Positions 1 through 64,000 of a stretch of 64,000 nt of DNA are shown one piece after another. Positions within the stretch are counted from its first letter, which is position 1; each line of letters opens with the position of its first letter. The DNA comes from Armatimonadota bacterium (GTDB taxonomy: Bacteria > Armatimonadota > UBA5829), in assembly GCA_052035525.1 (NCBI GenBank), contig JBPOHN010000012.1, forward strand, positions 208,784 through 272,783, written 5' to 3'. The translations under genes and the position numbers were made by a program. Below the pieces are notes generated by a model. It saw nothing but the letters and a program-made list of their open reading frames with translations. It ran no database searches and was not told the DNA's origin.

Positions 1-1
1 G

Positions 2-307
<306 letters not shown>

Positions 308-334
308 GCGTTAGGCAAGAGGCAGTAGTCATCA

Positions 335-365
335 GGGCCGGAGCAGATGCGCTTCGGCCCTTTTT
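335..365 (+). terminator. Rho-independent terminator after eno
   Basis: GGGCCG(335-340)...CGGCCC(355-360) hairpin followed by TTTTT (361-365). A TATAAT box at 371-376 sits just before the next ATG. Confidence 0.6.
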
Positions 366-383
366 ACGTGTATAATCAACGCG

Positions 384-929
384 ATGAGAAAGACGGAGAA
401 GAAGCAACGGTCATCGGTATACCAAGCACATAGGCGCTCGTCCGCAGTATCTCGCGCCCGCCGAGCCGAGCGAAGCCGCAAGAGGGTGTGCGGACTATGG
501 CGTAAGCGCCTGCTGGTTGTGGCCGTAGAGCTCTACAAGGCCAACAAGTGCGACAAGCTGCTGATGTCGGGCGACAACCGGTTCAGGAACTACAACGAGC
601 CGGAACGCATGCGCGACTACGCGGTCAGGGAAGGCGTCCCCGTTGAGGATATCGTCCTCGACTATGCGGGTAGGCGCACCTACGACTCCGTCTACCGCGC
701 CAGGCACATCTTCGGCACCAGAAAGATGATCATCGTGACTCAGTCGTTCCACGTAGACCGCGCCGTCTTTCTGGCCGGCAAGGTCGGCATAGACGCCTAT
801 GGGGTTGCCTCGAGCAACAAGGCAGACACAAGAGCGGCGATCCGTGAATGCCCGGCCTGTCTCAGCGCCCTGGCTGATGTATACCTCCTTCATCCCCGCC
901 CGGTGATGGGTGAGAAGGAATCCATCTGA
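384..929 (+). CDS. sanA: SanA/YdcF (DUF218) family protein; N-terminus looks truncated or frameshifted
   Basis: LLMSGDNRFRNYNEPERMRDYAVREGVPVEDIVLDYAGRRTYDSVYRARHIFG...IIVTQSFHVDRAVF matches the SanA core. The expected N-terminal TM helix is missing; the first 40 aa are Arg-rich and non-hydrophobic, and a SanA-like piece (ATVIGIPST) appears in another frame at 395-430. Confidence 0.55.
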   Translation: MRKTEKKQRSSVYQAHRRSSAVSRARRAERSRKRVCGLWRKRLLVVAVELYKANKCDKLLMSGDNRFRNYNEPERMRDYAVREGVPVEDIVLDYAGRRTYDSVYRARHIFGTRKMIIVTQSFHVDRAVFLAGKVGIDAYGVASSNKADTRAAIRECPACLSALADVYLLHPRPVMGEKESI

Positions 930-969
930 TAATCGTTTGGTCGACCACCTCTTTGGTTAATAACCCCTC

Positions 970-1725
970 GTGAAACTCTCAGAACGCCTGCTTCTGTCCC
1001 TGTCCCACGAGCCAACGGCTGATTCGGGCAACAACGGCAGCCTCGAAAGCGCGCTGGCGCTGCTGAACTTGGCTTTCCCCGGCTTTGAGGACGAGATCGC
1101 CGGGAAGCGGATCCTCGACTTCGGATGCGGGGATGGCTATCAATCCGCCGCGATGGCTCTGCGCGGCGCCGGGTACATTCTGGGGCTGGATACGAACCCT
1201 CCCACGCTTGATCGGGCACGGCGGCTCGCCGCGGACATGAGCCTTGGCAATGTAGACTTCAGGGAGAAGCTCGACGAGAACGACCGGGGCGCGTTCGACA
1301 TCGTGATCTCTCAGAACAGCATGGAGCACTTCCCCGACCCGGCCGCCGTCCTTCAAGAGATGAAGTCCGCGCTCAGACCTGACGGAAGGCTCCTGATCAC
1401 GTTCGGTCCGCCCTGGCTATCGCCTTACGGCAGCCACATGAGCTTCTTCACGCGCATCCCGTGGGCCAATATCATCTTCTCGGAATCCACAGTGATGAAG
1501 GTCCGCTCCCGCTACATAGGCGACGGCGCGATGCGCTACGAGGAAGTGACCGGCGGGCTGAACAAGATGACGGTGAGCAAGTTCGAGAGGCTCGTCCGGC
1601 AGTGCGGCCTGCGCCTGACCTACCGCCGCTATCGGTGTATCAAGGGGTTGGATTTCCTAGCGTCGCTGCCGGCCGCGCGCGAGCTGTTCGTGAACCACGT
1701 CAGCTGCGTCCTGCAGTATCCGTAG
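970..1725 (+). CDS. Class I SAM-dependent methyltransferase
   Basis: Motif I ILDFGCGDGYQSAAMA, and DIVISQNSMEHFPD. GTG start. Confidence 0.75.
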   Translation: MKLSERLLLSLSHEPTADSGNNGSLESALALLNLAFPGFEDEIAGKRILDFGCGDGYQSAAMALRGAGYILGLDTNPPTLDRARRLAADMSLGNVDFREKLDENDRGAFDIVISQNSMEHFPDPAAVLQEMKSALRPDGRLLITFGPPWLSPYGSHMSFFTRIPWANIIFSESTVMKVRSRYIGDGAMRYEEVTGGLNKMTVSKFERLVRQCGLRLTYRRYRCIKGLDFLASLPAARELFVNHVSCVLQYP

Positions 1726-1791
1726 CGGCCGATCCCGTCTCCGTCTATGCACTCGTAGCAGCCGGAGGTTGAAGGGGACAGCAGCCCTCCA

Positions 1792-2691
1792 CTACACCCA
1801 CGATTCGATGATCCTCGCGCGCGCCAGTTCCCCCATTTTCATCGACGCGCACGATCCGCCCATCTGCGATTCGCAGCGTATCGCGCCGATCAGTTCCGAC
1901 TCAAGCGTCTCGACTCCCGCGGCGCGAGCCTCAGCCTCCACAAACGAGTAAACTGCCTGCATCGACACCTTGTCCGGCTGAGTGATGTTCATCGAAACCT
2001 GCGCGAGGTTGCGCGACTTCAGGTAGACTCCAATCGCCTTCACTCCAGGCATTGCTTCGCCCGAGTCTCTGACCGCGCGTATCCTCGCCGCAATCGCCCG
2101 CGCTACGGCCACATCATCGGTAGCCAGATTCACGTTGAAAGCCACAAGCGGCCCTCTAGCCCCGACCACAACCGCGCCCGCTGTAGCATGCGCCCTCGCC
2201 GGCCCCGCGTCAGGGAGCCTATCGCCTTCCAGCGCCCGATGCTTCAGCGCCTCGAATCCCCCGCGCCGGATATCTGCAAGGTTGGTCCTGCTTGCGTCCC
2301 TGGCTGAGTTCTCGTAGAAGTATACGGGAAGAAGCAACTGCCGCGCGATGTCGGCCCCGATCTTATGCGACAGCGCAACCGCCTCGTCCATAGTGACGCC
2401 CTCGATCGGTACCACTGGAAGCACGTCAATCGCACCTATCCGCGGATGCTCACCGACGTGCCGGTTGAGGTCGATCAATCCTACCGCCGCCCTCGCGCCT
2501 GCGACTGCAGACCGCCGCACGTCCTCGGGTTCGCCGATGAACGTCACCACCGACCTGTTGTGGTCAACATCCATCGAGTAATCGACCACCCGCACCCCGG
2601 ACGCCTTAGTTATCGCGTTCACAATCTCCCGGACGACTTCCGGCCGCCGCCCTTCGCTGAAATTGGGTATGCACTGGATGATCCTGTCCAC
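1792..2691 (-). CDS. ftcD: Glutamate formimidoyltransferase (FtcD N-terminal domain family)
   Basis: MDRIIQCIPNFSEGRRPEVV... is the characteristic FT-domain N-terminus. Full length 299 aa. Confidence 0.8.
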   Translation of the reverse strand: MDRIIQCIPNFSEGRRPEVVREIVNAITKASGVRVVDYSMDVDHNRSVVTFIGEPEDVRRSAVAGARAAVGLIDLNRHVGEHPRIGAIDVLPVVPIEGVTMDEAVALSHKIGADIARQLLLPVYFYENSARDASRTNLADIRRGGFEALKHRALEGDRLPDAGPARAHATAGAVVVGARGPLVAFNVNLATDDVAVARAIAARIRAVRDSGEAMPGVKAIGVYLKSRNLAQVSMNITQPDKVSMQAVYSFVEAEARAAGVETLESELIGAIRCESQMGGSCASMKMGELARARIIESWV

Positions 2692-2704
2692 TAGACTGCC
2701 TCGA

Positions 2705-4666
2705 TCAGGTAAGGAACCTGTAGATGGGGATATCGAATATCCACCCGAAAATGGCCCACGCCGCCTGTATCACGACGTCGCCCAGAATGATCCCTACAAA
2801 TAGTGGGACACTTGTTCTGTAGGCCTTGTTCCCGCCAAACCGCAGCACAGTCGTCTTCACCAGCCACGCAATGAAGAACGGCACGATGAACGCGTTCATA
2901 ATGAGCGTGTTGCTCAGGACGTAGCCCATCGGGTGAAGCCCCAGGATTCCTGCTCTCTTCGCCCAGGTCAGGAAAATGGTGAACACGACCCCGAACAACG
3001 CTCCACCCACTCCCTGTGGGTCCCAGGCACGCGACCCCGACGCGACCCTGTGCACCTCATCGAAGCTGCGCTGCACCTTGACTAGCGCGTAGTTGTTCGC
3101 CTTTGCCGTTGCGACACCGATATCGTACATCTTCGCAAGTGTTGTCCACCAGCCGATAACAAGCGCGGTCACAGTGAATAGCATCACCAGCTTGAGCATC
3201 GTCCGCCAGCGTATCCCGGACTTCTCCGCGATATCGAGCCCTTCCATCAGATACGGCAGCGACTGCGCTCGTATGTCCCAGTGCACCAGATTGAAGTTGC
3301 CGCCCCCGATCAACGCCTGATCGCTCAGGCCGTGCCCCCCGATCACCGACGTCATCGTACGGTGCGGCGTCCAACCTAGGGGAGCGAACGTCCACAGCGC
3401 TCCGGCCTCTGCCCTCACGCGTGCCCCGCTGAGCACATACGCTACGTAGACGAAGAAGACTATGGCGGCCGCATAGGGCGGGATGCCCACCGAAGCCATC
3501 ATCAAGATGCAAAGCAGCGACAACCCGACTGCAACAATGGCCATCCGCTTGACTGTCTGCTGCTCCTGCTTGGATACCGATGCTATCACCGTGCGCCAGT
3601 GATGCCGAGCACCCCAGATGATGATGCCTGCCAGCGCCAGCCACGCTCCGCAGGCTTGCTCTTCCTTGAACGGGAACCGCGATGTTGCCGTATCGGCGGC
3701 CTCCACCCCGAATATCGCCGCCACCACGTATACGAGCCTCATCGCAACCGCAAACAGCCAGCAGCTCAGGCTCAGATCACCGGGCACGAAGTAGGCGAGT
3801 CCGATCGCCATCGGGTACAACCCCACCCCAACCGGCGGTATCGCGTTCCAGGGCGGCGTGCTAAACAACTGGATGTAGGACGCCTTCATCTGCACCGCCG
3901 GGACCGCGGGGAACCAATCGTGTAGCACCAGCAGGCTCTGCGCGATCACGGGCAGCGCGAACCCGATCCAGAACAGAGGCTTCCGGAAGGTGTCCTCCTT
4001 CGGGTTCATCACCTGCAGGGGCATCATCGCTATCGGAAACGTAAGCCGTTCCTGGTCGATCCATATCCTGCGCAAAATCCCTGCCAGGCAGATCCAGATC
4101 CCGCCTATAAGCAGCAGGTACGTGCTCCAGAACCCGATAGGCAGGACCCACGCTTTCCAGGGTATCGGATGTCCCCCGCGATAGAGGTCCCGGATAGCAT
4201 CGAGATCATGCAGCACCGGCATATGTTCGAGTGCCGGCAGATAGCGCATCCACTGAGGGTTGGTCTCCGAGAAAAACGGCAGGTAGCCCATGCCCGTGGC
4301 CACGAAACGGAGGCCGCCGAACCCGACAATGGGAATCGTGGCGGTCAGAACCACATAGGTGATGATAAGCTCGTGATCTTCAAAGGGGAGCCAGCGGCGG
4401 AGGATGCGGGCGAAGAGGAGGTAAAGCGCCGTGGGCATCATGATCGAGTAGCAGACCAGGTAGATCCCGCGCGCGATCTCGCTGTCGGCGATCCACCACA
4501 GCATGAGCGCCTGCAGCACCAGAATCAGCGCAAGCACACGGAATCGCAGCCCCTTCGGCCGCTTGCCGTATCGCCCTCGATCCTCAGTTGTCAACGCCCA
4601 TCCCCCTCGGTGCCGGCCTTCTCCTGTCTGCCCGACCAATTCTACCACCTGAGCGGGAGCACTCAC
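2705..4666 (-). CDS. Polytopic integral membrane protein (>=12 predicted TM helices), unknown function
   Basis: 653-aa ORF with many long hydrophobic segments and a short cytoplasmic N-terminus. No catalytic motif recognised. The start may lie downstream of 4666. Confidence 0.5.
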   Translation of the reverse strand: MSAPAQVVELVGQTGEGRHRGGWALTTEDRGRYGKRPKGLRFRVLALILVLQALMLWWIADSEIARGIYLVCYSIMMPTALYLLFARILRRWLPFEDHELIITYVVLTATIPIVGFGGLRFVATGMGYLPFFSETNPQWMRYLPALEHMPVLHDLDAIRDLYRGGHPIPWKAWVLPIGFWSTYLLLIGGIWICLAGILRRIWIDQERLTFPIAMMPLQVMNPKEDTFRKPLFWIGFALPVIAQSLLVLHDWFPAVPAVQMKASYIQLFSTPPWNAIPPVGVGLYPMAIGLAYFVPGDLSLSCWLFAVAMRLVYVVAAIFGVEAADTATSRFPFKEEQACGAWLALAGIIIWGARHHWRTVIASVSKQEQQTVKRMAIVAVGLSLLCILMMASVGIPPYAAAIVFFVYVAYVLSGARVRAEAGALWTFAPLGWTPHRTMTSVIGGHGLSDQALIGGGNFNLVHWDIRAQSLPYLMEGLDIAEKSGIRWRTMLKLVMLFTVTALVIGWWTTLAKMYDIGVATAKANNYALVKVQRSFDEVHRVASGSRAWDPQGVGGALFGVVFTIFLTWAKRAGILGLHPMGYVLSNTLIMNAFIVPFFIAWLVKTTVLRFGGNKAYRTSVPLFVGIILGDVVIQAAWAIFGWIFDIPIYRFLT

Positions 4667-4702
4667 AAGCGCAGCGGCTCAGATAGCACGGGAGACTGGG
4701 TG

Positions 4703-5698
4703 TCATAGAGCGGGAGCAGTCTCGGCCGCCCTCTCGCAATACTCCCTCAACAGCCGTATGTAAAGGCGGTAGTCTTCTAACGAGCATCCGGGCGGCGTTT
4801 GGTGGTCGCAGGACGGAATGAAGCCACCCTGCTTCATTACGGGCAGCAGGCGCTCGAATTCCTCGCGCATGCGCTCCTCGCCCAAGTGCATGACGGTCTT
4901 GTCGAAGGCGCCCAACAGCTTGATGCGAGGATGACGGCGGCGAAGCTCGGACACATCAACTCCGGCCATCCGCTCAAGTGGCAGAAGCCCCTCACAGCCT
5001 ACTTCAAGAAACCACGCGGCAGGCTCCGTGATGTCCCCGTCCGTATCAACGAGGATGGTACTCCCGCGACTCTTCAGAACAGGTGTGATTCGGCGGTAGA
5101 ACGGCGCCATGAACTCGTCGAACTGAGCTTTCGATAGCATTGGGCCGTGATTGTAGGACATGTCCTCGGCGAAGGTGACGAAATCCGGCACGCAGATCTC
5201 GCAGAACTCGTCGTAGATGCGGAGGTTGAACGCGAGCAAGTCTTCGTTCATCTCCTTCATCAAGTCCGGTTGATCGTAGAACGCGTAGAGGTGTTCCTCG
5301 ATGCCGAACAGCGTGCGGGGATACCAGAACGGTCCCTCCAGCGTTATCCAGACGATCATCTCACCGGTCGCATGTCGCTCAGCCCAGCCGCGCACCATGT
5401 CCTTGTCGAACGCGTTCTCCGGGTAGAGCGTCGGCTTCAGGGCGAGGTACTGCTCCCGATTGGCGACTTTGCTTCGACCTGCAGGGCCGATCCAGTACTG
5501 CCGGTGACAATCCTGGCCGAAGTAGTCGCGGATATCTCCCGCATCTGTCAGTTCCGCAGGAAGCCCTTCCGTGTGCCAGCGGGCGATGGTCTTGTCCCAC
5601 CAGACTGCCCATTCGAGCACCGGCAGCCGATCCACTGGTTGGAAGTTGAACACACGCTGAAGCCGTTGTCTGTTGGTCACGCCGTCTGCCCCTTCCAC
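4703..5698 (-). CDS. Uroporphyrinogen decarboxylase (URO-D)/MtaA-CmuA-like methyltransferase family protein
   Basis: 331 aa; the ...FIPSCDHQTPPGCSLEDY... tail and overall length fit the URO-D-like TIM-barrel family. Confidence 0.7.
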   Translation of the reverse strand: MEGADGVTNRQRLQRVFNFQPVDRLPVLEWAVWWDKTIARWHTEGLPAELTDAGDIRDYFGQDCHRQYWIGPAGRSKVANREQYLALKPTLYPENAFDKDMVRGWAERHATGEMIVWITLEGPFWYPRTLFGIEEHLYAFYDQPDLMKEMNEDLLAFNLRIYDEFCEICVPDFVTFAEDMSYNHGPMLSKAQFDEFMAPFYRRITPVLKSRGSTILVDTDGDITEPAAWFLEVGCEGLLPLERMAGVDVSELRRRHPRIKLLGAFDKTVMHLGEERMREEFERLLPVMKQGGFIPSCDHQTPPGCSLEDYRLYIRLLREYCERAAETAPAL

Positions 5699-7509
5699 TC
5701 AGCGTACAACCTCTCGAAATCGGCCACCAGACCTTCCACGACCTTGATTCCGCCGCGCCAGAACTCGGGGTCGCGGATGTCGATGCCCACCCGCCCGAGC
5801 AACTCCTCGGGCGAACACGCGCCGCCGGTCCTCAGAAGCTCGATGTACTTCGGCACGAACGACTCGCCCTCGCGCAGATACATCGAGTAGAGCGCCATCA
5901 CGAGCAGTTCGCCGAACGAATAGGCATACACGTAGAACGGCGATTCGACGAAGTGGTTTACATACATCCACCAGTACGCATGCTCCTCGCCCATTTCCAC
6001 GGAGTCTTTGAACATGGCCTGGATGTTGCGCTGCCACATCTCGCCGATTTGCTCGGTCGTAAGCTCGCCCTGCTCCCGCCTGCCCCGATGCAGTTCCTGC
6101 TCGAAACGATACATGGCCGCCTGGCGGAACACTGTTGCAAATATACCGTCTATCTTCTCAGCGTAGAGGGCAAGTTTCTCTTCCAGGTTGGAATTGGCCA
6201 CCAGGCTCTGGAAGACGAGCATTTCCCCGAAGGTGCTGGCAAGCTCGGCTACTGGCAGCACGCTGCCGAAGTTGAACAGCGTCTGGCGCCGGGCGAGGGA
6301 ATAGTGGACCCCATGACCGAGTTCATGCGCGAGCGTCATGATGTCCTCCTTGCGGTTCAGGTAGCTCATCAGCACGTAGGGGTGCAGGTCCGGTGTAACC
6401 GAGATGCAGAACGCCCCGCCGCGTTTGGCCTTGCGCGGTTCCGCATCGATCCAGTTGTTATCGAAAAACTCCCGCGCGGCGTCGGCCATTTCGGTCGAGA
6501 ACCGTCCGAACGAATCCAGGACGATCTCTTTGCCCTGCTCGAACGAATATTCCTCGCGTGACTCGAACAGCGGAGCGTAGCGATCGTAGTGATAGAGCTT
6601 GTCATAGCCCAGCGCCTCGCGCTTCACCCGATAGTAGCGTGCCACGAGGTCATAGCCTTCCACGCACTTGTCCATTACGTTCTCGACCGTCTGCCTGTCC
6701 AACTCGTTCGAGATATTACGTGCTTGCTCCGGATACTCGCAGCGGCGCAGGCGATCATCTATGGATTTGTCATAGACGAGGGTGTTGAAGATGAAAGTCA
6801 GCAGCCGGCTGTTGGCAACAAGGCCCTGAGTCAAGGACTCAGCCGCCGCCTTGCGCACCTCCCGGCGTGGATCCCGCAGCAGAGCGAGGACTTCCGGCTC
6901 GCTGAGTGTCTGCTCCACTCCGTCGAGCGTGATCTTGAACTCGATCGTTGAGACGGACTCCTCAAACAGGCGCTCAAAAGCTCGCCCTCCGGTGTTAGCT
7001 TTCTCCTCCAGGATTCGCTCCTCGCCTTCGGGCAGTTTGTGGTCGCGAAACAGGCGCGAAGCATGGATGAAGTGCTTGTAGTTGACGAGGATAGGGTCTT
7101 CAAGCAGCCTATCGATGATCTCCGGCTTGGCGGCCATCAGTTCCAGCTCAAAGAAGATCAACTGAAGAGAGATCTCTGTCTGCCGTTCCTGCACGTGCTG
7201 CATCAGGGCGCCGTGCTCGGGCTTGCTCGTATCTGCAGAGAAGACCTGTACCGCGTAGCTGCTTACCTTCGACTGCACGGTGGCCATGTCCTCGAGTTCC
7301 TCGATTGCCTCCAGCAGCGTCTCTGCGGTCAGATCGTCGCTATTGATCCTCCCCCGGTAGCGTTCCGCGAACGCTTTGGCACGAGCCAGAGTAGCGTCAA
7401 GAGCCTTATCTATCGCGGGGTCGTCCACTCCGCTGAACAACTCGCTGAGGTCCCACGCGACCTTTGTTGTGTCGGGCATATCGATCTCCTTCACTTGAGA
7501 TAAGGGCAA
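5677..7509 (-). CDS. pepF: Oligoendopeptidase F (M3B metallopeptidase)
   Basis: HELGHGVH zinc motif and ~600 aa length typical of PepF. The true start may be MPDTT at 7479. Confidence 0.9.
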   Translation of the reverse strand: MPLSQVKEIDMPDTTKVAWDLSELFSGVDDPAIDKALDATLARAKAFAERYRGRINSDDLTAETLLEAIEELEDMATVQSKVSSYAVQVFSADTSKPEHGALMQHVQERQTEISLQLIFFELELMAAKPEIIDRLLEDPILVNYKHFIHASRLFRDHKLPEGEERILEEKANTGGRAFERLFEESVSTIEFKITLDGVEQTLSEPEVLALLRDPRREVRKAAAESLTQGLVANSRLLTFIFNTLVYDKSIDDRLRRCEYPEQARNISNELDRQTVENVMDKCVEGYDLVARYYRVKREALGYDKLYHYDRYAPLFESREEYSFEQGKEIVLDSFGRFSTEMADAAREFFDNNWIDAEPRKAKRGGAFCISVTPDLHPYVLMSYLNRKEDIMTLAHELGHGVHYSLARRQTLFNFGSVLPVAELASTFGEMLVFQSLVANSNLEEKLALYAEKIDGIFATVFRQAAMYRFEQELHRGRREQGELTTEQIGEMWQRNIQAMFKDSVEMGEEHAYWWMYVNHFVESPFYVYAYSFGELLVMALYSMYLREGESFVPKYIELLRTGGACSPEELLGRVGIDIRDPEFWRGGIKVVEGLVADFERLYAEWKGQTA

Positions 7510-7668
7510 ACACAGTATTCCACATTATACGCTGACGCAAGCGGGCGGGCAAACTGCACCCGGTTCACGTTTTCTGGTAAACTGGGGTGTTGATCTACAG
7601 AAGGACGGCGCGCCATCAAAGCTAGAGTATATTCACTAATAGTTCCGTGGTGCTTCGAAAGCGGGCTC

Positions 7669-8835
7669 GTGCTGCTGCAGACGGCGATGCCGCTGCTCGC
7701 GGTGCGCTTGGGCGCAAGCTGGATAATGCTCGGCACCATCGGCTGGGTAGCTCAGGCGATCCGCACGCCAATCTGCTTTACCTCCGGCCACCTGTCGGAA
7801 CGAGTTGGCCGCGCGGCTATCATCGTGCCCTCGGCGCTCGTGTGCGCATTCATGATCTGGGCTATGGCCGGCGTGGAATCGCTCCCGCTCCTGCTAGTCC
7901 TCTACGCAGTGGCGATGGCTTCCATTGGCGCGTTCTATCCGCCGCTACAGGCTACGGTAGGCGATGTCAGCCAAGTGGGCCAACTCCGCATCAATCTTGG
8001 AGCGTTCAACATAGGCTGGTGTGTTGGGGGTGCGGTCGCTGCGTGGACAGCGGGTTGGCTCGTTGCCAGCCGCATTCCTGCTCTTCTCGGCGTTGGTGGA
8101 CTGAGCCTGCTGTTCTACGCGGGGGCCGGATGCTGCATTCTTGCTGCCATCCTCTATCTCACCTGGCGCGCGAAACCGGTCCCGCACGTTTCCTCCACTG
8201 CGGAGCAGGACGCCGTTGAGGGACAGCCAGGGGCCATCGGGACGGAGTTCGCCTCGCTGCTGCTCATCTCCAGAATGGGGCATTTCGTCGGGTTTTTCGG
8301 CTACTCGATAGTCCGGATTCTTTTCCCCAAGCTCGGAATCAGCGCCTTCGGCTGGAGCGAGGCGACTGTTGCCAAGGTTGTGGCTCTGTTCCTGTGGGGC
8401 TTGGGGGCAGGTATCCTCCTGACCAACCTGTCGGCGTGGTGGCGAGGCAAGCTGTGGCCCCAACTGGCGGCGCAGTGCGTTATGCTTGCGTGCGCCGTTG
8501 CGATTGCGCTCCTGTGCTTGCCGCTTATGGCCTTTGCGAGGTTCCCCTACCTGATAGGGCTCTTGTTCTTCATCTATGGCGTGGGGCAGAGTATATCATA
8601 CACCGGCGCCCTCTACTATGGCCTCTCCAGCCGTAAGGGCAAGGGCACGAACACGGGGATCCACGAATCCCTGGTTGCTGCCGCAAGCGTCTCGGGCTGC
8701 CTGCTAGGGGGGATCGTGGCCCAGAAGATCGCTCTGGTCGCGCCTTTCGTGCTGACCGCCGCGCTTGCAGGTCTCTCGGTTGCTGCTACTTGCTATGTTT
8801 GGGTGACGAGACCGGAGCGGGCGGTTTCGGCTTAG
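7669..8835 (+). CDS. MFS-type transporter (12 TM)
   Basis: 388 aa, two sets of six hydrophobic segments; Gly-rich TM helices. Confidence 0.65.
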   Translation: MLLQTAMPLLAVRLGASWIMLGTIGWVAQAIRTPICFTSGHLSERVGRAAIIVPSALVCAFMIWAMAGVESLPLLLVLYAVAMASIGAFYPPLQATVGDVSQVGQLRINLGAFNIGWCVGGAVAAWTAGWLVASRIPALLGVGGLSLLFYAGAGCCILAAILYLTWRAKPVPHVSSTAEQDAVEGQPGAIGTEFASLLLISRMGHFVGFFGYSIVRILFPKLGISAFGWSEATVAKVVALFLWGLGAGILLTNLSAWWRGKLWPQLAAQCVMLACAVAIALLCLPLMAFARFPYLIGLLFFIYGVGQSISYTGALYYGLSSRKGKGTNTGIHESLVAAASVSGCLLGGIVAQKIALVAPFVLTAALAGLSVAATCYVWVTRPERAVSA

Positions 8836-9787
8836 CAGGCTTCTTGGAGGAGGTGAGCGCCCAGACCAACGGCATGCTCGCCACGAGAAACGCAGCAACC
8901 ACGGCGATCGATATCTTCTCCTGCCTGCTCAGCCTGAACTCACGCCAGTTCGCCGCCACTACCGCGACCGCCAGCGCAACCAGTGCGGGCAGATAAGGCA
9001 GCCAGCTCATTCTTACGGCAAGCATCGCGGCAGTCATCACTGCACATATGAACACGTAGTTGCGCGGGCCGTTCATTCCCAGTCTGTGCACCGCGGCGAA
9101 CACCAGCGCCATAAAGAGGGGGTCGCCTATACCCATCATCGTAGCTGGTACGAACGCGCCCGTACCGGCTTTCGGTATCGGCGCACTCACAGCGCTGACG
9201 AGTTCCGGCATCTTCTCCATCATCGTCGAAACCGGCCCCACGGTGACGGTCCAGAAATCGATGCACGCGGCGAACATCACCACCGGCAGAAGCAGATTCC
9301 TGTCCTTGATCCGCAGCGAGACTAGGTATCCGATTCCGCACGCGAGCAGCAGTATCGATCCGTACATCAGCATTTTCGCAATGCCGAACCGCGATATGCT
9401 TATGATGTACCCTATCTCGCGGAGCGTGGGCAGCCGGTGCAGTCTCTCTACGACATCCATTCGCCACACGATGTAGGCCACGATCAAGGCAACGCTGACA
9501 AGGCTCCCGCACAGCCAGAGCAGCGTACGCTTGACGTCCAGGCGTTGTTTGGAGAAGTAGTAGACCACCGCGATCTGCGCCGCCATGAACGCGACAGTGG
9601 GAATAGATAGCACAACTATGCCGCATAGGGCTAGGACCGCCGACCAGGGCTGCCCCACGGTGCGCATGCATCTGTCGATTGCGTTGATAAGCGAGACGAG
9701 GAAGTGCGCCTTGGGGATACCCAGCCACAGCGCAAAGTACAGGGCCAGGCTTGCAAGCAGATAGGGTAACGGGGATTTCTTCGACAA
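8786..9787 (-). CDS. 9-TM membrane protein with presenilin/SPP-like intramembrane aspartyl protease motifs (D in AACIDFW, GIGD, PAL)
   Basis: The ORF continues to 10051 but would then overlap the divergent response regulator. A TTG start at 9787 (RLSKKSPLPY) precedes the first TM. Motif order matches the A22 (GxGD) family: TM with ...CIDFW..., then MMGIGDPLFMALVF, then LPYLPALVAL. Confidence 0.45.
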   Translation of the reverse strand: MSKKSPLPYLLASLALYFALWLGIPKAHFLVSLINAIDRCMRTVGQPWSAVLALCGIVVLSIPTVAFMAAQIAVVYYFSKQRLDVKRTLLWLCGSLVSVALIVAYIVWRMDVVERLHRLPTLREIGYIISISRFGIAKMLMYGSILLLACGIGYLVSLRIKDRNLLLPVVMFAACIDFWTVTVGPVSTMMEKMPELVSAVSAPIPKAGTGAFVPATMMGIGDPLFMALVFAAVHRLGMNGPRNYVFICAVMTAAMLAVRMSWLPYLPALVALAVAVVAANWREFRLSRQEKISIAVVAAFLVASMPLVWALTSSKKPAKPKPPAPVSSPKHSK

Positions 9788-9967
9788 TCGAAAGCTCCTC
9801 GATCGCAACGTCTGAACCGGCGGATCAGCGCATGGTGCAGTCTCCGGAGCCTTGGAAGCCTTGTTACGCAGACCGGTCACTCCGCAATCCGAGCAGTTCC
9901 GTGATTTTGACAAGCCATTATAACACACGGTAGAATTGAGAAGAGTGTAACGGCTAGAGAGGCAATA

Positions 9968-10543
9968 ATGAGCCAGATAAGAGTAGTAATCGCAGACGAC
10001 GAATCGATCATTCGGCTTGACCTGAAAACGCTCCTCGAGGAGATGGGGCATGTGGTCATCGGCGAGGCCGCGGACGGTCAGCGGGCGCTGGAGTTGGCCC
10101 GCAGCCTGAAGCCGGATGTTGTCATAATGGATATCAAGATGCCGATTATGGACGGGCTCGACGCGGCGAAGGTCATATCAGAGGAGAAGATCGCCCCCGT
10201 CGTGCTGCTCACGGCCTACAGCCAAAAGGACCTGATAGAGCGCGCCAAAGAGGCCGGGGTCTACGCCTACCTTGTGAAGCCCTTCCAGGAATCCGCCCTG
10301 ATGCCTGCCATCGAGCTTGCGCTGTCGCGCTATCTCGAGCAGCAGGATCTCGAAAAGACGCTCGGCAGCCTCGAAGAGAAGCTGGAAACCCGGAAGCTCG
10401 TGGATCGCGCCAAAGGCATCCTGATGGACAAGTACCAGATGAATGAGGCCGATGCGTTCAGAAGAATCCAGCAGCAGAGCATGAACCAGCGCCGCACGAT
10501 GAAGGAAATCGCCGAGGCGATCATCATCGCGCACGAGATATAG
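9968..10543 (+). CDS. ANTAR-domain response regulator (REC + ANTAR; PdtaR/AmiR/NasT-like)
   Basis: VVIADDESIIRLDL...DVVIMDIKMP (REC, with Asp pocket), and C-terminal ...LVDRAKGILMDKYQMNEADAFRRIQQQSMNQRRTMKEIAEAII (ANTAR). Confidence 0.9.
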   Translation: MSQIRVVIADDESIIRLDLKTLLEEMGHVVIGEAADGQRALELARSLKPDVVIMDIKMPIMDGLDAAKVISEEKIAPVVLLTAYSQKDLIERAKEAGVYAYLVKPFQESALMPAIELALSRYLEQQDLEKTLGSLEEKLETRKLVDRAKGILMDKYQMNEADAFRRIQQQSMNQRRTMKEIAEAIIIAHEI

Positions 10544-10683
10544 GAACAGAGAGTAGTCCAATACCAGACAGAGCACCAACCGCAAAGGATCTTCGGACTC
10601 GCATAGCGGAACTCGAGGAGCGGATAGCCGAGAAGACGCGTGAAGCCGATGCACTGCGCGAAATCGGTCAAGCGATCGGCTCC

Positions 10684-12231
10684 ATGCTCCACATCGACGA
10701 GATGCTCAAGAAGGTGGCCGACATTGTTGCCCAGGTCACCGGCACAGACCTCTGCTTGATCTACCTCCTCAATGACGCAGCCAACGAACTGGTGCTCAGA
10801 GCCGCGAGCGGCGACACCAAGGACGTCGTCGGCAAGGTTCGACTGAAGGTCGGCGAGGGCGTCACCGGCTGGGTCGCGCAGCAGCGCATGCCCGCCATCA
10901 TAAACAAGGAGGCGCCTCGCGACAAGCGCTTCAAGATGGTCCCCGGCTTCAAGGAGGACAACTATCAGTCCATGCTGTCCGTGCCGCTGAGGGGCCGCCA
11001 TGATCTTATTGGGGTCATCACCGTCCGCACAAAGCCGGCGCACGAGTATACTGAGACGCAGGTCAGCCTCCTGGACAGCATAGCCCGGCAGGTAGGCGGC
11101 GCCGTCGAGAACCACAACCAGTATCGCCGGATGGAGCAGCGCGCGTCGCAGCTCAGCACCCTCTCTGAAGTCAGCCGCACGATCACCTCCGACCTGTATC
11201 TCGAAGAGATCCTCCAGCTCATCGTGGCTATGACCGCCGAGAGCATGAACTTCAGGATTTGCTCGATTATGCTCCTCGACGACAAGAAGCAGGAGCTTGT
11301 GATCAAGGCCACGCAATCGAAGAGCCGCGCGTATGTCAAGAAGCCTAACCTCAAGCTTTCCGAAAGCGTAGCGGGCCGCGCGGTAACCGAGGGCAAGCCT
11401 ATCACGATATTAGATGTGCGCAAGACGGCGGGTTACCAGTATCCGGACATCGCCAAGCAGGAGGGCTTGTGCTCGCTGATCGCGCTGCCTCTCGCGGTGA
11501 AGAAGGAGATAATCGGCGTCCTCAACTGCTATACGGCGAAACCCAGGCACTTCACCGAGGAAGACATCAACCTCTTGACGGCGCTTGCGAATCAGGCCGC
11601 GCTATCGATCCAGAATGCGAAGCTGATGGTGCAGACTGCCGTCCTGCAGGAGATGCACCACAGGGTGAAAAACAGCCTGCAGACCATCGCCAGCCTGCTG
11701 AGGCTGCAGCTTAGGGTTGGAAAGTTCGATTCGCCGCGCGAGGCTCTCACCCAGAGTATAAACCGCATTCAAAGCATCGCGGCCGTTCACGAGATGCTGT
11801 CCAGCGAGAACCTCGACGATGTCAACCTCCGCAAACTCGCGGAGAACATTCTCTCGGCAACCGCAAGAGGTCTGCTGCCGGACACGAGGGAGGTCAGGAC
11901 CGCCGTCGAGGGCGACGATTTCCTGCTTCCAAGCGGCCAGGCGACCTACGTGGCGCTGATCCTGAACGAGCTTATCCAGAACGCGGTCGAGCACGGGCTC
12001 AAGGGCGATATGGGGACGGAACTGCTTGTGGAAGTCTCGCAGAACGAGGATTCGGTGAGGATCGCGGTCACAAACGACGGCGAACCGCTTCCCGACGACT
12101 TCGACCTCAAAGGCAACCGCAATCTGGGCCTCAAGATCGTCGAAAGCCTCGTCCGGGACAACCTGATGGGCGAGTTCCTCATCTCATCGGCTAACGGCCG
12201 CACTTGCTCCGTAGTGCGGTTTCCGAGGTAG
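10684..12231 (+). CDS. Sensor histidine kinase with two GAF domains, a HisKA_2-type H-box and HATPase (PdtaS-like)
   Basis: Two GAF-like blocks (...VGEGVTGWVAQQRMP...; ...VAGRAVTEGKPITILDV...), H-box EMHHRVKNSLQTIASLL, and N-box/G-box ILNELIQNAVEHG...GLGL. No ATG/GTG/TTG upstream in frame, so the start at 10684 stands or is a non-canonical codon. Confidence 0.85.
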   Translation: MLHIDEMLKKVADIVAQVTGTDLCLIYLLNDAANELVLRAASGDTKDVVGKVRLKVGEGVTGWVAQQRMPAIINKEAPRDKRFKMVPGFKEDNYQSMLSVPLRGRHDLIGVITVRTKPAHEYTETQVSLLDSIARQVGGAVENHNQYRRMEQRASQLSTLSEVSRTITSDLYLEEILQLIVAMTAESMNFRICSIMLLDDKKQELVIKATQSKSRAYVKKPNLKLSESVAGRAVTEGKPITILDVRKTAGYQYPDIAKQEGLCSLIALPLAVKKEIIGVLNCYTAKPRHFTEEDINLLTALANQAALSIQNAKLMVQTAVLQEMHHRVKNSLQTIASLLRLQLRVGKFDSPREALTQSINRIQSIAAVHEMLSSENLDDVNLRKLAENILSATARGLLPDTREVRTAVEGDDFLLPSGQATYVALILNELIQNAVEHGLKGDMGTELLVEVSQNEDSVRIAVTNDGEPLPDDFDLKGNRNLGLKIVESLVRDNLMGEFLISSANGRTCSVVRFPR

Positions 12232-12261
12232 AGACAGGCAGCGCCTATCCGGCTCCCGAGG

Positions 12262-13161
12262 CTACCAGATCTTCCACCACTTGCGCGCCACCGCCGGCTT
12301 CGGACAACAATTGGGGCACGGCTTTGCACTGCGCTCCGCCATGAATCTGACCTCACACGAAACCGGTGATTGGGCCAGTGGGCAGTCCTCACGCAAGTGG
12401 TAGACCGCAGCTTTGTCGATCCACATTTGCCCGAGTGATGGATACTTGGCAAGGCCCGACACATCCAACTGCAGCATTCCCCAACCATCCTTCCCGCGCG
12501 CGAACCGCGTTGCTGCGAGGTTGACGGCGGTTACCTGGCCAGCACCCAGGAGCTTCTTTGCGGCCGCTGCATAGATGCGGATGGAAGCGCCCGTATTGCA
12601 GATATCGTCGATGAGCAGCACGCTGCCCGATAGCTGCCCAGGTCGAGCGAAGAGGTCCTGCGACACATACCGCAGGCGAGCTTTCAGCATCTCCGGCCCC
12701 CCAAGCCTGTCCACTACCCGCATCGGTGGACGCGCGCCGCTCTTGAAAAAAACATCCGTGCCATTGCGAGCGCCAGTCAGCGAACACAGAACGTCCACCA
12801 GCAGGCTCTGCGGCCTCGTAGGGTCAGGCTGCGCCTCGGCGGAGCTTAGCACGCGCAGAACCCAGTCGAACTTGCGCCGGTTGGTCGCCCCTACGGCAGC
12901 TCGGTCCACGATCAGACTCGCGTAAAACCTGCAGAAATGAGAGATGTGTGGCTCGAAGTCATCCGCGGGCACGCACCCCTTGAACGCCTTTACCAGGCGG
13001 CTCTCGAAGCTCCTGCGCGAGCCGATCCAAAACGACCCGAGCGTATAGCTGATGTCGCACGGATCACTCTCGCACAGCTCGGCAAAATCGAACGCGTCCC
13101 GCAGCGGGATCGGTGGCTTGCGGCTCGGAGTACTCATCAACTGCCTGTTCGCCGTTCGCAA
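12262..13161 (-). CDS. Phosphoribosyltransferase (PRTase)-fold domain protein with C-terminal Cys cluster; function unknown
   Basis: PRPP-loop-like motif SVLLIDDICNTGASI, and C-terminal CPLAQSPVSCEV...CPNCCPKP. Related in architecture to ComF-type PRTase proteins but with no N-terminal zinc finger. Confidence 0.5.
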   Translation of the reverse strand: MRTANRQLMSTPSRKPPIPLRDAFDFAELCESDPCDISYTLGSFWIGSRRSFESRLVKAFKGCVPADDFEPHISHFCRFYASLIVDRAAVGATNRRKFDWVLRVLSSAEAQPDPTRPQSLLVDVLCSLTGARNGTDVFFKSGARPPMRVVDRLGGPEMLKARLRYVSQDLFARPGQLSGSVLLIDDICNTGASIRIYAAAAKKLLGAGQVTAVNLAATRFARGKDGWGMLQLDVSGLAKYPSLGQMWIDKAAVYHLREDCPLAQSPVSCEVRFMAERSAKPCPNCCPKPAVARKWWKIW

Positions 13162-13171
13162 GTGGGATTAC

Positions 13172-13260
13172 TGCCTGTCAAACAGGCTGTAGGGGCGACG
13201 CATCCGCAGGCAGGCGAAGCAAAGTGTAACCGGCCCCAATGCGGATGCTTTGCCCCCTAC
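13172..13260. repeat. Long imperfect palindrome upstream of the PRTase-like gene
   Basis: GTAGGGGCGACGCATCCGCA ... TGCGGATGCTTTGCCCCCTAC: arms of ~20 nt separated by ~35 nt. Confidence 0.5.
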
Positions 13261-13362
13261 GGATATCACCTGAGGAAAGGAGGATGTGCCGCTTCACGCC
13301 TCGAAACGAGTCTGGGCACGATTGTTCCATAACTAGCGTACGAAAATCCCAGACGCAGGTAT

Positions 13363-13490
13363 ATCTCGGCTGTAGAATGAGATCGGTCAGTAGCGCGTTG
13401 CGTCGGTTGCGAGACTTGCGCGGCGAGCTCACTTAACCTCTCTTTTCTGCATTGGGGATGGCTGCAATCCGGCCATCCCGTTTTCTTCTG
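13363..13490 (+). promoter_or_regulatory. Leader of the C1 operon: candidate promoter (-10 TAGAAT 13363-13368), riboswitch-like aptamer (13381-13440) and intrinsic terminator (13455-13490)
   Basis: A plus-strand terminator GGGATGGC-tgcaatcc-GCCATCCC + GTTTTCTTCTG lies immediately upstream of an RBS (GGAGG 13517-13521) and the GTG start at 13530, with no upstream plus-strand gene. This is the classic attenuator layout. The leader contains ...CAGUAGCGCGUUGCG...GCGCGGCGA..., reminiscent of THF-riboswitch conserved blocks. Confidence 0.3.
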
Positions 13491-13529
13491 AACAAGAGTG
13501 CTAAGTTCTCCTGTAGGAGGTAGTCTATT

Positions 13530-14354
13530 GTGCTAATCGTTGGCGAGAGAATCAACACCAGCAGGAAGGTAAAGGGCGAACCAGTTATTGAGGCCGCCGT
13601 TGTCGGGCGAAATGCCGAGTTCATCGCCGACCTCGCGAAGAAGCAGTTCGAGGCCGGAGCGACCTACATAGATATCAACGCCGGGACCCTTACTTCCGGC
13701 GAACCGGAAGCGCTGGAGTGGCTTACGCAAGTCGTGCAGTCTGCGGTGGACGCGCCGATAGCGTTCGACACCCCCAATCCCGCTGCCCTGGAGAAGGCAT
13801 TGGCAGCATACGATACCGCCAAGGGCCAGCCGATGATCAACTCGATCACCGCTGAGTCCGAGCGCTACGCCAATATCCTCCCGTTCGTGCTGAAATACAA
13901 GGCCAAGGTGATCGCGCTTGCGATGGACGATACGGGAATCCAGCAGGACCCCACGAAGAGGCTCGCCGTAGCTCGGAAGTTGATTGCCGACCTCACCGCC
14001 GCGGGAGTTGCGCTGGACGATATCTACATCGACCCGCTCACATTCCCGATCGGCACGGGCAGCGATGTTGCAGTCGCTATGCTCGACATAATCGAGAAGC
14101 TCGCCGCCGAGTTCCCGGGCGTTCACATCATAGCCGGGCTGAGCAATATCTCGCATGGCATGCCCGCGCGGAAGCTCCTAAACCAGGCGATGACGGTGCT
14201 GGCTCTCGGTAAGGGTCTGGATGCGGGGATCATCGACCCGAACGACAGATACCTGATGGCACTCATCTACGCGACCGAGGCGCTGCTCGGCCGCGATGAG
14301 TTCTGTATGAACTACATAAGCAAATCCCGCGAGGGAGCATTCGAAGGGATCTAG
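13530..14354 (+). CDS. Pterin-binding (DHPS-like TIM barrel) methyltetrahydrofolate:corrinoid methyltransferase family protein (AcsE/MtrH-like)
   Basis: VLIVGERINTSRK...ATYIDINAGT...DTPNPAALEKAL...MINSIT is the typical MeTr/pterin-binding domain layout. GTG start with a good RBS. Confidence 0.8.
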   Translation: MLIVGERINTSRKVKGEPVIEAAVVGRNAEFIADLAKKQFEAGATYIDINAGTLTSGEPEALEWLTQVVQSAVDAPIAFDTPNPAALEKALAAYDTAKGQPMINSITAESERYANILPFVLKYKAKVIALAMDDTGIQQDPTKRLAVARKLIADLTAAGVALDDIYIDPLTFPIGTGSDVAVAMLDIIEKLAAEFPGVHIIAGLSNISHGMPARKLLNQAMTVLALGKGLDAGIIDPNDRYLMALIYATEALLGRDEFCMNYISKSREGAFEGI

Positions 14355-14358
14355 GAAC

Positions 14359-14436
14359 TACGAATTACGAATGACGAGTCACGAATCGCAGAGGATTTCC
14401 CCTTCAGTCGTGACGCGCAATTCGTAACTCGTCATT
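14359..14436. repeat. Array of ACGAAT-type heptamer repeats (4 direct + 2 inverted) in the metF upstream region
   Basis: TACGAAT TACGAAT GACGAGT CACGAAT (14359-14386), then ~32 nt, then AATTCGTAACTCGTCATT (14419-14436; the reverse complement gives GACGAGT TACGAAT). The same word pair recurs at 29003-29020. Confidence 0.45.
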
Positions 14437-14438
14437 GG

Positions 14439-15449
14439 GTGACTCTAATGATTTCCGGTAGCAATCTTGAGCTCTTGTTGGAGCAGGGGGAGTTCGTGGT
14501 CTGTGGGGAGATGAGTCCTCCGCAGGGCGCGGACAAGGCATCGATCCTCAAAAAGTGCAGTTACTTCAAGGACGTGGTCGATGCGGTTAACCTGACTGAT
14601 AACCAGACCGCCATCGTAAGGATGAGTTCGGTCATGTCCAGCGTGTTCGCGCTGGAGGGCGGCGTCGAGCCGATCATCCAGATGACCTGCCGCGACCGCA
14701 ACCGCCTCGCGCAGCAGTCGGATATTCTCGGAGCGTATGCGGCCGGCGTCAAGAACATCCTCTGTCTCACGGGCGACTATATGAGCTTCGGCAACCACCC
14801 TCAGGCAAAGGGTGTTTTCGACCTCGATTCCGTCCAGCTCATTCATACTGTCGCCGATATGAATGCCGGCAAGTTCCTCTCGGGTGATGAGATGAAGTCG
14901 CCGCCAAAGATGTTCATCGGCGGCGCGGCAAACCCGTTCGCCGAGCCATTCGACCTGCGGATCGTCCGTCTGGGCAAGAAGATCGCTGCAGGAGCGCATT
15001 TCATCCAGACCCAACCCGTTTTCGACTTCCCCCGCTTCGAACGGTGGATCAAAGCGGTGCGCGATGAGGGTTACGATCAGCAGGTGCACATCCTGGCCGG
15101 CGTCATGCCGGTGCGGTCTGTGAAGGCGCTGCTCTACATGAAGGAGAGCGTGCCGGGGATGAGCGTGGCGGACGAGTACATCCAGCGGATGTCTGACGTA
15201 GCGGATTCCAAGGAAGCAAGCGCGGAGATGGGCGTGCAGATCTGCGTGGAGACGATCAAGCGGCTCCGGGAAATACCTGGTGTCCACGGAGTTCACATAA
15301 TGCCTGTTATGTGGGAATCCATCACTCCGAGACTCGTAGAAGCCGCCGGCCTTCTCCCTCGCCCGAAGCCTGTCGAGCCCCAGCCGGAAGCGAGTCCTTC
15401 CGAGGGAACCGGGGAATCTGCTGTGTCTGCCCCAGGAGCGCAATCATGA
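14439..15449 (+). CDS. metF: 5,10-methylenetetrahydrofolate reductase
   Basis: MetF-family TIM barrel with MISGSN... N-terminus. The probable true start is ATG 14448. Stop overlaps the metV ATG (ATGA). Confidence 0.85.
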   Translation: MTLMISGSNLELLLEQGEFVVCGEMSPPQGADKASILKKCSYFKDVVDAVNLTDNQTAIVRMSSVMSSVFALEGGVEPIIQMTCRDRNRLAQQSDILGAYAAGVKNILCLTGDYMSFGNHPQAKGVFDLDSVQLIHTVADMNAGKFLSGDEMKSPPKMFIGGAANPFAEPFDLRIVRLGKKIAAGAHFIQTQPVFDFPRFERWIKAVRDEGYDQQVHILAGVMPVRSVKALLYMKESVPGMSVADEYIQRMSDVADSKEASAEMGVQICVETIKRLREIPGVHGVHIMPVMWESITPRLVEAAGLLPRPKPVEPQPEASPSEGTGESAVSAPGAQS

Positions 15450-15889
15450 GCAAGTTATCTGAGAAAATCGCGGATTTCTGCGAGAAGCATCCAACGCTGT
15501 ATAAGTGCGTGCTCCTTGGGGAGAACGCGTTCAAGAAGCCCGTGTTCAGGTGCCAGGACTGCGGCCAGTGCGTGCTGAGCTATAACGCCTACACCTGCTG
15601 CATGCGCTGCCCCAAGCAAATCCGTAACGGCCCCTGCGGTGGGACGAGACCCGATGGGCACTGCGAAGTCTATCCCGAGCGTAACTGCATCTGGTGGCTG
15701 ATCTATGAGCGCGCGAAGAAGATCGGCAGGCAGGAAAAGCTCCGCAAGTATCACATACCGGTGGATCGTCGGCTTGAGCACACCAGCGCGTGGATGAATA
15801 TGTTCGCCGGGAGAATCCTGCCGTTGGATCTCGGCAAGGAACTCAAAGAAGTGAAACTGACGCGCGACGACGCGCCGCCGGTCAAGTAG
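15446..15889 (+). CDS. metV: Methylene-THF reductase C-terminal domain protein (MetV-like zinc-ribbon partner of MetF)
   Basis: MSKLSEKIADFCEKHPTLYKCVLLG...CQDCGQCVLSY...CCMRCPKQIRNGPCGG is a Cys-rich MTHFR_C-type domain. Translationally coupled to metF. Confidence 0.7.
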   Translation: MSKLSEKIADFCEKHPTLYKCVLLGENAFKKPVFRCQDCGQCVLSYNAYTCCMRCPKQIRNGPCGGTRPDGHCEVYPERNCIWWLIYERAKKIGRQEKLRKYHIPVDRRLEHTSAWMNMFAGRILPLDLGKELKEVKLTRDDAPPVK

Positions 15890-15908
15890 TAAGATCTGGA
15901 GAATCACG

Positions 15909-17576
15909 ATGCTATCAGACGTTGAAATCGCGCAGAAAGCAAAAGCCAGGCATATACGAGATGTTGCCGCCGAGCTCGGGCTCGGCGAGGACGACCTGAG
16001 GCTGTACGGGCACGACAAGGCAAAGGTCACCTTCGAGGCGATCGAGAAGCGGCAGTCCAACCCGGACGGAAAGCTGATCCTCGTCACCGCCATCACGCCC
16101 ACCCCTGCGGGTGAGGGAAAGACCACCACCACGGTCGGCTTGGGCGACGCGATGCGCAAGCTCGGCATGAAGACCTGCATCGCAATCCGCGAGCCCTCTC
16201 TCGGCCCCTGCTTCGGCGTCAAGGGCGGCGCCGCCGGCGGCGGCTACGCGCAGGTCATCCCGATGGCGGACATCAACCTGCACTTTACCGGCGACTTCCA
16301 CGCCATTACGACCGCGCACAACCTGCTCGCCGCGATGCTCGATAACTCCCTGCACCAGGGCAATCCTCTCGATATCGAGCCCCATTCCATTACGTGGAAG
16401 CGCGTGATGGATATGAACGAGCGCGCGCTACGCGATATCATCATCGGTCTCGGCGGCAAGACCAACGGAATGCCCCGGCAGTCCGGGTTCGATATCACCA
16501 CTGCATCAGAGATCATGGCGCTGCTCTGTCTTGCGTCGGACCGGGAGGACCTGGAGGCTCGGCTGTCCCGCGTGCTGGTCGGCCTCACCAAGTCAGGCGC
16601 GCCGGTCACCGCGAAGGACCTGCAGGCCAGCGGAGCTATGGCCGTGGTCCTCAAAGATGCAATATTCCCGAACATAGTGCAGACTCTCGAGGGTACTCCG
16701 GCGTTCGTACACGGTGGGCCGTTCGGCAACATCGCGCACGGATGCAACTCGATCATCGCCACCAGGGCCGCGCTGAAGCTCGCGGATTATGTGATCACTG
16801 AAGCTGGATTCGGCAGCGACCTGGGCGCCGAGAAGTTCTTCAACATCAAGTGCCGCGTCGGCAATCTCAAGCCGGTTACGGCGGTTGTTGTTGCCACCAT
16901 TCGTGCGCTCAAGATGCACGGCGGCGTGCCCATCAGTGAGCTTACACAGAGCAACCCTGGGGCTGTCGTTAAGGGAATCGCCAACCTCGAGAAGCATTGC
17001 GAGAACGTGCGAGCGGTCAACCTCGAGCCGATTGTAGCTATCAACAAGTTCCCCACGGACTCCGAGGAAGAGATCGCGGCATTGTCAGACGAGTGCCGCA
17101 GGATGGGCGTCACATGGGCGCTTTCCGATGTTTGGGCTGCGGGCGGCGAGGGTGGGCAGGCCCTCGCCGAGCTGGTAGTCAAAGCCGCCGAGGGCGAATC
17201 TACATTCGCGCCTGCCTATCCGCTCGACGTGCCGATAAAGCAGAAGGTCGAGACGATTGCCCAGAAGTTCTATGGCGCGGACGGAGCGGATTTCACCCCG
17301 GCTGCATCGAAGCAAATCGCCGAGATCGAGAAGCTCGGTTTTGCCGGACTTCCGGTCTGCATAGCGAAAACGCAGAACTCACTCTCCGACGATGCCAAAG
17401 CCATCGGCCGTCCGAGAGGCTACAAGATCAACATCCGTGGAGCAAAGGTCAGCGCGGGCGCCGGCTTCGTAGTGATCTACGCAGGCGATATTATGACCAT
17501 GCCCGGCCTGCCGAAAGTGCCCGCGGCCACCAAGATCGGCATGAACTCGAACGGCGAGATCCACGGATTGTTCTAA
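15909..17576 (+). CDS. fhs: Formate--tetrahydrofolate ligase
   Basis: PTPAGEGKTTTTVGL P-loop, 555 aa, FTHFS family throughout. Confidence 0.95.
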   Translation: MLSDVEIAQKAKARHIRDVAAELGLGEDDLRLYGHDKAKVTFEAIEKRQSNPDGKLILVTAITPTPAGEGKTTTTVGLGDAMRKLGMKTCIAIREPSLGPCFGVKGGAAGGGYAQVIPMADINLHFTGDFHAITTAHNLLAAMLDNSLHQGNPLDIEPHSITWKRVMDMNERALRDIIIGLGGKTNGMPRQSGFDITTASEIMALLCLASDREDLEARLSRVLVGLTKSGAPVTAKDLQASGAMAVVLKDAIFPNIVQTLEGTPAFVHGGPFGNIAHGCNSIIATRAALKLADYVITEAGFGSDLGAEKFFNIKCRVGNLKPVTAVVVATIRALKMHGGVPISELTQSNPGAVVKGIANLEKHCENVRAVNLEPIVAINKFPTDSEEEIAALSDECRRMGVTWALSDVWAAGGEGGQALAELVVKAAEGESTFAPAYPLDVPIKQKVETIAQKFYGADGADFTPAASKQIAEIEKLGFAGLPVCIAKTQNSLSDDAKAIGRPRGYKINIRGAKVSAGAGFVVIYAGDIMTMPGLPKVPAATKIGMNSNGEIHGLF

Positions 17577-17686
17577 GACAAGTGCGTCATCTGGGTGGAG
17601 GGACCATGAAGAGTCTGCTCTAAGGCTGAGTTCCTTTCTCAGAAGCGGACTCCTCGCTCCGCTCAGATTGACAGAAGGAGGCTAAA

Positions 17687-18325
17687 ATGCCCGTAGTGCA
17701 CGTAGGCGACAAAATGCCAGATTGGTGCGAGCTTGAGAACTTCCAGCTCATCCAGGTACCCAAGAACAACTCGATATCGCTTCCGCGAATGGGCGCAAAG
17801 GAAGAGATAGTGGTCTGCCAGGGCAGCGTCCGTGTAGACTCCGCGGCGGGGACTCCGAAACTGGCCACAGGCGAGAAGCTGGACTTGAACACCGCCGATG
17901 AGCCGGGCTACCGTTTCACCGCCCTCGACGGTGACGCACTCGTGTTTCACGCGGCGGGCCGGTGGGAATCCATCACCAGCTCCGGCATATTCCCCGTCTT
18001 TCACAGCGACACACTCGCTGCGATGCAGACCCCGCACGAATACGAAAAGACAACGTCCTTCGACAATCACTACCACGACTGCGACGAATACTGGATCTTC
18101 TTCCAGGGCCGGTGCAAGGCGGTGAGCGAAGGCAAGTTCTATGAAGTCGGGCCGGGCGACTGCGTCATCACAGGCATGGGATGGCACCACGACGTGGCCT
18201 CGCTCATCGACTCCGAAGCCGCCCTGGCGGTATGGTTCGAGGGCACCCTTGAGCGCGAAAAACGCGTGGGCCACCTGTGGGAACCCGTGCATGGCAAAGC
18301 CGTACCGTGCCTGGACAGAGTGTAG
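17687..18325 (+). CDS. Cupin-domain protein
   Basis: Two His-containing cupin-like blocks (HYHDCDEYWIFFQG; GMGWHHD). Preferred over the 518-aa antisense ORF. Confidence 0.65.
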   Translation: MPVVHVGDKMPDWCELENFQLIQVPKNNSISLPRMGAKEEIVVCQGSVRVDSAAGTPKLATGEKLDLNTADEPGYRFTALDGDALVFHAAGRWESITSSGIFPVFHSDTLAAMQTPHEYEKTTSFDNHYHDCDEYWIFFQGRCKAVSEGKFYEVGPGDCVITGMGWHHDVASLIDSEAALAVWFEGTLEREKRVGHLWEPVHGKAVPCLDRV

Positions 18326-18337
18326 AGGAGCAATAGG

Positions 18338-19303
18338 ATGGCAACTGAACTGAAGAAACGTCGGCTGGGCCGCACGAATCTGATGGTCACCGAGGTCAGT
18401 CTCGGCGGCTATATGTTCACCGGCGAGTTCAACATACCGCGATCTGAGGCGGATGCGATCATGGACTGCGCGTTCAACGCTGGTGTTAACTACATCGATA
18501 CCGCTCAGATGTATGGCTTCGGCGAGGGCGAGGAGCTTGCGGGCCGCGCGCTCCGCAGGCATGCAAATAAGCAGATCCATATCAGCACGAAGGTCGGTTA
18601 CATGGACCGCACCATCGTTCGTAACCTGGGGGATGCTGCCTACAACGACGAAGCGGCGCTGCGCCGGACGATACTTCACAGCCTCTGGCTGCTGCAGTTG
18701 GACTACGTAGACATCATGTATGTGCACGAGCCTAACATGGAAGGCTGGTGGGGCGACGGGCTGCACACAGGCAAAGCCCCGGTCCTCCATGTGCTGCAGG
18801 AGCTCAAGAGCGAGGGCGTAATCGGCGCCATCGGCCTCGGCGGATGGGTCTGCGACAATATCGCCGATCTTCTCGATACGGGCCGGTTCGATGTCGCGCT
18901 CTGTGCCGGCGGCTACACCCTCGTGAAGCAGCCCGTGCGCGAACGGGTAATCGACATCGCGAAGAAGCATGATGTGGGCCTCGTGATGGGCGGCACGTTC
19001 CTGCAGGGGTTCCTGGCCACCATCCAGCGCGAGCATATGCAGAACCTGCTCAAGACAAAGGAGTACGGATTCTGGGATGAGGCCACGGTCCGGCGGATTC
19101 TGAAGATCTACGACCTCTGCGAGGAAACCGGCATCAGCCTCACCGATATGACGCTGCGCTATATCCTCGCTGATCCGAATATTCACGCGATCATCCCGGG
19201 CGCGCGGGAAGTGTGCCACGTGGAACAGAATATTCAGGCGGCGCTCGCCGGCCCACTGCCGGAGGAACTGGTCAAGCGGATCGACGAGATCTCCCAGTCA
19301 TAG
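18338..19303 (+). CDS. Aldo/keto reductase
   Basis: LGRTNLMVTEVSLGG...IDTAQMYG...GEELAG is the AKR N-terminal signature. Confidence 0.9.
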   Translation: MATELKKRRLGRTNLMVTEVSLGGYMFTGEFNIPRSEADAIMDCAFNAGVNYIDTAQMYGFGEGEELAGRALRRHANKQIHISTKVGYMDRTIVRNLGDAAYNDEAALRRTILHSLWLLQLDYVDIMYVHEPNMEGWWGDGLHTGKAPVLHVLQELKSEGVIGAIGLGGWVCDNIADLLDTGRFDVALCAGGYTLVKQPVRERVIDIAKKHDVGLVMGGTFLQGFLATIQREHMQNLLKTKEYGFWDEATVRRILKIYDLCEETGISLTDMTLRYILADPNIHAIIPGAREVCHVEQNIQAALAGPLPEELVKRIDEISQS

Positions 19304-19406
19304 CCTGTCATACTGAGCGCAGCCGGGAAAGAACCCGGCTTCCCTGGCTTTGCTCGTATTGTGAGCATAGCGAGGAATCTGGTATCCTAATACCGGTTCC
19401 ATCTGT

Positions 19407-19436
19407 CTGGGTGGCGATTCTCGGATCGCCACCCAG
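19407..19436. repeat. REP-like palindrome, copy 1 (CTGGGTGGCGAT-tctcgg-ATCGCCACCCAG)
   Basis: Perfect 12-bp arms. Same family as copies at 31294, 32496, 33149 and 36232. Confidence 0.6.
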
Positions 19437-19454
19437 TTGCACGAGGTAAAGCTG

Positions 19455-21227
19455 ATGAGGGTCAGTCGCCGTGACGTAATCAAAGGCGTGGCGCTCGGCG
19501 CGGGAGCACTTGCCTGCGGCGTCACCAGTTCGGAGGCAGGTTCGGAGATGAAGAGCCATCCCAGGCCGAGTAAGGCTATCGCACAAGACGAAGCCAAGTT
19601 TTGGCTGGAAACATCGCTGAAGCGCGTGTTTCCGAACTCACCGGAAGGCAGCGCCGAGCCGCTGAAGATGCTGTGCACCCGCAACGAGCGTATCTCCTTC
19701 CAGGCGTGTGTGCGGAATCTGCGCATCGGCTCGGTACCGGTCAAGGCGGCTGTGGATGCTGGCGGCTGGGAGACACGGATCAGGCGCGTCGGTTACGTCC
19801 CGATGCCGCACCTCAACACCGACTCTCCCAAAGAAGAGACCGACGGACTAGGGCACATCCCCGGCCTGTGCCCGGATCCCCTGTTCCCCGAGGACACGGC
19901 GCATGTCGGCCCGGAGGAAAACGCTGCGTTCTGGATCAACGTCACGGTCCCACCAGACGCCAGTAGGGGGCTCCATACAGTCAAGGTCAGCTTGACGCTT
20001 GAAAATGAGTTCCGCTTTCCCCTCTGGATCAACCCGAAGCCTGTGACGGTCGAGATGGAAGTTCACCTGGACGTGAGGCCGCTTGTTATCAAGCCGCGCA
20101 GGGACTTCCCCGTAACGCAGTGGATCAACATCGAGTCGATCTGGGACTACTACCGCATCGAGCCCTTCTGCGAGCGCTTCTGGGAACTGGCCGATGCCTT
20201 CGTGGCCGATATGGTCGCTCACGGCGTAGACTGCATCTACGGCCCGATCTTCAACAACCGCCATGAGCTAATGCCAAGGCCCGGCCAGCTCCTGCGCGTT
20301 CGCCGGACGGCGCCAGATAAGTACGAGTTCGACTTCAGCGACGTCCGCCGGTGGATCAAGATCGCCCTCAAGAACGGCGCGAACTACCTCGAGTGGACCC
20401 ACCTCTTTACGCCCGCCCCGACCAGTGCCAGGTACCCGCAGCGCATCTTCGAGCGGTGGGGCGAGAAGACGGGCGAGATGCTCTGGCCGCCCGAGACGCT
20501 TGCAACGTCCGATACCTATCGCAAGTTCCTGGAGCAGTTCCTTCCGAAGTTCAGGGATGTGCTCGCCGAGGAAAAGGTCCTGGACAAATCCTTCTTCCAC
20601 TGCGCAGACGAGCCCGATGGCCCCGAACAGAGCGCCGATTACCGCAAAGCCCGTGCGATGCTGAAGGAAATCGCCCCGTGGATGAAGGTGCTGGATGCGA
20701 TGAGCGACCCCATTTTTGCGACGGAGGGGCTGTGCGACATGCCCATCCCGAGCATCGCCACAGCTCACATCTTCGACGAGGCCAAATGCCCGCACTGGGC
20801 CTATTTCTGCTGCGGCCCGAGGGGCGAGTGGCTGCAGAGGCTTCTAGACACGCCGCTGCCCAAAATTCGCATGAGCGGCTGGCTGTTCCACAAGCTGCAG
20901 GCGAAGGGCTTCCTGCATTGGGGGCACAACTACTGGTATAAGTTCTGCACCGGCGACATCGCCGATCCATATCAGGACACCGCGGTCGGGGCCTGGCCGG
21001 GGCTGCCCTACGGCGACCCATTCGTTGTCTATCCCGGCGCGGACGGTCCCGTCGATTCGATCCGTTGGGAGGTTTTCGCCGAAAGCCTTCAGGACTATGC
21101 CCTTCTGCAATCGGCAGGGGTCAAGCCCGGCGACAAGCTGCTGGAGAAGCTGGTGAGTTACGCGGTGTTCCCGAAAACGGAGGACTGGCTGAAGCAAGCG
21201 AGAGAGGCTGTGCTGGGCAAGACGTAG
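19455..21227 (+). CDS. Tat-secreted DUF4091/glycoside-hydrolase-like protein
   Basis: MRVSRRDVIKGVALGAGALA has a twin-arginine signal. ~590 aa; no further family assignment possible by eye. Confidence 0.55.
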   Translation: MRVSRRDVIKGVALGAGALACGVTSSEAGSEMKSHPRPSKAIAQDEAKFWLETSLKRVFPNSPEGSAEPLKMLCTRNERISFQACVRNLRIGSVPVKAAVDAGGWETRIRRVGYVPMPHLNTDSPKEETDGLGHIPGLCPDPLFPEDTAHVGPEENAAFWINVTVPPDASRGLHTVKVSLTLENEFRFPLWINPKPVTVEMEVHLDVRPLVIKPRRDFPVTQWINIESIWDYYRIEPFCERFWELADAFVADMVAHGVDCIYGPIFNNRHELMPRPGQLLRVRRTAPDKYEFDFSDVRRWIKIALKNGANYLEWTHLFTPAPTSARYPQRIFERWGEKTGEMLWPPETLATSDTYRKFLEQFLPKFRDVLAEEKVLDKSFFHCADEPDGPEQSADYRKARAMLKEIAPWMKVLDAMSDPIFATEGLCDMPIPSIATAHIFDEAKCPHWAYFCCGPRGEWLQRLLDTPLPKIRMSGWLFHKLQAKGFLHWGHNYWYKFCTGDIADPYQDTAVGAWPGLPYGDPFVVYPGADGPVDSIRWEVFAESLQDYALLQSAGVKPGDKLLEKLVSYAVFPKTEDWLKQAREAVLGKT

Positions 21228-21230
21228 TCT

Positions 21231-22577
21231 CTATGAGTGGCTCTTCACCCACCCCGCGATATCGTCGATGACGTACTGCGGAACCGGCGTACGCTTCTGG
21301 TACTCCTGCGGCACGCTCTTGCCCTCTCCCTCCCCAAACAGGTGGTTCAATTTCGGGTAGAGCTTGAACGTCACGTCCTTACGTTCCGCAAGCGCCTCTC
21401 GCCAGATGTCGAAGCTGGACCTCGTGACCTGGTAGTCCCTGCCGCCTTGCAGGATCAGCATCGGTTGCTTGAGCGATTTCGCCGTCTCGGCGGGTCTGTA
21501 GCCTCTCAAGTCCAGCCAATACGAGCCCGGCGCCCCCAGTATCGCCGGCGCCGATGCGGATAGCTTCGGGTCCTTCACCCTTACGACCAGAGCCTTTAGC
21601 TCTTTGAGCTCCTTATCTGCTTCCTTGGACGGCCCAGACAGCGAGCTCAGGTATTGCGCCTGCTCGACTATGATGTCCTCCAGCGGACGGGTCGGCCCCG
21701 CCATCACTATCAGACCCGCAAGGCCCGGGTCGTTCTTGCCTATGCGCGGAATGAGCATTCCGCCCAGGCTATGGCCCAGCACGAAGATGCGCCCCGGGTT
21801 GATCCTCTCTCTGCCGCGAAGCAGCCTGGTCGCGGCGGCAGCGTCATCGAGCACTTCTTCCTTTACCGTAAGCTCCCTAATAGCCGCTATCCTCTTCGGG
21901 TGCACCTTGGTCCTCTTGTCGTAGCGGAGGACGGCTACCCCCTGCGAAGCCAGCCCGGCGGCGAGGTCCTTGAAGGGCTTGTTTGCTCCGATCGTCTCAT
22001 CCCTGTCTTGCTGGCCCGAACCGTGAACGAGCACTACGGCGGCGAAAGGGCCGGCGCCTTCGGGCATCGAGAGAGTGCCGGGCAGCTTCCATTCACCCGT
22101 GCCCACGCTCACCTCCGACTCGCTGAACGCGGCCGCGTCCGCGTAGCCGGGGGCCGAGTACTCGGCTTCTGCCGCGGCGATATGCTCGACGAACCAGAGC
22201 CCGCTGATCTTGCCGTCTCTGCCAAACACGACTTTGGCATCAAGTGTGACCTTCTCGAACTCCATTGGGACGTACACTACGTCGAAGCCGTCCTCATGCG
22301 CCGTCCGGGACTTGCCGAGCTTCCTGAGAGCGCCATTCAACGCTACCAGGCCCTCCCACGTCTGCTTCAGCCTGTCCGCCGGCATCGCTGCGGCCACCGC
22401 TGCGTCAAACTGCTGTGTCGCTTCTACGTAACTGCCGCCTGCCATCGCCTGCACGAATCGCACCGCCTTCGCGGTGTTGGCATCCGGTGCGCTTGTGGAT
22501 TTCGAGCACGACGCCAGCCCCAGTGCAGTCATCAGCAGCATTACGCCGAGCACCATTCCCGATGCATTCCTGCGCAT
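21231..22577 (-). CDS. Lipoprotein alpha/beta-hydrolase with N-terminal DUF3887-like domain
   Basis: Lipobox LGLASCS, nucleophile elbow GHSLGG, and LVHGSGQQDRDE. Confidence 0.8.
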   Translation of the reverse strand: MRRNASGMVLGVMLLMTALGLASCSKSTSAPDANTAKAVRFVQAMAGGSYVEATQQFDAAVAAAMPADRLKQTWEGLVALNGALRKLGKSRTAHEDGFDVVYVPMEFEKVTLDAKVVFGRDGKISGLWFVEHIAAAEAEYSAPGYADAAAFSESEVSVGTGEWKLPGTLSMPEGAGPFAAVVLVHGSGQQDRDETIGANKPFKDLAAGLASQGVAVLRYDKRTKVHPKRIAAIRELTVKEEVLDDAAAATRLLRGRERINPGRIFVLGHSLGGMLIPRIGKNDPGLAGLIVMAGPTRPLEDIIVEQAQYLSSLSGPSKEADKELKELKALVVRVKDPKLSASAPAILGAPGSYWLDLRGYRPAETAKSLKQPMLILQGGRDYQVTRSSFDIWREALAERKDVTFKLYPKLNHLFGEGEGKSVPQEYQKRTPVPQYVIDDIAGWVKSHS

Positions 22578-22586
22578 AACTCCCTC

Positions 22587-23162
22587 CTACTTGCCGAGTA
22601 TGAGTAGACCCGAGATATCGCCGCCGCGGCTGAACTTCACGTGGACGTCCAGCTGGGCCCTGGCGAACTCGCAGGTAATCGAAACCGTCGTATGCTTCCA
22701 GTGCCGCTCGACACGCGTCTCCAGCGTCTTGACGAAAGGCCCGAATATATCCACCGTCTTCACCCACGCGCTCTCCAGCTTCTCGACCGGCAATGCCGCT
22801 GCCAGCTCGGCATCGAAGTCTCGTGTAACAGCGGCGAAGTCCTGCCGGACGAGCGATTCCACGATTCCGTGCGCGACCGATTCCATATCATCCGGCGGCG
22901 TCCAGGCAAATAGGTAGTCCTCCATCAGCGAGTTGAGCGCATCCTCCAGCACATCGGCGTTCAGATGATACGTGACGTTCCTGCCGCTCTTTGCAGCCCG
23001 AACCAGTCCCGCCTCTCGCAGCACGGCGAAGTGCGCCGAGAGCGTCGGCTTCGTCACCTCGAAATGCGCCGCGATCTCGCCTGCCGTCATATCCCGCTCC
23101 CGCAGGAGCTGCATAATCCTCCGCCTTGTCCCATCGGCCAGGGCTCTGTATACCTTGTCCAT
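22587..23162 (-). CDS. ArsR/SmtB-family HTH regulator fused to a DUF3887-like domain
   Basis: Start at MDKVYRALADGTRRRIMQLL (winged HTH). The C-terminal domain resembles the N-domain of the adjacent hydrolase. Confidence 0.7.
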   Translation of the reverse strand: MDKVYRALADGTRRRIMQLLRERDMTAGEIAAHFEVTKPTLSAHFAVLREAGLVRAAKSGRNVTYHLNADVLEDALNSLMEDYLFAWTPPDDMESVAHGIVESLVRQDFAAVTRDFDAELAAALPVEKLESAWVKTVDIFGPFVKTLETRVERHWKHTTVSITCEFARAQLDVHVKFSRGGDISGLLILGK

Positions 23163-23225
23163 AGTGAGTGTTCGATATTTGGCAAACTGTCGAATGATAA
23201 CAGCCTCTGGACTCGATGTCAACGG

Positions 23226-23255
23226 TTGTTCTGACGTACATTGTTCTGACGTACA
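23226..23255. repeat. Perfect tandem direct repeat 2 x TTGTTCTGACGTACA in the arsR-like promoter region
   Basis: Seen directly at 23226-23240 and 23241-23255. Confidence 0.6.
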
Positions 23256-23289
23256 CAACAAAACGGCCGGGGCATCTTCCGCCCCGGCC
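23256..23289 (-). terminator. Intrinsic terminator of the giant gene (minus strand)
   Basis: GGCCGGGGC-atcttcc-GCCCCGGCC hairpin; on the minus strand it is followed by a U-rich GUUUUGUUGU tract. Confidence 0.5.
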
Positions 23290-23318
23290 GCAGCTTTCAA
23301 CGTTCAACTCTCCAACTT

Positions 23319-26300
23319 CTAACTGACTTTGACTTCCACCGTCGCGCTCGTCGCATTGCCTGCGGCATCTATCGCCTGGACCTCGACTTTGTGCTCCCCA
23401 AGCGATAGGCTCGGCGTCGTGATCGTGAAGTCCTCGCTGGGCGAGTCGAATATGCCGTTGTCAGGCTCCGCGGCAGCCCAGTCGCCGCCGTCCACCCGAT
23501 ACTGCACGCCGGTTATCTCCACGGACTTGCTCGTCGCAGTTCCGGTGATTGTCGCCGCGGCGGCAGCCTTCATCTGGATTGTCCGCCTGCCAAGCTTAAG
23601 CTCAGGAGCCTTGTTGCAGATCGTGAACGGCTCGGAGATGACCTCGTCCGTCAGCGAGCCAGTTGCATTGCTCGATTTGTCACTTGCCACAACCTTGATC
23701 AGGTAGGTCCCGTCCTCAACCGAGGCCGTGTTCCAGTTGTATGACGTGCTAGTCGAAGGCCCGCCAGCAGGCTTCGGAGGCGTCGGCATTGTCCCGGCCT
23801 TGCCTGCGGCGCCTATCGCCGTTGTGATCGGCTTCTTCACGTCCTCCGGCACGTCACCAGCCTTCGCCAACTCGGATGACAGCTTTGCCATTATCTCGCT
23901 TGCCGGTTTGCGCTCCGTTGTGGCCGCCCCACTGGTCATTCCGCCGACAAGAGCAGTCCAGTCCTTGCCTCCGTTCTTCGAGTAGAACACGTCGTAGGTT
24001 AGGGTGTCCTTGTCCGGATCGGAGCCCGTCCAGCGAATGGTCTGCTTGCCGGACCACGTCTCGCCTCCGCTGGGCGAAGTGAGCTTCACCACCGGCGCCT
24101 GGTTTGGCGTGAGGTAGGAAATCGCTACCAGCGATACCCTCGGGGTCACGTTTGGCTTGGACGTGGTCAACACCACCTGATACTGGATATACCTGCCCGG
24201 CTTGTTCGGAATCTGCTGGCCGGCGCTATTCGTATAAGGGGCCGACCAATCGGTCCACGTGGAATCCGGATTCTCGACGTTTCCCGTACGTGTGCGGATC
24301 TCGACAGCAGTTCCCTCGGGAGTATCGGCGATCCACTTGATCCGACCCCACTTCGACGGCATCTTGGCATCGTGGACGGCGGACTCGAAGCTGCCCCTGA
24401 TGTCGCAGCACTTGCTCAGATATACCGACCCCACGTTGCCTGTGCTCGCGTAAAGCTCGTCCTCTGTGTCGTTCAAGGCCAGTGAGAGGAATTGCAGCTT
24501 CTCCTGCGATGAATCGAGCTGCACCACGGTGTCATCTGGCGCTATCTTCACTAGCGTCGAATCCGATACGGCATACACGTTGTTGCGCGAGTCGCACACC
24601 ATCGACATCACCCGGTTGGCCTTAGGATAGACCACCTTCGATCTGCCCTCCGCGTCGACCTTGTAGATCGCGCTCTTGGTGCCGACGAAGGCGTTTCCAT
24701 CGCCATCACTCACAACCGATATGGCGGCATCCTCCGGCGCGTCGAAAATCGGTGTCGCTCTGCCGCTCTTGTCGGCGCGGTAGACGACGCCACCGATCCC
24801 GGTTCCAATCAGAAGCGAGCCGTGAGGGTCCCAGCCCAGGCTGAGTACCTGCTGCTCGTTCACTGAGGTGAACACGGTCGCCACGCCCGCCGGGCTGATC
24901 TTGTAGACCTTGCCTCCGTCACCAACGCCGGCATAGAGATTCCCCTGCGGATCCACGGTCAGGGCGAGTACATATTTCTCGTCCGCCTTGTATAGCAGCT
25001 TGCCCTTGCCGTCCGGCGTGATCTTGAATATCTTGCCGAACGGCGACGTCCCGGCGTACACGTTGCCGGCAGCGTCCCTGACCACGGAGTGCACTTCCAG
25101 TTCTCCGGTCTCATAGAACACGCTCGATTCCCCGGAGTTCGTGATCTTGTAGATCTTGCCGGCGTTTCCTGTTCCGGCGTAGACGCCATCCTTAGTTGCG
25201 CACACGCTCCACACGTATTGCTCCGGGGTATCCGATAGCTTTTTCAGTGTTGGAGCAAGCTCCAGCTTGTTCTGACTGGAAGCAGACACTCCCATGAACC
25301 TGCCCTTGGCAAAGTCAGCCTGCGTCTTTTGGATCCATGTGGTCGCCTGCCGCACCACAGTCTTCACGTTCGACTTCGGCCCCGGCGCAGGCTCCGGTTT
25401 CTTATCTTCTGAATCGGGCTCGGCGTCAGAGGAGCTATCAGCCGTTTTCAGATCCTCCGATTCCGCGGAGTCCTTCTCCACGGACATCGGCTCTTCCTGA
25501 ACGGGCTCGTCCTTGACGGCGGCCGGTGTTGCGGCCAGATCATCCGGCCCGGAGCCTGACCGGGTAGACATGAACTCGATGTCCGAGTAGTCGCTCGTGT
25601 CCAGACTCGTCGTGTCGCTCGAACTCGACGATGACGACGAGCTGCTGCTGTCCATGGAGTCCAGCGAAGTGCTCAGCCTGAGCGGGCCCTTCGACTCACG
25701 CAGGGATTTCCTCTTCACGTCCAGTGTCAGCCGGGCCGTGCCCGATACGATCGCGTCGCTGGGGAAGACGGCCTTCACTTCCTCCCGCTCCATCCTCAAG
25801 CCTGAGTTGCGTGAGGACCGCATTATGTCGGATATGACCGTTGGCATGCCCGCCAGCTTCTCGCCTGCCACGTTTATGGCGGTGTTCCGCATCAGGAGTT
25901 GCAGCACGATCTCGTTGTTCCTCTCGCGCTCCAGGAACTTGGAGACCAACTGCTGCACGTTATCTGCGTTAGCCATGCCCGAGTCCCCGCCCAGTACTCC
26001 TCCGCCTGGCATTATGTCCGCTTCGGAGGAATCGCTGCTCGCGTCCGAGGAGGGCGCGGCCATTATCTGCAGCCCTGCAGGCGTCGCGCCGCCCCGAACA
26101 ACAAGGCTGATCTTGCCATCGGCGGCAGTCGCGGGGATCTTGATCTGGAACATCTTCGTGACGCGCGGCTGCTTATATGGCCGCAGAACCACGCCCACGT
26201 CCACTATCTCACCCGGCTCGAACTCACTCTTCTTCACGAAGATCCTGTCGATCGTGGCGGTCTCCCGCTTCGCAAGGATCTTCACCTTCACGTTGACTGA

Positions 26301-27692
26301 GTGAATGTCCAGCGGCTCGAACTTGTTCGAGCTGAGCAGGCTCAAGAGGCGCGCAACGTCCATTGTCGCCGGCATATCGATAGAGGCTGTATCAAAAAAC
26401 ACGTTGCTTCGCGATATCTTGCCGATCCGGTCCGCCACTACATCATAGCTGACCATCGCGGTCGCATCGCCGGGCGTCGTATGGATCGTGGCTATCGCCT
26501 CGCTGGTAACCATCGCAATAAGCCTGGCGGCCAGCAGCGGATGGTTGATGACCTTGACGCGGAACACCCGGTCACGCTTGGCGGACTGATCGTCCACCGC
26601 GATCGTCACGGGAATCGTCTTCGTGGTAGCTCCCAGAGCGCCCGCGATCGACCACGGCCGGTCCTGGAAAATCCGGCCCACCGTCTCTATTGCCGTACCG
26701 ACCTTGATCGAGGTCTGGAAATTCGACATGCAGTCAACAATGAAAGCGGTAGTCATCGGCGCGTCAATGGAGCCGATCCCGAGCATCGGATGGCCGAACG
26801 CCAGAATTCTGTTTCCGCGCCGATAGGTGACCGTACCGATCCCCGTCATGTCGAGGTCGCCGGAGGCAAGCGACATGCCGACCGCGGAACCCGGCTTCAA
26901 GTCCACCTTCAACTTGGATTTCGGGTCCGATCCGCCAGGTCCGGCTATGGGCCTGATGTTATAGGGCTTCAGTATCTCGGCCAGCCGCTCGATCCCGCGC
27001 CGCGAGATACCGCTGCACATAAGCGGGGTCATCAAGGGCTGCATGTACATAACGTCGCCCTCGACACTTCGATTGCTGCCGGTTGTGTCGATCTGCACCT
27101 TCCGCACGGTCTTACCGTCTATGCTCAGCGGTTCCGGAAGCGATTGGGCGCTGGAATAGCCGCTGGGGTGCTTCGGGAGGTTGCTGTCCCACGCCTCCAG
27201 CATATCCGCTATAGGTGTCACCATTCCCACGGGCTCCTTGGCGAACGGCATTCCGTAGGCGATGGCGCCAATGAGCTTGTCCTTTATGTAGACCGGGCTT
27301 CCGCTCATGCCGCTCATAATACCGGTCTGCCGCTTGTTGATCGGCCCGCCGCCGACCCGGACCATGATCAGGTCCCTGCCGGTGTTCGTGCGCTTCATCA
27401 CTCCAAGGATCTCGACGTCGAACTTCTCGATCGTCGTCCCGTGGAACACGGTCAGCCCGTAGCCTCTCATGCCTCTCTTGACCTCGGAAACCGGCATGAT
27501 CTTCTTCGCGTCCTCAGCCGCGAGAGTCGGCCAATACGCAGCCAGAGCCGCCGGCACCAGAGCGCCAAAGACGAAAGCCAGTGTCACGACGAACAGGGTG
27601 AGTCTGCGGTAACTACTCAAGCTAATTCCTCCAGGACATGAAAAGCGGGGCAGCAGTAGCTGTGCCGCCCCGCACAGATAAGATAGTAGCAC
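23319..27692 (-). CDS. Giant secreted/anchored multidomain protein: S55 (SpoIVB)-like serine peptidase motifs, acidic Ser-rich linker, 7-blade beta-propeller and C-terminal Ig-like domains
   Basis: N-terminal signal/anchor; GMSGSPVYI (Ser motif), GIGTVTYRRGNRILAFGHPM (S55 His motif); SSSSSSSSSSDTTSLDTSDYSD low-complexity stretch; seven ~40-aa blades (YAGTGNAGKIYKI, YAGTSPFGKIFKI, YAGVGDGGKVYKI...); C-terminal Ig-like repeats. Confidence 0.8.
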   Translation of the reverse strand: MLLSYLCGAAQLLLPRFSCPGGISLSSYRRLTLFVVTLAFVFGALVPAALAAYWPTLAAEDAKKIMPVSEVKRGMRGYGLTVFHGTTIEKFDVEILGVMKRTNTGRDLIMVRVGGGPINKRQTGIMSGMSGSPVYIKDKLIGAIAYGMPFAKEPVGMVTPIADMLEAWDSNLPKHPSGYSSAQSLPEPLSIDGKTVRKVQIDTTGSNRSVEGDVMYMQPLMTPLMCSGISRRGIERLAEILKPYNIRPIAGPGGSDPKSKLKVDLKPGSAVGMSLASGDLDMTGIGTVTYRRGNRILAFGHPMLGIGSIDAPMTTAFIVDCMSNFQTSIKVGTAIETVGRIFQDRPWSIAGALGATTKTIPVTIAVDDQSAKRDRVFRVKVINHPLLAARLIAMVTSEAIATIHTTPGDATAMVSYDVVADRIGKISRSNVFFDTASIDMPATMDVARLLSLLSSNKFEPLDIHSVNVKVKILAKRETATIDRIFVKKSEFEPGEIVDVGVVLRPYKQPRVTKMFQIKIPATAADGKISLVVRGGATPAGLQIMAAPSSDASSDSSEADIMPGGGVLGGDSGMANADNVQQLVSKFLERERNNEIVLQLLMRNTAINVAGEKLAGMPTVISDIMRSSRNSGLRMEREEVKAVFPSDAIVSGTARLTLDVKRKSLRESKGPLRLSTSLDSMDSSSSSSSSSSSDTTSLDTSDYSDIEFMSTRSGSGPDDLAATPAAVKDEPVQEEPMSVEKDSAESEDLKTADSSSDAEPDSEDKKPEPAPGPKSNVKTVVRQATTWIQKTQADFAKGRFMGVSASSQNKLELAPTLKKLSDTPEQYVWSVCATKDGVYAGTGNAGKIYKITNSGESSVFYETGELEVHSVVRDAAGNVYAGTSPFGKIFKITPDGKGKLLYKADEKYVLALTVDPQGNLYAGVGDGGKVYKISPAGVATVFTSVNEQQVLSLGWDPHGSLLIGTGIGGVVYRADKSGRATPIFDAPEDAAISVVSDGDGNAFVGTKSAIYKVDAEGRSKVVYPKANRVMSMVCDSRNNVYAVSDSTLVKIAPDDTVVQLDSSQEKLQFLSLALNDTEDELYASTGNVGSVYLSKCCDIRGSFESAVHDAKMPSKWGRIKWIADTPEGTAVEIRTRTGNVENPDSTWTDWSAPYTNSAGQQIPNKPGRYIQYQVVLTTSKPNVTPRVSLVAISYLTPNQAPVVKLTSPSGGETWSGKQTIRWTGSDPDKDTLTYDVFYSKNGGKDWTALVGGMTSGAATTERKPASEIMAKLSSELAKAGDVPEDVKKPITTAIGAAGKAGTMPTPPKPAGGPSTSTSYNWNTASVEDGTYLIKVVASDKSSNATGSLTDEVISEPFTICNKAPELKLGRRTIQMKAAAAATITGTATSKSVEITGVQYRVDGGDWAAAEPDNGIFDSPSEDFTITTPSLSLGEHKVEVQAIDAAGNATSATVEVKVS

Positions 27693-27898
27693 GGCAACGT
27701 ATCTGCGTCAACATTTGCGCGGATGCCGTCCGTTTTACCATCTTCAGGTCTGCAATCCGAGACGTTCTGCCACAGCTAGTTCAAACTCTGCAGTATCGCT
27801 TTCTCATGGATTATCAGCACAGTCCGCACGCAACTCTAGTTACGTATGCATGGGCCCGATGTGTTTCCACAAGGTTCTACGATAGACGTCCCCCATAC

Positions 27899-27946
27899 TT
27901 GACGGCGGTGCATCGGGCACATAGAATAGCAATGTAAACGTTTACA
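27899..27946 (+). promoter_or_regulatory. sigma70-like promoter (TTGACG-17-TAGAAT) with LacI-family palindromic operator TGTAAACGTTTACA (27933-27946)
   Basis: -35 at 27899-27904, -10 at 27922-27927. A perfect 14-bp palindrome sits 20 nt upstream of the lacI-family ATG. Confidence 0.6.
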
Positions 27947-27965
27947 TCACGCCAATGAGATCGTA

Positions 27966-29018
27966 ATGGCCAGGTTTGTCACAATACATGACGTAGCGGC
28001 TGATGCTCAGGTCAGCACCGCGACCGTTTCCAGGGTTCTGAACGAGCCCTGGCGAGTCAGCCCCGATGCCCGCGAACGTGTCACCGCCAGCATCGCCAAA
28101 CTCGGCTATACGCCCAACCTGCGAGCCCGCCTGCTCGCGCGCGGCGACTCCGGGACCATCTGCTTTCTGCTCTCTAACCGGCCATTCCTGCACTCCATTC
28201 ATACTCAGATGCTTCAAGGAGCCGCTGACCGGGCAAATGCGCTCGGCGTGCAGATAGTCTACGCCGCCTGCTCATATCTGCCGGATACGCCCCCCTCCGA
28301 GATCGAAATGCCGCGCATCCTCGCCGCGAGGGGTCTCATCGACGGCGTCATAGTCGCCGGCACCAACTACCCGAACATGCTACAGGCTATCGACGAGCTT
28401 GCCCTTCCGCGCGTGCTGTTCGGCACGAATCTGATCGCGCCCGGGCTCGATCGCGTTCCCGCCGCGATCTATGTAGACGATGAATCCGGCGGATATCTTG
28501 CCGCGAAGCACCTTATCTCGCTCGGGCACAAAGCCATCCGCTTCATCGGCGACGTCACGCTCCCGTGGTATCGCCGCAGGTACGAGGGGTGCGCCCGTGC
28601 GATGCGCGAAGCCGGCCTGGAAGTGCATCCGGCCATTGGTAAGCGCGATGCGACCGAGCAGACCATCACCGAATACGCCATGGGCGCAAGCGCGGTGAAC
28701 GAGCTCTGCGATCGCGGCGAGCCCTTCACCGCCATCTTCGCCGGCGGGGATATGGCCGCCCACGGAGCTATGCGCTCCCTTGCCGCCCGCGGACTGCGCG
28801 TGCCCGGCGACGTGAGCGTGGTAGGTTTCAACGACGAAGAGCTCGCGCAGATCGCGGAGCCTCCGCTGACCACTATCCGCATACCCACCGAGCAGATCGG
28901 CGCGCAGTGTGTAGATATGCTTCGCAAGATGCTTCAGGAGGATGCTGCCCTTGATGCGGCCACAGTACCGGTTGAGCTGATTGAGAGGGAGTCAACCGCA
29001 CCAATTCGTCATTCGTAA
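27966..29018 (+). CDS. LacI-family transcriptional regulator
   Basis: VTIHDVAADAQVSTATVSRVLN (HTH) plus a periplasmic-binding-fold C-domain. Confidence 0.9.
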   Translation: MARFVTIHDVAADAQVSTATVSRVLNEPWRVSPDARERVTASIAKLGYTPNLRARLLARGDSGTICFLLSNRPFLHSIHTQMLQGAADRANALGVQIVYAACSYLPDTPPSEIEMPRILAARGLIDGVIVAGTNYPNMLQAIDELALPRVLFGTNLIAPGLDRVPAAIYVDDESGGYLAAKHLISLGHKAIRFIGDVTLPWYRRRYEGCARAMREAGLEVHPAIGKRDATEQTITEYAMGASAVNELCDRGEPFTAIFAGGDMAAHGAMRSLAARGLRVPGDVSVVGFNDEELAQIAEPPLTTIRIPTEQIGAQCVDMLRKMLQEDAALDAATVPVELIERESTAPIRHS

Positions 29019-29046
29019 CTAGCGATTTGTCATTCAGGAGATTGCC

Positions 29047-31065
29047 ATGCTTTCCAAAAACGCCGAAGTAATACTGAACCTCGTAATGGACGCAGACGAG
29101 CGCACCGAGGGAATGATGCCCGGTTGGGACATCGAACTCGCGCGCCAGAAGCTCCTCTTCTTCACTCTGCCAAAGGATTTCGCCTCAGACTTCCAGGCTA
29201 TCACTACCGCGCTGGATGCCAAGTTCGCCGGGAGCGGTTCGGCGCTTCGCGAGCGCTGCATATCATTCATGCTCGGCGTTGCTGAGTCACTCAGTTCACC
29301 TGTTGAGCTCGATCACAACCTCAAAGCCAGACCCCTCCACGGCGATGCCGCCCTCAAGTGCGTCAAGGACATCAAAGAGGCGGCGGCCGCGCTCGTGACC
29401 AAATGGGCGGGAATAGACAAGCAGGCGTTCCTCGCGGTTACAGCGCTCATCAAGCTTGAGGACATTGCCGCAAACAAGGGCGACAACCTCTTCGCCGGCT
29501 GGGCCCGCAAGTGGCAGAGCGATACCGGCCGCGACGCCTACGCGTCCCCCGAGGATTACCTCTCCTGCTTCACCGGCCTCTATCAGCGAGGCATGTATTA
29601 TCCGGACCTCTACTTCGCGCGCGAAGAAGGCAAGACCAAGACCCAGTTCTTCAACGACTACGGTCTTCAGGCCTCTCGCTGCCGCAGGATGGGCAGTCTC
29701 GGCGGTACAACGAACCCCGCGATTGCAGTAATGGGCGAGGACGATATGTCCGGCAAGGGCAACATCTGGGGCGAAGAGGCCACCAACTACATCCTCAAGT
29801 TCCCGAACAAGTGGCACGAGGTCCGCAGGGTCATCGCCCGGGAGCAGAAGGCGCGAAACGAAGCAGACGACTGGGGCGCTGTGAAGTTCACGGAGTGGGT
29901 CGTGGTGGACGCGATGCTCGGCCTGCGCTCGATCTTCCTCCTTCGCGGCTTGGGACGCGTGGCATTCCAGCTCAGGCCGGACTGGCACAACGACGAGAAG
30001 AAGCTCACCTGCGCCGGCGCGCAGATATACGAAATACTATGCGAGCGCGTCAGCGAGTTCGACGATATCCTCCTGGACGGCGCGGATGATCTCTATGTCA
30101 ACGCCTGCGGGGAGCGAATGGGAAAAGCCAACAACCACTTCAAGATCGCCTGCACGGGCCAGGCCTGCCTCAATACGGTCCGCAGCTTCAACGCGGGCTA
30201 CTCGGAGGCGTATCCGGACGCGGTCAAGGAGCGCATGTTCACGAACGTGACGCTCTCATACGAAGTCCCGCAGATGTACGCCGCCTCAATGGCCACCGAA
30301 AACGGCATCCGCGACTACGAAAAACGCACCGGTGAGAAGGTGGACGACGGCGAGGGCGGATCGGTCGTGACCAGCATGATCGGCCGCTTCAACGACGCAA
30401 TCCGCGACTATCGCGTGAAGGCGATCCTGGCGGCCCTGCCCGAGACGAGCGAGTTCAAGAAGATAGACCCGGCTTCAGTCAAGAAGCTCACCGATCAAGC
30501 GATCAACGATCCGGGCCTGATCGCGGAACTTGCCTCGGCGGGCATAGACTTCCGCCCGGAGGAAGAGGAGGACGCAATCGACCGCGCGGGCACGCTGGCG
30601 ACAAAGCGGGTCGTGATTCTCCTCGAGAAAGCAGGAGCCGGCGCTCCACTGCCTACTCCCCCCCTTGCGAAGGGGGGGCCGGGGGGGGTGCGCACCCGCA
30701 TCCTGACCGCCTCCAAGCGCAACTTCTTCCAGAACACGGAACTCCTCGACGTGCCGTTCTCAACCGACTTCGGCAACATCCAGCGGATGTATATGGACGT
30801 AATGCCGCTGGAGATCGACAACTGGAAGACGCTCTACGCGGACATGGACGAAAACGGCTACCCGGTCCCCGGCAGCATCTGGGCGAAGCGCCACGAAACG
30901 CTGCAGCGCATCTGGCCGGACTGGAACAAGTGCTTCGACTCCCCCGACGGGGTCAAACCCGAGGAATACGAAACGGCCTGCTACGTCGCGCCCACGCTCA
31001 AGCAGTTCATAGGCATGTGGAACGACAACATCGCCAGGGCGAAATCCTTCGCCGAGAGCGTGTAA
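29047..31065 (+). CDS. Hypothetical 672-aa protein with a transaldolase-like segment (GGTTNPAI ... ILKFP); carries an in-frame poly-C/G hairpin insertion
   Basis: TTNP motif followed ~40 aa later by ILKFPNK, similar to the transaldolase/FSA TTNPSL ... IKIP(K) pair. 30658-30688 encodes PLPTPPLAKGGPGGVRTR from a repeat element. Confidence 0.45.
   Translation: MLSKNAEVILNLVMDADERTEGMMPGWDIELARQKLLFFTLPKDFASDFQAITTALDAKFAGSGSALRERCISFMLGVAESLSSPVELDHNLKARPLHGDAALKCVKDIKEAAAALVTKWAGIDKQAFLAVTALIKLEDIAANKGDNLFAGWARKWQSDTGRDAYASPEDYLSCFTGLYQRGMYYPDLYFAREEGKTKTQFFNDYGLQASRCRRMGSLGGTTNPAIAVMGEDDMSGKGNIWGEEATNYILKFPNKWHEVRRVIAREQKARNEADDWGAVKFTEWVVVDAMLGLRSIFLLRGLGRVAFQLRPDWHNDEKKLTCAGAQIYEILCERVSEFDDILLDGADDLYVNACGERMGKANNHFKIACTGQACLNTVRSFNAGYSEAYPDAVKERMFTNVTLSYEVPQMYAASMATENGIRDYEKRTGEKVDDGEGGSVVTSMIGRFNDAIRDYRVKAILAALPETSEFKKIDPASVKKLTDQAINDPGLIAELASAGIDFRPEEEEDAIDRAGTLATKRVVILLEKAGAGAPLPTPPLAKGGPGGVRTRILTASKRNFFQNTELLDVPFSTDFGNIQRMYMDVMPLEIDNWKTLYADMDENGYPVPGSIWAKRHETLQRIWPDWNKCFDSPDGVKPEEYETACYVAPTLKQFIGMWNDNIARAKSFAESV
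30658..30688. repeat. Poly-C/poly-G hairpin element, copy A (C7-TTGCGAA-G7-CC-G8), inside a CDS
   Basis: Same architecture as copies at 31215-31250 and 52371-52401. Confidence 0.6.
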
Positions 31066-31214
31066 GAGACTCAGACGACGTTGCCAAGGGGGCTTCCCCC
31101 AGGAGTGTGTAAGAGCCGTCGGAGCCTGTAGGAGCCGCGACAGCGTGTAGGAACCCAAAGCATCTCGTCATCCCGAGCGGAGCGAGGGATCTGCCTGAGC
31201 GTGGACTCTGCTTG

Positions 31215-31250
31215 CTCCCTCCCCTGACGAAGGGGAGGGTGGGGGGGGGG
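31215..31250. repeat. Poly-C/poly-G hairpin element, copy B (CTCCCTCCCC-TGACGAA-GGGGAGGG-T-G10)
   Basis: Intergenic, downstream of the 29047 gene. Confidence 0.55.
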
Positions 31251-31293
31251 TAACGACACGCTGCGGCGCTACCTGTGACCGAAAGAATGCTAT

Positions 31294-31321
31294 CTGGGTG
31301 GCGATTTCCGAATCACCACCC
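31294..31321. repeat. REP-like palindrome, copy 2 (CTGGGTGGCGATTTCCGAATCACCACCC)
   Basis: Direct observation. Confidence 0.6.
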
Positions 31322-31394
31322 TCCCGTCAGCGTTGACAGACAACGCCAGCCGCGTGATAATGCACATGCACACCGCCGGCGCGCGAGGAGTCCT

Positions 31395-32453
31395 ATGACC
31401 ACTGACGATGAGTTCGGCACCATCCAGGAACTGGCACAACTCGTGGATGAGGCCTATGACGAGCAGCGTTGGGACGACGTCATCCGCCATTCCGATCAGC
31501 TCACCGGGCATCTGGAGGGAAACGCGCTCCGCAGCCTCCTCCAATTACGCGGGCACGCGTTCGAGCACAAGGGCGAGCACGCCAGGGCGCGGCAGTGCTA
31601 TGAGGCTGTCCTCAAGCTGCCGGCTGACGAGAGCACGGGGGATACGTGGTACGCGCTGGGGAACGCGTATTGCGAGAGCGGCGATCACGACAAGGCCCTG
31701 GAGAGCTATAGCAAGGCCCTTGACACTCCAGGTTTCACGCAACCGGGCATGGCGCTGGAGAACATGGGTGTTGCGCTGTTTCGCAAGGGCGGCTACGCGG
31801 CCGCAATCGAGCATTTCCAAAGGGCGTTGGACACCCCCGGCTGTGAGGGCGCAGGGAGCCTCTGGTGCGCAATGGGCGATGCGCATGCGGAACTCGGCGA
31901 GATTGCTGCTGCCATCGAGTGCTATGAGACAGCCGCGGCGGCGCCGGGATACGCGGATCGCGGAACAGCATGCTTCAACCTGGGCCACACGCTGAACAAG
32001 GCCGGCGATTACGACAGAGCCATCGAAAGTTGCCACAAAGCTCTCGAAGCCGGTTACGACAGTCCCGGACGCGCCTGGCAGAACATGGGCATATCCTACG
32101 GCAGGAAAGGCGATCTTCACAAAGCCATCGACTGCTATCGGGAGGCGCTTCGCGCCCCCGGTTGTGATAACGCCGGCACCGTCTGGTTCAACATGGGCGC
32201 CTGCCACCTGGAGCAGGGAGACTACGACCAGGCGATCGAATGCAACCTCAAAGCGCTCGACACCCCTGGCTTCCAGCACGAAACCGACGCCTGGAACAAC
32301 CTCGGCACGTGCTACCACCGCAAAGGTAACCTCGCCAAAACCAAAGAATGCTACGCTAAGGCCGACGGCGACACGAACGCCAAAACCAACCCGTCCCCCG
32401 CACCCGGCATTCTCTCCCGGATCATCTCCACCCTCCGCAACTGGCTGAGATAG
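31395..32453 (+). CDS. TPR-repeat protein (seven ~40-aa repeats)
   Basis: Repeated W.N.G......GDYD.AIE.Y..AL..PG units. Start taken at MTTDDEFG because upstream codons overlap the REP copy. Confidence 0.75.
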   Translation: MTTDDEFGTIQELAQLVDEAYDEQRWDDVIRHSDQLTGHLEGNALRSLLQLRGHAFEHKGEHARARQCYEAVLKLPADESTGDTWYALGNAYCESGDHDKALESYSKALDTPGFTQPGMALENMGVALFRKGGYAAAIEHFQRALDTPGCEGAGSLWCAMGDAHAELGEIAAAIECYETAAAAPGYADRGTACFNLGHTLNKAGDYDRAIESCHKALEAGYDSPGRAWQNMGISYGRKGDLHKAIDCYREALRAPGCDNAGTVWFNMGACHLEQGDYDQAIECNLKALDTPGFQHETDAWNNLGTCYHRKGNLAKTKECYAKADGDTNAKTNPSPAPGILSRIISTLRNWLR

Positions 32454-32495
32454 TGGCCTGCTGCGCGCGGGTATCTTGGGCGAGGCGATTCTTCT

Positions 32496-32554
32496 CTGGG
32501 TGGTGATTTCCGAATCACCACCCTACAACCCCACGGGAGGGATTTCCGAATCCC
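32496..32554. repeat. REP-like palindromes, copy 3 (CTGGGTGGTGATTTCCGAATCACCACCC, 32496-32523) plus mini-copy GGGATTTCCGAATCCC (32539-32554)
   Basis: Immediately upstream of the RAYT gene. Confidence 0.6.
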
Positions 32555-32572
32555 GCGTCTAACCCCCACCCA

Positions 32573-33115
32573 ATGGCAAACCGATACAAGGTCATCCAGG
32601 GAGGTCCCTATCCGCACCTGATCACTTGCACGATTGTCAGGTGGCTCCCCGTGTTCATCTCGGGCCCGTACTTCCGCGTGCTCACCGACAGCCTCCGGCA
32701 CTTGCGGGAAAACCGAGGCCTGATGATCCATGCGTATGTGATAATGCCCACCCACCTGCACGCCATAGTCACCGCGACCGAGGACGACCTGTCAGATATC
32801 GTGCGCGACTTCAAGAAGTTCACGTCCAGAGCGATCTACGAGCTTGCCGAGCAGTCAGGCAACGTCCTGCTTACGTGGATGTTCGAGCAGGCGGCAAAGA
32901 AGCAGCCTCACAGCCGCTTCAAGGTCTGGCAGGACGAGTTCCACCCCAAGGCTCTGTCCGGTGAGGAGATGATGAGGCAGAAGGCGGAGTATGTGCACGC
33001 GAATCCGGTTCGCAAAGAGCTGGTTATGGAGCCGGAGAAGTGGTATTACTCGAGCGCATCATTCTACGCGGGGAAAGCGACCGGGCCCGTGCCAATCGAC
33101 GTGCCTGAGTGGTAG
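32573..33115 (+). mobile_element. REP-associated tyrosine transposase (RAYT; IS200/IS605 TnpA-like Y1 HUH transposase)
   Basis: HUH motif IMPTHLHAIV and catalytic Tyr region EKWYYSSASFY. 180 aa; flanked on both sides by REP palindromes. Confidence 0.8.
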
Positions 33116-33120
33116 CTGTG

Positions 33121-33172
33121 CCGGATTCGGAAATCCGGCTGGAGCAGTGGGGTGGCGATTCGGAAACCGCGG
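33121..33172. repeat. REP-like elements, copy 4 (CCGGATTCGGAAATCCGG at 33121-33138, plus degenerate GGGGTGGCGATTCGGAAACCGCGG at 33149-33172)
   Basis: Immediately downstream of the RAYT gene. Confidence 0.5.
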
Positions 33173-33248
33173 TTCTGACGAGAAGGCAAGATAGGATTGG
33201 GTGACGAAGCAGAGGCTAGTCTAGCCGGTCTATTCGCTCGCCAATTAG

Positions 33249-34130
33249 CTATCCCGCGAATCTTGGGTCCGGCGCCAGATCCTTGACACGAGGGAGCACA
33301 CCCGCGTATGGGTACTGACCTATGCTGCCGCGCAGAACGAGCGGCATCGTGTTCGGAGAGTCTCGGTAGAAGGCAACCATGGTCGCCATATCACCGTACC
33401 CCAGTCCAGCGCTATCATTGATCATCGTGCACAGCTCCGTAAGACGGTCCTTCAAGACTTCATCGAGAACGGCTCCGTGTGGGTGTAGCGGCCTTTCTGC
33501 CTTGGAGTGAATTCGCGCGGTATAGATGTCTAGTCCCAGCTTCCTGTAGATTACACCGTATGCCTCCTCTGCGATGCACGGGACTAACAGGAACTCGGAG
33601 AATCGTCCTAGAATGCATTCACGCATTCTACTGTAGTGAGCGGTGAATTGCTTACCTGTGGAACAGAAGTCATCAACGTAGACGATGGCACCGTTTTTGA
33701 CCTTCTGGGTCAACTTTGCGAAGTCGGAGGCGTTGGAGTCCACGAAGTGACACTTCAGCCGCTCAAGCCGCCCAAGCCGCCCAGCTCGCTTTAGCAGATC
33801 CAACATTACGGGGCTACTGCTCGCCGCGTCATGAACCTGCACATAGATCACGTTCGCTGGCGCAATACCATCCCGCTGAAGTTCCTCTAGCAGGGCTGTG
33901 TTTTGCGTCACAAGCGCGTCTGCGGTCGCTTTCCTGGAATAGTAGATCACATGATCCAGTAGAAGTAACAAAGCGTGCCAATCCTTGACGTCAAACTTGC
34001 GCAGCCACTGCATGACCGATGCGTGGGTAACGGGCTGCGGCTCATAGTCAGGGAAACGCCGTGCTACCCGCCACGCTCTGTACATCATCGTTGCCGTGTT
34101 CAGCAGCCTAACGTAGCCAACACTCATCAT
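33249..34130 (-). CDS. PRTase-fold domain protein, function unknown (third gene of the Dam/ParB-like operon)
   Basis: PRPP-loop-like GAIVYVDDFCSTGKQF. Start ambiguous between 34130 (MMSVGY) and 34088 (MMYRAW). A paralogue-like motif occurs in the 12262-13161 protein. Confidence 0.5.
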   Translation of the reverse strand: MMSVGYVRLLNTATMMYRAWRVARRFPDYEPQPVTHASVMQWLRKFDVKDWHALLLLLDHVIYYSRKATADALVTQNTALLEELQRDGIAPANVIYVQVHDAASSSPVMLDLLKRAGRLGRLERLKCHFVDSNASDFAKLTQKVKNGAIVYVDDFCSTGKQFTAHYSRMRECILGRFSEFLLVPCIAEEAYGVIYRKLGLDIYTARIHSKAERPLHPHGAVLDEVLKDRLTELCTMINDSAGLGYGDMATMVAFYRDSPNTMPLVLRGSIGQYPYAGVLPRVKDLAPDPRFAG

Positions 34131-35148
34131 CGTCTTCGGCGGGTTCGTCCCCCGCAGCCAATCTCGCGAGCAGAGTATCAACGTAAGCTCTGACCTGCTC
34201 TAGCGCATCCACAAGCTCCTGCCTCTGATCAACAGTGTACTCAAGCTTATAGCGGTCCAGTGCCTGCCTGAAAGAGGTGCACGCGTTCAGGGCTGTCTGC
34301 GTCTGCCGACCCTCGGTGACGAACTCGTCGAAGGCCATTCTGGTCTCCAAATCCATGTTCAGTATGTATTCCCTTAGACGTGCTTTTACCGCCTCCAAGC
34401 GCGCTGGATCCTCACGGCTAAAGGCGAAAGCCTCCAGGATCCTCCGGAAGTGTATGACGCTCTTGATTTTCCCCGCTCGCTTCTTAGCAACCAACCTATC
34501 CGTGATGTTGTCGCGCCCACCGCATTCTGCCACAAACTCCGGCATCTGCTCCTCACACAGCGAGAGGACTGGGTGTGCTTCTATCCAGAAGTTGGATGCC
34601 ACGCGCTCGTTCTTGTCCGGCAGCAACGATAGAGCCTGGAAGCGTTCGGGGAACTGCAGCAGGATCATGCACCGCTCGAGTTGCTGCTCGCTTGCACCGG
34701 TCAACTTTGCCAAGGTCTTGACGTCTGTCTCCTTGAGTTCCTCCATCACAGCTTTTAGGCTTAGGGCAGTTGGCATCAATTCCCACTGCTCCCGCAGACT
34801 ATGGATAGAGAACATATAGAGAAGATTGGCAGCGGTCGAAGGCGGATCGACAACGTTCGCGGGTATTCTGATGTCGTGCCCTTCCTCGCTGAGTTCGCAG
34901 CAGCACTTGTACCTTCGCTCACCGTCGAGTATGGCGTGCTTGCTTTGCCCAGCAGGCATATACACTGTAAGCGGCACTAGCACTCCGTGTTGCGCGATGC
35001 TCCTCTTGAGTTCATCCAGCGGCTCACGGTCAAACAGACGCCGCGGGTTGTATGGGCTGGGCCTGATGTCCTGGGGGCGTAGGTCCTTAAGTGTGCCGGT
35101 AGGCACAACACGTTCCGGCGTATTCGCTCTTGCTCTGCTAAACAACAT
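34108..35148 (-). CDS. ParB/Srx-fold (ParB N-terminal domain) protein
   Basis: DIRPSPYNPRRL...LDELKRSIAQHGVLVPLTVY...ILDGERRYK gives ParB box I and the box II GERRxR arginine patch. The C-terminal 200 aa are unassigned. Confidence 0.7.
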   Translation of the reverse strand: MLFSRARANTPERVVPTGTLKDLRPQDIRPSPYNPRRLFDREPLDELKRSIAQHGVLVPLTVYMPAGQSKHAILDGERRYKCCCELSEEGHDIRIPANVVDPPSTAANLLYMFSIHSLREQWELMPTALSLKAVMEELKETDVKTLAKLTGASEQQLERCMILLQFPERFQALSLLPDKNERVASNFWIEAHPVLSLCEEQMPEFVAECGGRDNITDRLVAKKRAGKIKSVIHFRRILEAFAFSREDPARLEAVKARLREYILNMDLETRMAFDEFVTEGRQTQTALNACTSFRQALDRYKLEYTVDQRQELVDALEQVRAYVDTLLARLAAGDEPAEDDDECWLR

Positions 35149-35980
35149 GGCTCTGTAACCTCCGCGCGCCAGGCGTGGTGTTGTATATCAGCACCTCACC
35201 GGACTCTCCACGCCTCGCAGCGAATCCGGCGATATTTCGTTTCACTGTTACCTTTTCGGCCTCAAAGTCTTTTCGAAGAGCTTCGGCTTCGGCACAATCC
35301 GCGTAGCTGACTAGAAACGCAATGTTCCTCTCGGCTAACGACTCCATCCAGAAACGCAGCCGTGCGAGATCACTGGGGCCAAACACGGTAGGGTTGTATT
35401 CCGCGAACACCCGTCGGTTGGCTACACTGAAAGGCGGGTCCATATACACAAAATCCCCGGGCTCTGCCAGCTTCAGCACCCCCTCAAAGTCGCCCTGCAC
35501 AAGCCGCGCTGTCCGCAGCAGCCTGGAGCACTCGGACAATGTACCCGGAGAAGGGAGATTGCCCGCCTTATCTCCACCATAAGGCACGTTGAATTGGCCT
35601 GCCGCGTTGGTTCGGTACAGCCCGTTGAAGCAAAACCTGTTCAGATAGATGAACCGTGCGGCCCGTTCCGACGGGGTAAGCCGTTCTGGGTCAAGACTGC
35701 GAAGGCGTAAGTACTCCTCACGGCCTTTTTTCAGCCGAAGCAGATGTTCGGCAACGACGGCGGCTTCCTTCTTGATCGCGCGGTACGTCTGGATCAACTC
35801 CGCGTTAGCATCGCCCAACAGGGCTTTCCTAGGCCGCAGCCTGAAATAGAGGCATGCAGAACCGGCAAACGGTTCCAGGTAGCGGTCGTACCCGTCACAC
35901 CAGTAGCGCTCTAGGATCGGCAGAAGCTGCCGCTTACTGCCAGCCCACCGCAGGAAAGGTTGTGCTCGACTCGCACTCAC
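35138..35980 (-). CDS. Dam-family (D12 class) N6-adenine DNA methyltransferase
   Basis: FLRWAGSKRQLLPILERY (motif I region), DPPF (motif IV), and ...NRFCFNGLYR... Start moved to GTG 35980 because the long-ORF N-terminus overlaps a REP copy. Confidence 0.75.
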   Translation of the reverse strand: MSASRAQPFLRWAGSKRQLLPILERYWCDGYDRYLEPFAGSACLYFRLRPRKALLGDANAELIQTYRAIKKEAAVVAEHLLRLKKGREEYLRLRSLDPERLTPSERAARFIYLNRFCFNGLYRTNAAGQFNVPYGGDKAGNLPSPGTLSECSRLLRTARLVQGDFEGVLKLAEPGDFVYMDPPFSVANRRVFAEYNPTVFGPSDLARLRFWMESLAERNIAFLVSYADCAEAEALRKDFEAEKVTVKRNIAGFAARRGESGEVLIYNTTPGARRLQSHVV

Positions 35981-36231
35981 TCGGTCCCCCAAGCTCTTGG
36001 GCCCGCCGCTGCTCTTGGTCCAGATGCCAGGCGGCCGCTCACAGAACGATCTATGGCAGTATAGTCGAATCGTGCCACCTTTGCAAGCGGGCACTTGGTG
36101 GCGAACTTGGTGGCGAACGCGCATAGGCAAATGCCAATCACTTCGCTGCTTGGGACAGAACAACAGCCTGAGCACAGAGGTGGGGACGCCCATGACCCGG
36201 CGGCAGAAGCGGCGGGTTCTTCCTCTTCCCT

Positions 36232-36259
36232 GGGGTGGCGATTTCGGAATAGCCACCCC
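36232..36259. repeat. REP-like palindrome, copy 5 (GGGGTGGCGATTTCGGAATAGCCACCCC)
   Basis: Direct observation. Together with copy 4 it brackets the Dam/ParB-like/PRTase operon. Confidence 0.6.
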
Positions 36260-36595
36260 ACAACCGCGCAATTGACGGCGGTTTCCCCTCAAAACAAACC
36301 GTAACACGGGCAAAAAAGTGCATTTGCGTGCATTTGGGCGCAAAAGGGTGCCGTTTCATACAATCGTCAACCGATTTCACCGAATCCCTGGCCGATTGAT
36401 CTCGCCCGCCCACTCCCTCGTTCACAATTCCAGCCCCACCTGCCCACGCCCCATCCATTGCTCCACGCTCAGACACCCCGTAATGCCGCACACAGACAAT
36501 CCAAACTCTACAATCTAAAATCATCAATCCCTCTGGTTCGTTCCTTCGCCCCGCCAGTTCGTTCCCCCGCCCCGCCCGGCCCCTCCGCGTCCAAT

Positions 36596-36658
36596 CTGCA
36601 ATCACAGATCCAAAATCTGCAATCGACTGTCGACAACCGCCAGTTAACATGCTATACT
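36596..36658 (+). promoter_or_regulatory. Near-consensus promoter TCGACA-17-TATACT (36630-36658) preceded by direct repeats AATCTGCAATC x2, 22 bp apart
   Basis: -35 at 36630-36635, -10 at 36653-36658. It drives a ~185-nt leader containing a 10-bp inverted repeat (AACAAACTCA ... TGAGTTTGTT, 36758-36815) before the EEP gene. Confidence 0.45.
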
Positions 36659-36850
36659 GTCTGCATGAACAACCGAGCACACACAACCACCACTCCTTCC
36701 CACCTCGCAGCCTTCGACTTGGAGCTTGCCACTCCCGCAAGGGATAATGTTGCAAAACAAACTCAATCACTGCGGCATCTGAGCGTGAAACAGCCTCGCC
36801 TGAGCGTGAGTTTGTTCCATGCATTACGAACTCATAAGGGCTGGTTCACG

Positions 36851-37672
36851 ATGCAATGCCTTGCCCTGATCGTGCTCGTCATCCTCTCCATCCCCGCCTG
36901 CGCCGTCGATGGGACTAGACTCACGGTGATGACCTACAACATCGAGTACGGCGCGGGAGTCGATCAGGAAGAGGCTAAGATCGCGGAACGGGCAAGCAAA
37001 GGGCAGCGCGCGGGGAATCGGCTGGATCGGGTCATCGCCGTTATCAAGCACGTGAACCCGGACATACTTGGCATCCAGGAGGCCTGCTCGTGGGACAAGA
37101 ACGACGAGGCGGTGGCGAAGCGGGTCGCGCGGGAACTCGGAATGCACTACTACCTGGCAAAGTCCGGCCAGAGCCGCTTCAACGTCGCGCTCTACAGCAA
37201 GCTGCCGATAGTGTCCGCGAAGGGCTTCCCGGATCACTTCACCCGAGCCGCCCTGCAGGCGGAGTTGAAACTCCCCGATGGACGCCCGCTGCACGTCTTT
37301 GTGACGCACTTCAACCTCCTCAGAAACGAGGACAGCCAACTGAGCGAGATACGCTACCTCGCCGCCCAGATGAGGCCGCACGCGTTCGATCTCGCCACCA
37401 TGATGGGTGACGCCAACTTCAAGTATGGCATCCACAAACCGCACACCGGCGCGCTTCGGGCATCGGGGTTTCTGATCGCGCCGCAGGTCGGCGAGCGGAT
37501 CGACCAGATCTGGACCTCCAGGCCGCTCGAAAAGCACGTAAGCGACGGCCCGGCGATCCCTGCCGAACTGACGAAGAACACCTCCGATCACCGGCCGACC
37601 GTGATCGTATTGAGCATACCGCACGCTGCGGCGACCGAGGGTCCCAGGACTGCCAATGGAGGGCGCAAATAG
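36851..37672 (+). CDS. Secreted endonuclease/exonuclease/phosphatase (EEP) family protein
   Basis: Signal peptide MQCLALIVLVILSIPACA, then TVMTYNIEYG...LGIQEA...HVFVTHFN...SDHRP (EEP motifs). The long-ORF N-extension (36458-36850) is rejected. Confidence 0.75.
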   Translation: MQCLALIVLVILSIPACAVDGTRLTVMTYNIEYGAGVDQEEAKIAERASKGQRAGNRLDRVIAVIKHVNPDILGIQEACSWDKNDEAVAKRVARELGMHYYLAKSGQSRFNVALYSKLPIVSAKGFPDHFTRAALQAELKLPDGRPLHVFVTHFNLLRNEDSQLSEIRYLAAQMRPHAFDLATMMGDANFKYGIHKPHTGALRASGFLIAPQVGERIDQIWTSRPLEKHVSDGPAIPAELTKNTSDHRPTVIVLSIPHAAATEGPRTANGGRK

Positions 37673-38500
37673 ATGACAAAGGAAGTATCACCTGCACTGC
37701 CGCAAATGACGGCCATAGCTCCCACGATATGCGAGACCATGGGCGTATCCTCGCGAGATTGTCACGGAGCGGCCCCGCTGCCGGGGATCCTTGATGCCGC
37801 GCGGCGGCTGGAAGGCCCTGTCGAGCGGTACCTGATAGTCGCCGGTGACGCTATCGGGGTCGAGCAGCTCACGAGGTATCCGGATGTCGCCGAAACGCTC
37901 TCACAGGCAGCTCCCGAAGCCGTCACCCTACGCGCGATGTCGCCCTCGGTCACGCCGGTCTGCTTCGGCTCCATGTTCAGCGGCGCGACCCCCGGTGTGC
38001 ACGGCATCACGGAGTATCGCAAGCCGGTGCTCACGGTCAGCACCATCTTCGACATCCTTCCCGCGGCGGGCAAGAGGGTCGCAATCGCGGCGGTGCCGGG
38101 ATGCAGCATGGACACGATATTCCGCAACCGGCCGATCACCTACTTCACCGAGCCCGACGACGACCACGTCCTCGACCGCGCGCTGAAGCTGCTGGAAGAG
38201 GATGCCTACGATTGCTTCGTGGCCTACTTCATCGGCTACGACAGCGCGCTGCACCGCACGACCCCGTGGAGCGAGGAAGCGATCTCAGCGATGCGGCAGG
38301 TCGCGCGGCGCTTCGAGCAGTTGGGCCGGGCGATCGATGAGCTGCCCTGGCGGCGGTTCAATCGCGCCATCCACTTCGCGCCCGATCACGGCGCGCACAT
38401 CGGCGAGAACGGCAAAGGCACCCACGGCTCAGACCTGCCGGATGATATGATAGTGCGGCACTACTTCGCCTTCCGCCCGGCAGATGCTGCCGCGCAATGA
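37673..38500 (+). CDS. Alkaline-phosphatase-superfamily (type I phosphodiesterase / nucleotide pyrophosphatase-like) protein
   Basis: ~275 aa with metal-ligand-like D/H positions (DHGAH near the C-terminus); adjacent to the EEP gene. Confidence 0.5.
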   Translation: MTKEVSPALPQMTAIAPTICETMGVSSRDCHGAAPLPGILDAARRLEGPVERYLIVAGDAIGVEQLTRYPDVAETLSQAAPEAVTLRAMSPSVTPVCFGSMFSGATPGVHGITEYRKPVLTVSTIFDILPAAGKRVAIAAVPGCSMDTIFRNRPITYFTEPDDDHVLDRALKLLEEDAYDCFVAYFIGYDSALHRTTPWSEEAISAMRQVARRFEQLGRAIDELPWRRFNRAIHFAPDHGAHIGENGKGTHGSDLPDDMIVRHYFAFRPADAAAQ

Positions 38501-38566
38501 AAAAGGCCGGCGGGAACTCCACCGGCCTTGGGCTGATCTCCAATGTCGATCTATGATCCGCAGTGG

Positions 38567-40258
38567 TCAGTCCGCCTTGACCTCCGGCTGATAGCCGCTC
38601 TTGGTTTCACGCGATCGGATCTCAACACGGCGGACCTTGCCGCTTATCGTTCTCGGCAGCACGTCCACGAACTCGATGATGCGCGGATACTTGTATGGCG
38701 CCGTGACCTTCTTCACGTGGTTCTGCAGCTCGGCTGCAAGCTCATCGGAAGCCGTGTAGCCCGGTGAGAGCACGACCGTCGCCTTGACCACCTGGCCTCT
38801 AAGCTCGTCGGGAACGCCCGTGATGGCGCACTCCAGCACTGCCGGGTGCTCGATCAGCGCGCTCTCGACCTCGAACGGGCCGATGCGGTATCCGGAGCTC
38901 TTGATCATATCGTCGTTGCGGCCGACATACCAGAAGTAGCCGTCCTCATCGCGCCAGGCGACATCGCCGGTGTAGTAGAGGCCGTCGTGCCACATGCGCT
39001 CGGTCAGCTCCTCATCGCGGTAATAACCCTTGAAGAGGCCGGGGACCTTCTCGGAGCCAGTGCGAATGACGATCTGCCCTTCCTCGCCGACGTCGCAGGA
39101 GTTGCCCTCATCGTTGACGATGTCAACATCGTAACACGGCGACGGCTTGCCCATCGAACCCGGCTTGGGCGTCATCCAAGGGAAGTTGGCGACCATGACG
39201 GCGGACTCGGTCTGCCCGAAGCCCTCCATAATCTTGAGACCGGTCGCGTTCAGAAAGCCCTGGTAGACCTCGGGGTAGAGCGGCTCGCCGGCGGTGACGC
39301 AGTATTTGAGCGCGCTGAAGTCGTAGCTGGACAAGTCTTGCTGGGCCATGAAGCGGTAAACGGTCGCCGGGCCGCAGAAGGTGGTGATCTTGTAGTCCTG
39401 CATCATCTGCAGTACGTCGGCGGGCTCGAACTTGCCCTCGAAGTCGTAGACGAAGTTGGCGGTGCCGGCGATCCACTGGCCGTAGATCTTGCCCCACGCG
39501 GATTTGGCCCAGCCGGTGTCGGATAGGGTCAGATGCAGGCCGTCGTCCTGCACGTTCTGCCAGAAGGCGGCTGTGAGGATGTGCCCGAGCGGGTAGGCAA
39601 AGTCGTGGTGCACCATCTTTGGCATTCCGGTAGTGCCGGAAGTGAAGTAGAGGAGCATCATGTCTTCGTTCTGCGTCGCCTCTGGACCGGTCAGTTTGCG
39701 CTCGAAGACCGGGGAGGCCTTCGCGACCGCCTCATCGAACGAGTGCCAGCCGGGGCGGCTCATGCGGATCACGGCCTTGTGCTGCAGTGTCGGGGAGTCC
39801 TTCTCCGCCTCATCGACCGCGTCCAGCACGCGTTCGTCATCGCAGGCGATGATCATCTTGATATCCGCGCGGCCGGTGCGATAGACGATATCCTTGGGCG
39901 TGAGCAGGTGAGTGGCGGGGATGGCGACAGCGCCGAGCTTGTGCAGCGCGACCATCGTCGCCCAGAACTCCCACCGGCGCTTGAGAATGAGCATCACGGG
40001 GTCGCCCTTGCTGATGCCGACCGCCCTAAGGAAGTTCACGATGCGGTTGCTGATCTCGGACAACTCGCCGAAGGTAAACGTCCGGCTGTCGCCCTTGTCG
40101 TTACACCAGACCAGCGCGCGCTTGTTGGGGCTTTCTTTCGCGTACCCGTCTACGATGTCGAACCCAAAGTTGAAGTTCTTCGGGATAATGATCTTGAGGT
40201 TCTTCTTGAAGTCCTCGTATGAGCTGAACTCGGTTCCTGAGACATATTTCTCGAGCAT
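38567..40258 (-). CDS. AMP-forming acyl-CoA synthetase (ACS-like)
   Basis: AMP-binding motif [11 protein letters not shown], plus ...YTGD...GR..D.IK..G. Confidence 0.9.
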
Positions 40259-40268
40259 GGCTAACCCC

Positions 40269-40853
40269 CTAGAGTATGATCGCCAGGAACTGAGCCGGCT
40301 GATCGTTCATGGCCCTCATGGAATGCGGATGGTTGGAATCGAAGAAGAGGGCATCTCCTTCGTTCAGGACAAGGTCGTGGTCATCGATTCTGACGGCGAG
40401 GGTCCCGCTGATCACGTAGTCGAACTCCTGACCCGGATGAGAGTTGGTCTCTTCGTTTGCTTCCTTGGGTTGGACAGTGACCAGCAGCGGCTCCATGCGC
40501 TTGTGCACGAAGTTCGGCGCGAGGCTCTGGTAGTCGTAGTGGTGGCTGCGCTTGATATCGACTCCCTTGCCCTTGCGGACGAGCGAGTAGGTATGCAGCC
40601 TCGGGGGCTCGCCGGTCAGCAATTCAGAAAGCTCGACCTTGAACTTGCTCGCTATCTCGTAGAGCAGGCTGACGGGGATATCGACCGCGCCGCTCTCGTA
40701 TTGCCGATAGATGTCGGCGCTGATACCCAGTTCCTTGGCAAGAGACTCGACCGTAAGGTCGGAGACTTCTCGAAGTTCCTTGATGCGTTCCGCGATTTCC
40801 TTTATCTCACCAGTCACGTTAGCCCCTCCCAGCTCAGCAGTATACTGCGTCAT
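40269..40853 (-). CDS. XRE-family HTH regulator with C-terminal cupin domain
   Basis: [29 protein letters not shown] (HTH_3) plus a cupin with HPHSMRA. Confidence 0.85.
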
Positions 40854-41003
40854 TGTAACATGCGCGAGGCGGAGCTTAGGTTAAGCTTTGGTCACGGTAA
40901 TGCCCAATACTAGTACAGATTGGCACGGCTATGAGCAACCGTTTCACGCTGCCGTGTTGACCGCTGCCGATCCCCCTGCGATCTGCTCGGATGCGAAATC
41001 AGC

Positions 41004-41047
41004 GATCCTTCGACGGCGCTCAGGATGCTGATTTCGCTGCGTCAGAG
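41004..41047. repeat. Long near-perfect palindrome GCGAAATCAGCGATCCT...AGGATGCTGATTTCGC
   Basis: ~17-bp arms; located between the Gfo/Idh/MocA gene end and the XRE-cupin gene start. Confidence 0.5.
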
Positions 41048-41111
41048 TGCTGCTGTCGCTGCTCAGGGCTAGCGTCACCGATCCTCTGCAACCTATTGGA
41101 ATGCGTTCGGA

Positions 41112-42122
41112 TCACTCGAACGGCGTCTCTATGGACTTGCCCTCTTTGGCCGAGCGCTCGGCGTATTCGATGCACATGATTACGCGGCGGGCTTCCTCGG
41201 GCTTGACCTCCAGCGGTTTGCCCTTCAATAGGTGCGCGGCCAGGTTCGGATACCACTGCTCCCATGTGCTGGGCTGGTAGTTCACGGTCATCTCGGCCGG
41301 ATAGCCCTTCATGTCCACGAACGCCTTAAAGCTGCCGGCCCAGCGGTCCTCGATCGCGCCCCTAGTGCCAAGGATCCTCCAGCGGGGTTTGCCCACTTTG
41401 GCGATCTGGGAGATGGTGAGATCGGCAACAACGTCGTCATCGAAGCGGATGATTGCCTGGGTCTCGTCCTCATTGGTGATATCGTTCCAGACCCGCTTCT
41501 GGAAGAACCCGGTCACGTTCTTGATCTTGCGGCCCTCGAGGAAGTTCAATATCCAGTCCATCTGGTGCGCGCCCCAGTCATACATGCATCCGCCGGAGAT
41601 CTCCTTGGAGGTGCGCCACCAGTGGCCGGGGTGGCCCCACCCGCCCATGAACGCCTCGATGCGGAAGACGTCGCCGATCATGCCCTTCTTGATGAACTCC
41701 TTCACGGCCTTGTAGTCGCCATCGTGCCGGCGGTTGTGAAAAACGGTGAGGAGCACCTTCTTCTTCTTGGCGAGCTCGATCATCTCGGTCGCCTGATCGG
41801 TCGTGATGCACATTGGTTTTTCCAGCACTACGCCCTTGCCCGCCTTGAGGCACTCCATCGATACGGGATGATGCAGGTTGTGCGGGAGGATGTTCACGAC
41901 GTTGTCGATGTCCTTGTTCTTGAGCATCGACGCGAGGTCGTTGTAGGTAGCTATGCCGGGGTAATCAGCCGCCGCCGCTTCAGTCCGGGCAGGGTCGGTG
42001 TCGCAAACGGCGATCACTCTCATGCCGGGGCTGGCGTTGATCCATCCGGCGTGGGCCTTGCCCATTCCGAACGCGGCCCCGTAGCCGATGATTCCCCATC
42101 TAACTTCTTTCTTCTCAGCCAC
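41112..42122 (-). CDS. Gfo/Idh/MocA-family oxidoreductase
   Basis: WGIIGYGAAFGMGKAH Rossmann N-terminus, and ...EKPM... Confidence 0.9.
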   Translation of the reverse strand: MAEKKEVRWGIIGYGAAFGMGKAHAGWINASPGMRVIAVCDTDPARTEAAAADYPGIATYNDLASMLKNKDIDNVVNILPHNLHHPVSMECLKAGKGVVLEKPMCITTDQATEMIELAKKKKVLLTVFHNRRHDGDYKAVKEFIKKGMIGDVFRIEAFMGGWGHPGHWWRTSKEISGGCMYDWGAHQMDWILNFLEGRKIKNVTGFFQKRVWNDITNEDETQAIIRFDDDVVADLTISQIAKVGKPRWRILGTRGAIEDRWAGSFKAFVDMKGYPAEMTVNYQPSTWEQWYPNLAAHLLKGKPLEVKPEEARRVIMCIEYAERSAKEGKSIETPFE

Positions 42123-42289
42123 TTGGCGCTCTCCTTTGGCTCGGGTAGGTTGCTTTTTCGGACAGTATAGGCGTGAAGCATAGGGAGGTCAAGCCCATCG
42201 GAGGTGTCCACCGAAGTAGCCTGGGCAGCGATTACAACGGGACCGGCCCTGCCGGTCCCTTCCCTCAACCATAAGGCGTGGACCCTCAA

Positions 42290-43024
42290 CTATTTCCTGT
42301 GCTCCAGGAACCACGCTCCCAAATCCTCGTTGCGATAGGCATTGTCCCAGGAATTGTGGCCGACTCCTTCGTAGACCGTCAGCTTACATTGGCCGCCGGC
42401 GGCCTCGATCCACTTCTTCATGTTCTCGGAGCATTCGAGCTTAACTGCCTCGTCCTTGTCGCCATGGAAGGTCCAGATAGGCAGCCCAGCGACCTTCTTT
42501 GCCACTTCCTCACTCGCCCATCCACAGATCGGAGCGATCGCGGCGAACATGCCGGGATTCCTGGCGGCGATGTTCCACGTTCCGTGGCCGCCCTGGGAGA
42601 GGCCGGTCAGGTAGAGGCGGGAGTCATCGACGTTGAACTCGGCCCTGGTTTTCCTGAGGATCTCCATCACCATCGGCTCCTCGTCCTGCCACGCGGACTT
42701 CACGTCCTGCTTCTGCGGGAACATCACGATGAACGGCCACTTATCCGCGGCCAGCTTGATTGCGCCGCCGAAGTGATAGACCTGCCTCCAACCGTCAGTT
42801 CCGCACTCGCCCGCGCCGTTGAGGAAGATAATCGAGGGCATCGGCTTCTTGGGGTCATACGAGTCCGGAATGTAGACGACGTACTTCATATCCTTGCCGC
42901 CGACGGTAACCGTGCGGCTGAGGAACCCCTTTTCCGCCGGCGCCTTGTAGGCCGGAGCCGCGCTTGCGGCGATGCTTGCGATGAGAACTATGGCCAGAAT
43001 GATGACTGGTAGTGAACCGTGCAT
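42290..43024 (-). CDS. Secreted esterase / alpha/beta-hydrolase (PHB-depolymerase/CE1-like)
   Basis: Signal peptide, GLSQGG nucleophile elbow, IIFLNGAGE. Confidence 0.8.
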   Translation of the reverse strand: MHGSLPVIILAIVLIASIAASAAPAYKAPAEKGFLSRTVTVGGKDMKYVVYIPDSYDPKKPMPSIIFLNGAGECGTDGWRQVYHFGGAIKLAADKWPFIVMFPQKQDVKSAWQDEEPMVMEILRKTRAEFNVDDSRLYLTGLSQGGHGTWNIAARNPGMFAAIAPICGWASEEVAKKVAGLPIWTFHGDKDEAVKLECSENMKKWIEAAGGQCKLTVYEGVGHNSWDNAYRNEDLGAWFLEHRK

Positions 43025-43096
43025 GCTGCAACTCCTGATAGCTGAGATTCTGCGGGTATTATAGCATGGGAGCGCTGGCTTGCAGCCGGCGATCGG

Positions 43097-43534
43097 TCAG
43101 CTAGACCAAAGATCGTCCAGTGCCGATCTGGCCGCTGATAGAACGCGTTGCGAGACCCAGAGCGAGGATTCGTGTGCAAGCCGATCCAGCAGCGCCTCAG
43201 TGTCTTCCCTACTCACTAAGCCGCTGATGGCTGCCCACAGCACGATGCCTACCGTGCCGTGAGCTTCGATACCGACGGACTCGGCGAAGATACGAGCCGC
43301 CGAATCGTCCGTGAGGTACCAGTCCGCAGCAATCTGGCGAGCTAATGCCACTGAGTGCGCTTCGCCCCTGTGCAGGATTCCGGACGTCTCCCATGCGGAC
43401 GCCGTGTCGGCTGAGGCAGGTGTGAGAGTAACGATCTGAAGCCAGTCGGGTTTGTTGGACGACCAATGTGGGGCGAGGACGTCGAGTTCCTCAACCACTG
43501 CTGCTGGTATCACGACCTGGCCGACTGAACTCAC
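43097..43534 (-). CDS. DUF3368 (PIN-like) toxin candidate
   Basis: ...HRGEAHSVALARQIAADWYLTDDSAARIFAESVGIE...GIVLWA... is typical DUF3368. Paired with an upstream UPF0175 gene. Confidence 0.6.
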   Translation of the reverse strand: MSSVGQVVIPAAVVEELDVLAPHWSSNKPDWLQIVTLTPASADTASAWETSGILHRGEAHSVALARQIAADWYLTDDSAARIFAESVGIEAHGTVGIVLWAAISGLVSREDTEALLDRLAHESSLWVSQRVLSAARSALDDLWSS

Positions 43535-43595
43535 AGATCAAGCCGATCTATCTCGGCGAGATGGAGCAACGGCCCCGTGTCGGAGACAGCGGTTT

Positions 43596-43799
43596 TCATT
43601 GTTCCTGACGCTTCTGCTTGCGCGCCCAAGCGATATCCTCCAGCTGGAAACGCTCGGAGAGCAAGGGCTCGTGGTTCTGGATGTATTTCAGCAGCGCGAA
43701 GCGAATGGCCTCTTCCTCTGAGTTGAAGAACCCGGCGCGCATCAGCGCGTCAAGCTCGCTAGCAAGTCTGTCGTTCAACTGGACTTGAACTGTCTTCAT
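43596..43799 (-). CDS. UPF0175-family antitoxin candidate
   Basis: 67 aa; MKTVQVQLNDRLASELDALMRAGFFNSEEEAIRFALLKYI has the RHH-like UPF0175 signature. Confidence 0.6.
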   Translation of the reverse strand: MKTVQVQLNDRLASELDALMRAGFFNSEEEAIRFALLKYIQNHEPLLSERFQLEDIAWARKQKRQEQ

Positions 43800-43896
43800 C
43801 GGGGACCTCCGGTCGGATACAACTACGTTCTACCACATCTCGCTACCGGGCTTGTCTGGGAGAGAAATCGGGATGCTCGTCGCTTGCTTCAGTGAC

Positions 43897-44658
43897 CTAA
43901 GTGGGCGGTGGGTCTGAGTCTTTGCGAGCTATGAGTATCATTCTGTGGGACTGGCGGGTGAGGACAGAGGAATCGTATCCTCCGTAGGCTTGCTGGATCG
44001 TGAGGCCGGCTCGTCGGAGCATTTTCTGGATTTCGGTGTAGGTGTAGAGGCGGAGGGAGTGGGTGGTGTCGGTTCGGCGACCATCGTTGTGGATGGTTAC
44101 CTCGTGAGCGTTAAGACGCCCGGTGAGGGGGTCGAACTCGCGCTCCGAGAGTAGCAGATCACCGCGCGCATTCTCGCTCCATTCTATCGGACGGAAGTCC
44201 GCCATCAGCCCAAACGGGTTGAGGATGTCCAGGAAAAGCGAACCGCCTCCCTTAAGAGCCAGGGAGGCGGCGTTTATGACTTTTCGGTCCTCGTCATCGG
44301 TCTCAAGGTAGCCGAACGAGGTGAACATGCTAATCACGGCGTCGAACTCGCTAGTGAAGCCGATCTCGCGCATGTCGGCGTGTACAAGGGTCGGGTTGAT
44401 CCCCTCGGCGGCGGCAGCGGTCTTGCACTTCTCGAGCATATACTCGGAGAGGTCAAGCCCGACAACATCATAGCCGCGGCGAGCGAGATCGATCAGATGC
44501 CTGCCCTGCCCGCAGCAGAGATCAAGCACCTTCGCGCCCGGCTCGAGGGCTAGCTTGTCGATGACGAAATCAACCTGTGCGCGGCTGGTCTCGCTCTCGA
44601 CGTACCTGTCGAACCTTGCCGGGTCTTCGGCTGCGAATAGATCCTTGTACCACGTCAT
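43897..44658 (-). CDS. Class I SAM-dependent methyltransferase
   Basis: VLDLCCGQGRHLIDLARRGYDVVGLDLS (motif I). Confidence 0.85.
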   Translation of the reverse strand: MTWYKDLFAAEDPARFDRYVESETSRAQVDFVIDKLALEPGAKVLDLCCGQGRHLIDLARRGYDVVGLDLSEYMLEKCKTAAAAEGINPTLVHADMREIGFTSEFDAVISMFTSFGYLETDDEDRKVINAASLALKGGGSLFLDILNPFGLMADFRPIEWSENARGDLLLSEREFDPLTGRLNAHEVTIHNDGRRTDTTHSLRLYTYTEIQKMLRRAGLTIQQAYGGYDSSVLTRQSHRMILIARKDSDPPPT

Positions 44659-44719
44659 GGTAGTCTCCTCTCAGGTATTAGCCCTTGGCTGTTAGCGATC
44701 AGCGACGGCTAATGGCTCA

Positions 44720-44952
44720 AAAAACAAAAAGACCGCGGGAGTTCTCTCTCCGCGGCCTTTGGAAGTTTGCTTGTCTGAGTGTTACCAGTTACCAGATAAT
44801 GCCTGCTCCCTCCAGCCGCGATGCACGGGTAGTGCTAATAATGACGTGCATAAGCGCAACCAGGCCGCACTGCGGCTTGGCATACTTAACGCCGGCGTTA
44901 TTGAGCTGGAAGGACTGTATACTCATTGTCTTATGCTACGATTATCGGTCGT
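44720..44952 (-). ncRNA. Candidate ~230-nt small RNA of unknown class, with its own promoter and intrinsic terminator
   Basis: On the minus strand: -35 TTGACA (plus coordinates 44984-44989), 18-nt spacer, -10 TAAAAT (44960-44965). Terminator GCCGCGG-agagagaactc-CCGCGG (44731-44757) followed by UUUUUGUUUUUU. The 450-bp gap has lower GC and several internal hairpins (AACGCCGGCGUU; GCCGCaguGCGGC; AUGCACG...CGUGCAU). Confidence 0.35.
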
Positions 44953-45111
44953 ATGCTGCATTTTACCCAGTAGGTAGCAGACTTGTCAAGCTTTTTTTGT
45001 CTGGCGTGCGGAGCATGGAAGCCCGGAAGGTAGAAAGCTGGAAGAACGGGCCCAAATCTCTGTCTCGCACATTTCTGGCTTTCCGGCTTCCACGCTGAAG
45101 AAGACCTTCGC

Positions 45112-46047
45112 TCACCGCGGAGCCTTGCGGATGTAGACGGAGACGCCGGGGTAGGTGTTGGCGAGCGCGCGGCCCTTCTTATCACCAAGGACGCTGATGG
45201 CGGTCGAGAGGCCGTCGGAGGTGACGCCGTTTGGCGCAACGACGGTGACCGCGATCCTGTCGGTGAGGCCGAGGCCGGTTCTTGGGTCTACGATGTGCGA
45301 ATACCTCTTGCCGCCGATCTCAACGAACTGCTCAGTATCGCCTGATGATGACACGGCTGAGTTGGAGAGCGCAAGCATTCTGGGCTTGTCCAAGGATCGC
45401 GCCGCGTCTGCGTTGGCAATCTCGATCTCCCAGCCCTTCTTGCCAGGCGGCGGGCCGCTGACGACGATATCGCCGCCCATCTCCACAAGGGCACTCTTGA
45501 TTCCGTTAGCTTTGAGGGTGCGGATGGCCTCATCGCAGGCGTAGCCCTTGGCGATCCCGCCCAGATCGAGCTGCATTCCCGGCGTATCGAGCCTGACACG
45601 GGAGCCGATCGGATCGATGTGGACCTTCCGCCATCCGACAAGCTTGCGCGCCGCGGCGAGTTCATCCTTCGGTGGCAGTGTTCCCGCCTTGCGCGCCTTG
45701 CGCCAGAGCTTCACGACCGGGCCGATCGTCACATCGAATGCGCCGTTGGATCGCCGCGAGAGGTCCTGAGACTTGCGCAATATGAACAGCAGATCAGGGC
45801 TCACTTTGACCGCAGGCCCACCGGATGCCGCGGATAGACGCATCAGCTCGGAGTCCGGCCGATAATCGCTCATTGCGTCCTCAAGCTGCGCGATTCTGTC
45901 ATAAGCCGCCTTTGCTGACTTTTCGGCAGTAGATTCGTCAGGGGCGTACAGCACGATCCGCGCCCGCACGCCCATTGCGATCTCGGCGTACTCGAAGCGG
46001 TGCTGACCGTGCGCAACGGATGCTGTGGCTATGAGCAGGGCTAGCAT
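45112..46047 (-). CDS. apbE: FAD:protein FMN transferase
   Basis: ApbE family (...GGIAKGYA...). Start at MLALLIATASVAHG, a signal or lipoprotein-like N-terminus. Confidence 0.85.
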   Translation of the reverse strand: MLALLIATASVAHGQHRFEYAEIAMGVRARIVLYAPDESTAEKSAKAAYDRIAQLEDAMSDYRPDSELMRLSAASGGPAVKVSPDLLFILRKSQDLSRRSNGAFDVTIGPVVKLWRKARKAGTLPPKDELAAARKLVGWRKVHIDPIGSRVRLDTPGMQLDLGGIAKGYACDEAIRTLKANGIKSALVEMGGDIVVSGPPPGKKGWEIEIANADAARSLDKPRMLALSNSAVSSSGDTEQFVEIGGKRYSHIVDPRTGLGLTDRIAVTVVAPNGVTSDGLSTAISVLGDKKGRALANTYPGVSVYIRKAPR

Positions 46048-46191
46048 GGCCCAGCGAATGAACTCGCGGCTACGAGGGCGCAAAGTCCACCTCCGTGGAC
46101 CGGGGATTTGGATTCTCGGAGGGGGTCGCAAAGACCCCCTCTGACTGGATACGTAGATGCTGAGTCAAGTTCAGCATGACGGCCTAATCGG

Positions 46192-47112
46192 TTAGGCTTT
46201 CCGCCACTGCTCGCGCAGGAACTTCACCGACTTCGGCATCTCTACTTCTACATCGCCTACGCAGCCGCACTCGAAGCTGCAGAAGTCCTGGTAGTTAAGC
46301 ATCTTCAGGCCCTTGAAGCCGTTTCTGTAGTCGCGCTCGTCCTGGCCGGGCAGGTTACGCTTGATGGAGGCCAGGTGAACGTGGTGCAGCATGTCGCCGC
46401 CGGAGAGGAACGCGCCCATGTCGCTGGTTTCCTCAATATACATGTGGTAGAAATCGCCCATCACGCAAGCGGCCGGGTGGTTCACGTCCCGGCAGATGGC
46501 AGCCGCATCGGCGACCAGCCTCACATACCACGTTTCGCGGCGGTTCAGGGGCTCAAGAAGCATGCGCGTCCCGTGCTTGTGCGCGAACTCGCAGAGCTCA
46601 GGCAGCAGGTCCAGGAGCACTTTACGGCCCTCGATGTGGTCGAGCTTCGTCTGGCCGTTGAACGCAGGGACGAAGATCAGGCCGGTGGAGCCAATCGCGC
46701 CTGCCGCTTCCAGAATGACCTTCATCGACTCCACGCACTTCTTCCGAACTGCCGGGTCATCGCTCATCAGAGCGCCCTCGAACCCGGCGCAGACCGCGCT
46801 CATCTGGATCTTCGAGTTCTTCAGCGCCGCGTTGATCTCCTCAACCCGATTCTGGAGCCCACGGCCACCGACCTCGATCCCGTCGATGTCCCACGCTTCC
46901 ATCTTCGCCAGCTTCTCGGGCAGGTCCTTACCGGGCACCCGGCCTTCCTGGCTCGCTATCTTCAGCACGGCTCGTTTCGGCTTCGCTGTCTTCCGCGGAC
47001 CAACCAGTCCGGTATCCTCAACTCCAGCTTGAGCACCGCTGGCAAGCCCAGCAACAACTGCCGCGCTGCCTATCGCACCCATAGCCAGCAACTCGCGTCT
47101 ACTCACTTCCAT
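46192..47112 (-). CDS. Tat-secreted sugar-phosphate isomerase/epimerase (xylose-isomerase-like TIM barrel)
   Basis: MEVSRRELLAMGAIGSAAVVAGLASGAQA has a Tat signal; AP-endonuclease-2/XylA-like barrel. Confidence 0.8.
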   Translation of the reverse strand: MEVSRRELLAMGAIGSAAVVAGLASGAQAGVEDTGLVGPRKTAKPKRAVLKIASQEGRVPGKDLPEKLAKMEAWDIDGIEVGGRGLQNRVEEINAALKNSKIQMSAVCAGFEGALMSDDPAVRKKCVESMKVILEAAGAIGSTGLIFVPAFNGQTKLDHIEGRKVLLDLLPELCEFAHKHGTRMLLEPLNRRETWYVRLVADAAAICRDVNHPAACVMGDFYHMYIEETSDMGAFLSGGDMLHHVHLASIKRNLPGQDERDYRNGFKGLKMLNYQDFCSFECGCVGDVEVEMPKSVKFLREQWRKA

Positions 47113-47203
47113 TTTCCAAGCCTCCAGTTTGGAGCTGTTAGCCGTCAGCAATTAGCTGGAGCGTTTGGTTCCTGCTAACGGCCGACAGCTAATCGCTAAT
47201 GGC

Positions 47204-48496
47204 TTATATGAACTGCGTCTTTCCCGGCACCGCGACCGGCGGTACGGGAAGTGGGCCGAGTTCGAGCACATCCGGCATCAGGTTCTCTTTGGAGTTGATA
47301 GCCTGCTCCCAGGTGATCTCCTGGCCGGTATACGCCGACATCCTGCCCATAATGGCAGTCATGCAGCTTTCGGCGACCTGCTGAGCCTCGTTAAGAGGAG
47401 TGCCCGCGCGGATGCTGGCTATCAGGTCCTTGTGCTCCTGCTGATATGGGCTGGGGTTGGGGCCGGTGTAGTTCCACGCGCGGCCTCTATCCTTATCGCG
47501 CAAGATCATGTCAGCGCAGTTGGAAACGCCCTTCTTGCCCTGGACGAACTCGGATACCTTGTTGGCGCAGCCGTCGATCTGGCGGCACATGCTGAGCACT
47601 CGCGCGCCGTTGGGGTATTCGAAGTGGACTGTGAAGTGATCGTAGATGTGCCCGTAGGCGGGATCGGTCCTGACCTCTCTGCCGCCGAAGCCGATAGCCT
47701 TGACGGGGTGTGAACCGATCACCCAGTTCATCACGTCGATGTTGTGGACGTGCTGCTCGCAGATGTGGTCGCCCGAGAGCCAGGTGAAATACAGCCAGTT
47801 GCGAACTTGCCACTCCATATCGCTCCATTCGGGCTTGCGGCCGTGGTTCCAGAGTCCGCCCTGGTTCCAGTAGCACTGGCCGCTGATGATCTCGCCGATC
47901 GCGCCGTCGTGGATCTTCCGTATCGTCTCCACGTAGCCGGCCTGATGTCTGCGCTGCGTTCCTGCCACAATCCCAAGGCCCTTCTGCTTCGCCATCTCGC
48001 CCGCGGCTATGACCGTCCTGACCCCGGGTGCATCGACCGCGACCGGTTTCTCCATGAACACATGCTTGCCGGCCTGCACCGCAGCTTTCAGATGCGTAGG
48101 CCTGAAGCCGGGGGGCGATGCGAGAATGACCATGTCAACGCCGGCTGCTATGACCTTCTTGTAGTTGTCGAACCCGGTGAAGCATCGGTCTCTGGTGATG
48201 TCCACTTTGCCCTTGAGGTTTTCATCCTGGGTAAAGCTCTGGAAGGCGCTATCGACCCTGTCCTGGAACAGATCGCCCAGCGCGACGATCTTGACTCCAC
48301 TGGATGTCAATGCGTCGCGCGCCGCGCCTTTTCCGCGACCACCGCAGCCGATAAGACCGACCCGGATCACGTCCGAACCTGCCGCATGCACTCCCTGGCC
48401 AAGGACCATCGGGCCCGCGCCGGCAATCACCGCTACTGCCGCGGAACTCTTGAGGAAATCCCTGCGGGACATGCCATCAGTCTGATTAGAACTCAT
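47204..48496 (-). CDS. Tat-secreted Gfo/Idh/MocA-family oxidoreductase
   Basis: MSRRDFLKSSAAVAVIAGAG (Tat), then VGLIGCGGRGKGAA Rossmann. Confidence 0.85.
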   Translation of the reverse strand: MSSNQTDGMSRRDFLKSSAAVAVIAGAGPMVLGQGVHAAGSDVIRVGLIGCGGRGKGAARDALTSSGVKIVALGDLFQDRVDSAFQSFTQDENLKGKVDITRDRCFTGFDNYKKVIAAGVDMVILASPPGFRPTHLKAAVQAGKHVFMEKPVAVDAPGVRTVIAAGEMAKQKGLGIVAGTQRRHQAGYVETIRKIHDGAIGEIISGQCYWNQGGLWNHGRKPEWSDMEWQVRNWLYFTWLSGDHICEQHVHNIDVMNWVIGSHPVKAIGFGGREVRTDPAYGHIYDHFTVHFEYPNGARVLSMCRQIDGCANKVSEFVQGKKGVSNCADMILRDKDRGRAWNYTGPNPSPYQQEHKDLIASIRAGTPLNEAQQVAESCMTAIMGRMSAYTGQEITWEQAINSKENLMPDVLELGPLPVPPVAVPGKTQFI

Positions 48497-48663
48497 TCTC
48501 TTTCCCCCACTTGGAGATTGGTATCGTTATGCAACCGCAGCGCCCTTCGATCCTTACGCTCAGGATGCTCCTGGCTCGTGGCGCCGACCAATGCTTCAGG
48601 CTCATGCTCCGGGCTCGCCGAATAGCGATCCGGATACAGGATGCTGCGGGCTGCGTTCGGCTG

Positions 48664-49500
48664 CTATTCGGCTGCGGGAGCCGGAGACTCGACGCAAATC
48701 ACGCGGAAGCCGACGAAGTGACCATCGGACAGCCACCACTTGCTCTTCGGGTCCTGCGGATCGTTGGCGCTCCATTCCTCTGTTTCATACTTCCGGGAGG
48801 CAGCATTTACCTTCGTCGGTTTGTCCTCAAAACAGCCTCCGCAGACGACGGGCTTGCCGCTCAGATCTACGGCCCATTCCGCTACGTTGCCGAGCATGTC
48901 ATACAGGCCCCACGCGTTTGGCGCCTTGCTGCCCACCGGGCTGGTCTTATTCGTTCCGCACACGGCGGCCTTGGCCAGCTGTGCAGGTGACAGATCGGGA
49001 AGCCCCGCCCGGCAGGCATACTCCCATTCCGCCTCGGTCGGCAGGCGGTAGCTCTTGCCGGTTTTTTCGGACAGCCACTTGCAGAAGGAAACGGCGCCAA
49101 GGTAGGTCTCGTTGATCACTGGATATCCCTTGTGACCGTAACCGCGATCGGCCTCGCCGTAAGGACTGCTGGGGCTGGAGGTCGCATCCTTGCCTATTAG
49201 CTTTGCTTCATTGAGCACCCCCAGCCTGTAGGCATCGTATGCGTCCCAGGTAGTCTCGGTCTTTGCCATGTAGAACGGCCCGACGGCCACTTTCTTTCTC
49301 GTGCCTTTCTTAGCCGGGTCCGGCATCATTATTTCGCCGGCGGGGATCGGCAACATGTCAATAGTGACCGTGGTGCCCGGAATCTTCTCCGTGTATGGAG
49401 CAGGCTTGGTGGTCTCGGGCGACAGGGTATCCTCGGCAGCTGCCCCTGACGCAGTGGCTAAGATGAGCGCGGCTATTGCTAGCCCTAGTATTCTTCTCAT
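48664..49500 (-). CDS. Formylglycine-generating-enzyme (SUMF1/FGE) domain protein, secreted
   Basis: LPTEAEWEYACRAG...GLYDMLGNVAEW matches the FGE-sulfatase domain. Start at MRRILGLAIAAL. Confidence 0.8.
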   Translation of the reverse strand: MRRILGLAIAALILATASGAAAEDTLSPETTKPAPYTEKIPGTTVTIDMLPIPAGEIMMPDPAKKGTRKKVAVGPFYMAKTETTWDAYDAYRLGVLNEAKLIGKDATSSPSSPYGEADRGYGHKGYPVINETYLGAVSFCKWLSEKTGKSYRLPTEAEWEYACRAGLPDLSPAQLAKAAVCGTNKTSPVGSKAPNAWGLYDMLGNVAEWAVDLSGKPVVCGGCFEDKPTKVNAASRKYETEEWSANDPQDPKSKWWLSDGHFVGFRVICVESPAPAAE

Positions 49501-49630
49501 TGGAGCATTTCTTCCTTTCGTTCGCCCTGGAAAGTGACTTTCCTCATTCGATTCGGAATAACGGCGCGCATCGCCCACAGATACCTCGTCTCGCTAAAGA
49601 TCACGAGATCGTCCTGCCGGAAGGACAGGA

Positions 49631-51505
49631 CTAGGGTAGCTCGACCACGCACGCGCCTCGGCTGAATGTTATCACTCTCCGCTGATCCTTGATAGACGCC
49701 AGCGCGGCGTCAAGAATGCCAATCCGCTCTACCGCCGAATCGTGCTCGATGCTGCCCGGCTCGTTGAACCGCCGCTCATCCTCCAGCACCTGCCGGTAGT
49801 ACTCGAAGTACTCAGGCTTGCCGTAATACTCGCGGTCGAGGTATTCGCACATCGCCTTGGACTGGTCCTCTCTAACCAGCAGCGACGCACATCCGCCCTT
49901 GCCCGCTCCGGTCAGCTTTCCTCCCAGGTAACCCGGGCCGCGCCGGGCGATGGTCAGCAGCAGGTCGAGCTGCGGGTTCGATACTCTGAAATCGATCGAG
50001 AGGATATCCTGCAGTTCGTCTACCATCTTCCCGACTTCGATGCGATACGCGTCATACTCCGCCGAATAAGGCGACAAATCACCCGAATCAACCCTGCGCT
50101 GCGCCTCGTTGAATATGCGTTCCAGACGCTTGCCTATGATGTTTTCCTTGTGGAAAAACCTCGCCGTAGTGCGGATATGGTATCCGCCGATGGCGCCTCG
50201 TTTCGGCGCGGTGTAGATTCGTTCGATCGTCTCAGCGTCCCTGCCGAATATGGCTCCAGCTTCCTGGGGAGTGATCTTTACGGGCAAGAGGAGCAGCAGT
50301 TCCCGTATCACGTCGTCGGACACCCCGAGAATATCCTCGTGCAGGCTGCCGAACTTGAAGTAGTTCTGCTCGATCTTGTCCCAAAGCGCCGGTTGGGATT
50401 CCAGAAGCGGCACCCTTCCGCCTACGTTGTAGCCGAACTTGCTGTTGATGAGCCGGCCAAGCCAGCCTTCTTTGGATCCTGAGACGAGTTCAGGATGACG
50501 GGACAGCTCTTCGCGCACAGCCTTGATGATGAGCTTCATCAGTTCGTCGCCCATCTGCATCCAGCCTTTGCGCATGTTGAAGCTCTGATTTCCGCCCAGG
50601 GTCTTGTTGACCTCCCACAACGAGTTAGCAAGCACAACATGGATCCCCTGCAGGAACGGTAGCGGGGTGGTGTCAAGGTCGGGCCTGGAGTGGCGGTTGT
50701 AGACGACGCTGTTCACGGGGTTGCGAAGGATCGTCATCTGGTCGTTCGCGCCGCCGTGCGTTCCCACATACCACTCAGCCTCGCCCATGAGCTTGCATAT
50801 GTGCTGGATCGACCAACCCGGCAGTCTGTCCTGGTTAGACAGCAGCAGCGTGAGCATCGAGAGCACGACGATGGCGGAAGATGAGCTTGTGCCCGCCCTG
50901 AACGGGGCCGTTGCGCGCCCGAATGTGAGATCGGCGCCCTTCATCGGAAATGTTGGATCGTCCCATAGCACTCGCATAAACGGGCTGAGGACATAGTTCA
51001 GCCAGTTGCCTTGCGGACGGCCATAGTGCGGGTAGACGAGCGAGCGATTGTCCCAGTTGTCCTCAAGCTCGCTCGCGTGCTCGTCCCACGGGGCTTTCGC
51101 AAACCTATCGAATTCGGTGCTTATGCATAACCTATCCGGCGGGAACAACGGGTTGATGTTGGTTACGTCAAGGATGTCGTCGTCGCGGGGGGTGAGGCAG
51201 ACCGGGATATCGCCATCTATTGTAGTGGACATGTGGTCGCCAGCGCACATATCCAGGTATTCAAGAAAAGCGTTCAGCCGCCCTGGAGCGCGGATCAGGA
51301 AGCTCGGCTTATCGCCGACTCTCTCGGCATGAAGTCTCGCCGTTTCGGCAAGTCGCTTTCGCTGTTGGGCAAGGTAGTCGGGCGCTGTGTTGGCGTATAT
51401 CTGAAGCCCGAGATACTCATCTACCTCAGCGGCGCCGGATTCGAGCATCCGGGCGATCTCCATCGGAGGGAGAGGAGTGGCGGCCAATCTGAACGTATCG
51501 CTCAT
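49631..51505 (-). CDS. GHMP-family sugar kinase (large, galactokinase/fucokinase-like)
   Basis: GHMP motif II AGTSSSSAIVVL and motif III GGKLTGAGKGGCASLLV. Confidence 0.7.
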   Translation of the reverse strand: MSDTFRLAATPLPPMEIARMLESGAAEVDEYLGLQIYANTAPDYLAQQRKRLAETARLHAERVGDKPSFLIRAPGRLNAFLEYLDMCAGDHMSTTIDGDIPVCLTPRDDDILDVTNINPLFPPDRLCISTEFDRFAKAPWDEHASELEDNWDNRSLVYPHYGRPQGNWLNYVLSPFMRVLWDDPTFPMKGADLTFGRATAPFRAGTSSSSAIVVLSMLTLLLSNQDRLPGWSIQHICKLMGEAEWYVGTHGGANDQMTILRNPVNSVVYNRHSRPDLDTTPLPFLQGIHVVLANSLWEVNKTLGGNQSFNMRKGWMQMGDELMKLIIKAVREELSRHPELVSGSKEGWLGRLINSKFGYNVGGRVPLLESQPALWDKIEQNYFKFGSLHEDILGVSDDVIRELLLLLPVKITPQEAGAIFGRDAETIERIYTAPKRGAIGGYHIRTTARFFHKENIIGKRLERIFNEAQRRVDSGDLSPYSAEYDAYRIEVGKMVDELQDILSIDFRVSNPQLDLLLTIARRGPGYLGGKLTGAGKGGCASLLVREDQSKAMCEYLDREYYGKPEYFEYYRQVLEDERRFNEPGSIEHDSAVERIGILDAALASIKDQRRVITFSRGACVVELP

Positions 51506-51660
51506 ATGGTTGGTGACCCTTCGTCTGTCTGTACTACACATGAGATTAGCACAAAACTCAGCAGGGGTCTACAAAGTCCCGCGGCCGTCGTGGGGCGCGA
51601 CGGGCTGCATGGTATAATGAATGTACTCCACTGGCCGGATGATTTGGAAGGCTCAGGAAC

Positions 51661-52365
51661 ATGCGCAGAGCTAACAACGCCGCATTCACACTGATCGAGC
51701 TGCTGGTAGTAATGGCCATCATAGCAATACTCGCCGCCATTCTGTTCCCCGTGTTCGCTAACGCGAAGGAACGTGCCCGAATGGCCACCTGTACCTCAAA
51801 CGTCAAGACCCTGTCTTCAGCGTTTCGGATGTATGCCGATAGCAACGGCGGCAAGCTCCCGTGCGCTTTCGTGCTTTGGGTGACTCCTTTGGGCGGGCCG
51901 GACTGGTGCGGATGCGTGAACACGGGCAGCCCCGTTGTGAACATCGAAAGGTCAGCGATCTGGAACTATTGCGGCAAGAACAAGCGCATCTTCGTCTGTC
52001 CTACCGACAGCTTCATCGCGCCGACCAACGTGACGCCGGTTACTAAGGACTACCCCTTGTGCTATTCGATGAACTGGATGCTGGGGACGGAGAAGACTCA
52101 TCCTCAGTGCGGTGGAAGGGGCCGCGTCGCCATAGACACCGTCCGATATCCCACGAAAGTGCTGATGCTGATACACGAAGGCAGGCAGAATATCGACGAC
52201 GGGTGCTTCTACTGGGCAATCGGAGACGCCAGCCCCCGCAACCAACCGTCCAAGATCCACTATGGCGGCACGACCGCCTCCTACCTCGACGGTCACGCGA
52301 AGTGGTTGGGCTTCGACGCCTTCATCAAAGAGCGCGACAGCGGTTTGTGGGATCCTCTCAGATAG
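51661..52365 (+). CDS. Prepilin-type N-terminal cleavage/methylation domain protein with DUF1559
   Basis: AFTLIELLVVMAIIAILAAILFPVF, and a C-terminal H-x9-DG-like YLDGHAKW. Confidence 0.85.
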   Translation: MRRANNAAFTLIELLVVMAIIAILAAILFPVFANAKERARMATCTSNVKTLSSAFRMYADSNGGKLPCAFVLWVTPLGGPDWCGCVNTGSPVVNIERSAIWNYCGKNKRIFVCPTDSFIAPTNVTPVTKDYPLCYSMNWMLGTEKTHPQCGGRGRVAIDTVRYPTKVLMLIHEGRQNIDDGCFYWAIGDASPRNQPSKIHYGGTTASYLDGHAKWLGFDAFIKERDSGLWDPLR

Positions 52366-52370
52366 CGCTT

Positions 52371-52401
52371 CACCCCCTCAGTCCCCCCTTCGCAAGGGGG
52401 G
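52371..52401. repeat. Poly-C/poly-G hairpin element, copy C (CACCCCC-tcagt-CCCCCC-TTCGCAA-GGGGGG), reverse orientation
   Basis: Intergenic, just after the DUF1559 gene stop. Confidence 0.55.
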
Positions 52402-52586
52402 AAGCCACGTCTGCGCTCATCCTTAGCAGGCGAAGTCACATCTGCTTCCTAACTTGCCCGGTGGGAGCCGCGTCCTTGTCCGTGTGCCTGTGCTGTTATA
52501 CAATGGCAAACAGTTGTAGGCTGCCGGAGAGAAGATGCTGAGAATGCGCGTGTTCTGCCCAGCCCAGCCCTTGAGAGGAAGAGAAG

Positions 52587-53636
52587 ATGATAGAGACATT
52601 GCTTGCTGATCTGGAATCGCGGATCGACCCGGCGGGTGAGAAGAAGCTGCTGGACGAGTGGATCGATTTCCTTGAAGGGGGCTTTTCGGGCTACGTTTTC
52701 AGGCCGATGCGCAACCACATCGCGCCGCCGCGAGTGGATTGGCCGACGGTGACCGTGAACCAGGCGCTGGAGGACCAGGAGGCTATGGCGATCCAGCAGT
52801 TCGGCCCTGTTTCGGCTGCGCTGGAAGCGGGCAATGGCGCGATTCTGAACATAAGATCCAACTATGGCACGTCCACGCTGCCGTCGCTGTTCGGCGTTGA
52901 GCCATACATCATGGACGAGACGCTCAACACCCTCCCGACCTCTCTCCCTATGCCGGGCGGAATAGATGGCGTGAAGGCGGCGCTCGACAAGGGCATTCCG
53001 GATGTGCATTCGGTGCTGGGCGGCAAGACGCTGGAGATGAACCGGCGGTTTATCGAGATGATGCAGCCCTATCCGAAGGTGAGTGAGTTCGTGCATATCT
53101 ATCACCCCGACGCGCAAGGCCCGATCGACATCTGCGAGGTGCTGTGCGGCAGCGAGATGTTCTACTATCTCTACGACTACCCGGACCTGATGAAGCAGTT
53201 CCTGGAGATGATCACCGAGACCTACGTTATTTTCATGCGCGAGTGGGAGAAGATCGTTGCACCGAAGCTGGATGGTTACGCGGCGCACTGGGGGATGCTG
53301 CACAAGGGTCGGATTACGCTGCGGGACGATTCGCTGATGAACCTTTCCGAGGAGATGTATATCGAGTTTGTACGGCCGTTTGATCAGCGGCTGTTCGACG
53401 AGTTCGGCGGCGGGATGGTGCATTACTGCGGCAGGGGTGACCATTTCGCGCGGGCGATGTCGGAGATGCAGAGGCTTTACAGTGTCAACGTTGCGCAGCC
53501 GCACTTGAACGATATGGAGCAGGTGTTCAAGCATACGGTAGACAAAGGCATTAGCGTGCTGGGCTTTACCTCGCAGTGGGTACGCGAGCACCGCAAGTCC
53601 CTGCGGGACCTCCGCGGCCTTGTCCAAGTAGTGTAG
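52587..53636 (+). CDS. URO-D/MtaA-like family protein (second paralogue-type in the window)
   Basis: 349 aa; C-terminal ...YCGRGDH... and overall URO-D-like length. Preferred over the 392-aa antisense ORF. Confidence 0.6.
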   Translation: MIETLLADLESRIDPAGEKKLLDEWIDFLEGGFSGYVFRPMRNHIAPPRVDWPTVTVNQALEDQEAMAIQQFGPVSAALEAGNGAILNIRSNYGTSTLPSLFGVEPYIMDETLNTLPTSLPMPGGIDGVKAALDKGIPDVHSVLGGKTLEMNRRFIEMMQPYPKVSEFVHIYHPDAQGPIDICEVLCGSEMFYYLYDYPDLMKQFLEMITETYVIFMREWEKIVAPKLDGYAAHWGMLHKGRITLRDDSLMNLSEEMYIEFVRPFDQRLFDEFGGGMVHYCGRGDHFARAMSEMQRLYSVNVAQPHLNDMEQVFKHTVDKGISVLGFTSQWVREHRKSLRDLRGLVQVV

Positions 53637-53746
53637 GGCTACGCATTTCTCTTCGTTTTGCGCACGCTTCGCCTTTACAAGTTCCGCTTGCCCGCTTGCC
53701 GATTCGCGGGTAGAATAGGCCAGACGAGTTCAGGGAGGCGTATCGA

Positions 53747-54310
53747 ATGGACATTAAGGAAGCAATCTACACTCGCCGGTCTATCAGGGCGTATCAGGAC
53801 AAGCCTGTCGAGAAGGCGCTTATCGAGCAGTGCATAGACGCCGCCGTGCAGGCTCCGACAGCCATGAACGGCCAGCCGTGGGCGTTCGCCGTGATTCAGG
53901 ACAAGACGATGCTCAAGGAGTTGTCTGACGAAACCAAGGCATTCCTGTTGGGCATGATGGACAAGATGCCGGCGATGGAGCGCTACAGGGAAAACCTCGA
54001 GAACCCTGACTACAGCGTGTTTTACAATGCGCCCGCGCTCGTGATCATCTGCTCCAAGCCGGACAGCGGTCCCGCGCCGGTGATCGATTCCGCCCTTGCC
54101 GCTGAGAACCTGATGCTGATGGCGCGCAGCCTGGGGCTCGGGAGCTGCTGGATAGGCTTCTCCGGGATGTATCTCGGGACCGACGATGCCAGGCGGAAAT
54201 ATGGCATTCCGGAGGGTTACGGCGTTCAGGCGCCGATCGTTCTTGGCTATCCGGATTCCGAGTTTTCGAGGATGGACAGGAACCCGACAGAGATCATCTA
54301 CTGGAAATAG
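53747..54310 (+). CDS. Nitroreductase-family protein
   Basis: IYTRRSIRAY...PTAMNGQPW...CWIG. Confidence 0.85.
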   Translation: MDIKEAIYTRRSIRAYQDKPVEKALIEQCIDAAVQAPTAMNGQPWAFAVIQDKTMLKELSDETKAFLLGMMDKMPAMERYRENLENPDYSVFYNAPALVIICSKPDSGPAPVIDSALAAENLMLMARSLGLGSCWIGFSGMYLGTDDARRKYGIPEGYGVQAPIVLGYPDSEFSRMDRNPTEIIYWK

Positions 54311-54331
54311 ACGAGAAACCTTCGGAGACGG

Positions 54332-55663
54332 ATGCTTCAGCGGCGTGATGAGAGAGAAGGGCTGAGGATGAGGGGAATGCTTGAGCTTGTTCTGATCTTT
54401 GTCTGTGTGGGTTTGTTGATGGGCTCGGCTTCGGCCGCGCCGGATGAGGATTTCTTCCCGATAATGCCGTGGGACAGTCTGCGCGGATGGGGCGTGCAGA
54501 TCGAGGGCTATGACGATCCGCTCGAAAGCGTCGCCGAGTGCAACTTCACGATCGCCGGGTTCGTTCAGCCGGAGCAGTTGCCTGTGTGCGAGAGATTGGG
54601 GCTGAAGGCCATCATTTCGCGTCCGCAGATGCCCGGCGCCGGCAACAAGCTGTGGTTTGGTGACAGCGACGCGGAGATAGATGCGGCGATTAAGGCGCAG
54701 GTCGAGAAGGCCGGCAAGAGCGATGCGATAATGGGCTACTACATCGTCGATGAGCCGGGCGCTCCCGCATTTCCGCTGCTTGCCAAGACGGTTGCCGCGG
54801 TGCGCAAGTATGCCCCGGGCAAGCTTTCCTACATCAACCTCTTCCCGGGATACGCGACGATTGGCGCGCCGGACAAGTCGCAGCTTGGCACCGCGAGCTT
54901 CACCGAGTATCTGGAGCGCTTCGTCGCCGAGGTAAAGCCGGACATCCTGAGCTATGACAACTACAAGGTGATGACCTCGGACAACCTCCAGAGCGCCGAC
55001 CAGGGCGCTGTGTTCTTCTCGGATCTTGTGGAGGTGCGGCGGGTCTCGCAGGAGAGTGGGATTCCGTTCTGGAACGTGTGCTGCTCGAACCGGATCCGGC
55101 CCTATACGACCGTACCCTCGCCGGCCAACCTTTCGCTTCAGGCCTATGCCACGCTCGCTGCCGGAGGACGGGGCCTGGCGTGGTATACCTACTACCAGCG
55201 GGGCTACGCTTACGCTCCCATCGACAGTGGCACTGAGGGCACAGGCTACAAGACGCAGACCTGGTATTACCTGAGGGATATCAATCGCCAGGTAAGAACC
55301 CTCGGGCCGATCATGAACCGGCTCAAATCAACTGGCGTGTTCTTCACCGAGAGCCCCGCGAAGAACGCGGTGCTGCTGCCGGGCAAGCTCGTGAAGAGCG
55401 TGGAATCGGTTTCGTCCATCAAAGGCTTCAGCAAAGACGCGCCGCGGATCATGGTCGGCGAGTTCGAGGGCAAGGATGGCAACTACGTGATGCTGGTCAA
55501 CATCAGCCTGGAGAAGGCAGCGAACGTGAAGCTTCAGACCGCACAGACCTACGCGAAGAAGGAAGTCGTCTCGCCGGTGGACGCGCACCTTACGCCGCTC
55601 GACGAAACCGACGGGCACTGGCTTGTGCCGGGTGGCGGAGTCCTCATTAAGCTGACGAAGTAG
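54332..55663 (+). CDS. Secreted hypothetical protein, possibly a glycoside-hydrolase-like TIM barrel
   Basis: Signal peptide; no catalytic motif confidently recognised. The start may be at MRGML (54353). Confidence 0.45.
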   Translation: MLQRRDEREGLRMRGMLELVLIFVCVGLLMGSASAAPDEDFFPIMPWDSLRGWGVQIEGYDDPLESVAECNFTIAGFVQPEQLPVCERLGLKAIISRPQMPGAGNKLWFGDSDAEIDAAIKAQVEKAGKSDAIMGYYIVDEPGAPAFPLLAKTVAAVRKYAPGKLSYINLFPGYATIGAPDKSQLGTASFTEYLERFVAEVKPDILSYDNYKVMTSDNLQSADQGAVFFSDLVEVRRVSQESGIPFWNVCCSNRIRPYTTVPSPANLSLQAYATLAAGGRGLAWYTYYQRGYAYAPIDSGTEGTGYKTQTWYYLRDINRQVRTLGPIMNRLKSTGVFFTESPAKNAVLLPGKLVKSVESVSSIKGFSKDAPRIMVGEFEGKDGNYVMLVNISLEKAANVKLQTAQTYAKKEVVSPVDAHLTPLDETDGHWLVPGGGVLIKLTK

Positions 55664-55667
55664 CGTC

Positions 55668-58370
55668 TTACTCGAAGCTGCTGTGGGTGATTACCAGCCG
55701 CTGGTCACCTCGCAGTTCCACTTCCACGGGTCCCGCGGCGCGCGAGATCGGCCACGTCAACGTTGCCTCGGCTCCGGCCGCGACCGATTGCGCACCAAGC
55801 TGCTCAGCATCGAGCTTCAGGGCGATCCTGGCAGCCGTATCTCCCAGGTTGCGCAACCTGAGGACGAACTTGCTGGCAGGTTTGCTGAGCGTGCCATAGA
55901 TCACGCCCCAGCCGTCCGCCATTGGATCCGGTACAGGCTCCAGCCACCCGGTGCCCTTGAAACCGTAATTGCCTACCAGGGTGAAGCCGTCGATTCGGTG
56001 GTCCGCTCCGAGCAGCCCCTTGCTGCTGCCTTCGTGCTTGTAGACCGGCGAGTGAGGCAGCATTCCCTGCAGATTCGACATGAAAGCGCCCGAACGGAAC
56101 CCATCTTTCGCCCAGTCCACCGGCTTCGATAGGTCCACCAGTCCAAGGCTCTTGCCTCCGGCATAGGCCACGAGGTTCGAGAGGAGCCGGGCAGCCGCGG
56201 GATCGGTAAGAGCGCGCTCGACCGCGCGGAACTGGCTGAGTATAACGCTGCCGGAGCCGTGAACAAGCTCAACGCATGCCTGGCTGCTCAGCAGTTGATC
56301 ACACGACGCCCAGACCCGTGCAGATCGGAGGTCCTGCAGCGTCCCGGGCCGTAGTGCCGTAAGCACCGGATAGATGTCGGGAGAGCCTGTTGATGTCTTG
56401 CCGATCTGGTTCCAGAAGCGCAAGTCTCGATCGGTCAGGCCGTCCATGATCGGATTGGCGTCACCGCCCACAGGCTGGATGTAGGTGAACGGGCGCGGCG
56501 ACATTGTGAAGCTGGCCGGAAGCCAGTCGGAATTCCACTTCTCTCGATCCTGTCTCAGGCACAAGATGCGGCCGCCTCTCCCCAGAAATGCGAGCACATC
56601 GGCCTTGTCGGGGTATCTGCCTTCGGCGAGCGCTCCCTCGCCGATGATGAGCGTGCCGGTCTGCGGCAATTGCTTCAAATCGGCGATCTTCCTGCAGTCT
56701 ATCTTCAGCGATTTCAGTGCCTTCTCCGTATCACCCGATGGATCATAGAGCACCGCGCCCGTCGGCGTCTGCACCCAGTCCCTCGGCGCGATGAAGATCT
56801 GGAAAGCGTTCTTCGATAGCACTTCGCCGTCTTTGCTGAGTCTGCATCGCACCTCGTAGTGACCCCTCGCGCAGTTCTCTGGAATGCGAACAGCGATGTC
56901 CCGCCACGAGTTGGAGTAGTACTTGGTTGCGGGGAAATCGGCGGAGGCCGAGGCTATCACATTGCCTCCGGATTCGAGCACGTCCAACGTCGCCTTCGTC
57001 GGCCCGAGGTCTCGCGCGAGGTCGTCATCGTTGATCAAGCAAAGGCGCATCTTGAGGTCATCCCCGGCATATACGTTCCTATCCCAGCACTCAGGGCTGA
57101 TCAGCACCGGCTGGAAGACTTCAGAGAGTGTATGGAAAGCCGGCTTGAGGACCAGGTCTTCCGCCTTCTGAGCTCTGGTCCACCCCAGGAAGTAGGTAAA
57201 GGGCATGACTCCGGCGATGCTGTGAACGGGATTGCGGTATCTGCGGCATATCTCGACGACCTGCCGGACCAGCTCAGCCTGATACTCCAGCGCTGCCTCG
57301 CGCGGGTCGGTGGCGGTACCGATCCACCTGGTCATGGTGCACATCTGCTTGCTCATGGTCTCGAAGTCGCCCGCGTCATTGGTATAGGCGCCTACGCACT
57401 CGGTCATCGTGAATGGCTGATTGGCGTTTCGAGCTTCTTTGATGTAGCTGGACGTGTCCATGTACCAATCGTTAATGTTGCCGTGGTACCAGCCCGCGTA
57501 GCGATGGAGATCGTAGATCTCGCCCGGCTTGCCGTGTCCGAAACCAGCGTTGCCGATCACAGCCCGCGTAGGGTCCATCTTGCGGATGTCCTCACGCACC
57601 CTGGTGAGGAATTGCAGGTACGTGCTGTTCGGGCTCTTGTAGTCAACCTCGTTGGAGAGGACGTAGATCATGACGGCCGGGTGATTCGCCAGACGCATAA
57701 TGAGATCGCGGTAGTACTGCTGTTTGGCCTCGAACTCGGGAGCGTGTGGGCCCTTGCCTCCGGCTCCGCCGTAGTGACCGGCAAACAGCATCATCCCCAA
57801 CTCGTCGCAGGCGTCAAGCCAGTCCTGCGGCTCGGTGCGGATCATATTCACATTCGCGGACTTCAGGAGCTTGATGTAGCCGCGGATGAACTCAGGATTG
57901 TGCAGGGCGGCATCGGGCAACTCTCGCCCCGGCGGGTTGATGGGGTTTCCACGCAGAAAGATGGGCTTGCCGTTCAGGTAGAACTTGTCGCCCCTGGCTT
58001 CGAACGTTCGAAAACCGAACCTGGCCTTGCCGAGAAGGCGGGAGGAGGACTCAGAGACTCTGATCTCATAGAGCTCTGGCGATGAGGGTGACCAGAGCTT
58101 GGGTTTCAGCCCCGTAATCTCGAAACTCGCCAGGCCCCAGGCATCCTGCTTGATCGCGGCGCCGCTGACGGTTCCCGACGTGAGACATGCGCCATCGGGC
58201 CAGTGGCGTATCTCGTAGGCCACGCCAGTCCCTGGTCTATAGGCCGCGGCCTGAGTCAGCTTGACCGTGACGGATGTGGTGGACGAAAGTGTGATCACAG
58301 GTGGTGGGGCCGCCTGGGCAGCGCCGCCTGCATACAGCAGCGAAACGAGAACGAGTGTCAGCAACCTCAT
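55668..58370 (-). CDS. Secreted glycoside hydrolase family 2-like protein
   Basis: FRTFEARGDKFYLNGKPIFLRGNPINP is a GH2 sugar-binding/Ig-like transition, followed by a TIM barrel with ...NEVDY... 900 aa. Confidence 0.7.
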   Translation of the reverse strand: MRLLTLVLVSLLYAGGAAQAAPPPVITLSSTTSVTVKLTQAAAYRPGTGVAYEIRHWPDGACLTSGTVSGAAIKQDAWGLASFEITGLKPKLWSPSSPELYEIRVSESSSRLLGKARFGFRTFEARGDKFYLNGKPIFLRGNPINPPGRELPDAALHNPEFIRGYIKLLKSANVNMIRTEPQDWLDACDELGMMLFAGHYGGAGGKGPHAPEFEAKQQYYRDLIMRLANHPAVMIYVLSNEVDYKSPNSTYLQFLTRVREDIRKMDPTRAVIGNAGFGHGKPGEIYDLHRYAGWYHGNINDWYMDTSSYIKEARNANQPFTMTECVGAYTNDAGDFETMSKQMCTMTRWIGTATDPREAALEYQAELVRQVVEICRRYRNPVHSIAGVMPFTYFLGWTRAQKAEDLVLKPAFHTLSEVFQPVLISPECWDRNVYAGDDLKMRLCLINDDDLARDLGPTKATLDVLESGGNVIASASADFPATKYYSNSWRDIAVRIPENCARGHYEVRCRLSKDGEVLSKNAFQIFIAPRDWVQTPTGAVLYDPSGDTEKALKSLKIDCRKIADLKQLPQTGTLIIGEGALAEGRYPDKADVLAFLGRGGRILCLRQDREKWNSDWLPASFTMSPRPFTYIQPVGGDANPIMDGLTDRDLRFWNQIGKTSTGSPDIYPVLTALRPGTLQDLRSARVWASCDQLLSSQACVELVHGSGSVILSQFRAVERALTDPAAARLLSNLVAYAGGKSLGLVDLSKPVDWAKDGFRSGAFMSNLQGMLPHSPVYKHEGSSKGLLGADHRIDGFTLVGNYGFKGTGWLEPVPDPMADGWGVIYGTLSKPASKFVLRLRNLGDTAARIALKLDAEQLGAQSVAAGAEATLTWPISRAAGPVEVELRGDQRLVITHSSFE

Positions 58371-58470
58371 GAGCGCCTCCTTACGTGAACTATATCACAA
58401 GGAGGCGCTGGAGGTGAAATCGCGGGTCGGCCGTCCCACTCCTCATGGTCACACGTATCGCCCCGACGGC

Positions 58471-58959
58471 CTATTGTCCCTGGCGAACGAAGTTGAGCTG
58501 GAGGTCGCTGATCAGCCCTCTCAGCGCCTTTCGAGTTTCGTCATTGAGGTGCGAGTGCATTCTCTCCTCTATGAAGATGATGGTATCGATGGCCAGCTTC
58601 GCCTTCGCCATATCGCGCGACGGCTCTTTCTGACCGGGTGCGAGACGCAGTCCCATCGCCTGCCAAGCCTTCTCGCCAAGCACGCCCGCAAGAAGCTGCA
58701 GCATATCGTGGAGGTCGAGAGCGGTGAACCAGGCCATAGCCAGGGAGCCGAGGTCTACCTGCGGCATTTCCTCCCCCGGTTTCGCTTGCTCGCCCTCTTC
58801 CGGGAATGTAGGCTGCTCTGCCTCTTCCGCGGTCTGCTCCGGCTTCTCAGTTGCTTCCTGAGCCGCGGGCTCGGCGTCTTCTCTGAGGCTTCCGTCGGGG
58901 TTCACGCGCCTCTTGTCCTTCACTTCGTAAGCTTTGTCCTTGCTATCTTGCTCTGCCAA
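58471..58959 (-). CDS. DUF1844 domain protein
   Basis: Acidic N-terminus with KRRVNPDGS, and a C-terminal conserved helix block. Confidence 0.65.
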   Translation of the reverse strand: MAEQDSKDKAYEVKDKRRVNPDGSLREDAEPAAQEATEKPEQTAEEAEQPTFPEEGEQAKPGEEMPQVDLGSLAMAWFTALDLHDMLQLLAGVLGEKAWQAMGLRLAPGQKEPSRDMAKAKLAIDTIIFIEERMHSHLNDETRKALRGLISDLQLNFVRQGQ

Positions 58960-59342
58960 GTCCTTAGCCCTCCTTTAAGAGATATGATCATCGCGCCTAT
59001 CGACGCGCCTACAGCATCGGCTGTCCAGTCCCAGAAGTCGCATGATCGGCCAACCACAAAATGCTGGTGGAACTCATCCGTTGCTCCATATACCGCGGAT
59101 ATGCCGGCTGATAACCAAAACCTCCGCCATTTCGGGTATCCGCTGCCCAAAGATCGCCAGACCAGGATTCCCAGCACGGCGTAACCGACGAAGTGCTTGA
59201 GCTTATCACCCTCCTCGACGTCATCAATAAGCTCGCCGAAAAGCGGTATCGGCGGTGTATGCGGCCGTGAGGACATGATGAATATGAACAGCATCCATGC
59301 TAACGCAGGCCACCAGCGGCGGAGCAGACTTGCCGCCGGCAC
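58920..59342 (-). CDS. VanZ-family membrane protein
   Basis: ...KLKHFVGYAVLG...SAVYGATDEFHQHFV... VanZ-like motifs. Confidence 0.7.
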   Translation of the reverse strand: MPAASLLRRWWPALAWMLFIFIMSSRPHTPPIPLFGELIDDVEEGDKLKHFVGYAVLGILVWRSLGSGYPKWRRFWLSAGISAVYGATDEFHQHFVVGRSCDFWDWTADAVGASIGAMIISLKGGLRTWQSKIARTKLTK

Positions 59343-59364
59343 AGCGTTTGGGCTCCCTGAATCT

Positions 59365-61452
<2,088 letters not shown>

Positions 61453-61541
61453 CTATGCGATATGCAACATGTTAGGAATGCAGCGCTGCTAAAGTCAACC
61501 AAATCGGGAAGTGTGAGCCAGACCGGGACGGAGATCGGCCT

Positions 61542-62693
61542 CTACGTGTTCCTGCCCGGAGGAACTCTCAGCACTCCGTTCCTGAGCACTTCCAACCTTC
61601 GCCCGCGCCAGGTAACGCTCCGGCCCATGTAACCGGCAACCCAGACGGTGAAAGAGAGCAGGTCCCGGAGGGGCAGCAGCCACAGCCGGCGCGGGAGTTC
61701 TCTGTCGCCCATACACGAGAACGCCCCGGCGCACGCTATCGATAGCCGCACCGCGAGAACCCATGCAAGGCATGTCCACCCGGCTGCCGAGAGCCCAGAG
61801 GTGATCAGGCTCAGCACCGCGTAAGCTGTGCCGAATGTGAAGACCAGGCCGAAGTGCCCGAGCGGGCGGCTTGCACGTGTTGTGCGGCACCATCGCAGGT
61901 CGCGGGCGAGCATTTCGCGCAGTCCCTGCCCGGGAAGCACGTCCTCCATCACATAGTGCGAGAGCTCGACTCTATGGCCCAGTGCCGCAGGCAGGCGGCC
62001 GAGCTGGAAATCGTCGGCCAGGTAATCGACGATGCGCTCGAAGCCACCGATCTGCCGCAGTACGCTCGCTCTGATTGCGATGGCCGCGCCCAGGCCGAAG
62101 TCGAGACCTCTGAGCCACCTCGCGCAGGCGACGCCCGGGGCGAAGACGCAGGTCATATGCAGCCCCTCCAGCGCATCGGCCACTGTTTTCCCACGGATCC
62201 CTTTGTAGAGGCACGTTACGACCCCGACTCTCTCGTCCTCGAACGGCGCGACGATGCAGTTCAGGAAATCGGGACGCGCGCGGGTGTCGGCGTCAGTGAC
62301 AACGATGATCTCTCCACTGGCGCGTTTGGCAAGCTGATGCAGCACGCGGACCTTGTTGTTGGCCCCCTTGATGGTGGTTCCTATGTGCAGGGAGGCCTTC
62401 TTGTTTCCCTGGATGCAGTCCAGAACGACGCCGATTGCAGGGTCGGAGGCTTCCAGGGTGCCGAAGAGCACATTGTAGTTGGGGTAGTCTTGTTCCAGAT
62501 AGGACGAAAGGTTTGCGGCAGCGTCATTGTCGATGCCGCACACCGGCTTGAGGATGCTCACCGTAGGCGCGAAATCCGTGCTTCTGGCGGAGGGTTTGCC
62601 TCTGAAGAAGGCGGCCAGAGCAGTGGTCGAGGCGACATAGTACAGTGTGCCGATGATGGCCATCACGTAGAAGAAGTCGCTAACCCAGCTCAC
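61542..62693 (-). CDS. hpnI: GT2-family glycosyltransferase, HpnI-like
   Basis: ...IIVVTDADTRARPDFL...VGVVTCLYKG... Adjacent to an HpnK/YdjC-like gene. Confidence 0.65.
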   Translation of the reverse strand: MSWVSDFFYVMAIIGTLYYVASTTALAAFFRGKPSARSTDFAPTVSILKPVCGIDNDAAANLSSYLEQDYPNYNVLFGTLEASDPAIGVVLDCIQGNKKASLHIGTTIKGANNKVRVLHQLAKRASGEIIVVTDADTRARPDFLNCIVAPFEDERVGVVTCLYKGIRGKTVADALEGLHMTCVFAPGVACARWLRGLDFGLGAAIAIRASVLRQIGGFERIVDYLADDFQLGRLPAALGHRVELSHYVMEDVLPGQGLREMLARDLRWCRTTRASRPLGHFGLVFTFGTAYAVLSLITSGLSAAGWTCLAWVLAVRLSIACAGAFSCMGDRELPRRLWLLPLRDLLSFTVWVAGYMGRSVTWRGRRLEVLRNGVLRVPPGRNT

Positions 62694-63549
62694 CAGCGTG
62701 CACCTTCTCTCTCATGGAAAGGTAGTTCGCCAACTCGTAGCCCTGTTCACGAACGAAACGCCTCAACTCCGGGTCGAGCAGCGCGTCCAAGTCGCCCCGA
62801 TTCGGCCCGCACTGGTTGCCGCTGTCGGTCAAAGAAGGGTGACAGAAAACCTCCACCGAAGAGCAATGCGTCATCTTGAGCACAGCTATTATGTAAGCCG
62901 CGCTCATCCGCCCGCTCATCGTGCTGCCGATGCTTGCCTCGCAGCTCGGGATGCCTGCGCAGGCCAGTTGCTTCCGGCAGCTTGAGCGAAGGTAAGCATG
63001 CCCGCAAGCTACTACAGTCCTCCTGAAGACGCCAGATCGGTCTATCTTGAGGCCTCGCCATAGTGATTCACGCGGCACCCGGATCCCGGCGGCGTGGTAG
63101 CGAGCGGCCTGCTCGAGCGCGATAGGCAAGACGGCCGGATGCAGGTGCAGGTGCTGGTGGCCATCGACATGGCTCAGTGTCAGGCCCGTCTGAGCGAACG
63201 CCCGGAACTGAGCCTCTATCTCGCACCTTAGCTGCCGGAGCGTCCTGGCATCGAAGCAGTAACGCCAAGCCGCCCGCGCGGGGCTGTCGGCGAAACGTCC
63301 GGCGCCGTCTACAAGCAGCGGAATCTCCGTGGCAGGCAGCAGGCTTCGGCCATTGCTGAGCGTGAGATGGAGTCCGACGGCGAGCGATCTGTCGGCGCGC
63401 GCGATATCTACAGCTTCCGCCACGTGTTCGCCCGTCACCATCAGGCTGGCGCTCGTGAGCAGGCCGTCTCGTCTGGCTCTTGCTACAGCCGCGTTCACGT
63501 CTGGCGACGACCCGAAATCATCTGCGTTCAGGATCAATTGAGCGACCAT
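62680..63549 (-). CDS. hpnK: ChbG/YdjC-family deacetylase, HpnK-like
   Basis: Start MVAQLILNADDFGSS (the YdjC NADDFG motif); the long-ORF N-extension is rejected. Confidence 0.7.
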   Translation of the reverse strand: MVAQLILNADDFGSSPDVNAAVARARRDGLLTSASLMVTGEHVAEAVDIARADRSLAVGLHLTLSNGRSLLPATEIPLLVDGAGRFADSPARAAWRYCFDARTLRQLRCEIEAQFRAFAQTGLTLSHVDGHQHLHLHPAVLPIALEQAARYHAAGIRVPRESLWRGLKIDRSGVFRRTVVACGHAYLRSSCRKQLACAGIPSCEASIGSTMSGRMSAAYIIAVLKMTHCSSVEVFCHPSLTDSGNQCGPNRGDLDALLDPELRRFVREQGYELANYLSMREKVHAGELG

Positions 63550-63931
63550 ACTGCTTTGAATCTTACCCGGCGGATGTGGAACTGACTCCGGCGAGGCTAC
63601 GCCGTGCCCAAGCCATCGAAAAGAGTGCCGGCAATCATTGACAAACGGCCGATCAGAAGGTAGAATATTTCCAGAAGGTTTCAGAGTTGTCTCCCACGCC
63701 ATAGCAGGCGTGTCGTTCCCCCAGCAAGGCCGCTGGTACGTGACGCAGTGATGCGCTCTAGGGATGTGCCAAGGAGCGTCAGCGACCAGCGAGCAACCCC
63801 ATTTCAAGGTGCTCGAGTGTAGTGTCGTATCGGCACGGCTGCCGATGCAGCCGCCGCGCGCGACACACGGGTGCGCGTTGTTCTCCTCAGCACAGGCCTG
63901 TATCACAGTTTTGAGAAACCTGGAGGAGCAC

Positions 63932-64000
63932 AATGGACTACATCGAAAGCGCACTTCAGCAGTTGGAGCAGCGGAATCCCGGCCAGCCGGAGTTCATGCA
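63932..64000 (+). CDS. gdhA: Probable glutamate dehydrogenase, 5' end only
   Basis: MDYIESALQQLEQRNPGQPEFM resembles the GDH N-terminus (...RDP.QPEF...). RBS AGGAG at 63919. Confidence 0.45.

Follow-up and report, generated by a model that had tools for sequence, protein, structure and literature searches.

A three-gene methylase–ParB–phosphoribosyltransferase cassette from an Armatimonadota bacterium, a putative restriction-modification-like abortive-infection or addiction module

The window, as we call the whole stretch of 64,000 nucleotides analysed here (Armatimonadota bacterium, contig JBPOHN010000012.1), contains a real, self-contained three-gene cassette on its minus strand, at positions 33249-35980. 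It consists of three tightly packed open reading frames behind a single promoter-like site, which encode a Dam-like methyltransferase, a ParB-domain protein and a phosphoribosyltransferase (PRTase)-fold protein, as the original prediction had it. The stop and start codons of successive genes had also been said to overlap. This is the case for the first junction, where the ATG of the ParB-like gene (35148) overlaps the stop codon of the methylase gene (35138-35140) by 11 nt. At the second junction, it is true only if ATG 34130, the start used by automatic gene callers, is chosen (23-nt overlap with the ParB-like gene); the other start, ATG 34088, lies 19 nt past the ParB stop codon and agrees with the length typical of the family, about 276 amino acids.

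A consensus scan found a candidate promoter (TTGCAA-17 nt-TATACT, 36058..36086, minus strand; a consensus match only) about 75 nt upstream of the start codon of the methylase gene. Similar -10-like boxes (TATGAT/TATGCT) are present in the homologous loci of acidobacteria, about 40–45 nt upstream. The immediate neighbours of the operon are a RAYT gene (32573-33115, 111 bits against NF047646) and a gene for an Exo_endo_phos protein. An Rfam scan of the window gave no match.

The cassette is bracketed by REP copies and adjoins the RAYT gene, as had been noticed. The REP palindrome, GGGTGGCGATTTCCGAATCACCACCC, has copies at 31296, 32498, 33147 and 36230. The copy at 33147..33170 is located between the stop codon of the PRTase gene and the RAYT gene, and that at 36230..36261 is upstream of the operon promoter; no strand is assigned to either of these flanking features. 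The segments 33147..33170 and 36238-36261 form an inverted pair of 24 nt, 88% complementary and 3067 nt apart. The half-site TTCCGAATCGCCACCCCA (at most 3 mismatches) has five matches in the window, all between 31.3 and 36.3 kb, for 0.1 expected from shuffled sequences. These flanking copies are at most putative parts of the system.

The first gene (35138..35980, minus strand) codes for a Dam/DpnM-like N6-adenine DNA methyltransferase of 280 amino acids (D12 class, alpha group), which is recognised by Pfam (PF02086, D12 methyltransferases; E = 4.5e-39, 135 bits, cutoff 22), NCBIfam (TIGR00571, dam; 196.1 bits, cutoff 114.85) and PADLOC (MTase_II; E = 5e-68). The GTG start codon at 35980 follows a GGGGGA sequence, and the resulting length matches that of the homologues (267–274 amino acids). 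The motifs FLRWAGSKR, EPFAGS and DPPF (the latter at 35429-35440) are all present. Scores above the curated cutoffs, SAM-binding and catalytic motifs and their alpha-class order thus bear out the predicted assignment to the Dam family.

The solved chain nearest to the methylase is that of DpnM (2dpm, 3.9e-46), followed by E. coli Dam (5.5e-25). Residues N120, L122, R124 and P134 of E. coli Dam are kept in the family, K9 is replaced by R, and R137/Y138 are replaced by G/D family-wide. Because the positions equivalent to R137/Y138 differ, GATC is a candidate target at most; the enzyme probably methylates adenine in a short, GATC-like site. The window shows no avoidance of GATC, whose observed/expected ratio is 0.88.

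The second gene (34108..35148, minus strand) encodes a ParB/Noc/KorB-type protein of 346 amino acids (Pfam ParB_N, E = 8.7e-13). Its N-terminal nucleotide-binding ParB/Srx domain, which includes the predicted box II motif GERRYK (34906-34923), is followed by a helix-turn-helix and by a C-terminal helical domain peculiar to the family, some 160 amino acids long. The last 200 amino acids had been described as unassigned. This has to be corrected, since a ParB-type helix-turn-helix lies at residues ~120–175; therefore only the helical domain of ~160 amino acids is left without assignment.

By sequence and by structure, the ParB-like protein is closest to Noc, Spo0J, ParB and KorB, which are CTP-binding clamps, and it keeps the nucleotide-binding motifs GERR and NPR. 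The top structural match is KorB, a transcriptional repressor. The fold of the N-domain, the NPR and GERRxR(A/C) motifs and the helix-turn-helix that comes next are common to all these proteins. The ENLQRE motif of the clamps, whose catalytic glutamate is E111 in B. subtilis, corresponds to SIH(N/S)xRE in the family of the window protein: a histidine is invariant at the position of the glutamate, in close as well as in distant members. For this reason, clamp-type CTP cycling should not be assumed for the ParB-like protein. It also differs from ParB/Spo0J, Noc and KorB in that it has a different C-terminal domain, is linked to a methylase and an effector, and has no ParA, no parS, no membrane-targeting helix and no KorA partner. 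No PADLOC 2023 model matched it, and searches of Pfam, PADLOC and NCBIfam detected no nuclease domain or motif in either the ParB-like protein or the PRTase.

The third gene (33249..34088, minus strand, or from the alternative start at 34130) encodes a PRTase-CE protein of 279 amino acids. It aligns with positions 1–250 of the 253 of Pfam PF24390 (PRTase-CE; 77.3 bits, cutoff 27; E = 2.2e-21) and contains the motif VYVDDFCSTGKQF, in agreement with the predicted PRTase fold. PF24390 is carried by all 120 PRTase homologues among the matches listed. The PRPP-loop motif, YVDDFCSTGKQ, is at 33648-33680, and the DD/TG PRPP loop is intact. Across 31 PRTase sequences YVDDFxGTGxQ is invariant; the invariant motifs of the family are DD, GTGxQ, HDAGSSSP and Gx14PNTxP. 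An AlphaFold2 model of the protein (pLDDT 90.4) retrieves the type I PRTases OPRT, HGXPRT and UPRT with Foldseek (probability 1.0). The modelled protein is thus predicted to have a type I PRTase core, with the acidic pair and the T/S-G PRPP loop. Its best E-value against the PADLOC models of retron PRTase_III-A is 2.2e-16 (range to 4e-11), and by sequence it appears to group with the effectors of type III-A retrons, not with biosynthetic PRTases.

About 47 of 63 genome loci, from more than 10 phyla, keep the three genes in one order and orientation. They represent Acidobacteriota, Verrucomicrobiota, Chloroflexota, Nitrospirota, Gemmatimonadota, Latescibacterota, Bacteroidota, Cloacimonadota, lineages of the candidate phyla radiation (Parcubacteria, Saccharibacteria), Bacillota, Betaproteobacteria and Armatimonadota. 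Independent gene calls give the same order. The original prediction had named co-location in other genomes as a check; because the arrangement recurs in dozens of unrelated genomes, it is far beyond chance. The trio is especially common in Acidobacteriota and other little-studied soil lineages. More than 1,000 close homologues of the ParB-like protein were found in a word-indexed search, and the wider family, in a profile search, comprises 162 clusters at 50% identity (E <= 1e-30). The three proteins have correlated pairwise distances (r = 0.78–0.89, Mantel p <= 0.001).

The genes around the trio are variable: 91 Pfam families were counted among 81 neighbours, with no fixed fourth gene. Defence genes occur among the neighbours, which include a type IIG restriction-modification enzyme, Mrr, AbiEi/AbiEii, PD-T4-6, TIR, AIPR, DndB, HerA-like DUF87 and TniQ; toxin-antitoxin pairs are frequent. 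One copy of the cassette (IMG/VR contig) has a phage lysozyme gene on one side and an integrase gene on the other, which is an accessory position of a prophage. A search for shared palindrome half-sites or k-mers near the operons of 44–49 loci found none beyond the expectation from shuffled sequences. Sequence-specific reading of DNA by the ParB-like protein is therefore unproven.

The sister clades show that the parts of the cassette are exchanged. Among distant members of the ParB family, a gene lies directly 3' of the ParB gene in 56 loci, and it encodes PRTase-CE in 25 of them. In 30 of the 56 loci, the protein encoded after ParB has about 275 amino acids and joins a REase-like domain at its N-terminus to a HEPN-like one at its C-terminus. 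The motif RNxxxH is present in 24 of 26 group-B proteins of this kind. The HEPN-like proteins give weak matches to DUF4145 (in four members, best E = 6.6e-5), HepT and Apea. The methylase is of the D12 class in 51 of 80 loci, and genes of other DNA methylase families (N6_N4_Mtase, UPF0020) are near many of the remainder. The recognition helix of the ParB-like protein co-varies with the type of methylase and with the type of effector. This co-variation, and the correlation of the protein distances, could result from shared descent alone.

Loss and decay of the genes follow several routes. The effector gene is lost or frameshifted, with methylase and ParB genes intact, in two loci (L009, L034) and in a strain variant of the window organism (L080). 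In L062 and L063, the methylase alone survives beside a stump of ParB. Three other loci (L003-L005) have intact ParB and PRTase genes without a methylase, and a 16S rRNA gene is at the position of the methylase; a whole ParB-PRTase subclade also has no methylase nearby. Methylation is thus no universal requirement for tolerance of the pair.

The original prediction recognised no described system in this combination of genes, which holds for the PRTase version and not for the general theme. Indeed, operons of HEPN, ParB and DNA methylase genes were tabulated in 2013 (Biol Direct 8:15, Table 1; PMC3710099). The 2013 operons and the cassette share one theme, in which a toxic effector accompanies a DNA methylase and a member of the ParB superfamily; the window operon likewise joins a ParB-superfamily gene to a DNA methylase gene, and the arrangement with a HEPN-like third gene is seen in the sister clades of the window protein. 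The effector of the window operon is PRTase-CE, in contrast to the HEPN (Rx4-6H) protein of the MAE_28990 family in the tabulated operons. The HEPN-like proteins of the sister clades have no precomputed Pfam domain and do not match a MAE_28990 model, so that they are at most putative members of the 2013 family. In 2013 the association was entered as one line of a table, with no mechanism or experiment (PMC3710099), and no later mention of it was found in the searchable literature. Neither PADLOC 2023 nor the searchable literature contains the PRTase version of the cassette.

In type III-A retrons, the effector is from the same PRTase clade, and the PRTase of Retron-Eco11 causes abortive infection with PRPP depletion (PMC12746101). 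The window PRTase has the PRPP loop and the Gx14PN(N/T)xP motif, which reads Gx14PNNxP in retrons (PMC12746101), but it ends after the PRTase core and therefore has no counterpart of the winged helix found at the C-terminus of the retron effector. The window operon, with three genes only, also lacks the reverse transcriptase and the ncRNA of the retron. No reverse transcriptase is among the top 25 Pfam families of the neighbours, the commonest of which occurs in only 3 of 81 neighbours. The role of sensor and regulator, played by the reverse transcriptase-msDNA complex in the retron, would fall to the ParB-like protein and the methylase.

PRTase-fold proteins are also the toxic or essential component of other small defence operons, as in ShosTA, DS-32 (NADAR and PRTase) and Ophion (rSAM, PHP and PRTase) (PMC11961720; bioRxiv 10.1101/2025.01.08.631726; bioRxiv 10.1101/2025.09.30.679545). 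Their partners, DprA-like ShosA, NADAR and radical-SAM/PHP proteins, are missing from the window operon. The window PRTase scores 27.6 bits against NF053875 (DS32_1 of NCBIfam), whose cutoff is 250, and has no ShosT match in PADLOC. The sensors of the DUF262 branch (GmrSD, SspE, DndB and NsnA of Menshen) have a ParB-superfamily NTPase domain and a DNA-binding domain, sense (modified) DNA and are coupled to effectors (PMC12065111). The window protein has the same succession of domains, but it is of the canonical ParB_N/GERR type (DGERR) and not of the DUF262/DGQxR type of GmrSD, SspE and Menshen NsnA, and the partners of that branch, an ABC ATPase and an HNH domain, are not in the cassette. Finally, the cassette resembles type II restriction-modification systems of the DpnII/Dam (GATC) type by its methylase, close to DpnM and Dam, by the position of the methylase gene at the head of a compact operon, and by the persistence of orphan methylases when the cassette decays. 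The trio differs from them in that it has no recognisable restriction endonuclease, the place of which is taken by a metabolic enzyme.

We infer from these data that the trio is, on balance, probably a horizontally mobile, restriction-modification-like module of abortive infection or addiction. A modification-dependent defence or addiction module had been proposed tentatively at the outset, and the part swapping, the kinship with retron effectors, the prophage copy and the defence neighbours support it. Neither of the two outcomes named at the outset as refuting the proposal was obtained: the three genes are co-located elsewhere, and the ParB-like protein lacks the partners of a partition ParB. 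The kept gene order, the correlated protein distances and the decay of the effector beside an intact methylase and ParB also speak for the module. Against this reading, defence genes are only mildly enriched nearby (about 6–8 of 81 neighbours), many neighbours are housekeeping genes, the ParB-like protein matches no PADLOC 2023 model, and some ParB-PRTase pairs have no methylase.

The methylase would place m6A on host DNA, at a short site, as a mark of self. The ParB-like protein, the constant core of the family, would read DNA through its helix-turn-helix and its nucleotide-gated N-domain. If methylation blocks loading, it would load only on unmarked DNA, either incoming or newly unmethylated, and it would control the PRTase through its family-specific C-terminal helical domain, which implies that the two proteins interact. 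The PRTase would be the toxic effector: once released or activated, it would consume PRPP or otherwise derail nucleotide metabolism, and phage replication would halt, or growth would stop in cells after loss of the cassette. A more daring version, which we put forward only tentatively, is that a canonical ParB-type, nucleotide-gated DNA clamp serves innate immunity as a sensor. Loading on DNA without the m6A mark of the cassette, it would switch on interchangeable non-nuclease or RNase effectors (PRPP-consuming PRTase, HEPN) via its private C-terminal domain.

The cassette may instead be purely selfish, acting by addiction (post-segregational killing) like a toxin-antitoxin module, with no dedicated anti-phage role. 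The PRTase would be the toxin, the ParB-like protein the antitoxin and autorepressor, and the methylase the source of an epigenetic memory that is diluted once the cassette is lost, so that killing sets in. Such a module would be compact and translationally coupled, with co-evolving components, and patchily distributed over many phyla at variable insertion sites, which is what is seen; the methylase-free ParB-PRTase pairs resemble two-gene toxin-antitoxin systems, and toxin-antitoxin pairs are frequent neighbours. We nevertheless consider this explanation unlikely. No conserved operator or palindrome indicative of autoregulation was found upstream, and the PRTase-CE/HEPN swap and the prophage accessory position are typical of defence, even if toxin-antitoxin modules can show both. 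The toxin-antitoxin and abortive-infection roles are not mutually exclusive.

True restriction-modification is a little less probable still. The ParB-like protein would be the R subunit, cutting or nicking DNA; if restriction failed, the PRTase or HEPN protein would step in as a suicide effector in the second line. The label used in 2013 was "ParB nuclease", a ParB-like fold is listed among the endoDNase domains of restriction-modification systems (PMC3710099), and reports of DNA nicking by proteins of the ParB/Srx superfamily are cited in PMC12839542; the invariant histidine in place of the catalytic glutamate allows for a different chemistry. However, the nearest relatives are CTP-binding clamps whose nucleotide-binding motifs are kept, no recognised nuclease motif was detected, and the third gene of the sister clades brings its own REase-like domain.

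It is quite improbable that the trio serves (hyper)modification or epigenetic regulation of host DNA, in which the ParB-like protein would aid a base-modifying enzyme (as DpdB does for DpdA) or act as a methylation-sensitive, KorB-like transcription factor, and the PRTase would make or install an unusual nucleotide. ParB-family proteins do assist the Dpd and Dnd systems (PMC12839542), the repressor KorB is the top structural match and PRTases form N-glycosidic bonds. But the PRTase is replaceable by a HEPN/REase-like protein in sister clades, and therefore fits poorly into one biosynthetic pathway; it clusters with toxic retron effectors, its gene decays frequently, and no other modification genes are conserved nearby.

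That the trio is a remnant or variant of a ParABS system for the partition of plasmids or chromosomes, to which two passenger genes were added, is effectively refuted. The N-domain, with its GERRxR arginine patch, and the helix-turn-helix are clearly of the ParB/Noc type, but a tblastn search with a Soj/ParA probe (validated as AAA_31, 3e-76, and CbiA) found no ParA in 73 loci (~7 kb flanks) or in the 64-kb window, and the operons share no parS-like palindrome and no fixed fourth gene. Among 72,556 plasmids and 50,697 phage records, no full-length family member occurs. In place of the canonical dimerisation domain at the C-terminus there is another helical domain, and the protein is coupled to a methylase and an effector.

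If the trio is indeed a restriction-modification-like abortive-infection or addiction module, it would be an immune or addiction system of wide distribution that has yet to be catalogued. If the ParB-like protein is moreover a clamp-type sensor, immunity of the restriction-modification-like kind would have a new principle of sensing, common in soil phyla in which almost no defence systems have been studied. The module would join DNA-methylation self-marking, ParB nucleotide-switch clamps and suicide effectors that deplete PRPP or act as RNases, hitherto studied apart, and would give ParB-clamp biology a role beyond the handling of chromosomes and plasmids. Since the sensor is constant and the methylase and effector are swapped, the cassette would be a clean modular system for the coupling of effectors to a sensor of DNA state. 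One carrier, Paracidobacterium acidisoli 4G-K13 (locus L037), is cultured and the cassette is only about 2.8 kb, which makes the hypothesis directly testable.

The original prediction described three minus-strand genes, coding for a methylase, a ParB-like protein and a PRTase, and all three ORFs are present in the window. The locus is also carried by NCBI assembly GCA_964391295.1 and by several Logan assemblies. The first (35138-35980, minus strand, with a GTG start preceded by GGGGGA) codes for a D12-class N6-adenine DNA methyltransferase, which is recognized by Pfam D12 (E = 4.5e-39), PADLOC MTase_II (E = 5e-68) and TIGR00571 'dam' (196 bits vs a cutoff of 114.85). Among solved structures it is nearest to DpnM (3.9e-46) and E. 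coli Dam, both GATC enzymes. GATC or palindrome avoidance was considered as a clue to the specificity of the methylase and set aside, the observed/expected ratio of GATC in the window (0.88) being uninformative. The second gene (34108-35148, minus strand) codes for a protein with a Pfam ParB N-terminal domain containing GERRYK. It starts 11 nt ahead of the methylase stop codon, as expected from the predicted stop/start overlap. The third gene, PRTase-CE (Pfam, 77 bits vs a cutoff of 27), ends at 33249 on the same strand. Its best-fitting start is ATG 34088, because the homologues are about 276 aa long; gene callers prefer ATG 34130. The predicted overlap between the ParB-like and PRTase genes depends on this choice: it is 23 nt long with ATG 34130 and disappears with ATG 34088, which lies 19 nt past the ParB stop.

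A promoter-like sequence, TTGCAA-17-TATACT, matches the consensus at 36086-36058 (minus strand); together with it, the cassette covers ~2.9 kb (33249-36090). Automatic gene callers lengthen the methylase to 351 aa, through the promoter and the repeat palindromes (REP); this extension, which has no counterpart in homologues, is probably an over-call. They also propose a 228-aa protein without Pfam match at 36138-36824 (minus strand). An Rfam scan of the window for retron-like or other RNA found nothing.

The structure of the ParB-like protein is modeled with confidence (pLDDT 86). Among PDB entries, the family profile matches Noc, Spo0J and ParB, with an alignment that extends through the helix-turn-helix, while the helical domain formed by residues ~180-335 has no specific structural match. 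Both nucleotide-binding motifs, NPR and GERR, are invariant. The family has SIH(N/S)xRE in place of ENLQRE, with an invariant histidine at the position of the catalytic glutamate of ParB.

The PRTase model (pLDDT 90) resembles type I PRTases, and the acidic pair and TG loop (YVDDFxGTGxQ) are invariant. The top matches in defence databases are retron type III-A effector models (E = 2e-16), and the window protein has the Gx14PNTxP motif, which was reported to be specific to retron-associated PRTases (PMC12746101). A tandem 9-nt duplication (GGGCGGCTT twice, 33765-33782, minus strand) adds three residues (GRL) that are absent from other family members; a strain variant of the window organism (L080) has a single GGGCGGCTT copy.

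More than 1,000 full-length proteins are homologous to the ParB-like protein (53-61% identity). A scan limited to a single genome from each species gave 64 loci, of which 63 are relevant, and it bears out the expectation that the three genes are co-located elsewhere: about 47 of the 63 keep all the genes intact, with methylase, ParB and PRTase following one another on one strand and with tiny spacers, about 6 are interrupted where a contig ends and about 10 have decayed. The same arrangement is found in independent gene calls carrying precomputed Pfam labels. The hosts are mostly Acidobacteriota; the others belong to Verrucomicrobiota, Chloroflexota, Nitrospirota, Gemmatimonadota, Latescibacterota, Bacteroidota, Cloacimonadota, Parcubacteria, Saccharibacteria, Bacillota, Betaproteobacteria and Armatimonadota. 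The only cultured carrier is Paracidobacterium acidisoli 4G-K13 (L037; NZ_QVQT02000004.1, within 493673-508662). The three genes are inherited together, and the pairwise distances of their products correlate (r = 0.78-0.89, Mantel p <= 0.001). The flanks vary from locus to locus (91 Pfam families in 81 immediate neighbours, each in at most three), and a conserved fourth gene, sought among these neighbours, was rejected.

Defence genes make up roughly 6-8 of the 81 immediate neighbours (type IIG restriction-modification enzyme, Mrr, AbiEi, PD-T4-6 and candidate PDC systems). AbiEii, TIR, AIPR, DndB, integrases and toxin-antitoxin pairs occur nearby at other loci. The trio is also found on four IMG/VR contigs. 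In one of these viral contigs (L071; 3780-4256, 6096-8832, 9050-10297), it lies between a phage lysozyme gene and a tyrosine integrase gene, where prophages typically carry accessory ('moron') genes.

Decay tends to begin with the effector. The PRTase is truncated or frameshifted in L009 and L034, where the methylase and ParB genes are intact. Similarly, in L080 (1932-2783; Logan run SRR19732724) a 1-nt insertion causes a +1 frameshift and a 182-aa PRTase product, and the methylase and ParB genes are intact; this may be either a natural or an assembly variant. In L062 and L063 the methylase is kept beside a ParB stump. L059, which has no methylase, is a counter-example. So are L003, L004 and L005: the place of the methylase, just ahead of intact ParB and PRTase genes, is taken by an entire bacterial 16S rRNA gene (1566 bits; 6083-7616 in L003, at the beginning of the contig in L004 and L005). 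Either the methylase has truly been replaced, or the contigs are chimeras assembled at the rRNA gene. Four loci taken at first for distant trio variants (L065-L068) are in fact decayed pseudogene copies.

Searching 1.84 billion cluster representatives with a profile (E <= 1e-30) extended the ParB-like family to 162 clusters, most of them full-length (310-335 aa). The full-length distant members retain the NPR, DGERR and NIH..R motifs and the helix-turn-helix. In a sample of 80 metagenomic loci of distant members, 56 have a third gene on the same strand as ParB, at most 150 nt after it, and the identity of this gene is swapped between clades: it is PRTase-CE in 25 loci, a protein of about 275 aa without Pfam annotation (group B) in 26, and a member of a second HEPN-like group, with RNx4H, in 4. 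Group B proteins show weak matches to PD-(D/E)xK nuclease families at the N-terminus (AHJR-like 4e-4, CoiA_nuc) and to the HEPN clan at the C-terminus (DUF4145 in four members, with a best E-value of 6.6e-5, above its cutoff; HepT-like_2; HEPN_Apea). The HEPN assignment follows from these weak Pfam matches and from the RNxxxH motif, present in 24 of the 26 proteins. Searches of the PDB and PADLOC gave no meaningful match for the third gene of these sister clades.

The arrangement D12 methylase-ParB-275-aa protein is also seen in independent gene calls, beside HerA-like DUF87, TniQ and DndB genes. In L163 (2112-3821, 7155-10528) and L165 (6896-10273, 10646-12043), the HEPN-type cassette lies beside a HerA-like DUF87 ATPase and an unannotated partner, with a HATPase_c_3 protein and TniQ in L163 and a DndB-like gene in L165; these surroundings look like a defence island.

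The methylase is exchanged as well. Of the 80 distant loci, 51 have an adjacent D12 methylase; 16 examined loci without it have neighbours that include five N6_N4_Mtase, three divergent D12 and two UPF0020 methylases, some transcribed divergently from ParB. The recognition helix of ParB varies among subclades in step with the methylase type and the effector. The subclade with FMFNIHHF... (helix-turn-helix FTGVSRSxIRRCKxLLW; L141, L142, L146, L148, L153, L156) has a PRTase-CE partner and no recognisable DNA methylase nearby; its ParB-PRTase pairs would represent the system in a two-gene form. The 352-aa protein that follows the PRTase in L148 has no PDB match and no methylase motifs. Immediately ahead of a ParB-PRTase pair that has no D12 methylase, L149 (4006-5693) encodes a restriction endonuclease of the MvaI/BcnI family (E = 1.6e-59) and an SPPY methylase; they may be a separate restriction-modification system or a source of methylation for the pair. 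A 400-aa metagenomic protein (P0301), a single case in which ParB residues ~1-190 and the PRTase-CE core form one polypeptide, was considered as a Rosetta-stone fusion and given no weight, because it is probably the product of an in-frame deletion that merged neighbouring genes rather than a functional fusion.

On balance, comparative genomics makes it probable that the cassette combines restriction-modification logic with an output of the abortive-infection type. The methylase would mark self DNA. The ParB-like protein, the one constant part, would sense the state of DNA by means of its helix-turn-helix and nucleotide-gated N-domain, loading in a methylation-sensitive manner, and its private C-terminal domain would control the effector by direct contact. 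The PRTase would be the toxic output, by analogy with Retron-Eco11, whose PRTase, once activated, reduces PRPP and makes infection abort (PMC12746101), and with ShosT, a second PRTase analogue (PMC11961720). PRPP depletion could then protect against phages.

A purely addictive module, similar to toxin-antitoxin pairs, is an unlikely alternative. A scheme in which the ParB-like protein is a nicking 'R' subunit, with the PRTase as a back-up, seems slightly less plausible still, and a role in host DNA modification or in a regulatory pathway is improbable. Partition can be dismissed: a ParA probe validated as AAA_31/CbiA has no match within ~7 kb in 73 loci or across the window, there is no full-length family member in 72,556 plasmid or 50,697 phage records, and neither exact 7-10-mers (within 250 nt on either side of 47-49 operons) nor 6+6 or 7+7 palindromes with 0-4 nt gaps (+/-1.5 kb of 44 operons) exceed the shuffle expectation. 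A conserved operator or parS was rejected on the strength of these k-mer and palindrome counts, and the search for upstream sites returned only promoter-like TATGAT boxes, in some Acidobacteria only.

Compared with known systems, the trio has no restriction endonuclease and is therefore not a type II restriction-modification system; it has neither reverse transcriptase nor ncRNA, and is therefore not a retron. It differs from the ShosTA and NADAR-type PRTase systems, whose ShosA and NADAR partners are missing. GmrSD, SspE and Menshen use ParB domains of the DUF262 type (PMC12065111), whereas the ParB-like protein of the window belongs to the canonical GERR type. No model in PADLOC 2023 covers it. 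What comes closest in earlier work is a single row in Table 1 of Anantharaman et al. (2013; PMC3710099), on an association of HEPN, ParB and DNA methylase, without later mention in the searchable literature, where neither a combined ParB and PRTase system nor any use of the Pfam name 'PRTase-CE' was found. The view that this combination matches no described system is thus upheld. The effector domain is already known, and the theme of modification-linked defence with a suicide effector is well established; the ParB-clamp core and its combination with a PRTase, a putative system, are undescribed. Judged from its genes, the cassette appears to work like restriction-modification-linked abortive infection, outside every catalogued family.

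The trio adjoins a RAYT, the tyrosine transposase gene associated with REP (32573-33115, plus strand). REP palindromes (GGGTGGCGATTTCCGAATCACCACCC) occur at 31296-31321, 32498-32533, 33120-33170 and 36230-36261. The half-site has five matches in the 64-kb window, all at 31.3-36.3 kb, for 0.1 expected. One inverted pair encloses the RAYT and another the three-gene cassette, which is bracketed by REP copies (33147-33170 and 36230-36261) as first proposed, the neighbouring RAYT being REP-flanked too. A gene for a multi-TPR protein (31275-32453, plus strand), directly upstream of the RAYT, also has REP copies at both ends, one at its start and one just beyond its stop.

Follow-up and report, generated by a model that had tools for sequence, protein, structure and literature searches.

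The low-GC gap between apbE and a methyltransferase gene in the window (the whole 64,000-nt stretch of Armatimonadota DNA analysed here) raises the question of whether it encodes an independent small RNA, as a sequence-only reading had proposed, or a regulatory element belonging to one of its neighbors. The drop in GC content is real, albeit smaller than the 48% versus 63% originally given, with values of 0.49-0.55 for the region and ~0.59-0.66 for its flanks. Findings discussed below support the view that the gap specifies a conserved, structured and previously unannotated RNA of ~230 nt belonging to no known family, as that reading held, while an independent sRNA is not the best account of it. 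Most likely, the element is instead a regulatory leader of the downstream methyltransferase gene in a group of Armatimonadota, in which a short conserved ORF is combined with a terminator that can be switched.

A promoter, a terminator and the RNA between them

The near-consensus minus-strand promoter proposed for this gap was borne out. It is of the sigma-70 type (44960-44989, minus strand), consisting of TTGACA at 44989-44984 and TAAAAT at 44965-44960 separated by an 18-nt spacer, and matches the consensus at 11 of 12 positions. The upstream A-tract was likewise confirmed as an A7 run on the same strand (44998-44992) positioned just 5' of the -35 box, resembling an UP element. No other minus-strand promoter-like site was found between 43500 and 46500. 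Based on the position of the -10 box, transcription would start at ~44954, and the first structure in the RNA is a 5' leader hairpin (UACGA-CCGAUAA-UCGUA, 44937-44953, minus strand) identified as helix 1 of the alignment and in the fold. The strong intrinsic terminator expected ~230 nt downstream is located at 44719-44760 of the minus strand (-21.8 kcal/mol); its stem, AAAGGCCGCGGAG/CUCCCGCGGUCUUU, is arranged as GGCCGCGGAG-AGAGAA-CUCCCGCGGUC and is followed by a U5GU6 tract. A consensus terminator scan missed this terminator solely because of a one-base bulge in the stem. The RNA of ~235 nt bounded by these two signals has a minimum free energy (MFE) of -80.8 kcal/mol and a z-score of -3.17 relative to dinucleotide shuffles, in agreement with the stable folding noted earlier. 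Two CUUCC motifs are exposed in this RNA, and the element is present in a single copy in the window.

Scanning the whole window against Rfam at the gathering threshold returned no matches, and the same was true of 10 orthologous loci. At E≤10, the locus itself returned noise alone (His_leader, SraC, miRNA), and the element has no entry in Rfam 15. The covariance models for 6S RNA, tmRNA, RNase P and SRP failed to match it at either the gathering threshold or E≤10, so that the earlier failure to place it in these families by eye extends to every other Rfam family.

Linkage to an NmbA-like methyltransferase gene

We recovered 10 further distinct versions of the element from Armatimonadota metagenomes and MAGs. 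In all 11 versions the element immediately precedes an orthologous class I SAM methyltransferase gene located on the same strand, the products of these genes sharing 61-81% amino acid identity. The element was present in 10 of the 11 methyltransferase orthologue loci examined, together with six different upstream neighbors that include ApbE, a NAT/GNAT protein, a hypothetical protein and, on the opposite strand, an M16 peptidase and a creatininase. Both the element and the methyltransferase were absent from 160 apbE-centered loci of other species (GTDB genomes and JGI metagenomes), which retain the GFO-TIM barrel-ApbE operon; the one apbE-centered locus that carries the element, L097, is from the same organism as the window. 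Their absence from these 160 loci rules out the element as a 3' feature of apbE. Conservation of the apbE-methyltransferase gap had been suggested as a check, and the whole unit proved to be conserved in 10 other distinct loci, tied to the methyltransferase and never to apbE. A scan of viral contigs using the segment 3/terminator pattern described below returned no matches. A long hairpin located after apbE (45012-45096) is common to just 2 other loci, and is therefore not part of the core element.

The signals that delimit the RNA are conserved as well. The promoter was found in all 10 other loci as TTGACA-17/18-TA[A/G]AAT or TAAGAT, and the A-tract was kept as A5-A7 in most of them; the spacer motif CTACTGGG is conserved too. 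The 33-nt 5' UTR, which lacks a Shine-Dalgarno sequence, displayed almost no variation among closer homologues, and the terminator was conserved in all versions, with a weak U-tract in L186 only. The spacer separating terminator and gene (44659-44718, minus strand) is not conserved, and ranges from ~14 to 110 nt in homologues; in the window it contains the Shine-Dalgarno sequence of the methyltransferase gene (GAGGAG, 44670-44665) and no promoter-like site. No intergenic region contained a sigma-70-like site other than that of the element, and none was found between terminator and gene. In L177 the U-tract abuts the ribosome-binding site of the methyltransferase gene (TTTTTTGTTTTTTGGAGGAGGTAATTATTATG), and L186 is similar, leaving no room for a separate gene promoter in either locus.

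These results bear directly on the view that the element is an independent, trans-acting sRNA of ~235 nt with a constitutive terminator, the methyltransferase gene being expressed by leak-through or from an unrecognized promoter. Such an sRNA could act on other mRNAs, for example through pairing of its CUUCC motifs with GGAGG-type ribosome-binding sites. The near-consensus promoter and strong terminator conserved in all versions, the stable fold, the two exposed CUUCC motifs, and a terminated leader as the predicted default product are each consistent with this view. However, the element was never seen apart from the methyltransferase gene, L177 and L186 leave no space for a promoter of that gene, and 2 features described below, a conserved antiterminator and a maintained reading frame, would be needless for a constitutive terminator and a non-coding RNA, respectively. 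Because of this linkage, the lack of a promoter-like site belonging to the gene, the conserved antiterminator and a frame that runs across the switch, an independent sRNA is not the best reading, and we hold it to be rather improbable.

The linked gene (43897-44658, minus strand) encodes a 253 aa class I SAM-dependent methyltransferase that is 40% identical over 211 aa (E 5e-38, PDB 9ri2) to the 266 aa NmbA of C. tepidum, suggesting that it is a candidate member of the bacillithiol N-methyltransferase (NmbA) family. Hammerstad et al. assign proteins to this family based on E≤1e-20, coverage >80%, identity >25% and a comparable length, and on whether the genome also carries bshA, bshB and bshC (PMC12719100); with respect to sequence, the values obtained here (E 5e-38, 40% over 211 of 253 aa) lie within these limits. 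Roughly 440 homologues of the methyltransferase were found. An NCBIfam equivalog for the protein was not found, nor was any match to an rRNA-methyltransferase family. Similarity to RiPP methyltransferases was weak (NF041820, 76.8 bits versus a cutoff of 175; also CypM), and the protein is much nearer to NmbA than to any of them. A BioC/BioH reading of the methyltransferase-esterase pair was rejected, since BioC models scored far under their cutoffs. The biosynthesis and functional role of N-methyl-bacillithiol are still largely unknown (PMC12719100), and the NmbA paper PMC6282198 makes no mention of transcripts or riboswitches.

Mutually exclusive pairings and the leader reading frame

Three segments of the RNA underlie the switch, in which formation of the antiterminator is mutually exclusive with both P1 and the terminator. 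Segment 1 (UCCUUCCAGC, 44905-44914, minus strand), identified by fold and alignment, forms the 5' strand of P1, which acts as an anti-antiterminator. Segment 2 (CGCGGCUGGAGGGAG, 44806-44820, minus strand) is the switching strand, able to pair with either segment 1 in P1 or segment 3. Segment 3 (CUUCCAAAGGCCGCG, 44751-44765, minus strand) is the 3' strand of the antiterminator, and overlaps the 5' arm of the terminator. In all 11 versions CGCGGCYGGAGGGAG of segment 2 was the single best partner of segment 3, with energies of -20 to -26.5 kcal/mol compared to -9 to -17 kcal/mol for the next-best partner, and in 10 of the 11 this energy was matched by at most 2 of 200 shuffles. The antiterminator was the MFE fold of transcripts ending just past the 5' arm of the terminator in each of the 10 versions folded, while the full-length RNA folded as P1 plus the terminator; antiterminator and terminator are of comparable stability. 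Within the alignment, 94% of antiterminator cells were paired, compared to 32-55% after sliding the partner columns. Covariation support is nevertheless modest, as the 11 sequences represent one clade in which the majority of pairs in the antiterminator and terminator show no variation. The stretch GGAGGGAGCAGGC (GGAGGGAG), for which a resemblance to SRP domain IV had been suggested, turned out to be the antiterminator 5' strand, namely segment 2.

The helices upstream of the switch are conserved to varying degrees. Segment 1 occupies the same position, and P1 lies at codons ~4.5-9 of the leader ORF discussed below, in 8 of the 11 versions; P1 is placed differently in L177, L186 and L191, its alternative partner being still within the ORF in L177 and L191, and outside it in L186. 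The P2 hairpin (GCCAAGCCGC-AGU-GCGGCCUGG, 44859-44881, minus strand), supported by compensatory pairs in the alignment, differs in sequence among versions yet is retained as a hairpin, which occupies the same position in 9 of 11, and the length of its domain is 53 nt in 8 of 11. Alignment pair 93-103 within P2 is CG in 5 versions and GC in 3-4. The P3 hairpin (AUGCACG ... CGUGCAU, 44821-44851, minus strand; alignment helix 5) carries the conserved loop motif UUAUUA(CC), with 89% of its alignment cells paired and compensatory changes at 2 pairs. In L186, P3 was lost by an in-frame deletion that retained the ORF.

In contrast to the sequence-only reading, which held that the transcript contains no ORF, an ORF of 45 codons with an ATG start and a TAA stop (MSIQSFQLNNAGVKYAKPQCGLVALMHVIISTTRASRLEGAGIIW; 44926-44789, minus strand) lies within it and is conserved in every homologue. 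Its start and stop codons were present in all 11 versions, with overall lengths of 35-48 codons. Across the 10 versions tested there was no stop in the leader frame, compared to totals of 16 and 23 in the other two. Gaps within the ORF measured 3, 6, 3, 3, 6, 6 and 3 nt. A further gap, found in L186, measured 28 nt, but the ORF of this version is shorter by 10 codons (30 nt) overall, indicating that the frame was held. Gaps outside it measured 4, 1, 2, 1, 1 and 5 nt in the 5' UTR and 3, 4, 1, 2, 3, 2 and 1 nt in the 3' part. In every version the stop codon falls within the antiterminator loop. Segment 1 corresponds to codons ~5-8 of the ORF and segment 2 to codons ~36-41.

The maintained frame raises the possibility that the ORF is a small-protein gene whose 45 aa product is functional, for example as a RiPP-like substrate of the methyltransferase encoded before a leaky terminator, or as a small toxin. 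Conservation of its start, stop and frame, the fact that gene callers called it as a gene in several public assemblies, and the weak similarity of the methyltransferase to RiPP enzymes described above point in this direction. The pattern of substitution does not: the dN/dS ratio of ~1 indicates that protein-type selection does not act on the peptide, identity at codon positions 1, 2 and 3 was 0.63, 0.60 and 0.63, without codon periodicity, and synonymous and non-synonymous codon differences numbered 62 and 455, respectively. Furthermore, the ORF lacks a Shine-Dalgarno sequence, a Pfam search of its 45 aa product yielded no match, no other maturation genes are nearby, and RiPP enzymes are far less similar to the methyltransferase than NmbA is. 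We consider a functional small protein very improbable, and rejected it based on the dN/dS ratio, the absence of codon periodicity and of a Shine-Dalgarno sequence, and the Pfam result. An exact-protein look-up retrieved just near-identical copies from the same species. On the plus strand, antisense ORFs at 44685-45098 and 44759-44977 gave no Pfam match; they were discounted as genes, since a sense frame that is open usually has such a mirror image on the opposite strand.

The leader ORF changes more slowly at synonymous sites than the methyltransferase gene (dS of 0.11-0.76 versus 0.53-1.14), which together with the compensatory changes in P2 and P3 argues for constraint at the level of the RNA. 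None of the 11 leader ORFs is preceded by a Shine-Dalgarno sequence, whereas that of the methyltransferase gene is strong, suggesting that leader translation may be weak or absent. In the peptide alignments, regulatory codons did not occur in tandem within segment 1. Given this and the dN/dS ratio, neither amino acid sensing nor an arrest peptide is evident. Sensing through Met, Cys or branched-chain amino acid codons was specifically rejected, as these alignments, inspected by eye, contained no tandem codons and a Cys content that was judged unremarkable. A stretch rich in V, I, T and L at codons 27-35 adjoins segment 2.

A putative attenuator and its relation to known systems

Judging from the sequence and its alignment, we propose, with about an even chance of being right, that the element is a 5' leader and transcription attenuator, probably ribosome-mediated, for the NmbA-like methyltransferase gene. 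According to this model, transcription would begin at the element's strong promoter and by default end at the terminator ~235 nt on, giving rise to a short RNA. Read-through into the methyltransferase gene would require the antiterminator, in which pairing of segments 2 and 3 sequesters the 5' arm of the terminator, and segment 2 would normally be held by segment 1 (CUUCCAGC) in P1. The ORF, which starts 33 nt from the predicted transcription start, spans segment 1, P2, P3 and segment 2, its stop codon falling within the antiterminator loop. In the absence of translation, P1 and the terminator would form and the gene would be off; a ribosome positioned at the stop codon would occupy the antiterminator loop, leaving the gene off as well. 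Stalling at an earlier point in the ORF would instead cause the ribosome to break P1 and free segment 2, allowing the antiterminator to form and turning the gene on. We infer translation of the ORF, conditional termination and the direction of the switch alike. The terminated leader could accumulate as a small RNA. The sequence-only reading had named as evidence against itself a promoter that drives the methyltransferase gene through a long 5' leader whose hairpin is not a terminator; we essentially favor the first part of this scenario, while the hairpin would still be a terminator, albeit a conditional one.

This proposed attenuator resembles those of amino acid operons (trpL, hisL, thrL and pheL; Rfam His_leader and others) in its promoter-proximal position on the strand of the regulated gene, in its short ORF over the first pairing segment, in its 1:2, 2:3 and 3:4 pairings with the intrinsic terminator last, and in a stop codon sited where a ribosome ending translation would block the antiterminator. 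It does not match their sequences or models, as its His_leader score of 19 bits (gathering threshold of 49) derives mainly from the terminator. In contrast to these leaders, its ORF is long (35-48 codons) and without a Shine-Dalgarno sequence, regulatory codons do not form a run in segment 1, and the element precedes a methyltransferase gene rather than a biosynthetic operon. In antibiotic-responsive leaders such as those of erm and B. subtilis yxjB (RlmA-II), ribosome stalling in the leader peptide prevents termination and leads to induction (PMC6851288). The element shares with these leaders an ORF and a terminator 5' of a SAM-dependent methyltransferase gene. It differs in that its gene encodes an NmbA-like, putative small-molecule N-methyltransferase, and in that no conserved arrest peptide is evident.

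The element also resembles terminator-type OFF riboswitches such as SAM-I, with which it shares a domain closed by P1 and a P1 3' strand that alternates with an antiterminator competing with the terminator. It may thus be a riboswitch-like or factor-dependent leader in which the P1-enclosed domain (P2, P3, the conserved AAUA, UAUGCACGUCA and UUAUUACC) is the sensor and the ORF is irrelevant or secondary. Its ligand could be an NmbA-related metabolite (a thiol, SAM or SAH) or a protein, binding of which would stabilize P1 and favor termination. The gene linkage and the alternation of antiterminator and terminator, the three-helix domain that the alignment predicts to be closed by P1, conservation of nucleotides that reaches synonymous sites, the constant domain length, particularly that of the P2 region, and an ORF without a Shine-Dalgarno sequence are all in keeping with such a sensor. 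However, the element matches no known riboswitch class or aptamer, and its P1, at 10 bp and GC-rich, is unusually long and stable and should form without ligand. The domain is furthermore crossed by an ORF whose frame was held through at least 7 indels, which would not be required of an RNA-only sensor, and a ligand pocket is unlikely to tolerate either the in-frame loss of P3 with its conserved loop in L186 or the relocated P1 partner in L177 and L191. For these reasons we regard a riboswitch-like sensor as possible but unlikely.

Whichever form it takes, the leader would be a compact, strongly conserved two-state element before a gene whose closest characterized relative makes N-methyl-bacillithiol, and confirmation of the switch would provide a handle on the timing of redox-buffer modification in these barely studied bacteria. 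One speculative and rather doubtful extension is that the leader is a new sensor that, as a riboswitch of a new class or as a novel type of 45-codon translated leader lacking a Shine-Dalgarno sequence, couples low-molecular-weight-thiol, redox or methyl-donor state to N-methyl-bacillithiol synthesis. If so, no RNA-based regulator of bacillithiol metabolism, and no family of cis-regulatory RNAs from Armatimonadota, would have been described before it; our literature search found no paper connecting Armatimonadota with riboswitches. The element likewise offers a test case for attenuation via a long leader ORF devoid of a Shine-Dalgarno sequence or obvious regulatory codons, and it accounts for a 45 aa 'hypothetical protein' call that recurs in public assemblies.

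Promoter, terminator and transcript

The element lies on the minus strand between apbE and a methyltransferase gene, in a member of the Armatimonadota. Its promoter (TTGACA, 44989-44984; 18-nt spacer; TAAAAT, 44965-44960) matches the sigma-70 consensus at 11/12 positions, is preceded by an A7 tract (44998-44992) upstream of the -35 box, and was the sole minus-strand promoter-like site detected by a promoter scan of 43500-46500. Located ~235 nt past the promoter is an intrinsic terminator, GGCCGCGGAG-AGAGAA-CUCCCGCGGUC followed by U5GU6 (44760-44719, minus strand), whose GC-rich hairpin has a folding energy of -21.8 kcal/mol; only a one-base bulge in its stem kept it from being found by a consensus terminator scan. 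Compared to shuffled sequence, the transcript has a more stable fold (MFE -80.8 kcal/mol; z = -3.17), and the GC content of the element is 0.49-0.55, compared to ~0.59-0.66 in the flanks. These results confirm the promoter- and terminator-bounded folded RNA and the GC dip proposed in the sequence-only reading, which had also failed to recognize a known RNA by eye. A search of the whole window against Rfam 15 returned no family at the gathering threshold, and only noise at E<=10.

The promoter spacer carries a motif, CTACTGGG (44966-44973, minus strand), directly before the -10 box, which is conserved in 9/11 loci (the window and L171-L191, loci fetched from other genomes or metagenomes). This motif may represent an operator or an extended -10-like element, adding control of transcription initiation.

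Gene linkage and the downstream methyltransferase

All neighbouring genes are encoded on the minus strand. Upstream are those for a TAT-signal GFO/IDH/MocA oxidoreductase, a TIM-barrel protein and ApbE; downstream come the gene for the 253-aa class I SAM methyltransferase (44658-43897), one small RHH-like and one DUF3368/PIN-like ORF, and an esterase gene. We retrieved 160 apbE-centred loci, 80 each from GTDB species genomes and JGI metagenomes. The oxidoreductase-TIM barrel-ApbE operon was retained in relatives, with ApbE identities of up to 76%, and no locus possessed the methyltransferase downstream of apbE. Element-like sequence was likewise absent from these loci, except for L097, which represents the same organism. 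The element is not an apbE feature. As to conservation of the gap between the two genes, a point raised by the sequence-only reading, the gap is not kept with apbE, while the element is kept upstream of the methyltransferase, as described below.

The upstream operon (TAT-signal oxidoreductase, xylose-isomerase-like TIM barrel and ApbE; 45112-48496, minus strand) is conserved across Armatimonadota at 65-83% identity (L001-L012, L091-L099), and its synteny breaks exactly at the start of the element. Directly after the apbE stop codon is an imperfect inverted repeat (45012-45096; 34-nt arms, 74% complementary), also found in L171, partly in L191, and absent from the other loci; it may either terminate the upstream operon or constitute a repeat element.

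A protein search identified many homologues of the methyltransferase (47-81% identity). Contigs retrieved for nine of these, and then for one leader peptide, added ten distinct versions of the element to that of the window (L171, L172, L173, L175, L183, L185, L188, L177, L186 and L191), each directly upstream, and on the same strand, of an orthologous methyltransferase (61-81% identity). Their upstream neighbours varied, and included ApbE, a NAT/GNAT protein, a hypothetical protein, an opposite-strand M16 peptidase and an opposite-strand creatininase, among others. The locus of a more distant homologue (L180, 58% identity) was without the element. A profile built from the alignment of the versions, run on the window and the fetched loci, gave a single match to the element in the window, and in the other loci matched only upstream of these methyltransferases.

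The promoter was present in 11/11 versions (TTGACA-17/18-TA[A/G]AAT or TAAGAT), and none of the intergenic regions scanned contained any other sigma-70-like site. The spacer from terminator to gene, ~14 to 110 nt long, was not conserved; the U-tract of L177 continues straight into the methyltransferase Shine-Dalgarno sequence (TTTTTTGTTTTTTGGAGGAGGTAATTATTATG), leaving no space for a second promoter. With no other promoter-like site detected, transcription of the methyltransferase must pass through the terminator, and the element is the 5' leader of this gene. Based on this linkage, the free-standing small RNA put forward in the sequence-only reading, acting purely in trans, is unlikely, though the terminated leader could still act additionally as a small RNA.

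Pfam and NCBIfam returned only generic class I methyltransferase matches for the regulated enzyme, and no equivalog. By far its closest solved structure was PDB 9ri2 (E 5e-38, 40% identity over 211 residues; next-best structure, E 7e-21), the NmbA of Chlorobaculum tepidum, which catalyses N-methylation of the bacillithiol cysteine (PMC12719100; PMC6282198). Judged by the sequence criteria of PMC12719100, the methyltransferase would count as an NmbA homologue, and is probably a member of the NmbA family from Armatimonadota. Neither PMC12719100 nor PMC6282198 describes an RNA regulator of nmbA, and the latter makes no mention of transcripts or riboswitches. In most loci the methyltransferase is followed by the alpha/beta-hydrolase esterase; insertion of a Fur-family regulator and rubrerythrin between the two in L172 and L173 is at least consistent with a redox context. 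In the window this position is occupied by a toxin-antitoxin-like pair (43097-43799, minus strand; 67-aa RHH-like and 145-aa DUF3368/PIN-like ORFs) restricted to its lineage, relatives having other insertions there.

Competing pairings in the leader

We folded the first 10 versions separately, cutting each at the 5' arm of the terminator. All 10 formed an identical antiterminator, in which segment 2 (CGCGGCY-GGA-GGGAG; 44820-44806, minus strand) pairs with segment 3 (CUUCC-AAA-GGCCGCG; 44765-44751, minus strand), taking up the 5' arm of the terminator. The 'SRP-like' GGAGGGAGCAGGC of the sequence-only reading is instead one strand of this switch. In 11/11 versions, no other stretch of the upstream transcript paired as well with segment 3 as segment 2 did (-20 to -26.5 kcal/mol, versus -9 to -17 kcal/mol for the next-best partner). 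Dinucleotide shuffles averaged -12 to -15 kcal/mol in 10/11 versions, with <=2/200 reaching the observed pairing energy; for L186 the mean was -20 kcal/mol, and 11/200 reached it. On the alignment, 94% of antiterminator cells were paired, compared to 32-55% with slid partner columns, and a few compensatory changes were seen. Antiterminator and terminator were computed to be approximately equal in stability.

In the favoured fold of the full-length RNA, segment 2 instead pairs with segment 1 (UCCUUCCAGC, 44914-44905) to form the 10-bp helix P1, and segment 3 is therefore free for the terminator. The location of P1 was the same in 8/11 versions, with other upstream partners used in L177, L186 and L191. 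Between the P1 strands are P2, a hairpin kept while its sequence changes (one pair is CG in 5 versions and GC in 3-4) within a domain of exactly 53 nt in 8/11 versions, and P3 (AUGCACG:CGUGCAU; conserved loop motif UUAUUACC), which was 89% paired with compensatory changes at 2 pairs. Taken together, this 1:2 / 2:3 / 3:4 pairing is the classical architecture of an attenuator or terminator-type OFF switch, and we consider it likely that the element is a transcription attenuator of the methyltransferase gene, a conditional terminator of some kind.

The leader ORF and the mode of control

The view that the RNA contains no ORF was mistaken: it holds a uORF of 45 codons (ATG 44926 to TAA 44789, minus strand). 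The exact 45-aa product was found in public collections, all fetched copies being nearly identical to the window, and a profile of 10 leader peptides retrieved 12 called ORFs of 44-48 aa from a protein collection, including 6 new variants, all unnamed. In 11/11 versions (35-48 codons) the ATG follows the predicted transcription start by ~30-35 nt, and the stop codon, at an equivalent position, falls within the antiterminator loop, 9-14 nt past segment 2. Across the 10 versions tested, stop codons numbered 0 in the uORF frame, and 16 and 23 in the two remaining forward frames. Alignment gaps within the ORF were 3, 6, 3, 3, 6, 6 and 3 nt, plus one of 28 nt in L186, compared to 4, 1, 2, 1, 1 and 5 nt in the 5' UTR and 3, 4, 1, 2, 3, 2 and 1 nt in the 3' part; frame is kept within the ORF and nowhere else in the element. 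The L186 ORF is shorter by 10 codons (30 nt) overall and its frame therefore also holds. This version has lost P3 and the conserved loop to an in-frame deletion, yet retains the ORF.

Identity at uORF codon positions 1, 2 and 3 was 0.63, 0.60 and 0.63, whereas that of the methyltransferase gene was 0.80 at positions 1+2 and 0.55 at position 3. The uORF dN/dS was ~1, and its synonymous change was slower (dS 0.11-0.76, versus 0.53-1.14 for the methyltransferase gene). The peptide is without protein-type selection; selection acts on nucleotide sequence and structure, plus an open frame that extends from segment 1 to segment 2. Such a pattern agrees with a regulatory leader ORF and not with a functional small protein, and a small-protein gene, open frame notwithstanding, is very improbable.

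Ribosome-mediated control is the likeliest sub-mechanism, a proposition we regard as about evenly balanced. We infer that the uORF is translated and termination conditional, with the switch working in the following direction. Without translation, P1 and the terminator would form. A ribosome at the stop codon would cover the antiterminator loop and the 3' end of segment 2, such that the terminator would still form, while one stalled earlier in the ORF would block P1, freeing segment 2 for the antiterminator and permitting read-through. The uORF lacks a Shine-Dalgarno sequence in every version, whereas the methyltransferase gene has a strong one; this, together with conservation at the nucleotide level, would suit the main rival, a ligand- or protein-sensing leader on the identical platform. 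Maintenance of the frame, the high stability of P1 and tolerance of the P3 deletion argue against such sensing, which we consider rather doubtful.

Attenuation by a translating ribosome would employ the same logic as the trp, his, thr and phe leader-peptide attenuators. The element differs from these in its long ORF, lack of a Shine-Dalgarno sequence, and lack of evident regulatory codons or an arrest peptide. It is formally similar to terminator-type OFF riboswitches, and is also similar to drug-responsive leaders controlling methyltransferases, for example that of B. subtilis yxjB (PMC6851288). Rfam scans including the orthologous loci placed it in no curated RNA family, and a literature search found no link between Armatimonadota and riboswitches. 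We regard the element as a new family of cis-regulatory RNA, solid and well delimited, from a phylum that has been little studied.

No regulatory codon run was found in segment 1. Codons ~27-35 (44822-44848, minus strand) are V/I/T/L-rich in all variants (e.g. VIVITVI, VTLITTT, VVLITNV), with differing codons in differing lineages; the stretch may serve as a run of regulatory codons, or simply follow from the sequence of the P3 loop. A 137-aa TTG ORF antisense to the element (44685-45098, plus strand) was rejected as an artefact that mirrors the open sense frame and has no Pfam match. At the uORF stop, this lineage alone carries a 7-nt tandem duplication of CTGGTAA (44782-44795, minus strand), the first copy of which supplies the TAA.
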